DNA of 64,000 bases from Octopus bimaculoides (lineage: Eukaryota), in contig NC_068997.1 in assembly GCF_001194135.2 (NCBI RefSeq), positions 5,408,616-5,472,615 of the forward strand, read 5' to 3'. The translations under genes and the position numbers were made by a program. The stretch's first letter is position 1; every line of letters begins with the position of its first letter. Below, piece after piece: positions 1 to 64,000 of this stretch. The notes under the pieces were generated by a model that saw only the letters and a program-made list of their open reading frames with translations, was not told the origin of the DNA and made no database searches.

Positions 1-528
1 CATCAGAACTGAGAAAAACTTTGCAGATGTGCATGCAGCTGTGAGAGGAAATTGTTGAATCAGCATCCATGAGTTATCAGAGGATGTGCAGATTAGGTAT
101 GGTTCAGTTCAGTCCATTATCACTGAAAATTTAACTAAGAGATGTGTGTCTGCCAAGTTTGTGCCAAAACTGTTTTCAGCTGAATAAAAAGACACTTGGG
201 TTTCAGCTGTACGAGGTCTTGATTGTGTTGAGAACAATGGAAACGTTTTGAAAACTTTGCTTAGATCTCTGAGCAGGTATCACCAAGCTTTTGGCAAAAT
301 TTGGTGTAGATTCTCTGCTCAACTTTTCTGTCATAGTCAATGCGATGATCACACGCTATACACCTTCCTTCCAAACATGGCTGTAAACAGTGGAAGTGAG
401 CTAGAACATTAAAACTTAGTGTGCATGCACAGCAGAGTTCAAGGTGAATCTGTGCCAAGTAGCTTCACTCTGAGTGCTTTAGCTTCATTACTATAGCAAC
501 AGTCTGGATACTTATTGATCAGACCATG
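1..528 (+). mobile_element. Degenerate, internally deleted mariner fragment (runs off the window start)
   Basis: 1-260 reads as decayed transposase (SIHELSEDV...GSVQSII..CVSAKFVPKLFS). A TIR-like end tggatacttattgatcagaccatg followed by TA lies at about 505-530. Confidence 0.65.
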
Positions 529-3497
529 TATATTCAATTATTTCATTTTAAATTAAATATAGGAAAATTTATAATTTCTAGAGATCATTGAACCTCGTCT
601 TTAAAGGTGGATAATTTAGATATTTACATCTACTTCATGTTTCAATCACGTTTAATTTAATCCTGGATGTGTGCATAGTATCAAACTGGATTTGAACCAG
701 GGATCTTTATTTCTACAGTAAGAGTAATAACAAAGACATATATTCTGTGTGCGTGTGTTGTGTTTTCTCTCCATTTTAAACATTTATTTAGATTTTAATT
801 GTCAATGAAATTATGAATATTTATTACATAAACATATACTAGGCTTAATATGAATACATATGCACAGTGGTTATTTAAATAAATCCTTTTGTAGACACCA
901 GAGTATGATGCAGTCCTTGCATCCATCGGATCCTGTCAACCCATCCAACTCATGCCAGCATGGAACACAGACATTAATTGATGACTGTGTATGCACGTGT
1001 GCGTGTGGTTTATGTATGTTCATTCAATATACATTGTTTTTCATGTTAGCATGGCTTGGACAGAAATTAATTTCAAGATAAGATTTTGCAACCAGATGCT
1101 CTTCTTGTCATCAAACCCTCACCTATTTTTCAGGTAAAGGAATTTTATATTTAGGTTTTTGAAAGAATAGAGCAATCAGTCATAACAGTAACAAAGTATG
1201 TCAATTTTGGCACCATCTCACTCAAACTGTGACAAAAGAAATATCAAGCGTCACACATTTGTACATGTGCACTGATACACACACACACACATGCAGCCTA
1301 AGTCGATCCTGATCAAGAGGAGCTATGATAAAATGTTCAAAACATGGCCATGCTGTTGTCTTCAATCAAATCTATCTAAGAATACATTATTCAATGTGTG
1401 TACTTTTAAATGGTAGTGTATGATCTGAGAGAGAGACTTGGCTGCTGCTACTTGCAAGTCGATCTGTGTATTGCAGACGTAGGGTTAGACAATAGCATCA
1501 ACAACTGAGACAAAGAATCAAATATATGGTAAAGACTGGGAGATGAATTTTCTGAGAGAAAAAAGAGAATCACTAGGAATGAGAAATAACCAATAACTGT
1601 AGTTTAGTCACATGACAACCTGAATGGAAGAGACTATAATTAAAGACCGCCTAGCCTTGTCCAAATGAATTTTCAGACAGTGTACCAATGGCTTCACTGT
1701 GTCCTTCCTTTAAGATAGTCATAAAATCACCCTCAAACCACTACTAACAATATAGAGACTCTTGTTGGCTGAGAAACAATTGTATTGTAATATATTATAA
1801 TGTATTGTAATATATGGTAATGTATTATAGCATAATGTACTGTATACTATAATGCATTTTAGTATATTATGACATCTTGTAATATACAGTGGCACATGAA
1901 CGAAATTTGCTTAGGTGGGTGCAAACCCAGGTCCAAAAATTTTTACAAACAAGGTCTTTTTATTTTTTGTTCTTTGAGAAGAAACCTAACTCCAAGCTAC
2001 TTTTTACTCACTGTTTTCTAAACCTGAGAAAAGTAAATAGGGGTGCAAATTTTGATTTTGTACCCCACAAAAATTCTATGGGCTGCGCTTGCACCCCCTG
2101 TTACCAGGCCCATGGCAATATATTATAATTCGTTAAGGTGGCAAGTTATCAAAATGCTTAGTGGCATTTTGTCTGTATGTTCAAAGTTCAAATTCTGCTG
2201 AAGTTGACTTTGCCTTTCGTTCTTTTGGGTGNNNNNNNNNNNNNNNNNNNNNNNNNNNNNNNNNNNNNNNNNNNNNGGGTGGGGTGGGGTGGGGGTCAAT
2301 AAAATAAGTATCAGTTGGACACTGGTAACAATGTATTCAACTTACCCACTCCCACAAAATTGTTGGCCTTGTGCCAAAATTTAAAAAAAAATATTATGTG
2401 TTATACTATATCAGAATGTATTATAACAGATTATAATGTATTATAGTATATTGTAATGCATTGTATTCTATTGCAATCTACTGTAGTAGATTATAAAAGG
2501 CCCAAGAGAGAAAGGAAGGGCAATAAGTTGATCCTGGCATAGAAAGAGTATCTTCAAATATCACCAAACCAGCAGAGGAAGTTGAACTTCCAAGAGAACA
2601 CAAAAGCTGAGGTATCTAGCAAATATGGAGACAGTAGCCTAAATAGGGATTTCACCACAGCAAGCGTGACTTGAGAGACAGCAAAGAGTGAGGAGGGTTG
2701 GGAGAATGAAATGTGAAGAAGAAACATTGTGCCCCATATGTTCCGTAAGATCGTATTTTTTATATTTTACTTGTTTTAGTCATTGGACTGAGGCCATAAT
2801 AGAGCACTGCCTTGAAAGGTTTAGTCAAATCAAGCCCAGTGCATATCTTTTTTAAAGCCTGGTACTTAATCTATCAGTCTTTTTTGCCAAACTGCTAATT
2901 CACAGGAATGTAAACAAACCAACACTGATTGTCAAGCAGTGGGGTGAGGGACAAACAGACACATACATAAAAATACACACTCAAACACACAGATATTAAA
3001 ATGGGTTTTTCTCTGTTTTTGTCTATTGAATCCGTTCAAGGTTTTTGGTTGGCCTGGGCTTATATTAGAAGGCACTTGCCCAAGGTGCTACAAAATGGGA
3101 CTGAACCTGGAACCATGTGGTTAGGAAGCAAACTTCTTACTACACAGCCACATCAATGTAAAAAATATTAATGGTTATGATAGAGAATATACAGTTGAGT
3201 AAAGATAATTTTAAGAGAAAAACACAAAATATTTGGAATTATCAATTCTGGTTGGAAGTTTTAAAACCAAACAGCTATTATTTCATTTGTATCAGTTTAA
3301 AAAAAAAAATTCTGTACATATGTTGAATCCTTAAGTTTCATAAAAAAATATTAGGGGTTAGATAATACAAAATACATAATAAAAACACCAAAATACAAGC
3401 AAACACACTGGTCAATAAAAACAACAGACATAAGCTATATATATATATATATATATGTGCAAGCATCAAGAAGCGGACAATTATAACAAGAAAGCAC

Positions 3498-3499
<2 letters not shown>

Positions 3500-3546
<47 letters not shown>

Positions 3547-3558
3547 TCTGCTACGATA

Positions 3559-3603
<45 letters not shown>

Positions 3604-3766
3604 GTAGTAGTAATAATGATAATAAAAGAGTATAAAAAGTGGCTTACATTCTCCTGACCTCTTGATGCCTTCTGTATGAGCAGATAGATAGAGAAGGGGA
3701 TTAAGGGTCAGATTTAGGACATTTGTGGTAGTAAATGCAAACAAAAAGTAGTTCAGTGTTTATGTG

Positions 3767-3801
<35 letters not shown>

Positions 3802-3862
3802 CCAGAAGTATGGTAGAGGTAGGACAATGACCATCAATGACTTGGTTAATGACACAATATAA

Positions 3863-3905
<43 letters not shown>
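3500..3905. repeat. Simple-repeat cluster: A45, (AAT)n, (TA)n, (CA)n
   Basis: Seen directly. Confidence 0.95.
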
Positions 3906-3907
<2 letters not shown>

Positions 3908-6900
3908 CCACACAAAGGATGAATATATTAAAACCAACTGCCGACACTGTCGCTATTAGCAACCAGCACAAGTTATAATCAGAAGCTGAAGAGGATTAAG
4001 AGAAAACAACTAGAGCACCACCACTTCCACCAGCAGCATGAGTGACAGATTTGAAATCAATATTTTATTAACCCCTAATTGTGAGAAGTTAGACATGACT
4101 ATGACACACAATCATTCCTTTCCACTGAGTAGCCATGGTTGTGGGGTTAAGAAGTTTAATTCACAACCAATGGATTCTGGGTTCCGTTCCAGTGCACAGC
4201 ATCATGGACATCTTTTACTATAGCTATGAGTTGACCATGACTTTGTGAATGGCAAACAGCTGGTGGAAACTGCAGAAGCTCAATACACACAAACACAGCA
4301 TGGTCAAGAAGTTAACTTCTCAATCTCATAGTTTTAGGTTCAAACCCACTCAGTGACACTTTGGACAAGTATCTTCTACAACAAATAGCCCATGTTAACC
4401 AAAACCTTCTCAGTGGATATGGTAGATAGAAACTGAAACTTGAGTGTGCATGTAGGCTTGCATTTGCACTTCTCCCAAAGCTGCTCAGCTGTGGGCAATG
4501 ATGTTCCTGTAATTTCTCCTATTAGCAGGTGATCACAGGTTTTGTACCTTCAAAGTTATGTGGAATAAAATATTCCTAACTTGAAAAACAGATGAGGATG
4601 GGAAGGGATCCAGCTGTAAAAGAATGTCTTAATGTATTCATCCAATCCATGATAGCATGGTAAAATGGACATAAAAAAAAAAATGAAACATCCATGTTCC
4701 ATGCTGGCATGGGTTGGACCATTTGACAAGATCCAACAGGTTCAATGACTGCATAGTGCTCCACTGTCTGCTCTGGGAGGATTTCTACTGCCCTTCCTAG
4801 TGCTAACCACTTTACAGTGTGTAACGGGTGCCTTCTTTGCGTTACCAGCATGAGTAAGGTCACTATGCAGTCTGAAGAATTACAAGCCCCAAGATAAGTG
4901 ACGTTATGCTAGGAAATGAAAGGTTACAGTTTGAGAGAAAGGGCCAAAGCAGAACAGAATCTTGCTGTAGAGGAGCTACATGACTACTCACATTTTAGAA
5001 AGAGAGTGGTGGTGATCAGGGTAGAGCAGGAAAGAAATAAAATAGTGGTGATGCAATGTGTGTATGACACTCAAGGTATGAGATGAATAGAAGTTAATGG
5101 AGGAAGAAGAATCAGGACAGCGAGTGGGTAGTGGTTGCAAGAGTGTATGAGAGAGTGAGAGATGAGGGAAGTAAACATAAAGAATGCTGAGTGCATAGGT
5201 AAGGAAGAGCAGAAGACAACTATAGAGATTGGATAGGGTTGAGGGAGGTAGATATAATGAATGATGGGAAGTGACCAATGATGCATGGGGTTGAGAGCAG
5301 CAGAATAGTAATGATGATACAGTATACAGGGAAAGGGTGAGAAGGAGAGAGAGAAAGATGATGAGTGGTTGGATAGATTGTGAAAGTGTGGGGGCAGGAG
5401 AGAGAAGTAGGTATAGTGCATGGTGATAGATAGATAGATAGATAGTAGAGAGAGAGAGATATGGTGGTGGAGAAGACAAATGATTTGGCAGCTTGAGGAG
5501 GAGACACAGTAAAGTGTTGATAGAAAGGGCAGTATTGGTTTCAAATTTTGGCACAAGGCTAGCAATCTTGGGGGAGGGTGTAAGTCAATTACCTCGATCC
5601 CAGAGTCCCACTGGTACTTCTTTTATCAACACTGAAAGGATGAAAGGTGAAGTCAACCTTAGCAGAATTTGAACTCAGAATGTGAAGACAGACGAAATGC
5701 TGCAAAGCATTTTGCCCAACGTGCTAATGATTCTGCCAGCTCGCTGCCTTATGAGAGGACAGTATTAAGGGTGAACATTGCCAAAGGTTAGTGGTATCAA
5801 GGAAAAATTGCAGTTGGAGAGATGAAAGGTGGTGGGAGTGTCTTGAGGTAGGAAATTCGGTAAAGGGCCCTGCTGTACATGCACACACAATGCTTCTGGT
5901 ACCACCAATCATCTCGGTACCCTGTCATCTCCTCCAAGAGTTTAAATATGTGTCTGTGTATGTTTATATCTTTTGTCGTATACTAGTGAAGAATACAAAC
6001 ATCAATGAAAAACTAGTGCTCTTCAAACTGTTCACAAACATGCCTCCCTTAATTAACTGTCATAAATACACTGAACCAATGATTGGCTTGACGTAAACCA
6101 GTAATCAACAATAACACAATTGTGATATAAAATTATAAAACAGATTGAAGAACTTGTAGGGTTTGAGATCTCTTTAGTCCTGTCTTTCAGAGAGATACTC
6201 AATTTTTCTAGTGTTGCTGCTATGTGAAAATGCACCCAGTACACATGGCAAAACTGTTGGTGATGGAAAGGGAATCAAATTATAGAAACCTAGTCAGAAT
6301 ATGTATGAACACATATATAAGGGAACAGCAGCTCCCCATAAGAAATGACATGAACAATGCCTCCAACTCATGCCAGCATGGAAAATAGACATAAAATGAT
6401 GATGAGATTAAATATCAGACCAAAGTCAGTCATGTTTAAACTATATATANNNNNNNNNNNNNNNNNNNNNNNNNNNNNNNNNNNNNNNNNNNNNNNNNNN
6501 NNNNNNNNNNNNNNNNNNNNNNNNNNNNNNNNNNNNNNNNNNNNNNNNNNNNNNNNNNNNNNNNNNNNNNNNNNNNNNNNNNNNNNNNNNNNNNNNNNNN
6601 NNNNNNNNNNNNNNNNNNNNNNNNNNNNNNNNNNNNNNNNNNNNNNNNNNNNNNNNNNNNNNNNNNNNNNNNNNNNNNNNNNNNNNNNNNNNNNNNNNNN
6701 NNNNNNNNNNNNNNNNNNNNNNNNNNNNNNNNNNNNNNNNNNNNNNNNNNNNNNNNNNNNNNNNNNNNNNNNNNNNNNNNNNNNNNNNNNNNNNNNNNNN
6801 NNNNNNNNNNNNNNNNNNNNNNNNNNNNNNNNNNNNNNNNNNNNNNNNNNNNNNNNNNNNNNNNNNNNNNNNNNNNNNNNNNNNNNNNNNNNNNNNNNNN

Positions 6901-8649
6901 NNNNNNNNNNNNNNNNNNNNNNNNNNNNNNNNNNNNNNNNNNNNNNNNNNNNNNNNNNNNNNNNNNNNNNNNNNNNNNNNNNNNNNNNNNNNNNNNNNNN
7001 NNNNNNNNNNNNNNNNNNNNNNNNNNNNNNNNNNNNNNNNNNNNNNNNNNNNNNNNNNNNNNNNNNNNNNNNNNNNNNNNNNNNNNNNNNNNNNNNNNNN
7101 NNNNNNNNNNNNNNNNNNNNNNNNNNNNNNNNNNNNNNNNNNNNNNNNNNNNNNNNNNNNNNNNNNNNNNNNNNNNNNNNNNNNNNNNNNNNNNNNNNAT
7201 ATGTGTGTGTGTGTGTGTGTGTGTGTCATTGCTATTATGTTAAATTGTCGTATGTCCAAATTTGGCCAAATGCATTTTTTTCAATATTTAATTTTGCTTG
7301 CAAGCCAGTTCTTTTGGTCAAACTATCATATCTCCAGCTACTTCAGATGAAAATTGTGAAAATGAGGTACAACGGTATAGAATTTTTCAAAAGTAGTAAA
7401 CCTCCGCATACGACACTTTTGCAAAAATATTTCTGACTGAAAATATCATACATGCATGGAGTCATGATTTTATGCACCAAACAAATTATTATTGTTAAGC
7501 TGAAACTGTTGCTAATGTAAAAAGAAGTGGAATGGTGAGACTATTTTTTCATTTTCTGAAAAAGCAACATTTTGGACTTACAGCACTTTTGCTTAGTAGC
7601 AACAATATATATATATTAGTGTTTTCACAACTGACCAACACTCCAGCAGACATTAGCTGAGCAAGTGCACAATAGTCAATTTGAAATGACCACAATGGAT
7701 AATGACTGACCCTACAATGGACTGTGAACTGATCAGTCCCACAATGTGCAGTGTGAGGTGACCAACCTTGCAATAATACATGTTAAGAAGATAGGAAAAC
7801 ATTTTAATAAATTTCAATAACAAACTGAGAGAGTGAGTACAATGTGTCCAAGCTATGACAGAAGAGAAAGTTAAGTCTATTGTCCAATTCACACTTCACA
7901 GCCTAATTTCTGGAGTCCAGAATATGCAAACTTCAGTTAAACAGCCAAGAGGTCAATAGTCTATTAGTATTGAGTCCATCCCCACAACATTCACAGATGG
8001 CTCAATCTAACTTGCTGTAAACAGAAACAACATCCTACTGTAAACAGTGGGAGTACCGTTAGTATAACTTTATCTAGTGTCTCCCTTCCACATCCCTTTT
8101 TCAAAATAGAAGAGTGTCATCAAAGAAAATTTGGCTGCTATTTCTAACAGGTCATAGAGACTCCCTTGTTGATTATGATGAGGGTAGATGTAGGCAGTCA
8201 GAGAGAGAGAGAGGATTATTATTTTAGAGGAGAGAAAAAACATCCCCTCCTCCAACATAAACAATTCTGAGAATAAAGGAAACAAAAGAAAACACCAAAC
8301 AACAAGCCCCAACACAATCAATAAGAGACAGGCCAGGTCTGTAGTAAAATATTAAGTAGAAAACATTTTGTTGTTCCATCAAACTTGGTCGCAATGATTG
8401 ACATCTCAATTATATATTCATTTAGGTATCAGTCCTGCACTGGAGTTGTTCTGAAGCTGACTATAACCATTCTCTTCCAATTTTGTTGCCTTAGTCCTAT
8501 ATTTTAAAACAATTATTTGCTTTATATTTCAACATTGCCATAATACTACTTTAGAAAATTCAATAGTAGTTAGTGAAGAATTGTCTAACAGACATTATTG
8601 CTATGAAGAAAGAAGAGCATTCAGAGTCTTATTGTTGTTATTGTTAAGG

Positions 8650-9720
8650 TAGTGAGCAGGCACAATTGTTAGCATGTCAGGCATTCTGAGTTCAAATTCC
8701 GCTGAGATCGACTTTGCCTGTCATCCTTTTGGGGTTGATAGAATAGGTTGCAGCTGACTGCTGGGGTTGATGTAATATGGCTTACCCCCTTCCCTGAACT
8801 TATTGGCCTTGTGCCAAGATTTGAAACAACAACAACAAAAAGTCTTTCTCATTTTGGCACAAAGCCAGCAATTGTGGGAAGAGGTGACAAGTAGATTCCA
8901 TTGACCCCAGTACTTAACTGTTACTTTATTTTATCAATACTGAAAGCATGAGAGACAAAGTTAATCTCTGCAGTATTTGAACTCAAAATGTAAAGATCTT
9001 AAAGAAATGCCACTCAACATTTTGTCCAATGCACTAATAATTCTGCCAGCTCATTGACTTGCTTATAATAACTTTTCTTTCCAATTTTGGCACACAACCA
9101 GCAATTTTGAGGAGTAAGTGGATGTGTCCATCACATAAACCTCAGTACTTAACTGGTACTTTACTTAAATAGACCCTGAATGGATGAACGGCAAAGTTGA
9201 CCTTAGTGGAATTTGAATTCAGGAAGTAAAAAGCTGGAAGGAATGCCATTAAGCATTTTGTCTGACACACTAATGATTCTGCCTTGTTTATAATTTTTTT
9301 TCTTTCTTGTGTGGTCTGAAATTTTGTGGGAGAGGGCTAGTTGATTATATTAACCCCCAGTGCTCAACTGGTACTTATTTTATCAACCCTGAAAAGGAGA
9401 AAGGCAAAGTCAATCTCGGCAACATTTGAACTCAGAACATAAAACTGGAAGAAATGTCAAGAAAGATTTTGTCTAACATGCTAATGATTTTACCTTACTA
9501 CTAATGATAATGGCTTCAAATCTAGGCACAAGGCCAGCAGTTTGGGAGAATGGTGTAAGTCAATTACATCAACCCTAGTATTCAACTGGTACTTGTTTTA
9601 TCAACCTCAAAAAGATGAAAGACAAAATCAACCTTAGCGGAATTTGAACTCTGCATAAAGACAGATGAAATGCTACTAGGGATTCGGTCCTGCAGGGTAA
9701 TAATTCTGCCAGCTTACCAC
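8650..9720. mobile_element. Cluster of tRNA-derived SINE family A (one + copy, then 4 or more - copies)
   Basis: Repeated ggcagaat..gttagca..ctgagttcaaattc..gactttgcctttcatcct..aagtaccagt..ggccttgtgccaaaatttgaa modules separated by short (taa)n. Confidence 0.85.
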
Positions 9721-10819
9721 CTTAATAATAATAATAACAATAATAATAATAATAATAATAATAACAATAATAATATTTGGTTCTAGTATAGACAATGAAC
9801 TGATACAAGTCGCAATTGGCAGAGTTGGTAGAGTATTAGACAGAATGCTTCATAGTATTTGTTTCAACTCTGCATCATGAGTTCAAATCCTGCCATTGTC
9901 AACTTCATCTTTCAACCTTTTAGGGTTGATATATATATAAAAAAAAGGTACCAATCAAAGGCAGTGGATTAGCACAGCTGTAAGAACGTCAAACCAGTTG
10001 TGGCCGGACAGTCTTACATTTACAGTATTGGTTCCAGTTCTTTGTATTCTGAATTCAATTTCTGCTATGGTTCACTTGGCTGATACACTTAGCTAGTCAC
10101 TTGGTTCAATACTATCACCTGGCTCCTAGAGTGCCTTTACCAGATTTCACTCTACTGCAAGCAATCAGGCCAGATTTCTGGCTCAAAGTTAACTTCCTTC
10201 CTACCTATACCACTATCCCAGAGACCCAATAAAGGGTCATGGCCCTGCCTTCCCTTCTGATTAACAGATTAGCAAGATAAAAGAAGGGGTACAAGGTTTA
10301 AAATTTAGGAAAGGCAGGGTACTCAATCTGACTCTAGTAGTTAACTGCTACTTTATTTTATTGACCTCAGAAGGATTTGAATTTGGTATAACAATATTAC
10401 TGAGGCTTTCTAACTTGGCACAAAGGTTGATTAAATTGTCCTCTGTACTTGGTTAGTGCTTATTTTGTCCTTTTTTGATGGGTAAAAGGCAAAGTTGACT
10501 CTGAAATCCCAGAACAATAACTATTCCAAAAATGATACAAGAGCCACAAATTTGGTAGTGATGGGGAGGGGGAAGTAACACAATAGATTAAATCAACACC
10601 AGTACATTGTCTAATATTTGTTTTTATCAACCAAATGTACTGGTTTTAACCATAGAAACGCTGCAATAGCATAAATGTACAAATCTAGTAATTCTACCAA
10701 TTTACCACCACCACAGTAAACACTATTGGGTATTTTGTTCAGCAATTAGAGAATTCTACCAATTTTCTACAGGAATGGAATGGAGTGGTGTGTGCGTGTG
10801 TGTGAGAGAGAGAGGGGGG

Positions 10820-10858
<39 letters not shown>

Positions 10859-11339
10859 AGAGAGAAAGAGAGAGAGAGAGAAAGAGAGAGAGAGATTTGA
10901 TTGCAATAACCTTTCTAGTATACTACTAGTATTTTATCAAAGCCAGGGGAATGAAACAGAAAAATTGATAACTGAACTCAGAATTTTGAATTAGAAAAGT
11001 AAATATAGTAAAGCATTAGTAAATTTAATTAACTCCACCAGTTGACCAGTACTTTATTTTATTGACCACAGGAGGATAAAAAGACATAGCTGACCTTAGC
11101 AGAATTCGAACTCAGAATGTAAAGAGTCATGACTAAATACAGCAGGGCTCAACCAATTCTGCCAGTTTACATAGTTAAAGGGCCAGGGAAGTCATGTGTT
11201 CACCTCTTCAGCAAGACACCTGTTCTTGTCTATCTATCATACTTTCACATCCTTCAATACTATACCCCACTCAGTTGAGGGGGTCTTGTCTTGTAAGTAC
11301 TTAGTGACCTCACTATGAGAGAAAAAAAGCACCTAGTGC

Positions 11340-12150
11340 ACTCATCATCATCATTTAACGTCTGCTTTCTATCATGCTGGCATGGGTTGGACAGTTTGAT
11401 TGAAAATTGGTAATCACGGGGGTGGGGGGCTGCACCAGATCCAGATCTGATTTAGCAAGATCTCTACAGCTTCCTAAGGCCAACCACTCTAAGAGTGTAG
11501 TGGGTGTTTCTTTGTGTGCAACCAGTACAGGTGCCATTGACCTGACACTGGCATCAGCCACAACTATAGTCTCACTTGGCTTGACAGGTCTACACAAGTA
11601 CAGTATATCACCAAAGGTCTTGGTCACCTGTCACTGCTTCCATATGGCCCAATGCTCGACCAGTGCTTTTTACATGCCACTGGCATGGGTGCCAGTCAGA
11701 CGGCACTGTTATCAGCCACGACTACTATTTCATTCAGTTCAACAGGTCTTCATAAGCACAGCATATTGCCGAACAATTGAAGGGTGCTTTTAACAGGCAG
11801 TTACACAACACTGGCATCAGCCATGACTACGATTTCATTTGGCTTGATGTTACTGCCTCCGTAAGGCTCAATCCCTGAATGGTGCTTTTTACATGCCACT
11901 AGCATGGGTGCCAGTCAGACAGCACTGGCATTGGCCATAACTAGTTCGACAGATCTTCACAACCACAGCATATCACCCAACGATTGAAGGGTGCTTTTAT
12001 ACATGACATTGGCATCGGTCCCAACAATGTAATTGGCATTCAGCAGTAGAAACTATTCCAAAGCAGACACTGGAGCTTGATGCAGCCCTCTGGCTCAGAG
12101 GTTCCTGTTGAATCACTCAAACCATACCAATGGAAGTTAAATGGTGATGA
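11340..12150. mobile_element. Copies of repeat family C (tail catgccagcatggaaa..gacgttaaatgatgatg) with internal tandem modules
   Basis: The tail recurs at about 4690, 14575, 21915, 24220, 29820, 41955 and 45590. The module tgccactggcatgggtgccagtcag repeats at 11670-12020. Confidence 0.7.
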
Positions 12151-12553
12151 TAAAACCCCAGGAGTGGGAACAAAGGATCAAACTGAGCCCTCTATTTGAC
12201 GTATTTTATTGACCCCTGAACAATGAAAGAGTTGATCTCCCGTGTAACAAATGAAACTAAACGTAAAATATTTCGTCTGATGCTCCATTATTTCTCAGCC
12301 TTAATTATGGTAATTATGATAGTGATGGTAGTAATAAACATTATGTTGTTGAAGACTGAGTCTTTGGATTGGTATGATGTGCAACAATCCAATCTAAATA
12401 CAAATTAATCTGTTTAACTGTAATCAAACTCACAACAACCTTCTTTCAGTCAAAGTATAAAGAATTTGTGAAGGAAGAGTATCACTATCTGACCCCATGG
12501 GTAGCGTAAATAAACACAACAGAATATTCACTACAAGTGCTGCTGCTGCTTAC

Positions 12554-12629
12554 CTGCGACTGCTTGGACAGTGAACTGGCCAAATATTCAGAAGGCAGAG
12601 AGTCTGTATCAGATGCGGTCTTCTTATCT
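12554..12629 (-). CDS. HGS: HGS coding exon 8, post-FYVE linker (DKKTASDTDSLPSEYLASSLSKQSQ)
   Basis: cttcattgcag|A GAT...TCG CAG|gtaagc, 76 nt, phase-compatible with exon 7. Aligns to human ELPPEYLTSPLSQQSQ. The downstream UIM exon was not found in 1-12553. Confidence 0.93.
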
Positions 12630-14779
12630 CTGCAATGAAGAAAGAGAATGAATCTATCAGAGGTGGCTTCATCATACAAACAGAACTGTAGTAAAAATAA
12701 ATAAATGAATAAATAAATAAAAATGCAGTAAGGGAAATAATTTAAAGAGGTAAAAGGTATAAATTTGGACAAATGAGTCAGTACTGTGTGTCATATGCAA
12801 AATATTTTCAGCTAAAATTTACCACTTAGTTGGAGAAAAAATTTTTTAATGGCAATTGGAAACTACACTCCTAAAAGAGGAAATGATTTTAAAAAAAAAT
12901 TAATTTCTCAGTTATTTTATACACGTTATGAAGAGGTCCCTTTTGTCAGGTTGAGGACAAAAAAAAGCAACACCTCTCTAGGGCTGATGCCACAAAAACA
13001 AAAACAAAAAAGCATTGAGTATACTTCATAAAACATTGTTAGGAAAGAGCATCTAGCCACAGAAACCAAGGCAAAACTGAAATGAAATGAGATGAAATCA
13101 TCTGACCTATCCAGGTGAGCAGTACCCATGAATATGTGCTGACTTCCATGATGACAACCCATCAAACCCATGCCAGCCTGGGAACTAGATGTATAATGAC
13201 AATGATATTGGGAAAGTCTGAACTTTGTTTGAAGGCAAGGGACAATTAAGGAAATGTCTCAGTCTATTAGGTTTCATTGGCACAGTATATACTTTATGAT
13301 GTATAAACTATAGCATATAATTACTTCAAAACTGCTCGATTAGTTGACAGAGATTCTTACATAAAAGAAAGTAATATTTTTTTTTAGTATAATTTGCATA
13401 ATTAAACCATGAGCCAGGTGAAATTATTCAAACGAGCCAATGGCATGAATATGGATAAGTTAAAGAGTGATGCATTGAATGCAATGTGCAAAAATTTTAA
13501 TTAATTATAATACCTTTGTTGTTAGTGACCTCTAAACAAACTGGGCAATGATTTCAAGGAATTAGGAATTAATCTCTCAAAGTTCAATTATACATACTTA
13601 GAGGAAGGAAAGTATAAGCCTTGTTTGCTGGCAAAGGTGACAATTATGAAAAATTCCACTGCAAAAGAGTGACTTGCTCAAGGACAAAATGTACCACTCA
13701 ATGTAAAAATCAAACTCACAACCTCTCAATTCTAAGCCCAATACCTCAACCATTGGGTCACACATTATCATTTGCAGGACAATCAACAGTAAATATAGCC
13801 AAGAGTTTATTAACTAATTTATAAAGCAGAGTTCTTGACTGATTGACTGACACAGAAACAGTACAGTGCATAAAATACATAAAATGTAATACATAAAATA
13901 TAAAATAGGCAACATTTACAAGTGAACCAGTAGTTGGTAGATATAGCACATGCACACAATTACCATCATTTTCATTTTAACATCCACTTCTCCATGCTTG
14001 AATAGTTAAAACAGAATTCTTTGAGGCAGATTTTCTACAGCTGGCTATCTTTTCTGTTATCAACCATCATCTATTTCAAAGCAAAGTAATGACCAGACAT
14101 GTTTTCCTTGGAAGACTGGAAACAAGGACCACTTGTAGAGGATAGACCAAAAGTCACAAAGAGGTTGCACTCACAAAGATCTGATTGGACAGGGGCTATA
14201 GCAGAAGACATTTGCTCAAGCTGCTGCACTTGACAACCACATTGATGGGAAGCAAGCTGCTTCTGAAACACACAGCCAGGGACAGAGAACATTAAGGTGC
14301 TTACATTCTTGTACACAATATTAAAGCAGAACTTGTGAAGGAATGGAAAAACAAATTGTTCACATTCTGTTACACACACATTTTTTTAACCACAGAAAAC
14401 ATGCATTATAACATGCTACATTCTGGTACTGGTGTAACATAAACAGCATCCAGTACACACAGGGGAGTGGTTGGTGTTAGAAAGAACACCCAGCTGTAAA
14501 AAACATACCAGAACAGACAATGGAGCCTGGTGCAACCCCTGGCCTTATCAGCTCTGGTCAAACCATCCAATCCATACCAGCATGGAAAACAGACATTAAA
14601 TGAGGATGATGATTCCCCCAATTGTTGTATTTATTTCTACAAATCTTGAATATAGAGGTTCAGAAATACCGAAATGACTATTATTGTGATACTGCTCATT
14701 ACAATACAGGAATTGTTATCATCATAAATTTTATGTTCTTTTCTTTGCTTGGATGGGTTGGACAGATCTTCTCCAGCAC

Positions 14780-15030
14780 AGTAGCCCAACACTTATCACA
14801 GTTACTCATCTCCTCCATGAAGTCAAATCTGACATCCGTGCTCACCATTGTTGCTCATGTTATCCCAGGTCTTTCTCTTCTGCAGTGCCAGCTGGGTCAA
14901 GAAGTACCAAGTGGCTCAAGTGGATCACTTGGCACTTCTTTACCCAACTATCATTCATCATGCACATCATACATCCACTCCAGTGCAGTTTCTTCTCTCG
15001 TACACTACAACTGATTTCTCATGCATCTAG
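14780..15030 (-). mobile_element. Highly decayed RTE LINE tail
   Basis: Resembles the 22636-22830 tail (ggtaaagaagtgcc...agaaagacctggg...gtgctggagaag on the minus strand). Confidence 0.5.
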
Positions 15031-15594
15031 TTTGTCTCAGTTTATTTGTACTCTGTTGTTCATGCACACTAACATTACACATGCACCCAGTAACATATAC
15101 ACAGTAAAGTATACTGGGTGTTGGAAAGGCATCCAACCATAGAAACCATATCAAAAAAGGAATGTATGAGTAACTACAAATCAGAACCATCTTGGACCAT
15201 GACAACATATCCAATCCAAGCTAATATGGAACACTATAAAATGATATGAGAGTATTCTATAGAGCATATCACAGAAAACCTCTCCACTGTTAGACCAGTA
15301 CTTCATTTGACTGACTGGTACTTGATTTTTTTCAGAAGAATGGAATGCAAAGTTGATCTTGTGTGAATTTTGCACTCAGAACATAAAGAGCTGAAACTAA
15401 ATACTGCAAGACATTTTTATCTGTTTATAATGATTCTGCAAATTTACCACTTTGTTTGAAAAAATTGTTTGAAATTAAAATGATGTCCTCATTCCTTAAA
15501 TTTTCTCTCACTTACACCACTAGGTTTAGAATCCATAGCTTCAGCAGACAGCTTTTACAAACAAAAAGGAAAGAAGATGAAAAGGAGAGCTTAC

Positions 15595-15716
15595 TTGAGT
15601 TTATCAAAGCAAGAATCACAGACTCGCACTTCACGTTCTATCCCAAAGCGAGGAATGGTTGATACTTTTGAAGAGCATTTACTACACATTACTTCTCCAC
15701 AGTTGCGGCAATGGTG
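15595..15716 (-). CDS. HGS: HGS coding exon 7, FYVE core ([41 protein letters not shown])
   Basis: ttttttctag|CAC CAT TGC CGC...CTC AA|gtaagc, 122 nt. Completes the RKHHCR and RVC motifs and the 8 Zn-binding cysteines. Confidence 0.97.
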
Positions 15717-16281
15717 CTAGAAAAAAACAAAATAGAACTAAAAAGTCTGCTGTCACAGTTTTCATTATATAATTACTTTTCATTGATTATAATTAAATTA
15801 AATCATTACGAATATGATTTGTATTTTTTTCTTTTTAATAACTTTTCTCACATGCAAGATTAGTAATTGGAACAAATGCATCAAAAGAAAAAGAAATTTT
15901 TTCCACATCTTATGCATGTTACAGAAAAACAGTTAAATAGAGAGAAGTCCATAATTTGTAACTAATCACTGGTGCTATGCTGTGTCTATGGCCAGAACAT
16001 TTAACTTTCAAATAGCAGGTTAATAACATTTTAAATTTAGGAAGTACTATAAAAGAGATGTAGTATCTATGGAGCACTGCTGCATGAATAAAATATAGAT
16101 TCTATGGAGCACTATTATGTAGAGTCTAGGATGTACTATGGGTGAGATAGCATGTAGGGTGGTCATGGATAATATGCAGTCCTTTTGACTTCCTGTATGA
16201 AACAATTTCCTGATAATACTAACAAAACTTTTTCCAGAGTTGTTTGCTAAAATAGTCAAATCAAATATGAGTAAATACATT

Positions 16282-17124
16282 GGTGTGGCCTGAATTATGA
16301 GGATCAATACCTTGTGTGGTCTGAATTATGAGGATCAATACCTTGTGTGGCCTGAATTATGAGGATCAATACCTTGTGTGGCCTGAATTATGAGGATCAA
16401 GNNNNNNNNNNNNNNNNNNNNNNNNNNNNNNNNNNNNNNNNNNNNNNNNNNNNNNNNNNNNNNNNNNNNNNNNNNNNNNNNNNNNNNNNNNNNNNNNNNN
16501 NNNNNNNNNNNNNNNNNNNNNNNNNNNNNNNNNNNNNNNNNNNNNNNNNNNNNNNNNNNNNNNNNNNNNNNNNNNNNNNNNNNNNNNNNNNNNNNNNNNN
16601 NNNNNNNNNNNNNNNNNNNNNNNNNNNNNNNNNNNNNNNNNNNNNNNNNNNNNNNNNNNNNNNNNNNNNNNNNNNNNNNNNNNNNNNNNNNNNNNNNNNN
16701 NNNNNNNNNNNNNNNNNNNNNNNNNNNNNNNNNNNNNNNNNNNNNNNNNNNNNNNNNNNNNNNNNNNNNNNNNNNNNNNNNNNNNNNNNNNNNNNNNNNN
16801 NNNNNNNNNNNNNNNNNNNNNNNNNNNNNNNNNNNNNNNNNNNNCTGAATTATGAGGATCAATACCTTGTGTGGCCTGAATTATGAGGATCAATACCTTG
16901 TGTGGTCTGAATTATGAGGATCAATACCTTGTGTGGCCTGAATTATGAGGATCAATACCTTGTGTGGTCTGAATTATGAGGATCAATACCTTGTGTGGTC
17001 TGAATTATGAGGATCAATACCTTGTGTGGCCTGAATTATGAGGATCAATACCTTGTGTGGCCTGAATTATGAGGATCAAGACCTTGTGTGGCCTGAATTA
17101 TGAGGATCAATACCTTGTGTGGTC
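16282..17124. repeat. 31-bp minisatellite (ctgaattatgaggatcaataccttgtgtggY)n spanning a gap
   Basis: Unit starts at 16290, 16321 and 16352. About 4 copies lie before and 9 after the N run 16402-16844. Confidence 0.97.
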
Positions 17125-17204
17125 TGCTGGTCAAACAAAGTTGCCCATATCTGGGTATTGAGTGATATAGCATCTGGAAGGCACTCTCAATGAGATGAAG
17201 AATG

Positions 17205-17395
17205 TGGGTGAGATATAGGGTCTACAAGGTACTATGGGTGAACTGTTGGGTTTATAAGTACTATGGATGAGATATAGGGTCTACAAGATACTATGGACAA
17301 GATTTAGGGTCTATAAGGTATTATGGATGAGCTGTGGGGTCCTATAAAAGTACTATAGACAAGATGTAGGGTTTATGAGGTATATGGATGAGACA
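17205..17395. repeat. Degenerate ~30-bp tandem repeat (gatatagggtctacaaggtactatgg-like)
   Basis: About 6 diverged copies; related units occur at about 16050-16170. Confidence 0.7.
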
Positions 17396-18286
17396 TAAAC
17401 CCTTAAAGGTGATGGATTAAAAGAGTTAAGGAACAACTACTCAAAAATCAGTGAATATGTATGAATAACATTTGTTGCTCATCCAAAGTTTCATGTTAAG
17501 AGAGAGAATGATTTATTCATTGGGGCAAATTCTTTTTTTACAGTTTAGGCATCAGTCCCTTCTTGCCACTAACCACTCAACTCTGAAGTAGGGTTTCTTT
17601 GTTTTGTTTCAATAACTCAGAGTGAGGTGCTATTTCTCAGAGGCACGGCACAATGTGCCATAGATATGAACATATATGGTCAGTTGTCCAACACAATCAG
17701 TGCTTAAATCATTTGCACAGGAGAAACAATCAGCTTTTCAATCTTGGATCTGTTACACAGTGTGTATGTTGTTCAGTATTATAAGGAGATGATGGGGTAT
17801 AGCAATCTTATAGGGTAAGTGGTATTGAAGTGAGAAGCACTAGGGTGATACACTGTTATAGGAAAGGGTGCAGTGGGGTAATACTGTGTTTCAGGGTATA
17901 AGGTACTGAGTGGTGCTACTGCATAGACATTATAGGATGGATGGTATTGTGGTGATGTTATAGAGTAGATATTAATGTGGTAGTAGTATTATAGGGTAGA
18001 TAATACTGGAGATGAAGTATGAAACTGACCGAAAAACTTTGGGATTCATCATTTCTGTTTTAATATCCACTTTTCAAAGCTTGCATAGGTTGAACAGAAT
18101 TTGTTAAGATAGATTTTCTATAACTGGATACCCTTCCTGTTGCAAACCCTCACTTGTTTTCAAGAAAGATATTTCCCCATGGCGGAACATGTTTTCACAG
18201 AAGATTGGAAATGAAGGGGACTGTTTGAATGATTGATGGTGACACTCATTTACAGCAATTATGCAATGTTAAGAGAAGTAGACACC

Positions 18287-18341
<55 letters not shown>

Positions 18342-18522
18342 CATGCAGTGGGACTGATCTCAGAACCAAGTGTTTTGAAAGCAAGCTTGTTAACCACACA
18401 ACTATGCCTATTTCTTGTATAAAATAGAAAATGCTACTCCAGGTCCCACCCCACCCTAAAAAAAGAGACCTATATAAACCAATGCAGGAAAAAAAAATGA
18501 AATAAAGCCAAAATAAACGTAC

Positions 18523-18644
18523 CTTTCTTTGAACAACACTGAATCCCACACGGCAACGAGTACAACACTCACCATCTTTCCATTCTGGTGCCTTTTCTGC
18601 CACAAACATTGCATCAGCTTCTTTTAAAGCAGGAAACGTATAAC
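18523..18644 (-). CDS. HGS: HGS coding exon 6, linker and start of FYVE (YTFPALKEADAMFVAEKAPEWKDGECCTRCRVGFSVVQRK)
   Basis: cattgtag|GT TAT...AGA AAG|gtacgt, 122 nt. Aligns to human FPEFKESDAMFAAERAPDWVDAEECHRCRVQFGVMTRK; lies inside ORF 18259..18660. Confidence 0.97.
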
Positions 18645-18789
18645 CTACAATGTAAGACAATTTAATGTGATGTGTAGTTAGTAAAATTACTTCATTAACT
18701 TAAAACTTTGTAGCTGAAAATGGTAATTGCTTTGTGATATTTAATGAACTAACAAGGTTATTTTTCCACATTGACGGGGAAATTGATGC

Positions 18790-19330
18790 TTCACTTCATG
18801 CTCTTGCTTGATGAAGCTGGGGTCATCCCAAGTCAGTGGTCCCAGAGATTTTCTTATCGATAGAGCTGACTGGGTCCACCAGTGATGTCCATCAATAGCA
18901 GTCCCATGTCAGTCCCTCTGCATCCTCCGAGGTGACATTGAGCTTCTGGTGATCTTCCCCAATCACATCCAACCATCTGGTCCATGGCCTGCCACGAGGC
19001 CTCTTCCAGACCACAGCTTTTGTATCAAATGAGAATAAAGTCCTTGTAGGATGATCTAGCATGAGACAGAGGACATGTCCATACCAGTGCTATGAGGTGG
19101 GTGGCTATGGGCTGATGTGTGCACACATGCATTTCTTTGTTGGAAACATGATGGTACCATCTGATGTTCTTGATGGTTTTCAGGGCTCTGCTATCAAAGT
19201 TACCAAATCTCTGTTTATTCAAGGAATTGAAGCAAGGTTGTTTATTTTTGGAGAGTGATATCTGATAGAGCCAATAAGGTGCAGGACTACCAACCAAAAG
19301 ATCAGTGGTTCGTGTCACATTCCCAATACA
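18790..19330 (-). mobile_element. Degenerate RTE-like LINE 3' fragment
   Basis: Minus strand reads WYGHV...KRPRGRPWTRWLDVIGED. Confidence 0.7.
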
Positions 19331-19921
19331 GTATAAATAACTAAGACACCTTTTTGTTCTGCCTAATTTTGTATAATTAGTAGGATTAATAGAGGAAAAT
19401 ACCTTTAACCCTAACATTCTCCAAGTCTTTCTAGGATGAAAGATAGGGATAATTGATTGTAGAGTGAAATTAGTGTAGTTAATACCTAATCAGAACTTTT
19501 GTGAAGGTCTGAAGGCGACATCTGTGAAAAGAGTGGCGGCTGAAGGGGACATTTGTGAATAGTTAGTCAGGTTTTGGTGATAAGAGGATGACAAGAGGAA
19601 TTGCAATGATTTGTTTTTCTTTGTAAAAAATGTGAGGTGGGAAAGGGGCAGTGTCCATGACCTTTGTATGGTGATGTGACCACATTCACAGACTGGTGAG
19701 GCTAATATGACTGATGAATAACTTGAACATTTATAGGTCACAATGTTCAAAGGAAAAGTGAGGTTCAATGAGAGAATTCCAGAGAGTTGCAATTCCAAAG
19801 AGGAAGGTCTGAGAAGTAATGTATGAATTGAGTGGGTTAAAGTTGGTTTGTTCAGTAGATGAAGATTAACACAAAATAACTAGATGATGATGGCATTGAA
19901 GATGTCAAAATAATGACTCAC

Positions 19922-20042
19922 CCTCCATTTTCATTAAATGGTATGTGTCTTGCACTGCTTTGTAGCTGGGTTCATTGCGGAAAGCATGTGACCATACCTG
20001 GATCAGTTCCAATATTTTCTCTTTGACAGGGGGTGGTCTTGT
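19922..20042 (-). CDS. HGS: HGS coding exon 5, end of VHS (TRPPPVKEKILELIQVWSHAFRNEPSYKAVQDTYHLMKME-G)
   Basis: ttctttccag|ACA...GAG G|gtgagt, 121 nt. Aligns to human KILYLIQAWAHAFRNEPKYKVVQDTYQIMKVEG. Confidence 0.96.
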
Positions 20043-21068
20043 CTGGAAAGAATGAACAGAACATACAGAGAACAGTGAAATACTTTCCTATCTATAATGA
20101 AAATGCATTATTATAGATTATTACAGGTTATTACAGACTGGCAGTAGCATTGCTACAAATTCTTACAGGCTGGCTATAGCATTGTTACAGGTTATGATAG
20201 ATGGACAGTAGCATGGTTACAAGTATTACACACTGACAGTGCATGGATGTGAGTGTGTGATGTCTATGCATGTGTACATGTGTGGGCTGACATGTGGGTG
20301 AGGGATGATGGTATTAGCTTGATGCATATGTGCATGTTGTAGGGGAAGCATACGTATGGGTGCAGGTGTGTATCAGCCATGTGTGAATACTCCAGTGCAC
20401 AGACCTGCAGGTGTATACATCAACTGTGTATATCAGCTGCATGTGGTTGGTTGTATGAGCATGCGTGTGAATACATGTGCATTAGTGCCTGCTGTATATG
20501 TGTGTGAATGTGTTTAGGATGCATGTATAGGTACATGTGCATATGGATGATTGATGAACACAAGTATATACATTCTTTTATTTGTATGTGAACATATGTA
20601 TGTGTTTGTTTGGAAGAACATACATACATGTGTGAACATATATATGCATGCTTTTGATACTTGTGTGTGTGAGCATGATAGATATATGCTGGAGTTTGTG
20701 TATCTCTTCATTCAATAAAACAAGCCTGAATGAGCTATGTTTCTGAAAATCTAAGATGCATGGAGCTGAAGCAAACAGTTTTAAATAAGATGCAACTCCT
20801 ACTAAATGTGTTAAATGCCTTTTCTTCCATATGTCCACTCACTTGTATATCACCATCATTTAACATTCATTCTCCATCCTGGTAGTGCTCGTTTGATAGT
20901 TATTTTATTGACCCCAGAGGGATGAAAGGCAAAGATGATCGCAGCAGAATTTGAACATAGAAAATATGCTTAGTATTTATTCCGGCTCTTTGTTTTAACA
21001 CTAAGAATTCTGCTAGTTCACCACCTTCACAAGTATGAAGCAATACTAAGCAAACTAGAAAGCAATAC

Positions 21069-21161
21069 CTTGACTTGTTCCTTCAGAAACTCCATGAACT
21101 CTTTGGAAGCAACTTCTTGGTGAATCAATGAGGAGCAATTCTTTACACAGGACTCCAGTGT
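21069..21161 (-). CDS. HGS: HGS coding exon 4, VHS domain (TLESCVKNCSSLIHQEVASKEFMEFLKEQVK)
   Basis: ctgttacag|ACA...AAG|gtattg, 93 nt. Contains the VHS motif LEsCVKNC. Confidence 0.96.
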
Positions 21162-21360
21162 CTGTAACAGAAAACAAAACCTTTTATTTCACATCATTGA
21201 TAGGATTACATATGGAATTGAACTCAATTCTTGCTCTTTAGTGTCATACATACACAATATGCACATGATGAATGTTGCCAAAATGCAAATAAGCGCACAC
21301 ATGCTCAAACACACACTCAGACAAATATTGCGAAAATACAAATATGCACACATATGCACA

Positions 21361-21694
21361 AAGAAGCATGTCTTCAAAGGAACAAAGCCATCAACAGGGG
21401 AAATGACAGCAATGTCACCACTTGCAGCTGGCTGATTTTCGGTGAAGCTCAAATGTCAACGCACGCACGCACGCACAATTTGAAACCTTAACACAGTTTA
21501 GATGATCAATAAGTAACAATCAATAACTGAAATCTCTTTATAAACACAATATGGACATTTTACAAAATAGAAAAAAGCGTGCGTGCGTGCGTTTGTTAAC
21601 ATTTGAGCTTCACCGAAAATCAGCCAGCTGCAAGTGGTGACATTGCTGTCATTTCCCCTGTTGATGGCTTTGTTCCTTTGAAGACATGCTTCTT
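21361..21694. repeat. Perfect 96-bp inverted repeat with 142-bp spacer in HGS intron 3
   Basis: 21361-21456 is the exact reverse complement of 21599-21694. (gcac)n/(gtgc)n tracts extend the pairing inward. Confidence 0.95.
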
Positions 21695-22635
21695 AAGAAG
21701 CATTATAAGGTATGTTTCTTTCCCCTACTCTTTTCCCATCTTGCAAGTTGCTTGGTGACCTCACTCGTGCCAGGAGCATGAGAATGACAAAAGCACCCAG
21801 TACACACTGTGAAATGATTGGTGTCAGGAGGGGTATCCAGCCATAGAAACCATATCAGAGCAGACATTGGAATGAGATGCAACTCTGCAGCCTACCAAAT
21901 CCTGTCAAACCATCCAACCTATGCAATCATGAGAAACAGATGCAAAACGGTGATAATGATGATGGTTAATACCATGAAGGTTATCCAGCTGTAAAACACT
22001 ATCACAATAATGTGTATCTGACCCATGTTAATAAAGGAAAACGGACATAAAAACAAATATCTATAAATTAATTGTGAAATTTTATTTCACTAGCATTATA
22101 ATATTGATATAAACAATGTTAATGTAACAAGCTATTGTAGAGTGTAGTGGGCGCTTTTACGTGCCACCAGCATAAAGGTCAGTCAGGCAGTACTGGCAAC
22201 GGCCACGTTCAAAATGGTGTATTTTACGTGCCACCTACACAGGAGCCAGTCCAGTGGCACTGACAACGATCTCGCTCGAATGTCTTTATACATGCCACTG
22301 GCACAAGTGTCAGGAAGGCGACACTGGGTACAGGTGCCATCATGATTTCGCTTTTGCTTGCTCCAACAGGTCTTCGCAAACCGAGTTTAGTGTCCAATGA
22401 AGGAGACGACGTTGGCATGGGTGCCAGCCGATGAATTAAGTTCAATTTCAATTTCANNNNNNNNNNNNNNNNNNNNNNNNNNNNNNNNNNNNNNNNNNNN
22501 NNNNNNNNNNNNNNNNNNNNNNNNNNNNNNNNNNNNNNNNNNNNNNNNNNNNNNNNNNNNNNNNNNNNNNNNNNNNNNNNNNNNNNNNNNNNNNNNNNNN
22601 NNNNNNNNNNNNNNNNNNNNNNNNNNNNNNNNNNN

Positions 22636-23215
22636 GCACAGCATATTTCCATAGGTCTTGGTCAGAAGTCATCGCCTCGGTGAGGCCCAATGTTTGAAGG
22701 TCGTGCCTCACCACCTCATTCCAGGTCTTCCTGGGCCTACCTCTTCCACAGGTTCCCTCAACTGCTAGGATGTGACACTTTTTCACACAGCTATCCTCAT
22801 CCATTCTCGCCACATGACCATACCAGCGCAATCATCTCTCCTGCACACCACAACTGATGCTTCTTAGGTTCAACTTTTCTCTCAAGGTACTTACACTCTG
22901 TCTAGTATGCACACTGACACTACACACCCATCGGAGCATACTGGCTTCATTCCTTGCGAGCCTACGCCATGTAGCATGTTTCACTGCCATGTAGCATAGC
23001 TGTTCGTACACATGCGTCATACAGTCTGCCTTTTACTCTGAGTGAGAGGCCCCTTGTCACCAGCAGAGGTAAGAGCTCTCTGAACTTTGCCCAGGCTATT
23101 CTTATTCTAGCAGCTACACTTTCAGCGCACCCTCCCCTACTACTAACTTGGTCACCTAGATAGCAGAAGCTATCAACTACATCTAGTTTTTCTCCCTGGA
23201 ATGTGGCCAAAGTTG
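22636..23215 (-). mobile_element. RTE-clade LINE 3' fragment
   Basis: Frameshifted ORFs with FCYLG, RIAWAKFREL, LHGSET, RWYGHVARM and GRGRPRKTW. Confidence 0.92.
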
Positions 23216-23601
23216 TTTTCTGCACATTTTCAGTGTTTATTGCTCCTGAACATCTGCATCTATGACAACATAATATCTAGTTTAGAGTCTTGTCTTGCAA
23301 GTTACTTGGTGACCTTACAAGTGCTGGTTCCATATGCAAAGCACCCAGTACACTCTGTAAAGTGGTCAGTATTAAGAAGGGCATCCATCTGTAGAAACTA
23401 CACCAAAGCTGACATTGAGGTTTGGTGCAGTCCTCTGGCTTACTGGCTCCTCTCCAACAGGAAGAAAAAATAGGTGTTAAATGATGATGACATTGCCTTG
23501 CCTTAGGCCATCATCTCTGGATGGCATGGTAGGGACAGCACAACCATGTCTTGGGTATTTGAAATACTAGTCAACTCACCAGATCTGGCCACAGTTGATT
23601 T

Positions 23602-23636
<35 letters not shown>

Positions 23637-24273
23637 CATGTGCGAGTGCGAGTGCGTGAGAGATGTCAACACTAGTGCTTGACTGATATTTTATTCACTC
23701 TGAGAGGATGAAAGGCAGAATTGATACTGACAGGATCTGAACTGAGAGCCTACAAAGATTGAATATTGCAAAGTACTTTCTGATATTCTATTAACCAATT
23801 CACTCTGAGGCAATGATAAGTGACAGAGACCCTTGGAGATATGCTGTGCTGGAGAAGACCCAGGAAGCCAAGTGAGACCATAACCGTGGCCTATGCCAGT
23901 GCTGTATAACCAGCCCATTTAAGAGTACCCTTCAATCATTGGACAATAAACTATGCTTGCGAAGACCTGCTAAGGCAAGTGAAATCGCTGTTGAGGCTGA
24001 TGACAGTACCGCCTGATTGGCACCCGTGCCAGTGGAATGTTAGCACCATTTGAGCATGGCCGATGCCAGTCCCACCTGACTGGCCCTCGTGCTGGTGGCA
24101 CGTAAAAGCACCCACTACAATCACGGAGTGGTTGGTGTTAGGAAGGGCATCCAACTGTAGAAACTTTGTCAGATAAGATTGGAGCCTGGTGCAGCCCTTA
24201 GTCAAAGCGTCCAACCCGTACCAGCATGGAAAGCGGACGTTAAACGATGATGATGAATTCACTATCATACATA

Positions 24274-24305
<32 letters not shown>

Positions 24306-24366
24306 AATGTATATANNNNNNNNNNNNNNNNNNNNNNNNNNNNNNNNNNNNNNNNNNNNNNNNNNN

Positions 24367-24410
<44 letters not shown>

Positions 24411-24963
24411 ATCATCATCTTTTAATCTCCGCTTTCCATGCTGGCATGGGTTGGACGGTTTAAAAACTGAAGGAAGGATTCTTGTGAAACACTGGACTCA
24501 AGAGTTCTCTGATGTTACCAGTCTTTTACTGGTCAACATAAAGAATAGATAACACAATGTTGTGTCAATCAGGTGGGCCACATCAGCAATTTTGATTTGT
24601 TGACACTTGCCTCAATAGGTCTTCACAAGTAAAGTTCATTGTCCAATGAATGAGGGGTACTCATAAGTAGGCCGGTTACACCCCACGTTCGGATGTACTT
24701 TTAATGTTCCACTGGCACAAGTGCCAATCAGTGGTACTGTCATTGGCCACATCAGCAATTTTGATATATATTCATATATTCCAACAAAGTTGATTTTGCC
24801 TTTCAACATTTTGGGGTCAAATGTAATTGACTAGCCCTATATGTCAAAATTTCAGGTGTTGCAACTGTAGCAGAAAGAATACACACATACACATATATCT
24901 ATTTATAGTTGGCAAAGCTAAAAATCAAAATCAAACAATAATGAAAATTATCAACAAAGTTAC

Positions 24964-25039
24964 CTGGAGTGCAAACATTGCAACATGAGGATTATCAACA
25001 GCTAATTTCTTCTTGATTGCAGTCAGGGCATATTTGGGT
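24964..25039 (-). CDS. HGS: HGS coding exon 3, VHS domain (PKYALTAIKKKLAVDNPHVAMFALQ)
   Basis: ttgttttccag|A CCC...CTC CAG|gtaact, 76 nt. Phases match both neighbours; aligns to human AKYAVNSIKKKVNDKNPHVALYALE. Confidence 0.95.
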
Positions 25040-26147
25040 CTGGAAAACAAAAAGAAAAAGAAATGTTTAACAGACCACCACATTCTAAAAATAAAAACTC
25101 AATAGTTGGATCTAACAGCAGAAAAATAATTTTCACAAATCAGCCATACCTAGTCACATTAAATTGCTTTAGTCTCAGGAAAACTCCAGCCTTTTACATT
25201 TTACTTCAGTTTATCATTTTCATGAAATTTGTAAATGTATCGTTCACCAAAAGTAATATTTTTATAATTAAACATTAGGAACTGTATTAAAAAATTGTTA
25301 AATATCTTGTGTAGTGTAGAAGTATAACAAATTTATTGCACATAAACTTTAACAAAATCTCATATGTACCCTCAAAGGTCATATGGACCCCAGTTGAAAA
25401 CCACTGATTCACATCAAAGCTGCATTACATTCTATAGGCACGGACATGACTGTCTGGTTAAGAAGTTTGCTTCCCAACACGATTTTGGGTTCAGCCCTGC
25501 AGCATGGCACTTTGGGTATGTGTCTTCTGTTATAGTCCTGGGCTAAACAAAGTGTTGAGAGTAGATTTGGTAGATGGAAATTGAAAGCCCATTGTGTATA
25601 TCAATGTGTATGTGTGTGTGCACATTGTGTACATGTGTGTGAAATCTGAATGTCACTCTTTTTCTTGACATAGCATAATAGTTGAAATAAGCATCATTGC
25701 CACACAAACAGTATCATCCATTTCCAATATTTTGCAAAACCATGCCATGGAGAAATATTACCTAGGTTGGAAACAGGTATGGTTTGGTGATAGAAAGGAA
25801 CATACAGTTGTGAAAACTCTGCTTCAACTAAGTGGGACAATCCATGCAAGCACAGAAAAGTTGACATTAATGATGATGATGAACTTAAAGGTGGTGGATT
25901 TAGCTATCTTGGGACTGAACAGAGTCTAACAATAGCTGAACTTGTTATTGTTCAGTTGCAGATCAGACGTTCTCATTAACCTCACTTTTAACCAAAACTC
26001 ATCACAGCAAGACTAGATATAGTTACATCTTTTTATCCTTTATTTATTTCAGTCGCTGTACTGAGTCCATGCTGGGACACTGCCTTGAGTTTTAGTTGAA
26101 CAAATGGACCCCAGTATTTATGTAAATAAAAACATGTCAACACTTAC

Positions 26148-26232
26148 TGTACATCTCCCTGTCTGATGCAGTCACAGATACCTAAAATAGAGTCCCAGTC
26201 TGGTTCTAATAGTAGCTGGCTTGTTGCTTTCT
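26148..26232 (-). CDS. HGS: HGS coding exon 2, VHS domain (EKATSQLLLEPDWDSILGICDCIRQGDVQ)
   Basis: ttctattacag|AG...GTA CA|gtaagt, 85 nt. Near-identical to human DKATSQLLLETDWESILQICDLIRQGDTQ. Confidence 0.96.
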
Positions 26233-27176
26233 CTGTAATAGAAGAAAGAAAATAATTAGAGAGAGAGAGAGAGAGAGAGATAAATTTAAGATTTCAAACC
26301 TTTACCTAGATTTCATAGAACCAACTGCATAGGAAGAGGACAACACTTAGTGTGTATGTTTGTGTAAGAATACCTTTTGAAGAATGCAGCCAAGTTAAGG
26401 CTGATTGTATGAAACATGCATAAATTTGAAATCCCAACACATACACATTTTTAGTACAACCATGTATTCAGTGCTAATTGATTTCCTACAATACACACAA
26501 AAAGAGACCTGATATTTGCTAATGATCTCAGTTGCATTTCCATGACAATGTGTTGAACAGGTCTATAAATTTACATATTTTATAATAAATTATTGGAGAT
26601 GCATTCTTTTGGTACTTTCTTTCCAAACCAATTGTGAACAAGATGATAGTGTAGAGAAAGCTATAACATCACCCTTTCTTACACATACTCTTTACTCTTT
26701 TACTTGTTTCAGTCATTTGACTGTGGTCATACTGGAGCACTGCCTTTAGTTGAGCAAATTGACCCCAGAACTTATTCTTTGTAAGCCTCTTTTGCCGAAC
26801 CGCTAGGTTACGGGGACATAAACACACCAGCATTGGTTGTCAAGCGATGTTGGGGGGACAAACATATATACATATCTATGATGGGCTTCTTTCAGTTTCC
26901 GTCTACCAAATCCACTCACAAAGCTTTGGTCGGCCCGAGGCTATAGTAGAAGACACTTGCCCAAGGTGCCATGCAGTCGGACTGAACCCAGAACCATGCT
27001 ACAAACTTATATAAAATAAAATATACGTATTTTGATTACAGTGAAAGGAACTAAAATTACTTAATACCACAATAAAGTGTAAATTTATTGAGGATAATCC
27101 AACAGCTTGAAATTTGGATCAGCTTCATAATCCATATANNNNNNNNNNNATATATATATATATATATATATATATA

Positions 27177-28408
27177 GGTCATCCCATAAATAATGTTTTT
27201 TTTTTAATACTTCTTTTATTTCATAAAATTAAGATAAACAAAGTTCTTTTTTAATCTAAAATACTCTCTCCATTTTCTACAATGCTCTTCCATCTATCAG
27301 GTAGATTTGCAAGGTCCCTCTTCAAAAATCAATTTGTCTGTAATGAAAAATACTTCTCCAGTACTGTTCTGACCTTGTCTATAGAATTCATATTTTTTCT
27401 GTCCAAATGAATTTGAGGACTGCGGAATAAAGGATAATCAGATGGGGCAACGTCTGGCAAATATGGTGGGTGGGGCATTGTTTCCCATTCAAACTGCTCC
27501 AGTCTTTGGAATGTCATCCTCGCTGTATGTGGCAGAGCATTATCCTGATGGAAGAACACCTTTCATCTTGATGGTCATTTTGCTTCTAGTGTTGACTTAA
27601 GCTGCTCAAGCTGCTCATTTGATCTCATTTGTTATCGTCTGGTTTGGGCTCAAAAGTTCAAAGTGGACTAAACCTTTCATGTCTGACGAAACATAACACC
27701 TTTAGCTTTGGGAGCTTGTATTTCTCCTTTCCCTACCCACTGTCTTCGGCACTTGACATTTTTATAGAGAACCCATTTCTCATCACCAGTCACTATTCAG
27801 TCCAAAAATGGTTCATTCGTGAGACATGACAGCAAAGATGAGCACACATTCACTCTTTGCACATGATTAAGACTTGGAAAGTTTGTGAGGAACCCATTGA
27901 CCCAATTTGCTGACTTTTCCGATGGCATGCAGGTGTCAGATTGTTGAATGACCGAATTCAAGCTTCTCTGTTAGTTCATCAACAGTTACAATGGGAATTT
28001 GTTCCACCAGGGTTTGCAGGACGTCCTTGTTGAACTCTAGAGATCTTCCAGGATGAGGCTCATCTTCTAGGCTCTAGTTACCTGTTTGAAATTTCTGGAA
28101 CCACTGTTGACACTGGCTTATGCTTATTGTCCGATCCCCATATACTGCATTAATATTCCTTGCACTTTCTGTTGTGTTGTTGCCTTTATTGAACTCATAA
28201 AGCAAAATGTTCCGAATATGCTCCTTTGTCACTTCCATTATAGCTTTGAAAAAATAACTTAAAATCGAACTGCACTCTTCAAAACTTGCACTAAGAATAA
28301 ATACAGAGTAAAATTACTACCTGCCTTTATAGCAAGTCGATGCAGGTAGTTTATCCCATCCCCCTCAGACTTTTAGTCCATGCAATTGAAAAAACCACAT
28401 TATTTATA
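27177..28408 (-). mobile_element. Degenerate mariner transposon
   Basis: ORF 27329..27559 has FHQDNALPH and HPPYLPDVAPSDYPLF. Left end is TA-ggtcatcccataaataatg; only cacattatttat of the right TIR remains. Confidence 0.85.
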
Positions 28409-30113
28409 TCTATATATATATATGCATAAATGAGGACAGCTGTCAGTTTCTAGATCTTACTATCAGCTGTTAGATTTTCCATATTAGGGCAAATAAATTA
28501 TTCAACAATATGTCAAAACATGATAACCAATGGAACCATAATCATACAAAGTCTCAAGGTACACTTTTATACAAAATGAATAAAGTAGTAAAAGCTAGTT
28601 CTGTGGAAATCATGTCATTTGATCAAAATCTTTCTTTGTCAGAGCCTAGTCTTAGTGCACCAATCTCACCCCCTAAACACTTCAATCACACAAGACAGCT
28701 GGAATTCCAGGTGAAGGACAGGCATCTAATGTCAATCAGCCATCTATTATTTCGTTTCATTGTTAAACTCTGCTCTTGCTGGTTGACCTCTTAATCATCT
28801 TAACCTCCAGTCTCAAGCTATCATTAAAACCACCACCAGCAACAATAGCTAAATACATACCAATGCTGCAAGTGGTATTTTATTATTATTCATGCATGCT
28901 TTCATTGCACTACCAAGCACAGCTTTGTGGGTCTTGGATATGTGCTGTGGTTTGCGTTGGTGTCATTTTTACTGTATAAAAAGTGCTCTACATTAACATG
29001 GGCTATGTCTAATATGCCTAGACATCTTTTATGTTATCAAATATTCTAACAATTTGGAAAATATTTAACAAAATGTTTGGATAACAAGTCTATCATTTAA
29101 CCTTAACTAGAACAGCAATGATGTAGTTTGACTAGAATCTAGTTGTATGTTTCTGAAAATAACTGATAAATGATGTTTATGAATGGCTAGTGACGAAATA
29201 TTTAAACAATAGTGCTGTCACATTTTATTAAAGTGGAGGGGGAAGCACAGACAGACAGAGGGTACTGCTTCACAAATGTTTAAAATAGGAACAGAAAGAG
29301 ACTTTGGTGCGATAAGCTGGGATAATCTGAAACAAATTGACAAGAGTTCTTACTTGCCCTTATAATAAAGGATAGTCCTAGACATTGGCACACAGCCCAC
29401 CCAATCACCTTTCCACTATACCCCTCTGCTGTTATAATTCCTTCCCTGACAGAAATTCCTTCCATTTCCCTTGTTCTTTGCCATAGTGCTTCTCAATAAG
29501 TGACTCCTACTGTTACCACCCTTTGTAACTAAAAATCTGTTCCCTCATTTTCTTTACCTACATTCATCATGCTTCTCCCCTTCCAAGAATCATCACCCAC
29601 TCCCTCTTCTAATCTCCCTAGTTATAGGGGTCACTTTATGCCCTGAGCTTCATAAGTTACAAAGTGATCTTCACTAGTGCTGGTGCTATGAAAAAAGTAC
29701 ACAGCACACTCTGCAAAGTGGTTGGTGTTAGGGAGAGTATCCAGTCATGGAAACCAGGCCAAAGTAGATGTTAGAGCATAAAACAGTCCTTTGACTCATC
29801 TGTTCAAGTGTTTAACCCATGCCAGCATGGAAACCAGACAGATGATGGTAGCAAGATGCTATCTCCTGATGCATGGGAGGAAAGTAACTCCAAAAAAGAT
29901 TTAACTCGGATCACAAGACCAATCTTAACCACGCTAACATAAAAAGCAGATACGAGAGAGAGAATGAGAGAAAGAGAGAACTGGTTACATAACAGTTAAA
30001 GTTATTAATGTAATAATAATGGCTTTATATACAATTTCACAGTAGCAGTGAATGTAAGATAAGTGACTGTTGAGGAGTGTATAATACTTGAAACTATAGT
30101 CTTGTCTAGTGGT

Positions 30114-30180
30114 TCCCAAACTGCAGTCCACGGACCACTAGTGGTCTGCAAAGGTAGTACCAGTAGGTGTCTCAAGCGTC
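30114..30180 (+). mobile_element. hAT/Charlie-like terminal fragment
   Basis: tagtggttcccaaactgcagtccacggaccactagtggtctgc resembles a hAT terminus. A complementary-type end (ggaccccagttgaaaaccactg) lies at about 25385-25406. Confidence 0.45.
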
Positions 30181-33100
30181 TAAAAAATTAAACTTATAAA
30201 TGCAACAAGAGATAAAAACGATATACCTCCTTCCCTACAGTAAAGTTTATTGGGCTGTAATGATGTGTACTTTGGATAATACTGTAATATTTAACTGAGT
30301 AAGGCAGAGAGCTGGTAGAATCATTACTGCACTGGGTAAAATGCTGAGCAGTATTTTGTCCGTCTTAATGTTCTGAGGTCAACTTTGCCTTTCATCCTTT
30401 CGGAGTTGATAAAATAAGTACCAGCTGAAGTCAATATAATCAACTTGCCCCTCCCTGGAAACTGCTGGCCTTGCACCAAAATTTGAAACCAATATGTATA
30501 GTGAGTAACCACAAGTGTGCTCTGGAGAGCCATTAGGCCATTATGTAAGAGGAGTTGATATGAATTATTAACTATAAAATGTAAAAACCAAATAATCTTG
30601 AATATATATGTGTAAACAACATGATTAGCTGTGAGTTTAATGAGGAAGTTGATGTACAAAGAGAATAAATATTAACCTCAATGCCATTTATCATTGTTAC
30701 AGAAGTGCCATTAAAAATGTTTGAGCATGATCCACTGGTTTGGCTTGATAAACTGATAATGGTAGCTGAAACCAACAAGTTGGTCAATGACTCTTTGCTA
30801 GGCAAGATGTACTAGAGCCAAAGAATCACAATATCAATACATACCACAACCACAGTTTGGTACAGAAGATACAAGACGGCCAAAGAAGAAAGTTAGTATA
30901 TGATCATATGTTTTGTCACATAGGATAGGTGGGTACAGTAACTCCAGCTAAATACTATCACCTCTACAAACTTTAAATAAAAAAAAATGATATTCTATTT
31001 TGAAGGATAAGCTGAAACAACTAGGTCCCCAAATGAAACAGCAAAAATATTTCATAAGTACTTAAATTGATGGTTGGTGACTCTGCAGTAAGTAAGATGA
31101 CCCAACAGAGCAGTTTACTAATGATTCTGATATTGCTAGCATTACACTAAACTTCTCTGCATAGAAGAAACTTTGTTAACTCTTACCTGTTGTAAGACTA
31201 ACCAATATACAACTGTACACAGTTTGAAGGACTGGGAATGGGAGGCAGGGTTAGCAATCCAATAACTCAAAAACATTTCCTGCTACGAAAACATCTTGGA
31301 TCAGGGAGGTTAGCTGATTCAAGACAGAAAGAATAAGGATCTGCTTGAAAGGATTGATTGCACAGGATAGAAAAAACTGGAAGGACATATTGATGATGGA
31401 CAGGAGGACAATGGAAGGAGGTACATTGCTGGTCAATGGTACATAAGACAAAGGGGAATGGAAGGACATATACTGAAGGTCTTTATGTTCTATAGGGCAA
31501 GAGGAGGTGCTCTGCAAAAATATCAGCTAGAAATCTCTAATCAGCAAATTCTCTTTTATACAAAACCAAACGAAAACAATTACAGTTCTTACTTATTCAT
31601 ATCAAGGATTTGATGTCTCTTATATACAGATTCTCTTCTACCACTCTTACACCAACTTATCCTCCATCATCATCTCCATCACTTTCCTGCTTTCACAGAT
31701 TTTCTACCATTCACTATCAACATTACTCCATCATACTTACAAGAAAAAAAGCAAAATAAAAACACCTGTACTATAAATAAAAATTCTTCAAATTTCTTAT
31801 CACACACACACAGATATTTGGGTGTACAAACGAGAGAAAAGGTACTCACTACATGCAATAGAGTTTATTTATTTAAAGCTGAGAATTCACTTGGTCACTA
31901 CCCCAAGTTTCTCTCGTGCATTTATTCAGAGAACTTAGGGTGACCAGTCAGTTTCAAACACACACACAGACAAGAGACGGACAGACAAATATCCTGAGGT
32001 TATTTGTTCAAGAGTATAGCCAGATCACCTAAAACAAAGTACTTGGAGTATCAATACTGAATGTGAACAAATTTTATTAAAACAGTGAATTCAAGAAAAC
32101 AACTTATGTTAGAAATTATAACTATAAAAAAGCATTGTCACTGCTGAAGTCTAGGTCTTTGGAATCTCAAATGCTATAAACATGATAAATTATATTAATC
32201 ACCATGTCACCACTATTTTTTTTTTCTTCTTTAAATGCTGTTAATTGTAGGAATTCAAATAGTTTTTTTGTTTTTTTTCATAGTCAAAATATAAGACACT
32301 GCAAAAGAGAGAGAGGTGTGAACTATTTCAGTAAATTCTATATTTATAAAACAAAATATTTTACTCTGTCGTCTTAATGTACTATGGTTCTTTTAGTCTA
32401 TATTGTTGCATTACCTAACAAAAGTCAAATTACATCCTGCCATCTTTAAAAAAAAAAAGCAACAGAGCATATAGTCCTAGATAGTGCAGTAAGCAAACAT
32501 AGACAACATTACATTCCTGCCAACCCTCAACAAAGAAGAAAGAATAGCACTTGGTTGGTACTCATTTTCAGCTGAATAGACTGGAGCAACATGATATGAA
32601 GTAGTTTTCTCAAAGACACAATGTTGGACTTGTGGGAGCTAAGTTCGATTCCTCCTACAAGAACAGCTACTATGTAACATATCAGATAGCATCAAATGAA
32701 AGTGTGATCTGTCTGGCATCAACTTAAAAGTGCAAAAACTGGAAAAAGTAGATCTTGGAATTTTCAGATTCAGTCAAAAACTTCTCCAGTCATCAATATA
32801 ATCAATAAAGGGATGAATTGGCAGAGACTGGGTATTGGATACAATGTTTTCTGGCATTTGTTTTGACTATCTGTGCTCCAAGTTCAAATCCTGTCCTTTC
32901 ATCCTTTCAGAATCAACAAAATAAAATGACAGTCCAGGGTAGTGGAATGGTAGAATTAGGAGAGCATCAAGCAGGATGATTTGTGGCATCTGATCTAGCT
33001 CTGTGTTCCAAGTTCAAATACCATCTTCAGTCACCAGCAAAATAAATAAATAGCCATCTGTGTATCACACTTAATGCATACACATTCCAAGCAAATTATC

Positions 33101-33561
33101 TGTGGTATTCATCTGTGGATAATATCCCCAATAGATAAGGTGTTTAAAAACACAAAACTATCAGTAGAAGCTACAAAATCAATCAGCAGTAGCAGTGACA
33201 ATGCTAGATGTATATTTCTGCCTTGTTAGGCTTTGTCCATAGCATACATCTAGCATTCTTACTACTACTACTGGACAATTGGAAATGGACACTACTTGCA
33301 TGATGGTAGCACTCATTTACAATTATCACACAATGTCAAGGCAAAGAGACAATAGCATGCATGCACACACACACACACGTATATGATGAGCTTCTTTCAG
33401 TTTCTGTCTAGCAAATCTACTCACAAAGATTTGGTCAAACCAAGGCTTTGGTAGAAGACATGTGCCCAAGTTGATATGCAGAGGAATATGTACATACATA
33501 TATATTTAATATCATCTAAATAATTACCTCATAACATGTGGAACTCTGTTAGTGTATGCAG

Positions 33562-34220
33562 AATTTATATAAAAATTTATAAAACAAGATGGAATGAACA
33601 GGCTTTCATCACCAATCATGATTGCTTCTGTGCAATGGTAACAGTTGTCAGTTGCTGAGTTTTCCATATACTACTACATAAAATATATAAATAATCAAAT
33701 ATGATCCAGCAACACCTATGTACTGGCATATCATCAGGTGAGTGACTTTGACAGCTCTGCTGAATCATATTCAGTTTCCTCTCGTTTTATACCCCTTTCT
33801 ATTTTTAGCATTTTCTCTATACCGAGTAACTTTGAGATTCAAATAGACATAAGTTATAAAAATACCAAATAAAGTAATGACAGTAAAAAATTTAAAATAT
33901 GTAATTTGAAAAATTAGCTAAAAATATGTAATTTATATTTCTAATACTTTACTGCCATTACTTTATTTGGTATTTTTATGACTTGTGCCTATTCAAATCT
34001 ATAAGTTACTTAGTATAGAAAGAATACTAAAAATACAATGGAGGTATAAAACAACGAGAAACTGAACATGATCCAGCAGTGCTATCAAAGCCACTCACCT
34101 TATGACATATGGAAAACTCAGTAACTAACAGCTGTTACCATTGCACAGAAACAATTGTTGTGATTCGTGATTAAAGTCTATTCATTCCATATTGTTTTAT
34201 AAATTTATAAATATATAAAT
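33562..34220. mobile_element. Foldback element / long degenerate inverted repeat
   Basis: About 33562-33890 is the reverse complement of about 33947-34220 (e.g. aaataccaaataaagtaat, gagttttccatat, ctgtgcaatggtaacag). The spacer is short and AT-rich. Confidence 0.8.
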
Positions 34221-35633
34221 CACACACATACACACATCATCAGCCTTATTTAATGTCCACTTTTCCATGCTTGTACGGGTCAAATAGAATTTGCTGAGAC
34301 AGATTTTCTGTAGCTAGATGTCCTTCCTGTCATCAACCCTCACCTGTTTCCAAGCAAGTTAATATTTCCCATGGCCAGACATGCTTTTCATGAAAGACTG
34401 GAAATGAACATTGCTTGTATGGTGGTGATACTCATTTACAATCATCAGTTGATGTCATAATATAAGGGTATACATGAACACACACACATGTATACATACA
34501 TACATACATACATACATACATACATACTGGGCTTCTTTCAGTTTTCATCTACTAAATCTACTCACAAGGCCTTGGTCAGCCCAGAAGAGACTTGCTCAAG
34601 GTGCCATGGAGTGGAGATGAACCCAAGACCACATGACTGGGAAGCAAACTTCTTAACCACACAGCCATGTAGGATATGTAGGCGTACTGTGTGATTGCCT
34701 CTGAGCAAATATTTTGGAAGTCAAACATTTGTACAATTAATATTCAGTCTACTCTGCCTTACATTGATTCCATTTTTGAGTCTTAATCTTTTTGGATGTA
34801 TGCTGTGAATTACACACACACACACACATTATATGAATCCTTGTATTTGAGTTGTTGTTTTGCCCTAGCTCAGCTCTAATTCAGCAACCCTATAGTAGTC
34901 CAGCCACAACCATCCCATCCTATTTTTTTATATATTAAGGATAACATTGGCTTTAGTTCCCTTTTCAAGACTGTAGAGTGTAATTTTAAAGAAATTTCAC
35001 TGTTATTTCTAGCATAATGAGCGAACATACAGCATCTCTTCCGATATTCATTTCCAAATTAGATTAAATTTCCTTTTTGACTCATCCATCATGTAATCCT
35101 CTCCCTCCTTCCCTCTCTCTAGCACTCTTCTCCCCCTCTCTCTGCAGCACATTCCTCTTCCCCTCTCTCTCTGCTTCACACTCCTCCCCCCCTCTCTCTG
35201 TTGCACACTCCTCCACCTCGGACTCTTCCACTTACTTTCTAAATTATGTCCTTCCTTCTGTCTTACCCCCTTCGATATGTACTTTCATTTTACGTACCCC
35301 TCCCCTATCGATTTCCTCAACCGATTTTTTTCTGAATCTAAATCGAAAATAATAGAACAAAAGAAAGGAAAGAAGAAAATAAAAAGAACTCTTTCTTCCC
35401 AGTTGTCGAAATATTATATGACACACACACAATTGCATTCATACATATATTTCTCCAGACACACTAGTTGCCTATGAAAACGTTCAAAGACCCAAATACT
35501 CGGTGAACTACTACTACAGCATATATTTGATACAGCCACACACAAATGCACGGGGAGGGCGCAAGAGATAGAGTCAATAATTGAAAATGATTAGGAATGC
35601 TAAAAAAACAAAGAAAAAAACTCCAATACATTT

Positions 35634-35669
<36 letters not shown>

Positions 35670-36486
35670 TGCAGTTGTCATGGTTGGTGATCATAGCTCC
35701 GCTCGAACAGGGTTAAATACCAACTGCTATAGATAACAGCTAAACACTTTGCCAACCATGTCATCGCTCTACATGTTCTCAACTCCAGACGGTCAAGCCC
35801 GTAGCCATATCTACCAGACATAACTACACACCGTGTTACACGAGGGCCTCACCCACCCTAAAAAATAGAGAGGAGGCAGAAATCGTCAATAGAAATGTGG
35901 GCATTTAACCTCAATAGCTAAAGATAATTGGCATTTGACAAAGGACAACAAAGATGAATATATATGCGTGTGTTTAAGAATACACACACCTCCTACCCCG
36001 TTTCAACCCTCTCTCCTTTCCATGTCAATAAAATCAACAGTTTTGCAGTGTGTGCATATGTACACACACACACACACACACGATGATAGCTGTTGTTTCG
36101 GTAATTAACTGTTAACAACAACAGAAAATATTAATTCTAAGGAACAAAGAATGGATGGATGTAAATATCTGCATCAAATCTCTGTATAGAATATTAATGT
36201 TTAGCAAGTCCTTTTTTGACGTTGTTATTGAATATGTGTATATATATATAAAAACACAGCCTGCATTCCTACCCACTGTCGATAAATTTTGCCCTCCTAC
36301 AGGTTAACGGATTCGGAGTCATTCCTTATCCTGAAAAACTGACTTACAAATATCACATACAATAGTATGTACAACTACTACGATCTCCATCTATCTATCT
36401 ATCACACAATACCGATGTGGATAGGAGCTGGTTTCTAACAAAGAAACGAAGCACCATCACTGAAATTTAGATAACAACGATAGTCG

Positions 36487-36538
<52 letters not shown>

Positions 36539-37558
36539 TCATAAGTAAGGTCAGTGTGTGTGAGTCAATGGCTTCATTCCATTGTTACTCGGAGTTTTCA
36601 AAAACGGGGTATATATTGATTGCAGATCCTTCAGACAGTATTTTGAAAGGTGAATATTGTCTGAAGGATGACAGCCACATATCTCCACCCTTTAAACTAA
36701 CTCAGAGCGACGATGGTGAGAAATCCAGGTTGTCTTCCTATATATAAAGCTACTTCGCGAATGAATGAGTACTTTTTCTCCGTTTGTATACACACGCACA
36801 TAAACAGGCACGTGTGTGTGTGTACACACATAAACATTCGACAAACGAAATATATTTTATAAATGGTTTGCATCCATAAACTTTGAAAAAAATATCTAGA
36901 ATATTCTTTGCAACAGGATAAACAACAAAATTAATTACATGAATTAATCAACAACCCAAGCACTACACACTAACCATTCTAAAGAATGAATGTGGGTGTG
37001 TACACACAAATATATAACAGTTCTTTTAAGACAAAGAGAACAAAAGAGGGGTGATAGTGATGGCATTATATCAAAACATCCTAGATTTCACATTTGTTGT
37101 TGTTTAGTCTAGGTCAACTCTAATCAAGCACAATTACGATCTCTTAACACTACATTATTTAATGTATCTTTCATTTCGTTAAGACAGCAAAGTATAAGTT
37201 AAAAGCAGTTAAGTTGCTACTTCTAGGAGGTCGAACGACTACATATCGGCTCCGTTGACCTGCTTGTCCGTGCGTGTGAATACACACGTACATACACACA
37301 CACACACACACACACATATGTCAATATATTCCCGATAATATACACTCGTCATTAAAATATGAGAAGAGATGGTAAAAATTACATTATGTATACACGCTTT
37401 TCCACAGAATTGTCATTACATACTCTGCGCTATTCTTGTACAATTATATACACCCTTTTCCACATATGAAAACACTTCTCTACTATTATACTACTATTAC
37501 TGTCTGGAATCATAACTGTTTATAATTTAGCATCCAACTACTAACTCTACAGAACAGA

Positions 37559-37559
<1 letters not shown>

Positions 37560-37648
<89 letters not shown>
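37560..37648. repeat. (GT)n microsatellite
   Basis: Seen directly. Similar tracts at 46974-47082 (CA), 61458-61533 (CA), 10802-10895 (GA) and 56848-56922 (TA). Confidence 0.97.
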
Positions 37649-37651
<3 letters not shown>

Positions 37652-39729
37652 CACACAACATTATTCGAGATTTTAAACGGCGAAATTTTACAAAATTATC
37701 AAAGATTTTCCTATCGTTGAACAATAATTATTCCATATAAATTCTATCGATATAAAAAACATTCGCCAATGTTGTCTCAAAGAGGTAACAGACAAACCCG
37801 AATAAAACGAGCTATCTAGGTGATAAAATAGCAAAAATTTATTTCTAAAATATAAATGTATTTCTTCAAAAAAATAACAACAGAAAGAGTATCACCAACA
37901 AAACAAAATATAGATTTTTTCCTTCTGTCTTCTTCTGCAAGATGCCAGCTACAAAGCAACGTCTCACAGAAACGAGGGCAAACAAAAAAACCTGTATGCA
38001 GACAACATCTTTACCCACATACCTCTTCAGCACGGCTCACTACCAAAAATAAATTACTATTCTACTGGGGTTGATTAAAATAAGGTACCAGATATATACT
38101 AGGATGAATCAAATCAACTTAACCCCATCCCAAATGTTGTGCCCCGCCGTCTATGTTAGAAATCTTTAATTGAATCAAGGTTGACTTGGTTTTCAATTGT
38201 GGTAGTGATGCAGTAAGAGTCTTTGGTAGATGTCAGTGATCTTACTCCAAATTTGTGGTCTTGTGCCAATGTAAGAAAACATAAGCCCACCTTCCACACA
38301 GAGTCGATAGCCTGGAGAGCCACACACATCACACAGTCACTAGACCAACCTACTAGAAATTGCAGCCAAATCTCCCTCAAATCAAAACCTACCATATTTA
38401 AAATGGATAATGTAGTTGTAGATATACCATGTTTGAATAACAGACAGGATGGTCATGTCTAGAACGCCTTTGAGTATAAGTCTGCTCGATCAGATTTAAC
38501 CTGAAACTACACTACCACTAATGTGCAACCACCACTGTTGTTAATCCTTGTTTGCTAAAACAGTAGATGATGCTGAACTAAAACTCACATTAACCAACCA
38601 ATCCTTATGATTATTTAACAGTTATCATTGTCTCTCCTTGGAGGTAAAGATGATATTTGAACAGTCAAAGAATTATTGGGGACAAGCCGAGAGTTTACTT
38701 GCTCCCAATAAACTTTTTTAACAAATCCCCTAATGACCAGTGGAATTATGCTGTTAAACAACACTACTCCCTGGTTTAAAGTCTAGCCAATTCTTTTTAA
38801 ATAATGGTAAAACAGTTACCTTTCATGATATGCATCAAATGTGTCCAACTGATTTATGTCAACTAAATTTGCTGGTGCTATTATTTTAAGGTATGTTAGA
38901 TTTATAATACATTTTTCATCATTTTTACTATTTATTAAGGTAATTGGCTGGCAGAATCATTAGCATGCCAGACAAAATGCTTGGCAACAGTTTTTCCAGC
39001 TCTTTATTTTCTGAGTTCATCATCCCCTTAGAATCTTCTCCCTGTTCATGTCTTCCTAGAGATAGTGACTTGCAGAACATTAACATACAAACAGTGGCAT
39101 AAATCCTACCCATCTTGAAATGCTTGCAAAGGTTGCAGGCATGTTCCCTTACTCCAAACTCAACACGTAAAATGAAACAAACAGTAGAATCATAAGAGTG
39201 GCTTACACAGTTCTCCTCCAAGCCTTATTCAGATTTACACTTGGTACTTGAGACAACCTCTGGCATAGGAGCAAGTTCTTTCAAAGTTCAAATTCCAAAC
39301 TATATATACACATAAATGATATGCAGTTTCTCTACTCTTAGAGTTTCATTTCAAAACTCAACATTATCTACTTTTCCATTCACCCACAATTAGCAATGAT
39401 ACACAGACAATGATACATTTAACTGCAGTTCTATTTACAACAGGCCTAGTTGTTTAGAAAAAAATATTTAAATACTGTAGCATTCACTGCTGATAACCAA
39501 GTCACTAGATTCATTTGTGCTAGTCATTGTAAATATTGTTTAGTAACACTGACCAAGCCTTCAACCAATAGCAGGTATGACATATACCATATATAAGACA
39601 GACATTGCAAATGAGAAGTCAACTGTCTCTACCAATCCTGTGGCTCTTTATATTGTAAGATGATTCAGTTATATTGTTGCTTATCTCACATTCATACCAT
39701 TTTAACAAAATATTACCCTTGGGTGCTTA

Positions 39730-41021
39730 CGAGGAGTGTATGAAAAGTTTTGAGCCTAACCTAGAAACGGGGCTGCTAGGTAGTTGAAACAATTTTTTCT
39801 GGTAAGTACAGTCTTTTTGGAGTATTCTTGCTCATTTTCATGATTCTGATATTTTAATTTTATTTGTTGCAGATTTCTGAATAAACAAGTGTTGAGGTTA
39901 CAAGGAAAATGGAGGAAACTGAGTATTGTGCTGTCATAAAGTACCCTCATTTGAAAGGCATGACTCCATCAGAAATCCATGAAGATATGGTGAGAACCTT
40001 AACAGACAATGCTTCTTCATATGCAACAGTCAAATGCTGGGTAAATGAATTCCAGCGTGGCAGGGAGAGTGTGGAAGATGATCCCACACCAAGGAGACCT
40101 CCAACTGCAACCACTGAGGACAACATTGACCTTGCTCTTGGTATGACAATGCAAGATCGTCGAATATCATGTCGTCAGATAGCTGAGAGACTGGGCATCT
40201 CGACTGAAAGAGCAGACAACATTGTGACAAAAGAACTTGGGTTCTCAAAGGTTTCTGCAAGGTGGGTCCCTTGCCTTTGGACTCCTGAACAGAACTGCAC
40301 CATGTGCACTTTGTTCACAAGCAATCTGGAACTGTTTGAAGCCAATGAAGAGAATTTTCTTGCTCGTTTCATTACTATGGACGAAAGTTGGGTTCATCAC
40401 TACCAGCCTGAAACCAAAGAACAATCAAAGCAGTGGAAGCACACATCTTCTCCTACCCCAAGAAGGCCAGGGTCATTCTTTCAGCTGGCATGGTCATGGC
40501 ATCAGTTTTTGGAGGTTCTCAAGGTGTCTTGCTGATCAATTACCTTGAAAAGGGTCACACCATGACAGGGCTGTATTATTCTCAGCTACTGAAACGCCTC
40601 CGAGAAGCAATCAAAGAAAAAAGACCGGGAATGCTCACCAGATGAGTCCTTTTTCATCACGACAATGCTCCAGCCCACACCTCAGTGGTTGCCATGGCAA
40701 CAATTCGTGATTGTGGATATGAACTTGTTCCCCATCCGCCTTATTCGCCAGACTTAGCCCCCTCTGACTTTCATCTATTCCCCAAAATGAAAAAAGCCCT
40801 GGCTGGTCACCATTTTACCAGTGACAATGACTTCATAGACGCTGTAGGAAGTTTATTGGAGTCTCAAACAAAAGAGTTCCTCTACGCCGGGATAATGGTG
40901 CTTCAGCACCGTTGGAGAAAGTATTCAGCCATCGAGGGGGACTATGTTGAAAAATAAATCATCAGAGGTCTTGTACTATGTTTTGTTTTTTTGAGGCTCA
41001 AGACTTTTCATACACCCTTCG
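39730..41021 (+). mobile_element. Full-length mariner (DD34D, irritans/Himar-like) with disrupted transposase
   Basis: 28-bp TIRs cgaggagtgtatgaaaagttttgagcct and its reverse complement (3 mismatches), TA at both ends. Transposase 39909-40957 has ITMDESWVHHY, HHDNAPAH and YSPDLAPSDF, broken by a frameshift near 40455 and a TGA at 40643-40645. Confidence 0.95.
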
Positions 41022-42339
41022 TAAAAGATTGAGATATTTTTAACTTGACAATCTGTTACTCTCAGTATGGTGTGGCCATATGTTATTTTTTTTTTGGTGG
41101 GCGGGGCTCGATCACAATATAAACATTAACTTCTTGAAAGTAAACCTAACCACATACAGTGAAGCTGCATTACACTGTACATGTTAGTGATTAAGGTGTC
41201 AATCAATCTATTTGGTCAGATTTGTAAACAATAATTTTTAAAATCAGCTCCAGAAGTATTGGAATAGGATATATGATTAAATTAACCTTGGTATTTGGCT
41301 ATTATTTTACAACCTCTAAAGGATAAAAAGCAAAGTTGGTACCAGCAGGACTTGAATTCAACACATTTATCACACTACAGATCCAGCAGTCAACAATCCA
41401 ATGAATTTCTGACATTAAACAAAACTACTAATCCAGTAGGAGAGGTACAGCTGCTGAAATGTAGCCTTTTTAAAGAACTGGTATTTCAGTACAGTTCTAT
41501 ATTTAAGAGATTCAGAGTTCGATTCCAGGCAGTGACCTGAATAATAATAATAATATCGAAAAATACCTTAGGAATGAGAACCCAGGTTCAAAATTTCCCC
41601 CAAGACACCTGATGAAGGCTGGAGGGTAAATAATGTGGTATTTCAGTATCTCTATTCTGGAAGGATGACGAGTAGAGATGGATTTTGGTGAGATCTGAAC
41701 TCAATTTGTAACTAGAACACATCTACAAATCGAATAATAGTAGAAATCAAACTGACCTTTGTACTAGACCAATACTATGATAAAAATAATTTTTCTCTTG
41801 ATTCCTAAACTACTAATGTTCCACAAAGAAAAAGCAAAAAAATGAATTTCTTCCAGGTTGTAATTATTTTCATTTTTAATAAAATGTTTCACTTTGCAAA
41901 ATAGTGTTTTTTTAATAAGTCACTTATTATATCATTATCATTTAACATCCCATTTTCCATGCTGGCATGGGTTGGATAGTTCAACAAAGACAAGCTAGGG
42001 GGCTGTACCAGATACTATGTCTGCTTTGGATAAAGAAACAAGGAGCAAGTATCTTGTTGAAGAGATGAATACATGGATTGCCCACCTGAAAACAGAGGGA
42101 GTGATGCTGATGATTTCTAAAAAGAATGAAATGGTGCTATACATGATTACCACCATCTAGAAATTTTGAAATAAGTAAAAAATTTTTGAAAAATAAATAA
42201 AATGAGAATTCTATGCAACTTTTCTTCATAATTCCTTAATTTCAATTTTCTAATCCTATTTCATATTATGAAGAAATTATCTCCCATGTAATAGCTACCA
42301 TCCCCAGGGAAATCAAGTATATTTGAATAATAATAACTT

Positions 42340-43330
42340 CAAATTTTGGCACAAGGCCAGCAATTTTGGGGAAGATGGGTTAGTCAATTACATTGACCCC
42401 AGTGCTCAACTGGTACTTATTTTATCAACCCTGAAAGGCAGAATAGACCACAGGGGAATCTGAACTAAAAATGTAAACAGCCAGAAGAAATGATGCTAAA
42501 TATTTTATCCAACAAACTAATGATTTTGTTAACTTGCCTTATAATTCTAATTTTGGTACATGGCCAGCAATTTTAGGAGTAGGGATTAGTCAATTACATA
42601 GACCCAGCATATGGAAGGTATTTTACGTTACCAACTCTAGAGCGATGAAGAGTATTGTTGACTGTGACAGGGTTTAAACTTAAAATGTGAAAAACCAGAA
42701 CAAATACTGCAAGGCTTCTTTTTTTTTAAGGCCTCTAAAGATTATATCAATCCACTGCCCTCCTCCTAAAAATAATTCTACTATAGGCACATATAGAAAC
42801 AGGTTAGTCGATTAAATTGATTAGTACTCAGCTACTACTTTTTTTATTGATCTTGGCAAAATTTGAACTTGGAACATAATGAGCTGAAAGAAAAGTTAAG
42901 AATAATAATGATTTCAAATTTTGGCACAAGGTCAGAAAATTCAGGAAAAGGGACTAGTTGATTACATTGAACCCTGTGTTCAACTCCTACTTATTTCATC
43001 AACCCCAAAAGGATGAAAATCGACCTCAGTGGAATTTGAACTCAGAATGTAAAGAGCGATGAAATGTCATTAAGCATTTTACCTGGCATACTAACAATTC
43101 TACCAGCTCACCTTAATAATAATCCTTTCTACTAAAGGCAGAAAACCTGAAATTTCGGGGAGGGGACTAGTTGATTACATTGACTCCAGTGTTTCATTTG
43201 TACTTGATTTATCGACATTGAAAGGATGAAAGGCAAAGTCATCTTCATCAGAATTTGAACTTAGAACATGAAAACGGACAAAATGCCACTAAGCATTTTG
43301 CTTGGTGTGCTAACAGTTTTGCTAGCTATA
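42340..43330 (-). mobile_element. Chain of about 5 SINE family A copies
   Basis: Same modules in tandem on the minus strand. Other copies at about 2136-2390, 5545-5750, 30300-30495, 44676-44840 and 59890-60095. Confidence 0.85.
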
Positions 43331-45867
43331 ATAATAAAAGAAAGATACAATGATGATAGTGATTCCTAACTTGAGGCAATAGAAAATGATATTTGTTCAA
43401 AATAACCCAGTGGGACTGAACCTAGGAACTCATGGCTGCAAAGTGAACTTCTTAACCATTCAACCATACTGCAGCCACACTTAAACACATGAAAGTACAG
43501 GTTTGCCACCAAATGAATTCACTCAGGTCTTCCAAGCCAACAAAGAGGCCATAAGCAGATGCTAGAAATAGCAGCAAAATCTCCCTGTATCACATCTGAC
43601 AGTCTAAGAGAGAGCCATGTTGAATAATGTGATGTTGGATTCCCTGTATATAGCAAAAATATATGGTAATGGCTGAAATACAACTTGATCATAGGCTTGC
43701 ATGATTCAGGTTGATCTGGAGTTGAACAACAACTATTAAATCTTTCTAGTTAACAAGTACTGCTGCATTAGTGATTCACAACTGGAGTCCATATAAGACT
43801 TTGTTGTTGAAATTTATGTGCAATAAATTGATTATACTTCTACAATACACAAAATATTTTAATTCTTTTTTTTTATACAATTCCTAATAATATTTAATTA
43901 TAAAAATAACAGTAGAACTTTTTATATATACGCTGAATGACTATGTAGGTCCAGTAGAATAAAATAGAAATCAAAGGGAGCAATAAGCAAATAATTGAGA
44001 ACTACTGCTCTACATGATTGCTGAACATGCTAGAAAAAGCCGCTAAATTTTCTCAAAGCACACTCCATCTTAACAAAGCATATTAGTGTTGTCCAAAATT
44101 ATAATTAGAAAAGAACCACTGTCATAGCTGGATTGCCTTTAAACATAGATCTGTTCAATAAAGGTTGACTTAGCGCTAAATAACAACAGCAACTGGGTCT
44201 CTTTGTGCTTAAAATGCTTACTTGGGGGGTAATAATAGTTTCTGGCATAAGCTGAAGACCTTAAATTTGAGGGAGGGTAAGGAAACAGCTACTTAGATTG
44301 CACCCAGTATCTGACTAATACTTATTTTATCCTACACAAGTAAGGATGAACAATCTCATTAAAAATTTATTTGCTACAAATTAATTGATAACAGAGGGTG
44401 GGGAGGTTGATAAAAATAAACACAATGTCACAAATATTTTAGGAGTTTATTTTCCTCAATAACAGTAATAATTCTTTCAGCAATTTTGAGGGGAGGGGCA
44501 AGTTATTTACATTTACCAGTATTTGACTGGTATTTTATCAACCCTGAAAGAATGAAAGGCTAAACTGATCTCAACAGGATTATTGTGCCCTGGTACAAAA
44601 CCAACATCTTGGAGGCTCAATGAAAAATCACTTCTATCAACATTTGTATTGCTATTTTATCAATAAATAGCAAAGCAGTGAGCTGGCAGAATTGTTAACA
44701 TGTCAGGCAAAATACTTGGTGAGATTTCGTCCATCTTTGCCTTTCATCCTTTCGGAGTCAATAAAATAAATACTGAGGTTGATGTAATCAACTAGCCCTC
44801 TTCCCCGAAATTGCTGGCCTTGTACCAAAATTTGAAACCAATAGTCATGATTTCTTACAATTAGATTGCCATCCAGTAGATAACTTGTGCTGTAAGGAAC
44901 ACTAAATACTTTATTCTACAACTAATGATTCAGATCAACTCCTAGCCTAAATAATGGAAAAAACTCACCTATCACGTAATACCACAATTATTAACGCAAT
45001 CTCACAACTGATACTTATTGAGGAAGAAAGCTTATTTTTATTGGTTTCATAAAAAAAAAAGCATAATCCGATAGATTATCATCTGAACCAAAGTGTAAAA
45101 AAAAAATATCTAGATGTTAAACCCACAGATAAACACAAACAAAATAATTATATTTAGCACAATGAGGTCACCAAACTCTGGCTTTTTAAAATTTTTTCAT
45201 TCATTTTTTGTCATCACATGTGATAACAGCTCGACTACCCTCCATGACTTCTATAATTGGAAGTGAAGGTCACCAATGAGCAGAGGACTATAAAAAAATA
45301 AGTACCACAAAAAAGTAGATGGTTCTACCAGAATATATAAATACTGCAAATCAAGTAGAGTCAATTGTCTTAATCAATTGAAGGTTTTATTTCATCTTTT
45401 TCATTGTAACAGAACATAAACAGAACAAACCTCATATACAAATAATCAGTGAAGTTCACATAATGATTGATTACAAACACACACACACATTACATATGCC
45501 ATTAGGAAATGTATCCTGCCATAGAGACCACTCCAAAGAAGACACTGAGGCTTGGTACAGCTGTCTGGCTCACCGGCTCCTGACATATCATGCCAGCATG
45601 AAAAAACAGACATTAAATCACACACACACATAGGTAAGAAGACGTGTACAGTAGATACAGACGAAGTGCTCACACCAAAACAAATACCTAAAATCCGATT
45701 GAATGAAGGAATATGGAATCACTGCAAATAAAAGTTGGTTATAAATAATGTATTGGCGAAGCTAATGACAGGAAAATAAAATAAAAGATGGATAGGTAGT
45801 TGCAAATTCATCAAATCCTTTATAAGACAGTTATAACTAAGTTATGATTTGATACCTTTGTAACTAC

Positions 45868-46445
45868 CTGTCCAGCAAATCAGGTGGATCAGAAAAGGAC
45901 ATCACTGCAAGAAGCAAGAAGGGTTAGCAAGCCTTCGCTATTCTTCAGCAGGTATAGAAGTCCACTGCCATCTCAACTCGAACTAAACTCCGCTTATTTA
46001 GTTCAAACGTAAAATCTGTGCTTTTGTATGGCTCTGAAACATGGAGAGCCACCTGCAGCAACTACAAGAAAATCCAAACCTTCATCAACAAATGCCTCTG
46101 GCAGATCCACCATCTGAAGTGGTTCAACAGAGTGCCAAACACCGATCTGTGGGAAAGGGCCAACCAGGAGCCCATACATGTTCAGATTAGACGAAGGAAA
46201 TGGAGATGGATCGGACATATACTGTGGAAAGAACCCTCAAATGACATGACAAGCACTTGACTGAAACCCGCAGGGGAAGAGGAAGCGAAGACACCCGAAG
46301 CAGACATGGAAGCGGAGCATTTTTGATGAGCTCAGGACCACCGGCCTGACATGGGAAGCAGCCAAGAAACACTCCAATGACCGCAAAAAGTGGAAAATAA
46401 CTGTTGAGGCACTATGCTCCAGAAGGGACAAAAGGGATTAAGAAG
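45868..46445 (+). mobile_element. RTE-clade LINE 3' fragment
   Basis: NVKSVLLYGSETW, IRRRKWRWIGH, NPQGKRKR..PKQTWKRS; ends with a stop and a short (aag) tail. Confidence 0.92.
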
Positions 46446-46972
46446 AATATATATCTTCAATCTTGGCTCAAAACATCTCTCCTGTCCTTTGTTGGCTGTA
46501 GCTTTTCCTAGGGTATTGCCATGCACACCGACCATTGATCACCACACTTCATTTGCAAGGGGCTTTTGGGGGGGGGGGAGTTTAATTGGTCAATCTCAAA
46601 GGTCCATCTACTGTCTACTATTCAAAGATACCTGTGATTCCACATTTACCACAACTGTTCTTTCTTCAAAGTTCATACCAAACAGAATTCTTTCATGAGC
46701 TTGCTGCATTGTTCTTCCTTTACTAAAATTCCAGGTTTCTGAACCACGACTATTGGTTGTATGAACAATACAGCAAAAAGGAAAGTACCTTTGAAGTGTG
46801 TTCTACATATGTATACACACACAAATATATGGCCTAGTTCCACACATGTAATTTAGTAGGTTGGAAAAACCCAAAACAACTGGTTAACAGAGTATTCATT
46901 AAAATTAGTAGTCCCTCTCTAGGAGTGTTTAAAATTTAAATACAAGAGAGGTAAATCCAATAAGTTCTAATA

Positions 46973-47084
<112 letters not shown>

Positions 47085-47400
47085 CCCATGCACTCATAAT
47101 GTAAAGTTGCCACATATCTTCTCTATAGCAAGTCACCTATGCTTGTCTATCACATTTTAAGCGCAACACCTGGCATAATGACACTTCCTTCTCTACTACA
47201 ACCAATCAGTCAAGGGTCTTTTCTTTACCTTGTGACTTACTTGGCAACTTCAGTGTAGATGTCACTTCTAAAGCTGTAGAAACCATGCCGAAACAGTCAA
47301 TGGAGATTGTTTGATCCTTAGAATTGAAGATGAACATTCAATGATGACATACACATAGATTATCTATCTATTTATACACACACACACACATTTATATAAG

Positions 47401-47444
<44 letters not shown>

Positions 47445-47774
47445 NNNNNNNNNNNNNNNNNNNNNNNNNNNNNNNNNNNNNNNNNNNNNNNNNNNNNNNN
47501 NNNNNNNNNNNNNNNNNNNNNNNNNNNNNNNNNNNNNNNNNNNNNNNNNNNNNNNNNNNNNNNNNNNNNNNNNNNNNNNNNNNNNNNNNNNNNNNNNNNN
47601 NNNNNNNNNNNNNNNNNNNNNNNNNNNNNNNNNNNNNNNGACACATTTCTTGTGTCTCTGAAAGATTTAGAAATGTATTATTTCTATTTTTGAAATCATT
47701 GAAAGTGTTTCACTAGAATTATTATATGTTTACAAGAGCTTGACAGGCATCTCCAACTAGCAGGCCATTGCTAC

Positions 47775-47817
47775 TCCAGACTGATGACAAGCAAAGACTC
47801 AGAAACATGTCTCTGGA
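47775..47817 (+). ncRNA. Degenerate type I minimal hammerhead ribozyme motif (Penelope/retrozyme-like)
   Basis: tccaga-CTGATGA-caagcaaagactca-GAAA-catg-TC-tctgga: complete core, 6-bp helix I, palindromic helix III (ACATGT); helix II is broken. Confidence 0.6.
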
Positions 47818-48857
47818 TGCAGGCTTAGCTAGGTGGAGGGGCTTGTCTCACCCCTTGTAAACACATAAGGACACAGGAAATGTGTTAAGGCCGACAGGAA
47901 GCGATGCTGCTTCCTAGGGCTAAATAGCAGTAGTATTATTCCCTTCATGGGACTGTCACATTAAGTTGACAGCATACAACTACTTGTAGATATTGCCATA
48001 GTTATAAAATTGACTTGAAAGTTAATGTAGTTTCTTTGTTATTTGATACAAATACTCTACTCAGCATCTTTTTGCCAATATCAATACTTTTAAAAATATA
48101 TTTTGGGTGTTAAGTTTTAGCCGTGTCTCAATGAATTTATTTTTATCTTATTCATGAGAAGAGGATGTGGGAGCCATGACCTTTACAGACCAGCCTCTTA
48201 TGTTGTGGTCAATGTGTACTTTAAATATATAGAAATCAATGTCTTTGGAAGAAAAGAAAAAAAACATGACCAGGCAGAGAGAACCAAATGTATATACTTA
48301 GTTTAAATAATTGCAATAGACAGAACTCCTCTAAAAGTAACCAAGGACAGGGTTTAGTATTAGACAGGGGGATGTGTTAAACCCGAGTTTGTATTTTTCT
48401 CCTACATTTCTTTTCATAAACATTAAGATGGGAGGAAACTAATTATGCTGGCTTGAGACGCCAATTAGCGAGCGTATTCAGCCAAACAGTGGAATAAATT
48501 GGTTTGCTGTAAATGGAAGAGAAACTTCTTTTTTTTCTTTTAATACATTATCTTTACCGTTCATAATTTCAAAAGTAGTATTTGACATCAACCAAAACAG
48601 TGCAGTTCTCTTTTAATGAATGATAAGCAAAACAACAGCTTTATTAAGGATGTGATAGAGTAAAAAATATATAGTGCTACTGCATGCCAATTCGGAGAGA
48701 AACAAAATAAAACCAACACACGAATATAACAATCTATAAAGAAAAACTTGCTTCATAGATGATTCTAGTAACATCCAAACAGGCATGATAATTTGGCCAT
48801 ATGTTTATGTCCATTGGTGTGTTGCAATAGAAAAAAATGGGTAAAAATATACAATAA

Positions 48858-49245
48858 GCACAGGAGTGGCAATGTGGTAAGTAGCTTGCTTACCAACCAC
48901 ATGGTTCTGGGTTCAATCCCACTGTGTGGCACTTTGGGTAAATTTCTTCTACTATAACCTTGGGCTGACCAAAGCCTTGTGAGTAGATTTGGTAGACGGA
49001 AACTGAAAGAAGCCTGTTGTCCATATTACGTGTGTGTGTGGTTGTTGAGTCTGTGTTTGTCACCCCACCATCACTTGATAACCGATGGTGGTGTGTTTAT
49101 GTCCCCGTAACTTATCTGTTCAGAAAAAGAGAACCCTTAGAATAAGTGCTAGGCTTACAAAGAATAAGTCCTGGGGTCCATTTGTTCAACTAAAGATAGT
49201 GCTTCAGCATGGCCACAGTCAAATGACTGAAACAAGTAAAGAGGA
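48858..49245 (+). mobile_element. tRNA-derived SINE family B, near full length
   Basis: caggagtggc..gtggtaagtagcttgct..ggttcaatcccactg head through agtcaaatgactgaaacaagtaaaga. Other copies at about 2770-3150, 4130-4440, 25445-25600, 26690-26995 and 34505-34670. Confidence 0.85.
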
Positions 49246-49626
49246 ATACAGTGACCTTTAGTCTGTCATAAACATAATTATCTCGTTTGGCTCTTAAGCT
49301 TTGATTTAGATCACACGCCTCAGGTTCATTTGCATAAATTTTTTTTTTGTCATTAATTTTCTACACAGTTGTTAACACCCAACAGAGAGGGTTTTTATTT
49401 TGTTAACGGGTGAAGATCTTTATATAAACCGATGATTACCAAATATATATATATATATAGCACTGAAATCAATGAGACATTCCTCATCTTCTCTCTCAAA
49501 CAGAATATATACAAACATATATATATNNNNNNNNNNNNNNNNNNNNNNNNNNNNNNNNNNNNNNNNNNNNNNNNNNNNNNNNNNNNNNNNNNNNNNNNNN
49601 NNNNNNNNNNNNNNNNNNNNNNNNNN

Positions 49627-49660
<34 letters not shown>

Positions 49661-49903
49661 CATACATGCCCTAATTGTTCGAAACGCTTACTTTAGAATA
49701 GGTGCAGCTGATGAAGGAAATATTCTCTATGTGGCCTGTTTGTTTTCTGTGCTCTGTTTATGTTCTATTTTTCATTTTGTCCACGTTTTTTGCAACGTCC
49801 TGTACCCAGATATGCATCTATATATACATGTAAATGTAGGTATGTACATACATGTACGTATATATGCATATACTCACATATTATTTGTATTATACATATG
49901 TAC

Positions 49904-49937
<34 letters not shown>

Positions 49938-50164
49938 GAACGGGAACGTGAAACTCAGAGTAACGGTTTTTTTGTTATATTTCTGCTGCTTTTAAATAAA
50001 GCATATTACTCTACCTCTGGTATTTGAGTACTCTTTTCTCCACCTTGTTGCACATTTCATGTGCTTACTCCGGTATATATATACATATATAGATACACAT
50101 ATATATACACATATATATATACACATGTATACATATATATATGTGTGTATAAAAATATATATAT

Positions 50165-50650
50165 ACACATTCCCTTGAGTTCTGCACACAGTGTCAAGCA
50201 GAACTCGAGACAATTCAGTCTCACTATACAAAAAAAGTCTCCACAGTCCAACAGATGAACTACAGGGGGAGACTGAAAGCACTAAGTCTCTACTCCCTGG
50301 AGTGCAGGCAGGAGAGATATATAATAATTTACATATGGAAAATATTGGAAGGACTGGTACCAAACTTTGGCATCACGTACTACACGAATGCCCGCACAGG
50401 TCGGCACTGCACAGTACCAAGGGTACCGTCCACTGCATCTCACATAAGAACAGGGTTCTGCAACAGCCTCGGTTTCAGAGGACCTCAGCTCTTTAATGCT
50501 CTGCCAGAACAATTGAGAGACCTGCAAGACATGTATAGAGAGTTCTTCAAAACTAAACTTGACACTTTCCGATCCACGATACCAGACGAACCGATGGCTC
50601 GAAATGAGACACAGTTGAGTGCAGCGATGTTGCCATCGAAACTCTTGATT
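50165..50650 (+). mobile_element. CR1/L2-like LINE 3' fragment
   Basis: ORF 50255..50767 has LYSLECRQERYIIIYIWKILEG, RGPQLFNALP and FKTKLDTF, typical post-RT residues of CR1/L2-group LINEs. Confidence 0.85.
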
Positions 50651-50764
50651 GGACTACATCAGGTGGTGGAGAAGAGCCATGCAAGAAACGTGCAGAGAGC
50701 ACAGCATAAGGGAAGGAAAGTCATGATGGTGCTCCAGCATGACCACAGCCACTTCGCTGAAACA

Positions 50765-51670
50765 TAAATAAAAAAAATACATATACACACACAGATATAT
50801 ACATATATATATATATATACACACACACACATATATACACACACACACATATATATACACACGCACACACATATATGCATATATACACACACACATATAC
50901 ACATATACACACACACACATACACACACACACATATACACACACACACATATACACATATACACACACACATACACACACATATACACACACACATATAC
51001 ACACACACACATACACACACATATATATACACACACACACACATATATACACACACACACACACATATATACACACACACACACATATATACACACACAC
51101 ACATATATACACACACACACACATACACATATATATATATATACNNNNNNNNNNNNNNNNNNNNNNNNNNNNNNNNNNNNNNNNNNNNNNNNNNNNNNNN
51201 NNNNNNNNNNNNNNNNNNNNNNNNNNNNNNNNNNNNNNNNNNNNNNNNNNNNNNNNNNNNNNNNNNNNNNNNNNNNNNNNNNNNNNNNNNNNNNNNNNNN
51301 NNNNNNNNNNNNNNNNNNNNNNNTACACATATATACACACACACATACACATATATACACACACACATATACATATATACACACACACACATACATATAT
51401 ACACACACACACATATACATATATACACACACACATACACATATATACACACACATACACATATATACACACACACATACACATATATACACACACATAC
51501 ACATATATACACACACATACACACATACACATATATACACACACACACACATATATACACACACACACATATATACACACACACACACATACACATATAT
51601 ATATATATACAAGCGAAACTCAACAACGAGAGACTGACTCGATCACAATATATATATGTGTGTGTGTATG

Positions 51671-51702
<32 letters not shown>

Positions 51703-51735
51703 TATATATATATACACACATATACATACACACAC

Positions 51736-51770
<35 letters not shown>

Positions 51771-52149
51771 TTGTGATCGAGTCAGTCTCTCGTTGCTGAG
51801 TTTCGCTTGTAGGAACACAATGTATTTAGTGGAAAGTAACTTAATCGACAAAAATAAAAATATTAGAGGCTCGCGCACTTATTTCCATCAAATTATGAAC
51901 GACTTTTGTAAACAATTCAGTAATCTTCTGGCCTAAGTGGATAAAAGCTACCTACCTATACATACATAGTTCTACATTTGTGTGTTTGTGTTGTACGGTT
52001 GACACTACATAATCCACATACATATAAACACAACGTACAGACATATACATGTATATGAGTATACAGACATATACACGATATACATGCATGAATATGTAGA
52101 CATACATATAAACACATGCACATATACAAGCATACACAGACACACACAC

Positions 52150-52220
<71 letters not shown>

Positions 52221-52472
52221 TGTTTATATGAATATATATATATATATGCATGTCTATATATGAATATATATATATATATATGCATGTTTATATATGAATA
52301 TATATATATGCATGTTTATATATGAATATATATATATATATATGCATGTTTATATATGAATGTTTATATATGAATATATATATATATATATATGCATGTT
52401 TATATATGAATATATATATATATATATATGCATGTTTATATATGAATATATATATATATGCATGTTTATATA

Positions 52473-52564
<92 letters not shown>

Positions 52565-52700
52565 TATATAAACATGCATACAGATTTTGACATATATACA
52601 TATATATACATGCAGACTGTTATACATACATGCACATATATACACACACATGCATGGACAAATATACATACACACATACATGCATTTATGTACACATACA
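50765..52700. repeat. Compound (CA)/(TA) microsatellite and minisatellite field
   Basis: Alternating purine-pyrimidine tracts around a gap; unit atgcatgtttatatatga(ta)n repeats at about 52245-52460. Confidence 0.95.
51610..51809. mobile_element. MITE-like element: 41-bp TIRs, TA flanks, microsatellite-only interior
   Basis: caagcgaaactcaacaacgagagactgactcgatcacaata (51610-51650) and its reverse complement (51769-51809) differ by 1 base. Confidence 0.8.
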
Positions 52701-52868
52701 GATGGAATAGGAAACAAATGTAGATAAAATAAACAAAGGTTTGTAAAATCAATACTTGCTCTCCAAAACTAAAAATTTAGAAAATAATACTAAAATAAAT
52801 AAATCTAACAAGAGTAAATAACAATGCTAATAATTATAATACTAATAAATTATTTTGAATGTTCTTAC

Positions 52869-52905
52869 CAAGAGCTTTATCGTATTGGGAGTTCCGGCCG
52901 AACAT
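52869..52905 (-). CDS. HGS: HGS/Hrs coding exon 1 (MFGRNSQYDKAL-E)
   Basis: Minus strand ATG TTC GGC CGG AAC TCC CAA TAC GAT AAA GCT CTT G|gtaaga: 37 nt, phase 1, joining in frame to the AG-AAA-GCA-ACA exon at 26232. Equivalent to human MGRGSGTFERLL-D. Confidence 0.88.
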
Positions 52906-53647
52906 ATTGTCAGCGAAGAAATGTTAGAATCCAAAAACGAGGAACGAGCTGTGTGTATGTGTGATGGTCGTTCAGTTTTGAATTTAGTTTAAAACGGCAG
53001 CAAAGCGTGAATGTGTGTAATGTTTATAGAAGAAGGAAAGGTAGATGACTAAGTGGAAATCATCTGCTACAAATGTTGGCTTCGCCACTGAGTCAAGATG
53101 GCGTGTTTCTTACGTCATTAGAAAACAGCAGTAATGAGATTCTGATGGGTGGTGGAGGGAGAGAGAAATAATACTGTCGTATTAACCGAGATATTTATCA
53201 GCTAATGAAATGATATATATTGAATAAAATTTGAGGAGAAATATGTTCAATAAATTATTCATGTATATCTATGTATGTATATATGGTATAAACACAGTAT
53301 TTGAATATATTTGTTTCATGCTTTAGTTATTTATTTTTGTTTTTGTCCATATCGTAAGGGACATAGATAAGTAATGTGACTAGAGGAGTAGAAAGAGAAG
53401 TGAGTGTTAAAGAAGTAGGAGGGTGAGTCTGTGAAGGGAAGGGGAAGAAAAACAATTGTTGGTATCGTCACCGTTGTTATTGTCGTTGGTGGTGTTGTCG
53501 CTGCCGTCCTCAAAGAATGATGAAATAAAAGCGGTCTGCTTTTCGGGGAGAGATAGAAGGAAAAAAAAATTCAAACGAACAAATATCTCTTCATGAATCC
53601 ATTTCATTACATTTCTTTACGCTGTCGCCTGATTAACATTGATCAAC
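52906..53647. promoter_or_regulatory. Putative bidirectional promoter and 5' UTRs shared by HGS and ARL16
   Basis: 742 nt between divergent ATGs; CpG retained relative to the flanks. TGAGTCA (53089-53095), CAAGATGGCG (53094-53103) and TTACGTCA (53110-53117) are clustered. No TSS data. Confidence 0.7.
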
Positions 53648-53708
53648 ATGTGTTTATTAATTGGACCACCCGGAGTTGGTAAAACTTTACTCATGAAGAG
53701 GATGCAAA
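53648..53708 (+). CDS. ARL16: ARL16 coding exon 1 (MCLLIGPPGVGKTLLMKRMQ), P-loop
   Basis: ATG at 53648, GxxGxGKT motif. Matches human MCLLLGATGVGKTLLVKRLQ; followed by donor GTATCCTTT. Confidence 0.95.
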
Positions 53709-55745
53709 GTATCCTTTGAAATAGTCTACTGTTGCTAACTGTGTGGTGTCGCTATCTGTGTGTGTGTGTGTGTGTTATTAATTCTATATTTCTTAATATA
53801 TGTCAGTGTGAGTGTAGTGTGATAATTTTGTGGGTGTGTTACCCGTAACTATGTGAGTGTGACTGTGTTTTGGTCTGTGAGTGTATGGCTAATTGTACGT
53901 GTTAATAACTACATGTGTGTAGTTATTAACACTTAAAAATGCAAGTATGTATGTGCATGCATATGTGTGTGTACATATATATGCATGCGTGTGTGTACAT
54001 GTACATATATATAGATAGATAGATAGATATGCGTGTTTATGAATGTATGTGTGTGTATAAACTGTGTGCGATTTTTCGAAATGGTCTTCCCTCCTCAATC
54101 ACCTGTTTTTTTCAAAGGTTCGTACTTTTATTCGTCCCCCCCCCCACCGTTCTTTCAACCACTGACTTACTTGCAATACAATAAAAAATAACCCACAGTT
54201 AAGGATCTCAACAGCAATTACTCTGATAATATATAATACACAGCTTTTATTACACGTCCCTGGAGGCAGGTTTTCTGTCTGTTTAAGCAGATGTTTTCTC
54301 CAAAAAATGCACTTTCAATCTTTGTGCAATCTTTAATAATTGCCATTCAAATGGATCGGATTTATTATTGTTTGGGTCATTATAAGCTTATATTCGTCTC
54401 CGGGTCATTTTCTGGTTGTTTAACTCTGGGTCAACTCTCAGTTAAAGTAAGACCACAAACATTGTATTTATGAGCATCCTGACTTATTATACCAGGGATA
54501 ATATTTTCCGTTGCATCTTTTTTTTTTTTTTTTTCCATCTTTCATTGGAGATGGTAGGACGCAGTTTGGGGACATTTGGCTGTTGTTTCTGTCCCATCAA
54601 ACGACAGTATAATGATATAAATCACGAGAATTATTGGTGACTAATGATAGTTTTTGTTAACGTTATTATTGTTTTAACACTTTCATCATCCTATTAATAA
54701 AATACTTCTTGTTTCTCTCTTTCTTATTTTCTCATTTCTTTCTTCTTGTCAGTTATTTTCTAATATTTGGTGTACAGCACAACTAAATTGTAAACCTAAC
54801 AAATGTGCTTTGACCTACCTAGAAATAACAGCCTATTTTTCCTCAAATAAAAGTCGTCTACCTGAAAAAAAAAAAAAAAAACGAGATGAGGGCAGACTAC
54901 GCGGCAACTCGATTAACCAGAAATAACAGTCAAATCTCCAGTACTTATAAGCAACAGAAAGAAACACTGGATAATGTAGTCCTAAATTTTACAATGTCTG
55001 AAAATAAATAAAAGATATAGTGGTCCCAGCAGGAACGTTTTTAATTATCCGCTTACTTGATGGATGCTGGCCAGGGGTTAAACAATAACGCAACCACCAA
55101 AACAACCGGCAACAATTCACGCTAAATCTCTGTTCTCTATATATGTTCTAGTGTGAAAAGGGGGGACACTGGACTGTAAAAGCTCTGGACACTGTTTCAT
55201 CAACCGGGAAATTAATATCAAAGTAATTACAAGAGAAAAAGAAAAGAAAAAATAGAAAAGGAAACAGCTAATGTGGACAGGCCCTCTTAACAGGATGATC
55301 GGATGGCCTGTTGTTAGAAATGCCACTTGAACTCGCCTAAATCTAATCGATATATTTACTGAAATTAATTAATTATTGGGATGGGGGAGAAGGATGCCTA
55401 CGCTCACTTTCTGTCTGAAAAACAAATACTTCTAACATCCTTCATGTAGTGAGGTGAAAAATCTGAATAATTCAAATTTACATTAATTGTGAAACAAAAA
55501 AAATAATCATTAACTAAAAGGTATATGACAAGGTAGGGGAGACAACCCCAGAATTTAAATTCTTTTTGCTAACTCAACTATCAGATGTCCTTATACATCA
55601 CTACTCAATGGATTTCCTCATAAAATATAGAGAACTAGATGTCTTTTAATGAAATTTTTTTTAGTTGTGGCTTATTTTAATACAATATTTATGTGTACAT
55701 TTTATGTGCTTACAAATATGTTTGTTAATTCCTTAATAAATTTTG
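53709..55745 (+). other. ARL16: U12-type (minor spliceosome) intron, ARL16 intron 1
   Basis: 5' splice site GTATCCTTT (53709-53717) is the U12 consensus. Branch-site motif TTCCTTAAT at 55729-55737 lies just before exon 2. Confidence 0.85.
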
Positions 55746-55804
55746 ATTGTACAAGTAAAGGTACTTTTGAAAACCTCCATGAAATTCCAGCAACTATTCC
55801 AACA
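55746..55804 (+). CDS. ARL16: ARL16 coding exon 2 ((N)CTSKGTFENLHEIPATIPT); 5' boundary 55746 or 55761
   Basis: Ends ACA|gtaaga in phase 0. Aligns to human GDLGEPPPTRPT. The acceptor is ambiguous (see the U12 finding). Confidence 0.8.
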
Positions 55805-56094
55805 GTAAGAAAACATTTCATTAATTTTATATAAATAATTTTTTTTATTTAATATTTATTTGTGTTTCATTATTTATTGTTTCTATATTTTTCAGTTTGA
55901 TCTTTGAGAAAATGGATTGACACATTGGATAATGTAATCTAAAAAATACTCTCTAAATAAAAGATAGAGAGGTCTTGAATGGAAAACTCCCCAATCATGG
56001 TTTCATGTATATGTGTAATACACATCCCAACCTGATAAGCCCACATATGAAGCAGAATATATTTTGCTAAACTTACTGTTATAGATTAAGCAAG

Positions 56095-56248
56095 CCACTA
56101 GCGTAACTAGATTGTGTACCGCTTGGGGCAGCCATTCTGTTTGCTGCCCCTGGACCCCACAAAAAACACATATTGCCTACAGCAGACCCAAAAGTGCATC
56201 CCCTTTAAAAGTGCCACCTGTGGCCCCCTCCCTCAAGCTACATTAGTG
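56095..56248. mobile_element. hAT-type MITE in ARL16 intron 2
   Basis: Imperfect TIRs cactagcgtaact / agctacattagtg, flanked by the 8-bp direct repeat taagcaag (56087-56094, 56249-56256). Confidence 0.65.
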
Positions 56249-56847
56249 TAAGCAAGTCAACAACCAAACTTCTGATTGTGAGTTCTTTATTCTAAGTGGT
56301 TTGACTATGTTCCTCTGAACTTGTCACACTCAAGAATACTATGTGTGTGTGTGTGAATGTTTACATCTTCATGTGAAAGTGTTGAGCTAAAGACTGGTGC
56401 TTGTTGTCATTCCCTGTGAACAAAATCATCCACTAGCTCTACTTTCTTGTAGACAAGAGGATATCTTACTTGAAAAACAGATAAGGGTTAGCAATAGGAA
56501 GTGCATCCAGCTGCAAAACAATGACTCATTAATATGTATTCATCTAAGCCACGATAGCAAGGAAAAACAAAAGTACAACAAATTACTAAATGGTGCACAC
56601 ATTATATTTTATTGATAGAAAAGTTTATGCTTTAGGTTTAGATGCTCTTAAATTAAGTGATGTTTATTTTTGCAGCTCTGTTGATACCACCTATGATTGC
56701 ATAAGGCTAATTTAAAATGTCTGTGTTTAAACTTACATCAAAAGATTTCTTTTTCTATTTGTATATAGATTGAATCATAAGTGATAAAACTAACAGATTT
56801 AATTATCATTGTTTGTACAACAATCTTTAAATTGTGTGATGTCTATA

Positions 56848-56927
<80 letters not shown>

Positions 56928-56940
56928 TATTCTTTCCTAG

Positions 56941-57060
56941 GTGGGTACAAATATGGTCAGTGTATTATTAAGCAAAAAAATAGACATTGTTATACGAGAA
57001 CTTGGAGGTTGCATGGGACCAATTTGGCACAGTTATTTCAGAGACACAGAATATCTTATG
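56941..57060 (+). CDS. ARL16: ARL16 coding exon 3 (VGTNMVSVLLSKKIDIVIRELGGCMGPIWHSYFRDTEYLM)
   Basis: tctttcctag|GTG...ATG|gtatgt, 120 nt. Contains the ARL16-diagnostic IRELGGCMGPIW. Confidence 0.97.
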
Positions 57061-59323
57061 GTATGTAAAACTATCATTACTATTATTTTTATACTGTGTA
57101 ACACAATTTTTATCCTTGGGTAGTAACTGTTATTTCCTATTTGCTTACCACTAGAAAGTGTGCAAAATGGCTAATATTTCCATCAAACTTCTTTACATTT
57201 ATTCAAGCCCCAAAGAATCCCTCTCGACACATGGCTATGATGCTCCCCAACTACTCCTGCTCATGATTAGAGATGCACATATTATCAGCCACTAAGGGAC
57301 ATACTCAGGTGGTTATGGTCAAGCAACTGACAAGCAAATCTATGGTACTGAGCAGAATATTGGCTATAATGATATTTCTTCTTCAGCAACTCAGTGCTGA
57401 ATCTGTCTGAAATGTAATGGAAAATAGGACAATTTCAAGACATTGATGTCTAGATCACAAAAGCAAAGTTCCAAGGAAATAGAAGTACTTTCCTTTGATT
57501 TCTAGATAGAAGCAAACAGGAAATAAAGTTGACCAAAGAAAAGAAAAAAATTTTGTCACAGTGTTATTATAGGTTTCTGCAGTCATTTTCATATGATTGT
57601 CATTCAATTTGATAATCGGGTCATTCAAAGTCGCAAAAAAAAATTAGTGCCATGAAGTTAGTCATTCAAATTTGTTTTTCAATCATTTAGTTTTGCACTT
57701 CGGTCAAAGAATTTAGCATTTACATCGTTCAAATTAAAATACCTATCGAGAGCATTCAAATTAGTCAGAATGCCAGGAAGCATCTTTTCAAGCATTCAAA
57801 TTCACACATGAGCATTTGAGTTCAAGCTAAGTTTATTCAATTCAGCACTAATTTTACAGGTGTATTTTTACTCGTGTTGTAAGAAGAGAATATTAAAAAT
57901 AACAAATTTAAATGACATGTTTTGTCATGCAAATTTTGTTATGTTGTTATAGCTACAAAGAAGAAATAAGTTACATGATTCTTCTGTCCACAAAGAAGTG
58001 TTTTTTCATTGCAACATTCATAACTGGTTGGTATCAGTTGCATTTTATATCCCTTTCTTTTATACCAACTTGTAATCAAGCCACACGTAAGGTACATGCA
58101 TATATTGGATGAAGATAGGGCAAGGCTAGTTGACGCCTTCGAGGGGCATCAAATCTGCTACTGGCAGACTCATCTGGCATTAAAAGGAGTACTGCCTGAT
58201 CCATAGTAGCAACCTACCTATAGTTTATGAGGTGCCACAAGTTGCCCAGAGGAGGCACCCACCATGTTAACGTCCCAGATGCAAGAAATGGCCCAACAAC
58301 TCTGGAAAAGCATTAAGAGTACGCGCATTGGTTCGTGGAAGAGGGAGTCATCAGCCAATGGATATTCATTGAGGAATATTTTGCAACATTTCTTCCAGCT
58401 CTGTATGTTCTGAGTTCAAACCCAGATTTGAAATTTTTTATTGATTTTTTTTGTTAGTTCTGTTGTGTGACCAAAAGTTGTTCCTTTTGCATCTATTTTC
58501 ACACATTTCTGACAATGAAATTCTCTCATCTAGTCTCTTCAAGACTTTCTTTATATGTCAAAGAAAAATGGCGAGGTGACTGGCATAATTCCCTGAGAAC
58601 ATATTTTCCACAAAAACAACAAACAAACAATAAAGAAAGTAAACTGGTGTTATCCAACTTATTTGCTGAGGAGCTTTAATAACACTGAAATATACAGATT
58701 TGTCTCCCCATACTTATCAAAGCCCAGATTTACTGCCCACTGCAAGTAATATTTCTTCAAGAGTTGCTTCCCTTGAATTGCTTGACCTGATTGAGTCATT
58801 AAGCCAAATATATTTTTCTTATCACTCTAATTGTAATTTTAATTAATTGAACATTTTAAATGACTCACTTATATTAAATATGCGAAACCCCATTTTACTA
58901 TTTGTCAAAAGTTTACTGGATAATAGTTGTATTAATAATTGACCTTGTAATAACAGTTAACTTGTAGTTGTTGAACCGCAGGTCAGTCCTGATGAAGTAT
59001 GCCTACAATCAATGTCATTCCATCTATGACCATCCCATGTTTTTTCCTTTTTCTTTGTCTCTAGGACCACATTGTCCTATGAGTAATTTTTTTAAACTAA
59101 AACTGGACGGTATAATTTGAGACAGATTTTGCTTGGCTGTTATTTCTGCCTCATCAAATGACCACATAGAAGCTTTTCATGTAGACTGACTGAAATATAG
59201 TTGAAGTTTGTAGGGATTTCTGAGCCTTACTGTTTCCTTGAAGTAAGGATTAACTCTGTGCTCCATGCAAGACAGACAATAGATGAAGGATAAGAGCTAA
59301 TTGAGGTATTTTTTGTGTTTCAG

Positions 59324-59439
59324 TATATGATAGATTTAAACAACAGACAGCAAATCTCAGCTGCATGTATACAGTTGCTGACCATTTTACAAGACAAACA
59401 ACTGACCAATACACCTGTCCTTCTTCTTCTGAACAAAAT
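59324..59439 (+). CDS. ARL16: ARL16 coding exon 4 (YMIDLNNRQQISAACIQLLTILQDKQLTNTPVLLLLNK-I)
   Basis: ttgtgtttcag|TAT...AAA AT|gtaagt, 116 nt. Begins the NKxD motif. Confidence 0.95.
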
Positions 59440-60276
59440 GTAAGTATTACTGGTTTATACCTGTTTGTAATGTATCTGTCTCTGGGTTCTTATTTTCCTT
59501 TTGTGTCTCCAAAGATGTGTGGCATAAGAAATCCATTACTTGACAAGTAGGTAAGGGCTAGTGAAAGGAAGGGCATCTGGCTGTAAAAATAATGCCTCAA
59601 TATATATTCAACCAACCCATAGCAACTACGCTCTCAGAGCATCCTTCTCCTCTGCTGACTTGGTCAACTGTATAACAAAAGCTATCTACTACATCTAAGG
59701 ATGCCCCCTGCACATTTGAGGAAATCTTTTTTCTGTACCTTCTTAGTGTTTATTGTACCTGCACATCAGCCATACATAAAAACTACAACTACTTTCTCTA
59801 TTAACCTTCCTATTATACCACTGCATTTCTTATGTATCCATAGCTTGTCTATATTTATATATTCACACATACACGCAAATATTGCTTTCAAATTTTGGCA
59901 GAACGCCAGCAATTTTGGAGCAGTGGGTAATTTGATTACATTGACCACAGTGCTCAACTGGTACTTATTTTATCAACCCCAAAAGGACGAAAGGCAAAGT
60001 TGACCTTGGCTGAATTTAAACTCAGAATGTAAAGATGCACAAAATGCTGCTAAGCATTTTGCCTGGCATACTAACAATTATGCCAGCTCACTGCCTCACA
60101 TACACACACACATATTAGTATTACATAGCTATTGTTTGAATAGTTGTAGAGTATAACTGTCTCTCCTCCATACGCTATAGGAAGGTAAAGTCTCCAAGTT
60201 CTTATTCTTACAATCCAACAGATTACAGAACCCATATCACATTGATACTATATACCTTTACTTCTCTTTTTTATAG

Positions 60277-60445
60277 AGACATGGCTACTATAATGTCAAG
60301 GCCAGAATTTGAAAACTACCTTCGCTTGGAAGAAATAATTCAGTATTCCACCCAAAATATTACAGTCCACGAAATAAGTGCCTGGAATGGTAAAGGATTG
60401 GAAGAGATTCTTCGTTGGCTTCAGGCTAATTACAAGCCCAGATGA
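60277..60445 (+). CDS. ARL16: ARL16 coding exon 5 to stop (DMATIMSRPEFENYLRLEEIIQYSTQNITVHEISAWNGKGLEEILRWLQANYKPR*)
   Basis: ctcttttttatag|A GAC...AGA TGA. Matches human QNITTAEISAREGTGLAGVLAWLQ. The exons total 525 nt with the 59-nt exon 2. Confidence 0.96.
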
Positions 60446-61455
60446 AACACGCCCCTTCTTATTGCATGTTCTTCTATCTACAGTTTCAACTCTTGTAATA
60501 TTTATTTGTCCATGAGTTCATTGTTGCATTTGTCCAACCCTGCTAAAGAGAAAAAATAATAATGAATAACTAAATATGCCACACCAAATTTTTTTTTCAT
60601 TTTATGAGAAATATGTATTCTCTCTTCACATAAAGGTCCCTAAGTAAAGAATAATGGTGCCACCAAAAGCTGCTCTATTTTGTGGAAGGCTCCCATCTGA
60701 AGGCATTGGCTTCCAATGGGTCTACCTAAAAGGATCAAGAAGTATGGTTAGCATCAGTGTTCCGTCACTCCCAGCGGTCTTGGAGGTCATGGGTGCTGAC
60801 TGTTCTTCTTTCACTAGGCCATTAAAAGGAAAGAAAAAGTATTAAAAAAGTGTATTTTTTGATATTATGAATTTATAAAAGGTGAATGGATAAAAAATGT
60901 GTGAGAATTATTACTTTTGACATTTGTATCAGATATGAGGAGGAAATCTGTGGGCCCTTTGTAATGTCAAGGGTAACATGTTTGTCTGGCAAGCAAAAGG
61001 TATGTGGTTCAATTTCATGCTGTGGATTTATTGTTACTTTTGCTCTCAGATTGTTGTTTACAAACTTTAAATGTGCATAATTTAAAACATAGCTTTTAAT
61101 ATTAATCTATTTGCATGTGTGTGCATGTGAGTGCCATAAAAAAACAAGACAGTGGAGAAAAGGGATTGACTGGACTTTGGTTTCCCACCCCACCTCATTG
61201 TGTGTGTGTATATATATATATAAACATGTACATATAAACATCAATATATATCATCATGATCTGTATTGATCAGATGGAATTTATTGTGGTAGTTTTCTAC
61301 ATTCAGATGCCCTTCTTGTCACCAACTCTCACCTGTTTCCAAGCCAGGTTATTTTCCCATACCTAGATATGTTTTCACAGAAGACTGGAAATGAACAACC
61401 TCACTTGCATGACAATGATGTTCATTTACAACCACTGCATGGTGTCTAGGTAAGG

Positions 61456-61536
<81 letters not shown>

Positions 61537-61544
61537 CACACACA

Positions 61545-61887
61545 CATACATCGTTGTGGCGCTCCATCGGTTACGATGACAAGGGTTCCAGTTGATCCAA
61601 TCAAATGGAACAGCCTGCTTGTGAAATTAATGTAGTTCTCAGGGAAATTCAGTGTGACACAGTGTGACAAGGCTGACCCTTTGAATTACAGGCACAACAG
61701 AAACAGGAAGAAAGTTGTGGTGGAAGAGTACAGCAGGGTTCGACACCCACCCCACTCCCCACTAGAGCCTCGTGGAGCTTTAGGGGTTTTCGCTCAATAA
61801 ACACTCGCAACACCCAGTCTGGGAATTGAAACAGCGATCCTACAGCCACGAGTCCGCTGCCCTAACTACTGGACCATTGCACCTCCA
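61545..61887 (-). mobile_element. tRNA-headed SINE (family D)
   Basis: Minus-strand head ggaggtgcaatggtccagtagttagggcagcggactc..gtttcaattcccagac has A/B-box-like motifs, followed by a non-tRNA body. Confidence 0.75.
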
Positions 61888-62263
61888 CACACATACATAC
61901 ATACATATGAAGGGCTTCCTTCCGTTTCCATCAATCAAATCCACTGACAAGGTTTTTGTCAACTTGTGGCTATTGTAGAAAACACTTGCTCAAGTTGCTG
62001 TGAAGTGGGAGTGAACCCAAGACCACATGCTTCCATGATTAGGGAAATCAAAATCCAGCTGATTCCTTCTCATTTCTGTTTATTTTGTTATATTAGCCAA
62101 GTAAATAAAGCATACTATCACCACATCACCAATTCCTGGAAACCACAATTTCATAATGACCTTCAACATTTTGTTATATTTTGTTCTTAAGAATATATAA
62201 CAAGAAGACATTTTCATACAGTCTTTCGGGGGTCCAGTGGAATAAATAAGGCATTATTTCTCC

Positions 62264-62495
62264 ATGAGGTGCATAGCTTAGTGGTTAGAGTGTTGCACTC
62301 ATGATGGTAAGATTGTGGTTTGATACCTGGACAAGGTGATGTGTTGTGTTCTTAAGCAAAACAGTTCATTTCACATTATTCCAGTCCTCTCAGCTGGCAA
62401 AAATGAGTAATCCTGTAATGGACCAACATCCCATCCAGGTGGGAAATATGTATGCAGGCCATAGAATCCAGGAAACCAGCCTTATGAGCGTACTG
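62264..62495 (+). mobile_element. tRNA-headed SINE with V/CORE-like central domain (family E)
   Basis: gcttagtggttagagtgttgcactc..gtttgatacc head, then gtgttcttaagcaaaac..ccagtcctctcagctg..atggacca. Confidence 0.6.
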
Positions 62496-63111
62496 TGAGG
62501 GAAGAACCTTTGGTTATTAATAAACATATCCACTCTACCCAACTTTTATATTGAGTCCTCTTTTGAGTTAGGGTCTTTTCTGCTCCATTACTGAGCATAT
62601 CCCATATGCATATAAACACATACACATAAATGTGTCATAAACATGTGTGTATCAATATATATATATATATATATAAAATATACAGATATAGGGCAGGGAA
62701 TCGTCAATTAGTAATAAAATTAATAATTAACAATTTTGCCAAGTAGTTCAGTATGAAAAAACCATTATCGGTAAAACCATTTATAATCATAAATATACAG
62801 GGATTAGCTTGAGTTGCTTCTCCAACATACTGAAAATTTAGAAATAGCAGTCAAAGAACTACTGATTCCAAACTACATATATATATATATATATAATGTA
62901 TGTTATTCTGCATGGTTATTTGTAAAGTCTATATCACTTAATGTGTGTGAATATGATGTAATGATTTTGTTGATGATGGAGATTGTAAAATGCATTTACT
63001 TTTTTTTTTTTCCTTTTTTTAAATTTAAAATTCTTTCTTTTTATATTTATATATATAAAAGAAAGAAACAGCTGTTTTCTATTTCTGTGTATGTATCTAT
63101 CTTTCTTCCAT

Positions 63112-63148
<37 letters not shown>

Positions 63149-63186
63149 NNNNNNNNNNTCTCTTTCTCATTATTTCTATCTATTTA

Positions 63187-63233
<47 letters not shown>

Positions 63234-63382
63234 AACACTCACATACACATGTATATTTTTTATTAAAGTCATAATACTGGTGTGTATATTTATCAAATAC
63301 AGCTATGTGTTTTTATACTATCCAAATTACATTACCATGCATTTCATACTACTACTACTACTACTACTACTACTACAACTAT

Positions 63383-63926
63383 TGAGTGAGAGAGCAGTGC
63401 ATGCCATCAAAGTAACACTGGGATAAAATGAACGAAGCCCAATATACCCATCATGACTACCCGTCTGATAAGGGTACACCAGGCACATGCATCACAACCA
63501 TACGCGCACGACATGATATCATATCAAAATAAACAACACATGACCTTGCAGGTGGGACCCAGTTAGAATTTTCTTCTGGTTGAGTAGCCCATCCTGCTCA
63601 AAAGGTCCCTGGATAAGGGTTGTTTAAGAATGTTGAACGAAACCTCAATGTTTCCAGAGGTGAATTATCCAAACCCCAAAGAATTCCTCTCAACACATGG
63701 CTATGATGCTTCCCCACTACTTCTGCTCATGATCAGAGATGCACATATCATCAGCCACCAAGGGACATGCTCAACTGGTTAAGGTCAAACAACTGACAAG
63801 CAAATCTGTGGTTTTGAGTAGAATACTTGCTGTAGCCCATCTTTCATACCAAGACAAAACAATGTACATGATAACACTTCCAGTCAGTTAAGATCAGAAG
63901 CCATGAGAGCCACTGTGCAGTACTGC
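63383..63926. mobile_element. Unclassified interspersed repeat inserted in a (CTA)n tract
   Basis: 63670-63840 matches 57203-57380 (ccccaaagaat..acacatggctatgatgct..agatgcacatat..gacaagcaaatct); flanked by (cta)n/(tag)n. Confidence 0.7.
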
Positions 63927-63943
63927 ATCAGGGCATCTACTAC

Positions 63944-63975
<32 letters not shown>

Positions 63976-64000
63976 CTACTACTACTACTACTATTATTAT

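What the first reader, a model, noticed from the sequence alone, without database searches (positions are those of the whole stretch)
53709..55760. Minor-spliceosome intron in ARL16 with a probable non-canonical GT-TG boundary
Seen: donor GTATCCTTT and branch motif TTCCTTAAT (55729-55737) are the U12 consensus; exon 1 ends in phase 1. There are three candidate acceptors. (a) TG at 55744-55745, 9-10 nt from the branch A, gives a 59-nt exon whose 20 residues match human EVSSRDGKGDLGEPPPTRPT in length without a gap. (b) AG at 55754-55755 is at a normal U12 distance but frameshifts to a TAA in exon 3. (c) AG at 55759-55760 is in frame but about 25 nt from the branch and deletes 5 residues. Established: U12 3' sites are set largely by branch-point distance and tolerate unusual terminal dinucleotides. 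Inference: a rare GT-TG U12 intron, with the competing AG giving an NMD isoform that could tune ARL16 level.
Basis: partly seen in the sequence, partly recalled or inferred. Interest (0 to 1): 0.75.

Follow-up and report, generated by a model that had tools for sequence, protein, structure and literature searches.

The report
Octopus ARL16 minor intron ending TG
The first intron of the octopus ARL16 gene is an ancient minor-spliceosome (U12-type) intron that very probably ends in TG instead of AG. This is a rare but already catalogued variant, and it has misled three of the four octopod genome annotations compared here.

Summary
The window is Octopus bimaculoides chromosome DNA. It carries a five-exon ARL16 gene, head-to-head with HGS.

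Intron 1 (53709-55745) starts with a perfect U12 donor, GTATCCTTT. It has a perfect U12 branch motif, TTCCTTAAT, 8 nt before a TG.

Evidence for the TG boundary:
- The 174-aa protein it gives is letter-for-letter the RefSeq ARL16 of O. bimaculoides and O. sinensis.
- The T at -2 is present in four independent octopod assemblies.
- Cuttlefish RNA-seq contigs (all ten read, of 43 runs indexed) carry the homologous 15 nt in the mRNA.
- All 14 variable sites of exon 2 among Octopus, Argonauta and Sepia are third-codon positions, and 20 of 20 residues are identical.
- AT-AC introns of a hemichordate and a starfish end at the same homologous base.

The AG at 55759-60 (the older 169-aa model) would delete five conserved residues and lies 24-25 nt from the branch A.

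The NMD-tuning idea has no support: both downstream AGs sit inside conserved codons, also in species with AT-AC introns.

GT-TG minor introns are known (about 0.04% of conserved animal minor introns). This is a correct, modestly interesting new member of a known kind. No octopus junction reads were examined here.

The parts
53648..53708 (+). ARL16 exon 1 coding part (MCLLIGPPGVGKTLLMKRMQ plus 1 nt, phase 1)
   Evidence: Sequence and translation; tblastn to human-like ARL16; exact RefSeq protein match.
53709..53717 (+). U12-type 5' splice site GTATCCTTT
   Evidence: only match in the window. Conserved as GTATCCTTT in O. sinensis and Argonauta hians. The O. vulgaris locus fetched here starts inside the intron and does not cover the donor.
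53709..55745 (+). Intron 1, 2037 nt, U12-type with GT-TG termini
   Evidence: Follows from the exact RefSeq protein match, because no other junction gives ...CAAA|ATTGT.... Orthologous U12 introns are seen.
55729..55737 (+). U12 branch-point sequence TTCCTTAAT (branch A at 55735 or 55736)
   Evidence: Identical 9-mer in Argonauta within an otherwise unalignable intron.
55744..55745 (+). Non-canonical 3' terminal dinucleotide TG
   Evidence: The same T is present in O. sinensis, O. vulgaris and A. hians.
55746..55804 (+). Exon 2, 59 nt (with the carried A: NCTSKGTFENLHEIPATIPT)
   Evidence: 20 of 20 residues are identical in Argonauta and Sepia, and all 14 variable sites are third-codon positions.
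55754..55755 (+). Downstream AG inside the Ser codon AGT; if used it gives a frameshift and a TAA in exon 3
55759..55760 (+). Downstream AG spanning the Lys-Gly codons; if used it gives the in-frame 169-aa form of the older annotation
   Evidence: UniRef A0A0L8HRR5.
56941..57060 (+). Exon 3 (120 nt, phase 0-0), flanked by ordinary AG and GTATGT
59324..59439 (+). Exon 4 (116 nt), with donor GTAAGT
   Evidence: The exon end was corrected from 59438 to 59439 by recounting the sequence printed, after the translation failed downstream of exon 4. The corrected model was not re-translated, but its total length fits the RefSeq gene end.
60277..60445 (+). Exon 5 coding part, including the TGA stop
   Evidence: The gene end matches the RefSeq gene range in L013.

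Best explanation
Intron 1 of Octopus bimaculoides ARL16 (53709-55745) is an ancient minor-spliceosome (U12-type) intron.

- Inferred from the consensus: U11 and U6atac recognise the donor GTATCCTTT, and U12 snRNA pairs with TTCCTTAAT.
- Inferred mechanism: the 3' splice site is chosen mainly by its short distance from the branch A. The first G in range, G55745 preceded by T, is therefore used, although real AGs lie 10 and 15 nt further on. The terminal G keeps the first-G/last-G combination of GT-AG introns, and only the -2 base differs.
- Inferred history: other molluscs have GT-AG at this intron, so the octopod state is most simply an A-to-T change at -2 that the minor spliceosome tolerated. 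The junction therefore did not move, and the five conserved residues CTSKG were kept.

What is shown: the motifs, the coordinates, the identity of the protein with RefSeq, cross-species conservation, and cuttlefish mRNA content.

What is inferred: actual use of the junction in octopus RNA, and dependence on the minor spliceosome.
For: - The donor and branch motifs each match the consensus 9 of 9 and sit at the homology edges.
- The TG-variant protein equals XP_014769920.1 (O. bimaculoides) and XP_029647029.1 (O. sinensis), with no 'low quality' flag. The window is 100% identical to the O. bimaculoides chromosome assembly.
- The same ...TTCCTTAAT aaattttg|ATTGT is present in O. sinensis and O. 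vulgaris. Argonauta hians has TTCCTTAAT ataactg|ATTGC.
- All ten Sepia esculenta RNA-seq contigs read (of 24 fetched; the index lists the protein in 43 runs) read CAAA|ACTGTACAAGCAAAGGAACT, which is the long form.
- Exon 2 has 14 of 14 variable sites at codon position 3, including 6 of 6 in the first seven codons (the disputed 15 nt plus the next two codons). The 8-nt spacer just upstream has diverged and carries an indel.
- Ptychodera and Patiria have AT-AC introns in phase 1 whose exon 2 starts ATTGT/ATTAT at the same homologous base, encoding H/N-C/Y-S-N/S-K-G.
- GT-TG is a recorded minor-intron subtype.
- U12 3' site choice depends on distance, and non-canonical termini are tolerated.
Against: - No octopus RNA reads were seen here. 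The RefSeq models could in principle rest on protein homology.
- The cuttlefish genome was not available, so its acceptor could be AG.
- The branch-A-to-3'-end distance is 9-10 nt (8-9 in Argonauta). That is shorter than the 11-14 nt of all seven other orthologues examined, and below the quoted optimum of 11-13.
- An older O. bimaculoides annotation chose AG 55760.
Confidence: 0.87

Rival explanations
1. The productive junction uses the canonical AG at 55759-60 (GT-AG, 169-aa protein), and the 15 nt before it are intronic.
For: - It is in frame.
- It was chosen by the first O. bimaculoides annotation, UniRef A0A0L8HRR5.
- The Argonauta annotation also uses this AG.
Against: - It deletes CTSKG, which is conserved from cephalopods to hemichordates and echinoderms.
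- The 15 nt show only synonymous third-position changes in the TG frame.
- The site lies 24-25 nt from the branch A, beyond the other orthologues (11-14 nt) and the optimum of 11-13.
- No polypyrimidine tract precedes it.
- Cuttlefish transcripts and both RefSeq models carry the long form.
Confidence: 0.06
2. Both are used. TG makes the protein-coding mRNA, and slippage to AG 55755 (frameshift, premature stop) or AG 55760 gives minor isoforms. The frameshifted one may be removed by NMD as a regulatory device.
For: - The AG 55755 product has a TAA in exon 3, 204 nt before the last junction as counted, which fits the usual NMD rule.
- U12 3' site selection is described as error-prone.
- Non-canonical sites are often alternative sites.
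Against: - The AGs lie inside conserved codons (AGT/AGC Ser, AAA-GG Lys-Gly). These codons are also present in Patiria and Ptychodera, whose introns end in AC. Coding constraint therefore explains them.
- No short or frameshifted cephalopod form was among the database clusters. The Sepia cluster has a single member, and the only other Sepia form is an exon-3 skip.
- Low-level noise cannot be excluded. A regulatory role has no support.
Confidence: 0.25
3. Base 55744 is an assembly error or rare allele, and the true acceptor is AG.
For: None found.
Against: T is at this position in four independent assemblies: O. bimaculoides, O. sinensis, O. vulgaris and Argonauta hians.
Confidence: 0.01

Closest known systems
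Non-canonical U12-type (minor) introns of the GT-TG subtype
   Same: - U12 consensus donor beginning with G.
- U12 branch motif close to the 3' end, and no polypyrimidine tract.
- The last base is G and the -2 base is T.

The subtype is recorded in mouse (1 case, Sheth 2006). It is listed among human G-type minor introns. It makes up 29 of about 73,700 conserved animal minor introns (Larue and Roy 2023 supplement).
   Different: - This is a new gene and lineage example, in cephalopod ARL16.
- It is shared by two octopod superfamilies.
- Its branch-to-3' distance (8-10 nt) is shorter than in the orthologous canonical introns.
Orthologous ARL16 intron 1 in other animals (human ARL16 is listed as a minor-intron gene)
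   Same: Same gene and same phase 1. In deuterostomes it lies at the same codon position after the P-loop helix (…KRLQ|). It has the U12 donor and branch motifs.
   Different: The termini differ:
- AT-AC in Ptychodera and Patiria.
- GT-AG in Branchiostoma, Potamilus and Babylonia.
- CT-AC in narwhal and a bat.
- GT-TG in octopods.

In the bivalve and the gastropod the intron sits 9 nt further 3'.
TG alternative 3' splice sites of U2-type introns (GNAS, TSPYL2 and others)
   Same: TG serves as a 3' terminal dinucleotide next to canonical AGs.
   Different: Those are major-spliceosome introns in which TG is usually the minor alternative beside a strong AG with a polypyrimidine tract. Here the intron has U12 signals, and TG appears to be the main productive site.

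Membership tests
U12-type (minor-spliceosome) intron | 5' splice site matching /RTATCCTTT | tested here: met
   GTATCCTTT at 53709-53717, 9 of 9. Conserved in O. sinensis and Argonauta.
U12-type (minor-spliceosome) intron | Branch-point sequence TTCCTTRAY close to the 3' end (optimum 11-13 nt) | tested here: met
   TTCCTTAAT at 55729-55737, 9 of 9. The branch A is 9-10 nt from the last intron base, which is on the short side.
U12-type (minor-spliceosome) intron | No distinct polypyrimidine tract before the 3' splice site | tested here: met
   Direct reading of ...gtttgttaaTTCCTTAATaaattttg| shows no long pyrimidine run.
U12-type (minor-spliceosome) intron | Canonical termini GT-AG or AT-AC | tested here: not met
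   The termini are GT-TG. This places the intron in the known non-canonical minority, about 3.8% of animal minor introns. Termini are not the defining feature of the class.
U12-type (minor-spliceosome) intron | Orthologous intron is U12-type in other lineages | tested here: met
   U12 donor and branch motifs were found in 8 other species from 4 phyla. Human ARL16 is named a minor-intron gene.
U12-type (minor-spliceosome) intron | Splicing depends on the U11, U12, U4atac and U6atac snRNPs | not testable with these tools
   This needs snRNA knock-down or a minigene assay.
GT-TG junction actually used in RNA | Transcripts join 53708 to 55746 | tested here: inconclusive
   The evidence is indirect. 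There is an exact match to two RefSeq proteins, and Sepia esculenta transcripts carry the homologous 15 nt. No octopus reads were available.
Alternative splicing coupled to NMD as a regulatory switch | The alternative site is conserved beyond what coding needs, and the isoform is observed | tested here: not met
   The AGs are inside conserved codons that are also present beside AT-AC introns. No such isoform is among the database proteins. The premature-stop geometry alone is met.
ARL16 (Arf-like small GTPase 16) | Arf-family domain and orthology to ARL16 | tested here: met
   PF00025 is precomputed for all hits, the best hits are named ARL16 across animals, and there is an exact RefSeq match.

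The most novel reading that the evidence does not exclude
ARL16 intron 1 is a single orthologous minor intron that shows four different terminal pairs across Bilateria: AT-AC, GT-AG, CT-AC and GT-TG. In cephalopods the TG state, with an unusually short 8-10 nt branch-to-3' distance, may have been held since before octopods and cuttlefish split. If so, it would be a natural model for how the minor spliceosome picks the 3' site by distance while ignoring nearby AGs.
Probability: 0.35. Interest if true: 0.45.

Novelty: new member of a known kind. Interest (0 to 1): 0.35.

Why it matters
It is a clean, phylogenetically supported example of a rare minor-intron subtype, about 4 in 10,000 conserved animal minor introns.

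It shows concretely how such introns break automated annotation. Four octopod genomes carry four different models of this one junction, and only RefSeq gives the conserved protein.

It also offers a natural test case for 3' site choice by distance: TG at 9-10 nt is chosen over AGs at 19-20 and 24-25 nt.

It does not change what is known about splicing or about ARL16 function.

Tried and rejected
- **Assembly error at 55744:** rejected, because four assemblies agree.
- **AG 55760 as the productive site:** rejected on conservation, codon pattern and distance.
- **A shifted junction giving the same mRNA:** none exists. The exon 1 and exon 2 edges share no ambiguity (CAAA|GT versus TG|ATTG).
- **Direct octopus RNA evidence in the Logan-derived protein collection:** none found. 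The 90% cluster holds only four annotated proteins.
- **The cuttlefish genomic acceptor:** not obtainable with these tools.
- **Gigantopelta locus:** not on record.
- **Three primary papers on U12 3' site rules** (PMC86782, PMC1370826, PMC60238): not held. The Turunen review was used instead.
- **Rfam scan of the window:** found nothing related to splicing, only one borderline tRNA-like hit that ARAGORN did not confirm.
- **A-to-I editing creating an AG:** considered and rejected, because the acceptor has no A to edit.

Full report
**What is in the sequence.**
The window matches the Octopus bimaculoides chromosome assembly GCA_001194135.2 at 100% over the 8 kb compared. ARL16 lies on the + strand in five exons:

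| Exon | Coordinates |
|---|---|
| 1 | 53648-53708 |
| 2 | 55746-55804 |
| 3 | 56941-57060 |
| 4 | 59324-59439 |
| 5 | 60277-60445 (with stop) |

The exon 4 end was corrected from 59438 by recounting the sequence. The corrected model was not re-translated, but its total length fits the RefSeq gene end.

Exon 1 is 20 codons plus one A, so the intron is in phase 1. The next bases are GTATCCTTT (53709-53717), the only RTATCCTTT in the window. TTCCTTAAT is at 55729-55737. It is followed by aaattttg, then ATTGTACAAGTAAAGGTACT....

| Acceptor | Exon 2 length | Consequence |
|---|---|---|
| TG 55744-5 | 59 nt | In frame, adds NCTSKG |
| AG 55754-5 | 49 nt | Frameshift, TAA in exon 3 |
| AG 55759-60 | 44 nt | In frame, five residues shorter |

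Each motif alone is expected two to three times by chance in this AT-rich window. Their positions at the two homology edges are what make the observation real.

**Which acceptor is used.**
Five independent lines point to TG.

1. The 174-aa protein built with TG is letter-for-letter RefSeq XP_014769920.1 (O. bimaculoides) and XP_029647029.1 (O. sinensis). Neither is flagged low quality. The exon edges share no sequence ambiguity, so that protein can only come from a GT...TG intron.
2. The T at -2 is present in O. bimaculoides, O. sinensis, O. vulgaris and Argonauta hians. This excludes an assembly error.
3. A cephalopod protein 86% identical is listed in 43 RNA-seq assemblies. Two of those runs are cited in papers on the cuttlefish Sepia esculenta. 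All ten contigs read show ...ATGCAAA|ACTGTACAAGCAAAGGAACT, which is the long form.
4. Exon 2 has 14 variable sites among Octopus, Argonauta and Sepia. All are at the third codon position in the TG frame, and 20 of 20 residues are identical. Six of these sites lie in the first seven codons, that is the disputed 15 nt plus the next two codons. The 8-nt spacer just upstream has diverged and differs by one base in length between Octopus and Argonauta. The boundary between constrained coding sequence and free sequence therefore falls exactly at TG|A.
5. The acorn worm Ptychodera flava and the starfish Patiria miniata have AT-AC U12 introns in the same phase. Their exon 2 starts ATTGT... and ATTAT... 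at the same homologous base, encoding HCSNKGSF and NYSSKGSF.

**Why the AGs are passed over (inferred mechanism).**
Minor-intron 3' sites are chosen largely by distance from the branch point, with an optimum of 11-13 nt. Non-canonical termini are tolerated (review). Distances from the last A of the branch motif are as follows:

| Site or species | Distance from branch A |
|---|---|
| Octopus TG | 9 nt (10 from the first A) |
| Octopus AG 55755 | 19 nt |
| Octopus AG 55760 | 24 nt |
| Argonauta TG | 8 nt |
| Seven other orthologues | 11-14 nt |

TG keeps a G as the last base, as in GT-AG, and only the -2 base differs. A bivalve (Potamilus), a gastropod (Babylonia) and amphioxus have GT-AG here. 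The simplest history is therefore an A-to-T change at -2 in the cephalopod or octopod lineage that left the junction in place. The short distance is the one feature that sits uneasily with the textbook optimum.

**The NMD idea.**
The frameshift product of AG 55755 does meet the usual premature-stop geometry. However, both AGs are parts of conserved codons: Ser AGT/AGC and Lys-Gly AAA-GG. The same AGs occur after the AT-AC introns of Patiria and Ptychodera, where no AG is involved in splicing. No shorter or frameshifted cephalopod form is among the database clusters. Occasional slippage is plausible, because U12 3' choice is described as error-prone. A tuning function has no support.

**Comparison with what is known.**
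GT-TG minor introns are rare but catalogued:
- one in mouse (Sheth et al. 2006);
- listed among human G-type minor introns;
- 29 of about 73,700 conserved animal minor introns, or 0.039% (Larue and Roy 2023 supplement).

Human ARL16 is treated as a minor-intron gene. No paper mentioning this octopus intron was found. It is present only implicitly in the RefSeq models. I therefore file it as a new member of a known kind.

**Annotation lesson.**
The four octopod genomes carry four different models of this junction:
- RefSeq uses GT-TG and gives 174 aa.
- The first O. bimaculoides annotation uses AG 55760 and gives 169 aa.
- O. vulgaris misses exon 1 and starts inside the intron, reading through the branch site (MCLFYVLANMFVNSLINFDCTSKG...).
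- Argonauta hians shifts both boundaries by 15 nt to force GT-AG, which replaces NCTSKG with SILSYS.

**Limits.**
No octopus RNA reads could be examined. The cuttlefish genomic acceptor is unknown. Dependence on the minor spliceosome is inferred from the consensus motifs and from orthology.

Noticed in passing
window 12578-26233 and 52869-52905 (- strand) versus 53648 (+); L001, L011, L013, L017: HGS (Hrs; VHS-FYVE) lies head-to-head with ARL16. The two start codons are about 740 bp apart, and HGS has a first intron of about 26 kb. The same divergent pairing is seen in Argonauta, in narwhal, and on a single Sepia transcript contig that joins both genes about 440 nt apart. This points to a very old shared promoter region, or to a chimeric assembly in the Sepia case.
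   Followed up: partly
L017 (narwhal) and L020 (bat Hipposideros), ARL16 intron 1: Both mammals read ...CAGA|CTATCCTTC ... CCTTGAC ...GCAC|AG. This is a U12-type intron with CT-AC termini, a very rare subtype: 24 of about 73,700 in Larue and Roy 2023, and previously reported for rodent Trappc9. The human sequence was not checked.
   Followed up: partly
L016 (Potamilus) and L019 (Babylonia), ARL16 intron 1: In the bivalve and the gastropod, the U12 GT-AG intron sits three codons (9 nt) further 3' than in cephalopods and deuterostomes, still in phase 1. This is either intron sliding or a 9-nt gain in exon 1.
   Followed up: no
P0073 (O. vulgaris CAI9735382.1), P0001 (A. hians GAB1609348.1), P0072 (UniRef A0A0L8HRR5): These are three mis-modelled ARL16 proteins caused by the TG acceptor. 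One has a missed exon 1 with a start inside the intron. One has both boundaries shifted by 15 nt. One has a 5-residue deletion.
   Followed up: yes
P0003 (Sepia esculenta, 134 aa, 2 contigs): This is an in-frame isoform that skips the 120-nt exon 3, which carries the switch and G3 region (VGTN...ELGGCMGPIW). It would be a GTPase-dead form if translated.
   Followed up: no
window 60955-61027 (+): There is a borderline Rfam tRNA hit (30.4 bits against a gathering score of 29), about 500 nt after the ARL16 stop. ARAGORN finds nothing there. It is probably a tRNA-derived repeat or a pseudo-tRNA.
   Followed up: partly
window 53758-53775 and 56880-56922: Simple repeats lie inside the ARL16 introns: (GT)n early in intron 1, and a long (AT)n run ending about 18 nt before the exon 3 acceptor. 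In Argonauta a long (GAT)n run abuts the branch site.
   Followed up: no
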